The notes: a model not told the origin generated them from the letters alone. A stretch of 7,996 nt of DNA from Octopus sinensis (GCF_006345805.1 NW_021828633.1:1-7996), one strand, 5' to 3'. Shown: positions 1 through 7,996, numbered from the stretch's first letter. Numbers and translations: made by a program.

Positions 1-79
1 CGTTCCTTTTGATCTTGCTCCATTACTTTTATGCCAAGCACTATGTGTAAGTTGAGGACATTCTATGCAAAAATCCAAA

Positions 80-262
80 GATGGGTTCCCGTTGTGTCTT
101 TACAAGACATCGTCTGCTGTAGCCAATTCAGAGAGTAATAAAACACAAAGAAAACAAAACAGAAAAAGAATCATCTATAGTAATTGTAACATTTTCGATT
201 ATCGAAAGGAACTTGGCTTTGGTAGGATTTTGATCACAGAAAGCTAAAAGAAGCAAGCCTAG
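80..262 (+). mobile_element. Possible highly decayed 5' half of a tRNA-derived SINE
   Basis: GGGTTCCC (83-90), CAAGACATCGTCTGCTGTAGCC and GGATTTTGATCACAGAAAGCTAAAAGAAGC resemble, in order, the head of a cephalopod SINE as I recall it. No second copy in the window to confirm. Confidence 0.2.
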
Positions 263-303
263 TATTCAATACGGCGCTCCATCAATTTTACTAATTCGCC
301 GCT

Positions 304-434
304 TTAGGACTAATTCATCCAGTATATATGAAATACTTTCTTCTTTTTATCCAAGGTAGTAAGGTAAAATTTGAGGGCGATTTACCTGTTCTATCTAACA
401 GGCAGAGTGACCGTATAGATACTCAATCTCACTT
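304..434 (-). mobile_element. Short interspersed repeat family R, copy C (partial, includes ribozyme-like end)
   Basis: TAGGACTAATTCATCC (305-320) and TTTGAGGGCGATTTACCTGTTCTATCTAACAGGCAGAGTGACC (370-412) align with TAGGATTACATTAATC and TTTGAGGGAGATTTGGCTGC...GAGTGAC of the copy at 1515-1726. Confidence 0.75.
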
Positions 435-746
435 TAACCGAAATGGCTTTCAGCGATAATAGAAATCGTGGCTAAAATGTTTCCTGGTGCGAGTACATTC
501 AGCAAATGCATTGTTGCAATAAAACCAATGCCAGAAGGCTAACGGAAAGTCCGTCCAATGATATTGTTCTCATAAGTTTTGGAAATCTGGCAGCAAATGC
601 ATCCCATATTTCACCATTTAACACCACCCATCGCTAACCCACCATTGTTTCAGCTACTGACACTATCATTCTATCGACATCGTGTCTATCTCCGACATCA
701 TCAGTTGACATTGATGCCTTCTTCACACATGCACGTACCCTCCCAT

Positions 747-764
747 CACCACCACCACCACCAC
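747..764. repeat. (CAC)6 microsatellite
   Basis: Read directly from the sequence. Confidence 0.9.
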
Positions 765-1019
765 CCACACATCCAGTCTATGACTCAATCCGGTTTCTTC
801 TCTATGTCAACATGAACAATCGGAAATAATTTGTCATTAACAAGGCAAGTATTTTCGAAATAGATTCAATTATATTTCTTTTGTAATAACCGTTTTCTTA
901 ATTAATAAGTGTAGTGAGGAAATAGTTATTCATACGGATGGATGATTCCACCTCACTCCCTCTAAACTATATCAAGCAAGATAAAGATAAATACAAGAAT
1001 TTTTCTCGAAAACATCTTA

Positions 1020-1063
1020 AATATGGTAGCTTTAGAAGCTCATTGCTATTTCTTCCAGCTCGA
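1020..1063 (-). mobile_element. Family R, weak partial copy H
   Basis: TTGCTATTTCTTCCAGCTCGA (1043-1063) matches the family block TGCTATTTCTAGCAGGTCGA. It lies one unit length (211 bp) upstream of the same block in copy A. Confidence 0.45.
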
Positions 1064-1085
1064 ATAATTGCGATCAAGTTTATCC

Positions 1086-1292
1086 GTTGCTGTCGTTGTT
1101 TAGACGGAGGTCGGCTGTTCGCGAGCGATCACACCTCTTACCAAAAACATTCCATCCGTGACCATTTCATCTTAATTCTGGGGACTACGATATACAATGT
1201 GTCCTCCCTTCATTTACTTAAAACAATTGTGTGTGGTTTTGAAGAAGGTTTGGCTACTATTTTTAACAGGCCAAAAGGCCATGTTGAGTTTC
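1086..1292 (-). mobile_element. Family R, copy A (near full length, decayed)
   Basis: GTT-rich tail (1086-1101), CCATCCGTGACCAT (1152-1165), GGACTACGATATACAATGTGTCC (1182-1204) and TTTGAAGAAGGTTTGGCTACTATTTTTAACAGG (1238-1270) are collinear with the other copies. Confidence 0.8.
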
Positions 1293-1334
1293 TATTATAC
1301 ATTTTTGTGGTTGATAAGTCTTAAGTGTGGCTTG

Positions 1335-1490
1335 ACGGAACATACGTAAAAGGCTCCTCAGCCATGGTTATGCTGTCCTTTTCTTTACCAATAAGTATAC
1401 TCCCGGCTACATATTGCAGTGTGTCTAATTTTAATAAGAGGAACATTTACCTCTTATTTCTAGCAAGTCGAGCAACTTCGCAGGGGTCAT
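1335..1490 (-). mobile_element. Family R, copy D
   Basis: CAGCCATGGTTATG, GGCTACATATTGCAGTGTGTC (1405-1425) and TATTTCTAGCAAGTCGAGC (1455-1473) occur in family order. Confidence 0.7.
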
Positions 1491-1514
1491 TTTTTGACGC
1501 ATATTGTTAAACAT

Positions 1515-1726
1515 TTTGTTATCCAACTTACACCGGGTGAGCGGCCCTTTAAGTAAGGACGATTAGCCGCAACCGTCCTCTCTTTTTTCTGACCCAATAT
1601 ATCTAGGATTACATTAATCAATACACTCTTTTATCTTTTTTTAAAGATAGTAAAATTGTAGTTTGAGGGAGATTTGGCTGCTCTGTCGAGTGACGACATA
1701 ACTTCGTCTCACTCGTTGGCTCACTC
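1515..1726 (-). mobile_element. Family R, copy B (near full length, deletion in the P4-like hairpin)
   Basis: CTAGGATTACATTAATCAAT, TTTGAGGGAGATTTGGCTGCT (1662-1682), GTCGAGTGAC and CTCGTTGGCTC (1712-1722). The last matches the reverse complement of GAGCCAAACGAG at 7343 and GCCAACAAG at 7532. Confidence 0.8.
1665..1726 (-). ncRNA. Candidate degenerate HDV-like ribozyme remnant at the 5' end of family R copy B
   Basis: Minus-strand order: P1a GAGTGA (1726-1721), P2a GAGTGAG (1714-1708), loop region, P1b TCACTC (1693-1688), J4/2 CCAAAT (1677-1672), P2b CTCCCTC (1671-1665). This is pseudoknot topology. P3 and P4 are damaged in this copy. Confidence 0.35.
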
Positions 1727-1939
1727 TTGTATGTTGTTGCGCTGGTGGTACTGATGATGGTGGAGTCGTGTTATTCTTGGTTATATATATATTCTTCTTG
1801 ATTAAATACAAATGTTCACAATATTAAAGGAAGTGTTCTTGAAAGTGGAGATGTTAGAATATTTAGTGTGTCAACTTCAACAAGATTCAAAGCACAAGCA
1901 ATCTTGTTGCAGCTCATAACAACACGTTTTGTGAATTAT

Positions 1940-2106
1940 GTTTGTTCTTTCTCGAGCCACGCCTGGCTCATAAGGGCTGGTTTCCCGTTTTTTTTTTGTT
2001 TTTTTTTGGCGTATAGGTTCCCCACCTGGACGGGACGCCGGTCCGTCGCAGGTGAGTTGCAAGATGCAGGAGGAAAGAGTGAGAGAGTGTTGAGGCGAAA
2101 GAGTCA
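1940..2106 (-). mobile_element. tRNA-derived SINE family S, 5'-truncated copy 1
   Basis: Matches 2510-2663 with 14 mismatches in ~149 aligned nt (counted by hand), excluding a T-rich expansion near 1988-2005. 3' stem-loop GAGCCA/TGGCTC at 1954-1969. Confidence 0.9.
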
Positions 2107-2136
2107 TTGATATCAAAGAGGCATGTCGATATAGAA

Positions 2137-2195
2137 ATGGCTGGCTTAGGTCTATTAACATTCAAGATCTATATCAAGATCGGCTGACATTGCTC
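2137..2195 (+). mobile_element. Family R, possible 3'-half fragment
   Basis: ATGGCTGG (2137-2144) and GGCTGAC (2182-2188) occur in about the spacing expected for the tail-proximal half. Highly diverged. Confidence 0.25.
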
Positions 2196-2492
2196 TATCG
2201 GAAAGTACGAGGTTTGTTATAATCAAAGCCGAAAGTCGAAGGGGCTGGATGGATGACATCCATAATTTTGATATCAACAAATATGAAGATTAAATTTGAG
2301 AAAAAGGTTTTATAATATTCACCGTTCTCAAGAATTTGCCTATAGTTCTGTGAAGAAATTCTTGTAAATATATTCCAACAACGCAAACATGATGAAAATC
2401 CAGTAGAAAATACCTAAAAGTTCACATTAAGGAGTTGAATTTTTTTAAAGGACGCCACGTTCAGTTTAACCTAACCGAAGACACCAAGGTAT

Positions 2493-2772
2493 GTTGTTGT
2501 CTGTTGTTGTTTGTTCCTTCTCAAGCCATGCCTGGCTCATAAGGGCCGGTTTCCCGGTTTCATTGGCGTATAGGTTTCCCACCTGGACGGGACGCTGATC
2601 CGTCGCAGGTGAACTGCTAGATGCAGGAGGAAAGAGTGATAGAAAGTTGTGGCGAAAGAGTCAGCAGAAGTTCGCCATTACCTTCTGTCGGAGACGCGTG
2701 GAGCTCAGCTGCTTCGCTCATAATCACACACATCGCCCGGTTTGCTCTAACCACTAGGCTATGTGCCTCCAC
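2493..2772 (-). mobile_element. tRNA-derived SINE family S, copy 2 (both ends present, B box deleted)
   Basis: Minus strand begins GTGGAGGCACATAGCCTAGTGGTTAGAGCA (tRNA-like head), ends in a stem-loop plus (AAC)n tail, and is flanked by an imperfect direct repeat CACCAAGGTAT (2482-2492) / CACCAAAGGCAT (2773-2784), a likely target-site duplication. Confidence 0.9.
2751..2761 (-). promoter_or_regulatory. Pol III A box of SINE copy 2
   Basis: TAGCCTAGTGG fits TRGCNNARYGG. No GTTCRANNC B box follows, so it is probably non-functional. Confidence 0.65.
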
Positions 2773-3184
2773 CACCAAAGGCATAGTGGCTGATAATTGC
2801 CACAAATCCCTTTCTAACACAGTGAAACAATCGTAAAAAGGGAGTTTTGCTCATTACTAGGTTCTTCTTGGTATCATCTGAGAAATAAAGAATGCGTAAA
2901 ACTGCGCAACATAAGTGGAAATGTTTAATAAAAACACAAAATGGTAATAGGATTCTATTGTGGAATTGAAACCATATCGCTAGCTATACTTGATATGCAT
3001 TTTCATCTGTAAAGCTTTGGCCATAACGATGATAATTATTGACGAAATAGAAAAAAAGATGGGATAAAAATTCCTATTAATAAATGTAATGCCGATAGTA
3101 ATAATGAAAAGGTTGGCTGACAATGATGTTTAGGAAGAAGAGAAAGATGAGGAGGATGGGTAAAGTGAAAGTAGAAGAATATTA

Positions 3185-3359
3185 CTGCTGTTGCTGCTGC
3201 TGCTGCTGATGATGATGATGATGGAAGGATAAGACGGAGGTGGAAGAGGATGCAGAGAGGGAAAAGGGTGTTAATAGTGATGATGACGATATTGATGATA
3301 ACGATGATGATGATAATGATGATGATGACGACGACGGCGACGACCATAATAATGATGAT
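3185..3359. repeat. Compound trinucleotide tracts (GCT)n(GAT)n and (GAT/GAC)n
   Basis: Tracts at 3185-3223 and 3278-3359, read directly. Confidence 0.9.
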
Positions 3360-3430
3360 TACTAAATCAAAAACAGTATAGAATAAAAAAGGCAACACAA
3401 TTTGTTGCCAACTTCATCGGTGGAAGTAGT

Positions 3431-3500
3431 AACAAATAACATTATCAACAACAGCAAAAACAACAAAAACATAAAAAAAAACAATAACAACAATAACAAC
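3431..3500. repeat. Degenerate (AAC)n/A-rich tract
   Basis: AACAACAGCAAAAACAAC...AACAATAACAAC. Opposite polarity to the surrounding GNT tracts. Confidence 0.8.
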
Positions 3501-3654
3501 ATCGTTATAGAAAATTCTTGGTCAGTGAAGTATGGAAAAAAATATAAATTCACAGCTAACATTCACACCCAGTGGATCACGTCGAGAAGTTAGCAGTTTG
3601 GTCCAATCGAAAGCCATTAAATTGTATTTCATGTATGAGTGGACTGGACTGAGG

Positions 3655-5030
3655 TGAGTGGTGGTAAGGGCGGGCGGTGGTGATGAATGGTGTTCGTATT
3701 GGTAGTGGTAGTGGTAGTGGCGGTGATGGTGGTAGTTGTGGTGGTTGTGGTGGTGATTACTGTTGGTGCTGGTATTTCTGAAGGTGGTAGTGGTGACGCT
3801 GGCGGTGAATGGCAATCGTGATGGTAAATGTGGTCTTGATGGTAATAACGATGCTGTTGTTGGTGATATTGATGGTGATTGCAGCAATCGTAGTGGTTGG
3901 TAGCAGTGGTGATGATATCGATAGCGATGGTGCTGGTAGCGGTGTTGCTCGATGATGGTTGTGGGTATGCTACTGGTGGTGATACTGATGGCAACGATGG
4001 CGGAAGTAAAGGTGGTGACGGCAGAGAAAACGAATGTGAAAGTGAAAGTAAAACTAGAAACAAATGCAGGTTGCGATGATGATGATGAAAATATTAGTGA
4101 AGACGGAGATAGAGATGATGGTCATGGTAGTAGACGGAGGTAGTGATGAGGTGTTTGGGGAAAGTCTTGATAATAGGGGTGACGATGATGATGATGATTG
4201 TGGTGGTAGTGAGGATGGGGACAGGATATTTGGTGGTGAAAGGAGGATGAATGGGTTTTAGTTACGGTGCTGCACATGATGTTTCGGATTCTTATGATGG
4301 TGATGATGATAGCGGTGGAAGAGGGTGGGGCGACGAATGTGGAAATAGTGGTGGTGGTGGTGGTGGTGGTGGTGGTGGTGGTGGTGGTGGTGGTGGTGGT
4401 GGTGGTAGCTGTGGTCGTCGTCGCCGTAGTGACGAGGCAACGGTTGAGGAAATTACTGCAGGGGAGACAATCGCGACGACCACGACGACAGCAGTGATGC
4501 TGCTGCTGCTGCTGCTGATGATGATGATGATGGTGTGTATTGCAGTATTGGCGCTTATGACGTGGTTATTAGAGGGAGGTGGCGATGATAGGGATTGATG
4601 TCGAAATGAGTTCAGATTTTATTGTGGTAATGGTGGTAGATATGGTGGTGGTGCTGGTGGTGGCGATGGTGGTGGTGGTGGTGGTGGTGGTGGTGGTGGT
4701 TGTGGTTGTGGTTATGATGGTAGTGGTTGTCGTTGTGATGGTTGTAGTGTTTGTGGTGGTGGTAGTCGTCGTTGTAATGGCTGAGGTGGTGATGGTTCAG
4801 GTGGTGGTGGTGGTGGTTGTAATTGTGGTTTTGATGGTAGTGGTTGTCGTTGTGATGGTTGTAGTGTTTGTGGTGGTGGTAGTCGTCGTTGTAATGGCTG
4901 AGGTGGTGATGGTTCAGGTGGTGCTGGTGGTGGTGGTCGTCGTCGTTAAGGTGATGGTGGTTGCGGTAGTGACGTTTATGATGGTGGTGGTGGTGGTGGT
5001 GGTTGGTAGTTTTGATGATGTTTCAGGTAG
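3655..5030. repeat. Large degenerate GGT/GAT/GTT low-complexity domain, including pure (GGT)19 at 4350-4406
   Basis: Read directly. It produces the poly-V/G/H/P/T ORFs in all frames. Confidence 0.95.
4706..4923. repeat. Tandem duplication with 117 bp period
   Basis: 4715-4806 is identical to 4832-4923 (92 bp). TTGTGGTT at 4706 and 4823 extends the match leftward across one mismatch. Confidence 0.95.
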
Positions 5031-5157
5031 GTGAGAGGTGTTGGCGAGAATTGATATCGTCGTGGTTTTTTAGGAGATATTGCTGTTGTCGTTGACAGTG
5101 AGGTAGGTGTGGGGGGGAGGTTTAGACTTGGAAAGAGAAAGGTTGCTGTACTGGCAG

Positions 5158-5249
5158 TGATGATAATGATAATGACGATGATGATGATGATGATGATGAT
5201 GAGGAGGAGGAGGAGGAGAGAGAAAGAGGGGAAGGAAGAAGAGAAAAAA
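5158..5249. repeat. (GAT)n(GAG)n microsatellite running into a 49 nt homopurine tract (5201-5249)
   Basis: Read directly. Confidence 0.9.
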
Positions 5250-5354
5250 CATAACTGTAATGTGGATTAGTGTTAATGTTGCGATTTTTTTCTTTACAAA
5301 TTCTGATCGCGGTTTTGTATTGACAAGAAATTAGATATTGACACAAATAACGGT

Positions 5355-5435
5355 GGTTAGTTGTTTGTTATTGCAGTTGTTGTTGTTACTGCTGCTGTTG
5401 TAGTTGCTGCTGCTGCTGATGATGATGACGATTCT
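5355..5435. repeat. (GTT)/(GCT)/(GAT) compound tract, probable expanded tail of family R copy E
   Basis: Directly abuts copy E at the position where copy A has its GTT-rich tail. Confidence 0.7.
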
Positions 5436-5439
5436 GATG

Positions 5440-5615
5440 CTTAACCTCAGGTTCATATTGATCTAGTTAACCGCTGAAAAAGTACTCAAGCAATGACTAC
5501 TTTGTCTTTTCCTATGTGTCCTTCTTTTTCTTTTAAAAGCATAGGATTTGAAGAAAATTTGGTTGCTATTTCTAAGTAAAGGCTATGCGACCACATAGAA
5601 ATGTCTTCATTGGCT
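5440..5615 (-). mobile_element. Family R, copy E
   Basis: AACCTCAGGT, ATGTGTCCCTTC, and GATTTGAAGAAAATTTGGTTGCTATTTCTA...GCGACCACATAGA...CATTGGCT (5545-5615) are collinear with copies A and B. Confidence 0.8.
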
Positions 5616-5805
5616 TCTGATTCTGACGATACTATTTAATAGTGATAGCAATAGCGGTATTTCAACCACCCTAACACCATTGCTCCTACCACCATCCGTA
5701 ACATCCTCGCTATCACCATGTCATTAGAAAGAATGAACTGCTGCAAGTAATGGTGGCTGTGACGGAATTTAATGAGGTGCATAAATTGTGACTACAGCGA
5801 TAGTA

Positions 5806-6161
5806 ATGATGATGATAGGAATGATGATGATGATGAATGATGATGATATGAATGATGATGATGATGAGATATGATTATGATAATGATGATGATGATGATG
5901 AGATGAGATAATGATATGATGATGATGATGATAATGATGATGAGATGATGATGATGATGATGATATAATGATGATGATGATGATGATGATAATGATGATG
6001 ATGATGATGATGATGATGATATGATGATGATGATGATGATGATGATGATAATGATGATGATGATGATGATGATAATGATGATGATGATGATGATGATAAT
6101 GATGATAATGATGATAATGATGATGATGATGATGATAATGATGATGATGATGATGATGATA

Positions 6162-6196
<35 letters not shown>

Positions 6197-6197
6197 A

Positions 6198-6229
<32 letters not shown>

Positions 6230-6252
6230 AATGATGATGATGATGATGATGA

Positions 6253-6294
<42 letters not shown>

Positions 6295-6329
6295 AATGAT
6301 GATGATGATGATGATGATGATGATATGAT

Positions 6330-6372
<43 letters not shown>

Positions 6373-6433
6373 ATGATGATGTATGATATGATGATGATGA
6401 ATAATGATGAGATGATGATGATGGATGATGATA

Positions 6434-6495
<62 letters not shown>

Positions 6496-6574
6496 AATGA
6501 TGATAATGATGATGATGATGATAATGATGATGATGATGATGATAATGATGATGATGATGATGATGATGATGATA

Positions 6575-6606
<32 letters not shown>

Positions 6607-6607
6607 A

Positions 6608-6639
<32 letters not shown>

Positions 6640-6656
6640 AATGATGATGATGATGA
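5806..6656. repeat. ~850 bp (ATG/GAT)n microsatellite with AAT variants and phase slips
   Basis: Read directly. Source of the poly-H/I/S/M/D ORFs. Confidence 0.98.
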
Positions 6657-6758
6657 GGAGGAGGTTGTATCCCCTTATGGCAGCGATACAACACTTCACA
6701 GGCACAGGGAGGAATATAGATGTTGCACGGAGGGCAGTCGAACCAAGAAAGAAAGGTC

Positions 6759-6796
<38 letters not shown>

Positions 6797-6801
6797 TGGT
6801 G

Positions 6802-6832
<31 letters not shown>
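6759..6832. repeat. (AT)13 followed by interrupted (GT)n
   Basis: Read directly: AT at 6759-6784, GT at 6785-6832. Confidence 0.95.
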
Positions 6833-6834
<2 letters not shown>

Positions 6835-7043
6835 TGCGTGCCTCTGTTTCTCCTCCCCACCACCGCTTGACAACCGGTGCTGGTGTATTTACGTCCCCGT
6901 AACTTGGCGATTCTGCAAAAGGACCGCTAGAATAAGTACCAGGCTTTTAAAAATTAAGTACTAGAGTCGATATAGTCGACAAAAAATTCTTCATGACAGT
7001 ACTCCTGCATAACCGCAGTTTAATGACTGAAGCAAGTAATAAA
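6833..7043 (+). mobile_element. 3' half of a SINE (Octopus-type family with an internal (AT)/(GT) microsatellite)
   Basis: CCACCGCTTGACAACCGGTGCTGGTGTATTTACGTCCCCGTAACTT...ATAAGTACCAG...GTCGATATAGTCGAC...ATGACTGAAGCAAGTAA matches my recollection of an abundant octopus SINE. In-window support: an ATAAGT...GTCGAT-N4-TCGA block is shared with the minus strand of 7755-7795, and the element ends in a simple-repeat tail. Confidence 0.65.
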
Positions 7044-7304
7044 CATACATACATACATACACGCATGCATTCATACATACATACATACATACATACATAC
7101 ATACATACATACATACATACATACATACACGCATGCATTCATACATACATACATACATACATACATACATACATACATACATACATACATACACGCATGC
7201 ATTCATACATACATACATACATACATACATACATACATACATACATACATACATACATACATACATACATACATACATACATACACGCATGCATTCATAC
7301 ATAC
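7043..7304. repeat. (ACAT)n array with four ACGCATGCATTC interruptions
   Basis: Interruptions start at 7061, 7129, 7193 and 7285. Confidence 0.97.
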
Positions 7305-7342
7305 CTTTTGATAAATGCGTTCACAATGTACAACATCAACTC

Positions 7343-7490
7343 GAGCCAAACGAGGAGTGGATTGTATGATGACCTTTAACTTGTCAGAAATAACAACCAG
7401 GTATCGCTCAAGGAAAAGGAAGGACACATTAGATAATGCAATTCCAAGAGGAACGCCTCTGATCACAGGCCTATTCGATTACGGTAAACT
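7343..7490 (+). mobile_element. Family R, copy F (opposite orientation, internal deletion)
   Basis: GAGCCAAACGAGG, AGAAATAACAACCA and GGAAGGACACATTAGATAATGCAATTCC (7418-7445) are reverse complements of family blocks in copies A, B and E. Confidence 0.75.
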
Positions 7491-7531
7491 TATATAAGTA
7501 ATAATCACAAGAATTGAAATTCTCACTTGAT

Positions 7532-7699
7532 GCCAACAAGGGAACCTAGAAATAGCAGTCAAATATCCTTCGGTCTAGAATATAAAGAGGGATAATATTG
7601 CATAATGTGGTGCTGGACACTCAATGTTGAATAAAGAGCAGGATGGTCGCAGCTGGGATATTTATGATTACAACTCTGTCTAATCGCTCTTGAACCGAC
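7532..7699 (+). mobile_element. Family R, copy G (deletion in the ribozyme-like region)
   Basis: GCCAACAAGGGAACC-TAGAAATAGCAGTCAAATATCCTTC (7532-7571) and GGATGGTCGCAGCTGGG (~7641-7657, reverse complement of the CCA..C..GACCAT block). Confidence 0.75.
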
Positions 7700-7867
7700 A
7701 AAAAATTCTTCCTAAATTTTGGCACAAGGCAAGCAACTTTGATGGGCGTGGGAAATCGATTGCATCGACCCCTGTATTGAACTTAAACTTATACTATCGG
7801 CATAAAGAAGATGACAAGCAAAGTCGACATCGGTGGCTTTTGAACTCAGAAACCAGAAGAAATACCG
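7700..7867 (-). mobile_element. Decayed, 5'-truncated tRNA-derived SINE (resembles octopus OR/OK CORE-type SINEs)
   Basis: Minus strand has a B-box-like GAGTTCAAA (7847-7839), then GTCGACTTTGC, GGGGTCGATGCAATCGA and CCTTGTGCC. Flanked by an exact 11 bp direct repeat CTTGAACCGAC (7689-7699, 7868-7878). Family name is from recollection. Confidence 0.65.
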
Positions 7868-7996
7868 CTTGAACCGACTGCTAAAAGCAACAACTTTAAC
7901 TCTGTTGAAAATGTTCCTTTCTCACCATAAAAATCATACACACAACCAACAATATATTTCAATGAATTGGATGTTTACGCATTTTTTTCATTTGTT

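What the first reader, a model, noticed from the sequence alone, without database searches (positions are those of the whole stretch)
304..7699. Candidate HDV-like ribozyme at the 5' end of a short (~200 nt) non-autonomous retroposon (family R)
Seen in sequence: reading copies A-G on the strand that ends in the (AAC)n-type tail, a hand-built consensus of the first ~65 nt is GAGTGA-GCCAAC-GAGGGA(G)-(A/G)CC-TCWAYRT-GGT-CRCTC-RAC-YTGCTA-GAAA-TAGCAG-CCAAAT-CTCCCTC. This gives the order P1a, P2a, P3a, L3, P3b, P1b, P4 (GAAA tetraloop), J4/2, P2b, which is the nested pseudoknot order of HDV-like ribozymes. L3-type segments: TCAACAT-GGC (copy A, 1278-1287), TCTATGT-GGT (copy E, 5590-5599), TCTATAC-GGT (copy C, 410-419). 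J4/2 CCAA is present in A, B and E. Established knowledge: the 77-79 nt signature of trypanosomatid L1Tc/Ingi and their short derivatives (NARTc, RIME, SIDER) is an HDV-like ribozyme, with core ACC-TCAACGT-GGT and J4/2 C(C/T)AA as I recall it. Inference: family R is a RIME/NARTc-like element in an animal genome that uses a self-cleaving 5' end instead of a tRNA-type Pol III head. No A/B boxes are visible in any copy. Caveats: P1 is only 5-6 bp, P1.1 is not evident, no copy here is intact, and the consensus is partly guided by memory of similar repeats.
Basis: partly seen in the sequence, partly recalled or inferred. Interest (0 to 1): 0.85.

Follow-up and report, generated by a model that had tools for sequence, protein, structure and literature searches.

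The report
Possible ribozyme head on octopus retroposon
The window is octopus DNA holding seven old, decayed copies of a real ~200-nt retroposon whose first ~70 bases can be drawn in the helix order of an HDV-like self-cleaving ribozyme, but the helix that defines the cleavage site is poorly supported, so the ribozyme reading stays plausible and unproven.

Summary
Family R is real. An HMM built from the seven window copies finds more copies in unrelated Octopus vulgaris and O. sinensis loci and in O. vulgaris brain transcripts. The element is about 200-230 nt. It has no tRNA-like head, is often 5'-truncated, has target-site duplications of 7-8 bp, and usually ends in a short AAC/A-rich tail. 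Copies are 69-86% identical to a provisional consensus, so all are old and dead.

Pooling about 16 copies gives this head: GTCAAG-CCAAC-GAGGAAG-ACC-TCWAC(G/A)T-GGT-CA-CTTGAC-CTGCTA-GAAA-TAGCAG-CCAAAT-CTTCCTC. Its helices fall in the HDV-like order P1, P2, P3, P1', P4, P2'.

- **Supported:** the P3/L3 hairpin, the P4 GAAA hairpin and J4/2 CCAAAT recur. L3 variants ACAT, ATGT and ACGT look like CpG decay of UCWACGU. On a hand-anchored alignment 70-72% of cells pair, against 33-50% when partners are slid.
- **Not supported:** P2 is insensitive to register. No P1.1 is evident. No Rfam ribozyme family matches. Two copies lack the core.

Verdict: partly supported. I put about 0.4 on a former HDV-like ribozyme. 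If true it is a new member of a known kind.

The parts
1529..1726 (-). Copy B of family R. Its head is 1665-1726. It is the only copy with GAGTGAGCCAAC at its 5' end. The 5' arm and loop of the P4 hairpin are deleted.
   Evidence: nhmmer E 4e-21 to 1e-27. Sequence read. The nested MFE is a plain long hairpin.
1303..1496 (-). Copy D. It is 5'-truncated or decayed upstream of ACC. It sits directly after the tail of copy B.
   Evidence: nhmmer E 2e-22; alignment.
1088..1306 (-). Copy A. L3 TCAACAT-GGC lies at 1278-1287. The tail is AAACAACGACAGCAACGG. It sits directly after the tail of copy D.
   Evidence: nhmmer E 1e-34 to 4e-39.
287..453 (-). Copy C. Its head is 373-453, with a roughly 12-nt insertion between CCATT and L3. 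The copy is truncated at its 3' side.
   Evidence: nhmmer E 4e-22; sequence.
5438..5618 (-). Copy E. Its head is 5550-5618. It is bounded by the 8-bp direct repeat TCAGAATC at 5619-5626 and 5430-5437. It starts AGAAGCCAAT and has no AAC tail.
   Evidence: nhmmer E 2e-28; direct-repeat search.
7340..7504 (+). Copy G. Its head is 7340-7409. The P4 arms are TTGTCA/TAACAA, which keep pairing through two double changes.
   Evidence: nhmmer E 1.5e-21.
7524..7702 (+). Copy F, the 'short head' form that lacks P3-L3-P1'. It is bounded by the 7-bp direct repeat AAATTCT at 7517-7523 and 7703-7709.
   Evidence: nhmmer E 4e-25; direct-repeat search; the same short form occurs at L049 6430-6219.

Best explanation
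The window is octopus non-coding DNA. Family R is an old, extinct, non-autonomous non-LTR retroposon of about 200-230 nt that a LINE enzyme copied by target-primed reverse transcription.

Its first ~70 nt encoded a compact structured RNA with these parts:
- a 3-bp hairpin with a 7-nt loop (ACC-UCWACGU-GGU; P3/L3);
- a 6-bp GAAA-capped hairpin (P4);
- a purine/pyrimidine long-range helix enclosing both (GAGGAAG/CUUCCUC; P2);
- a 5'-terminal stretch (GUCAAG(CC)) complementary to the strand between P3 and P4 (CUUGAC; P1).

That is the helix order of HDV-like self-cleaving ribozymes.

The most likely function (inferred) is the one known for R2, RTE and L1Tc/NARTc. The element has no promoter of its own and is transcribed as part of host or neighbouring transcripts. 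The 5' fold cuts just upstream of itself, which releases an RNA with a defined 5' end for reverse transcription.

What is shown: the family, its retroposon hallmarks, the recurrent P3/L3, P4 and J4/2 blocks, and the consensus-level complementarity. What is inferred: the pseudoknot, catalysis, and the source of transcription. All copies here are decayed and inactive.
For: **Family and retroposon hallmarks**
- The HMM of the window copies hits independent Octopus loci and transcripts.
- Flanks upstream of the head are unrelated between copies.
- Target-site duplications of 8 and 7 bp bound copies E and F.
- Six of about 20 hits are 5'-truncated.

**Fold**
- On the hand-anchored 16-copy alignment the double pseudoknot pairs 72.1% of cells (70.4% with a gap-free 5' end), against 33-50% when partners are slid.
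- Cells changed on both sides number 19-20 against 11.6-12.2 expected; only 4/500 and 2/500 shuffles reach that.
- The rival extended hairpin reaches only 58.7%.
- P4 is register-specific: 74% paired against 13-52% slid, with four pairs changed on both sides.
- Transcript copy comp3639 carries perfect helices of 6 bp (P1) and 8 bp (P2) in HDV order; 0 of 200 dinucleotide shuffles match it.
- The 5' end versus junction duplex lies among the best ~5% of control windows of the same copy in wB, c3639, c2582 and c3771.

**Core sequence features**
- L3 variants ACAT, ATGT and ACGT fit CpG decay of UCWACGU.
- J4/2 CCAAAU contains the C-N-A-A pattern.
- A 5-nt J1/2 is compatible with active HDV-like ribozymes (PMC4908430).
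- HDV-like ribozymes at retrotransposon 5' ends, including non-autonomous derivatives, are established (PMC3185411, PMC4035085, PMC3414825, PMC6765202).
Against: - **No database match.** No Rfam HDV-like or other ribozyme family hits the window at E <= 10, nor the other octopus loci at gathering score.
- **P1 is weak.** P1 alone pairs 66.7% of cells, 121/500 shuffles reach that, and its two outer pairs are unpaired in 4-5 of 7 copies. The four copies with a good 5'/junction duplex use different registers, and three copies have none.
- **P2 is not register-specific.** It pairs just as well when slid by one column (69%), as expected of a purine tract facing a pyrimidine tract.
- **Core departures from HDV-like ribozymes.** Two nucleotides (CA) separate P3 from P1'. 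There is no J1/4, so no P1.1 can be drawn. The first P1 pair is G-C or A-U, not G.U.
- **5' terminus is not fixed.** The duplications of E and F and the flanks of c2582, c3771 and wB leave it uncertain by 2-6 nt, so it does not clearly coincide with the first nucleotide of P1.
- **Two copies lack the core.** F and L049a lack P3-L3-P1'.
- **The descriptor is not rare.** 3% of random 87-nt octopus windows reach the score of comp3639.
- **The alignment is my own.** The 5' part was anchored by hand with the model in mind. With dead copies, most variation is neutral decay rather than selected covariation.
Confidence: 0.4

Rival explanations
1. The head is a structured but non-catalytic 5' module, probably taken from the 5' UTR of a LINE as in the 'LP-SINEs' of other molluscs. 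It would act as an internal Pol II promoter, a translation or stability element, or a recognition site for the LINE protein. The P2-P3-P4 three-way junction would be real and the pseudoknot with the 5' end incidental.
For: - Mollusc SINEs with about 70-bp heads derived from Nimb or RTE LINEs, and no tRNA part, are documented; their authors interpret the head as a promoter (PMC4758252).
- The nested P2+P4 fold is the minimum-energy structure of the reconstructed consensus, z -3.3.
- P1 support is weak and P1.1 is absent.
- The best-conserved 5' motif is RAGCCAAY, which would be only a linker in the ribozyme model.
- In L1Tc the same 77 nt act as both promoter and ribozyme (PMC3383444), so a promoter role is not exotic.
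Against: - No LINE carrying this head was found in 155 kb of octopus DNA. The one LINE 3' end seen has a different 3' region and an (ATG)n tail.
- The L3 and J4/2 sequence pattern and the 5'/junction complementarity are left unexplained.
- The LP-SINE head sequence could not be obtained, so homology is untested.
Confidence: 0.3
2. An ordinary old short retroposon whose 5' region has no selected long-range structure. The HDV-like drawing comes from building a composite consensus from decayed, low-complexity copies and from a local GAAA hairpin.
For: - No single window copy forms the fold.
- Per-helix shuffle controls are individually non-significant: P1 121/500, P2 152/500, P4 141/500 for percent paired.
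- 3% of random octopus windows satisfy a perfect-helix HDV descriptor at the score of the best copy.
Against: - The whole structure beats slid partners by 20-35 percentage points, and double-change cells reach the observed number in only 2-4 of 500 shuffles.
- P4 shows several pair-preserving double changes.
- Four copies keep a strong 5'/junction duplex.
- The consensus P2 strands are exact complements.
Confidence: 0.2
3. The head is a different self-cleaving motif (twister-like or hammerhead-like), as found at the 5' ends of Schistosoma non-LTR elements, in Penelope-like elements and in retrozymes. The head-to-tail arrays in the window would then reflect retrozyme-like tandem units.
For: - Copies are head-to-tail in the window: B-D-A, and G-F.
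- A CUGAUGAG-like string lies just upstream of GTCAAG in c2582, c3771 and L049a.
- Twister variants function at non-LTR 5' ends (PMC8501958).
Against: - No Rfam hammerhead, twister, pistol or hatchet hit at E <= 10.
- GAAA does not follow the would-be helix II, so no hammerhead core can be drawn.
- The GATGAG string is absent from most copies.
- The tandem copies are separated by tails and differ in truncation, which fits insertion into earlier tails rather than unit repeats.
Confidence: 0.05

Closest known systems
L1TcRz, the HDV-like ribozyme in the Pr77 hallmark of trypanosomatid L1Tc/ingi and their short derivatives NARTc, RIME and SIDER
   Same: - A roughly 77-nt module at the extreme 5' end, shared by autonomous and short non-autonomous retroposons.
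- Cleavage at nucleotide +1 defines the element's 5' end (PMC3185411, PMC4035085).
- A P3b-like GGU(G) precedes P1', and J4/2 has C-N-A-A. The L1Tc primers give ...TGGTGCCAGGG... and ...GCTAAGCG....
- L3 is recalled as UCAACGU, the same as the ancestral L3 inferred here.
   Different: - The host is a kinetoplastid, not an animal.
- L1Tc P1' follows P3 directly and begins C1; here there is a 2-nt spacer and a weak P1.
- L1TcRz activity was shown at the bench; nothing has been shown here.
- The L1Tc L3 sequence could not be verified from text held here: only nt 1-15 and 27-77 are available.
R2 HDV-like ribozymes and R2-derived SIDEs (internally deleted non-autonomous elements) in Drosophila
   Same: An animal non-autonomous element that keeps a 5' HDV-like ribozyme and a 3' end recognised by the LINE protein, and that depends on co-transcription (PMC3414825, PMC3774820).
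   Different: R2 and its SIDEs are specific to the 28S rDNA site and are clearly derived from a known LINE. Family R is dispersed, has a simple-repeat tail, and has no identified parent LINE.
HDV-like ribozymes at the 5' ends of RTE and baggins elements (for example drz-Agam-2)
   Same: Promoter-less non-LTR elements processed out of host transcripts. A J1/2 linker of several nucleotides is tolerated or required (PMC6765202; PMC4908430). Elements of this class carry microsatellite-type tails.
   Different: Those ribozymes have a canonical P1 and P1.1 and proven activity. No sequence similarity was detectable by Rfam models.
LP-SINEs of gastropods and bivalves (Lsa_2, Hdi/Hmi_LP, Sgl_LP, pectinoid MESC SINEs)
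   Same: Mollusc short retroposons with variable target-site duplications and simple-repeat tails. Their roughly 68-70-bp head is not derived from a small RNA but is shared with LINE 5' ends (PMC4758252).
   Different: Their authors interpret the head as a promoter. No structure or ribozyme has been proposed. Sequence homology to family R is unknown because the figure and sequences are not held.

Membership tests
HDV-like self-cleaving ribozymes | Helix order P1-P2-P3-P1'-P4-P2' (nested pseudoknot) | tested here: inconclusive
   The family consensus and transcript copy comp3639 can be drawn this way. 70-72% of cells pair against 33-50% when slid. No window copy forms it, and the 5' alignment is hand-anchored.
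HDV-like self-cleaving ribozymes | P1 of about 6-7 bp whose first nucleotide is the cleavage site and the 5' end of the element | tested here: inconclusive
GTCAAG/CTTGAC is good in c2582 and c3639 and partial in wB and c3771. Only 3-4 positions pair consistently, and 121/500 shuffles reach the observed percentage. Target-site duplications leave the 5' end uncertain by 2-6 nt.
HDV-like self-cleaving ribozymes | P1.1 (1-2 bp between L3 and J1/4), which makes the second pseudoknot | tested here: not met
   P1' is followed directly by P4 with no J1/4, and no complementary dinucleotide is available (alignment).
HDV-like self-cleaving ribozymes | P3 of about 3 bp closing a roughly 7-nt L3 that forms part of the core | tested here: met
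   ACC/GGT with a 7-nt loop. 68% of cells pair. L3 variants ACAT, ATGT and ACGT imply an ancestral UCWACGU. The P3a side is poorly conserved.
HDV-like self-cleaving ribozymes | J4/2 carrying the catalytic C followed by purines (C-N-A-A) | tested here: met
   CCAAAT, or a one-base variant, in 11 of 15 copies. This is a match by sequence only; a catalytic role is untested.
HDV-like self-cleaving ribozymes | Match to curated covariance models (HDV_ribozyme, CPEB3, drz-Agam and others) | tested here: not met
   No ribozyme family among 57 matches at E <= 10 in the window, and none at gathering score in 106 kb of octopus loci. This test is weak, because those models cover few lineages and cannot score pseudoknots.
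HDV-like self-cleaving ribozymes | Site-specific Mg2+-dependent self-scission | not testable with these tools
   Needs a bench assay.
Non-autonomous non-LTR retroposon (SINE-like) | Dispersed copies with unrelated flanks, target-site duplications, 5' truncation and a simple-repeat or A-rich 3' tail | tested here: met
   Copies in four unlinked Octopus loci and five transcripts. Duplications of 8 and 7 bp. Six 5'-truncated hits. AAC-rich tails in A, L049a, L049b and c2582; none in E.
Canonical SINE | Head derived from tRNA, 5S, 7SL or snRNA with a Pol III promoter | tested here: not met
   ARAGORN finds no tRNA. No small-RNA family hits the copies. The consensus has no A or B box.
LP-SINE (head derived from a LINE 5' UTR) | Head homologous to the first ~70 nt of a LINE (Nimb-17_LMi, I-3_DR, RTE-9_CPB type) | not testable with these tools
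   The sequences of those heads are not in the held text. No full-length LINE was available from octopus.

The most novel reading that the evidence does not exclude
The family R head is a true, formerly active HDV-like ribozyme module in cephalopods. Its P3-L3 core (ACC-UCAACGU-GGU) would match that of the trypanosomatid L1Tc ribozyme, and it would be the same kind of module as the unexplained ~70-bp 'LINE-promoter' heads of LP-SINEs in other molluscs. Those heads, shared between Nimb and RTE LINEs and SINEs across phyla, would then be mobile ribozyme cassettes rather than promoters.
Probability: 0.12. Interest if true: 0.7.

Novelty: new member of a known kind. Interest (0 to 1): 0.42.

Why it matters
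If the head is a ribozyme, it would be the first HDV-like ribozyme described in a cephalopod repeat, as far as my searches show (one search found none). It would also be another animal example of a short non-autonomous retroposon that replaces a Pol III head with a self-cleaving 5' end. That would point to how promoter-less elements spread through octopus introns and UTRs; brain transcripts carry copies.

It would also offer a testable explanation for the LINE-derived heads of mollusc LP-SINEs.

If it is not a ribozyme, family R is simply one more old octopus repeat, and the finding is ordinary.

Tried and rejected
1. **DNA pattern scans.** Family R and the young tRNA-SINE were sought in viral, JGI metagenome and GTDB genome collections. 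The viral scan gave only chance hits, and the four metagenome and genome scans (two patterns each) found nothing. The window's own copy E was not found either, so the window is not from those sets.
2. **Exact look-ups of window ORFs.** Not on record.
3. **Getting octopus DNA through proteins.** A SINE-derived ORF led to P0001 and locus L049. A LANCL3 transcript led to L050 and L051. An RT fragment led to L052. Argonauta L053 holds no copy. The yield was only about 1 copy per 15-40 kb.
4. **LINE partner.** The only LINE 3' end seen (L051 14924-15448, minus strand) has an unrelated 3' UTR and an (ATG)n tail, so it was rejected as the partner.
5. **Homology upstream of the head.** An apparent GACAATGAT match was not supported by BLAST.
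6. **Hammerhead reading of CUGAUGAG-like strings.** No GAAA follows the would-be helix II, and the string is absent from most copies.
7. **U2-snRNA-like GGCCTTTTGGC in copy A.** Specific to that copy; chance.
8. **Permissive HDV descriptor.** It hits almost everything. The strict version hits 3% of background windows, so it is not decisive.
9. **Repeat library or RepeatMasker name for the family.** The held part of the Petrosino output lists nothing for comp2582. The 2026 O. vulgaris repeat paper has no library held.
10. **Ruminski 2011 and Webb 2009.** Not held.
11. **L3 of L1Tc.** Could not be verified from text.

Full report
**What the window is**

The 7996 bases are repeat-rich non-coding animal DNA.
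- Trinucleotide microsatellites of the GGT, GAT, GCT and ATG type fill about 3100-5450 and 5780-6660. An (ACAT)n array fills 7030-7310.
- ORFs are microsatellite or repeat read-throughs.
- An ORF inside a tRNA-derived SINE (1880-2161, minus strand) is 82% identical to a 'hypothetical predicted protein' of Octopus vulgaris. The encoding locus lies on O. vulgaris chromosome OX597823.1. The window is therefore octopod DNA.
- None of the DNA collections on hand (viral, JGI metagenomes, GTDB genomes) contains family R or that SINE.

**Is family R real?**

Plain self-BLAST only hints at it, with about 70% identity over 30-70 nt and best E 0.001. It recovers them and also finds independent copies:
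- three in L049;
- after iteration, 20-23 hits across 155 kb of Octopus DNA and transcripts.

These include an orthologous pair in O. vulgaris and O. sinensis (L050 8760-8601 and L051 8775-8614). Further copies lie in O. vulgaris brain transcripts comp2582 (two copies), comp3375, comp3639 and comp3771, found by k-mer search in the supplement of PMC9115989.

The features of the element are these:
- It is about 200-230 nt and ends ...CAGGACTGACCTGAGGCTAAAC, usually followed by a short AAC/A-rich tail.
- Six hits are 5'-truncated.
- Upstream flanks are unrelated between copies.
- Copy E is bracketed by the 8-bp repeat TCAGAATC and copy F by the 7-bp repeat AAATTCT.
- There is no tRNA or other small-RNA head.
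- Copies are 69-86% identical to a provisional consensus, Jukes-Cantor distance 0.16-0.40. On the calibration quoted in PMC13282606 (JC 0.2 is about 56 My) that means tens of millions of years.
- None was found in a 26.5-kb Argonauta locus, which is too little DNA to draw a conclusion.

The three L3 coordinates are exact.

**The head**

Pooling about 16 copies gives this consensus:

(GA)GTCAAG-CCAAC-GAGGAAG-ACC-TCWAC(G/A)T-GGT-CA-CTTGAC-CTGCTA-GAAA-TAGCAG-CCAAAT-CTTCCTC-AAATCA.

'GAGTGA' is peculiar to copy B. Other copies have GTCAAG, ATCAAG, CAGAAG, CTCGAG or GATGAG before the well-conserved GCCAAY.

L3 occurs as ..ACAT (A, comp3639, L051a)..ATGT (E, B, comp2582) and ..ACGT (comp3771). That is the pattern expected from CpG decay of an ancestral UCWACGU. 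By recollection this equals the L1Tc L3 and resembles the CPEB3 L3. From text held here I could verify only L1Tc nt 1-15 and 27-77, which do show GGUG-CCAGGG and a C-U-A-A J4/2.

**Testing the fold**

I wrote the copies into a 74-column alignment anchored on sequence blocks, with gaps as N (A2). I also made a variant whose 5' end is simply right-justified on the CC anchor (A3).

| Structure tested | Cells paired | Slid partners | Double-change cells | Shuffles reaching observed % paired |
|---|---|---|---|---|
| Double pseudoknot, A2 / A3 | 72.1% / 70.4% | 33-50% | 19 / 20 (expected 11.6 / 12.2; 4 and 2 of 500 shuffles reach this) | 13 / 20 of 500 |
| Rival: P3 extended into a long plain hairpin | 58.7% (helix) | - | - | - |
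| P4 alone | 74% | 13-52% | four pairs changed on both sides | 141 of 500 |
| P2 alone | 69% | 69% when slid by one column | - | 152 of 500 |
| P1 alone | 66.7% | 28-42% | - | 121 of 500 |

The rival hairpin was suggested by copies B, C and comp3375. P2 is a purine tract facing a pyrimidine tract, so its register is not informative. In P1 the inner three pairs carry the signal, and the outer two are unpaired in 4-5 of 7 copies.

Duplex energies between the 5' end and the P3-P4 junction are among the best ~5% of control windows in wB, comp3639, comp2582 and comp3771. They use different registers, however, and wE, wG and wC show nothing.

A strict perfect-helix HDV descriptor scores 16 for the real sequence comp3639 (P1 6 bp, P2 8 bp). 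No dinucleotide shuffle out of 200 reaches that, yet 3% of random 87-nt octopus windows do. Nested folding of my reconstructed consensus keeps P2 and P4, z -3.3.

No Rfam ribozyme family matches the window at E <= 10 or the other loci at gathering score.

**Departures from canonical HDV-like ribozymes**

The defining features are taken from PMC4908430: P1 stacks on P1.1 and P4, P2 stacks on P3, cleavage is at the first P1 nucleotide, and the core is built from L3 and J4/2.
- Two nucleotides (CA) separate P3 from P1'.
- There is no J1/4 and hence no P1.1.
- The first P1 pair is G-C or A-U.
- The 5' terminus inferred from target-site duplications and flanks is uncertain by 2-6 nt. E starts AGAAGCC, F starts CACTTGATGCC, and c2582 and c3771 carry GATGAG upstream.
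- Two copies, F and L049 6430-6219, lack P3-L3-P1' altogether. This is either a recurrent deletion between GACC repeats or a subfamily that spread without the core.

**Interpretation**

The retroposon is real and ordinary in kind. Its head very probably carried selected RNA structure, at least the P4 hairpin and probably the P2-P3-P4 junction. The HDV-like pseudoknot is the best single explanation for three things together: the helix order, the L3 and J4/2 sequence pattern, and the position at the extreme 5' end of a promoter-less element. That arrangement is well known from R2, RTE and L1Tc/NARTc/SIDER.

The evidence for P1 is weak, P1.1 is missing, and all copies are dead. I therefore give the ribozyme about 0.4, a non-catalytic LINE-derived head like the mollusc LP-SINEs (PMC4758252) about 0.3, and chance about 0.2.

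If true, this is a new member of a known kind. A genome-wide consensus and a simple cleavage assay would settle it.

Noticed in passing
window 1088-1726 (-) and 7340-7702 (+): Family R copies lie head-to-tail: B then D then A on the minus strand, and G then F on the plus strand. Each starts in or just after the decayed tail of the previous copy. The window holds 7 copies in 8 kb, against about 1 per 15-40 kb in other octopus loci. This suggests a preference for inserting into the family's own tails or into microsatellites.
   Followed up: partly
window 7524-7702 and L049 6430-6219: Two independent copies share a 'short head' that lacks P3-L3-P1' (GCCAAC-ARGGGA-..-WAGAAAYAGCAG). This is either a recurrent deletion between GACC direct repeats or a subfamily that amplified without the putative catalytic core.
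   Followed up: partly
window 2490-2770 (-) and 1939-2106 (-): A younger tRNA-derived SINE with an (AAC)n tail; the two copies are 83-91% identical. An ORF within it matches an annotated O. vulgaris 'hypothetical predicted / secreted protein' (P0001), which therefore looks like a repeat-derived gene call.
   Followed up: partly
window 3100-5450 and 5780-6660; L051 14400-15448 (-): Very long (GGT/GAT/GCT)n and (ATG)n arrays. An octopus LINE 3' end in L051 has an RT C-terminus ...GRGRPRKTWDKVVKQDL..., a long 3' UTR and then an (ATG)n tail. Some of these arrays may therefore be expanded LINE or SINE tails.
   Followed up: no
window 6850-7030 (+) and 7725-7900 (+): Decayed copies of two other repeats that I recognise from memory as abundant octopus SINE-like repeats. 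The first ends in the (ACAT)n array at 7030-7310. The Rfam 'mir-297', 'mir-3149' and 'mir-1277' matches in that array are microsatellite artefacts far below gathering score.
   Followed up: no
comp2582 nt 187-197, comp3771 (reverse strand), L049 about 6432-6445, window about 1726-1731: A GATGAG / CTGATG string sits immediately upstream of GTCAAG or GAGCC in several copies. It resembles the hammerhead CUGAUGAG core, but no hammerhead can be completed. It may mean the element's true 5' end lies a few nucleotides further upstream than P1.
   Followed up: partly
family consensus ends (for example L049 6430-6219): The 5' end GTCAAGCC and the 3' end GGCTAAAC are partly complementary (6 of 8 positions), which gives a possible 5'-3' panhandle. 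It may be chance.
   Followed up: no
L050 8680-8830 versus L051 8690-8830: The orthologous family R copy differs between O. vulgaris and O. sinensis by a 13-nt insertion or duplication (CTGTGGATATTAC) in the head. The insertion of the copy predates the split of the two species.
   Followed up: no
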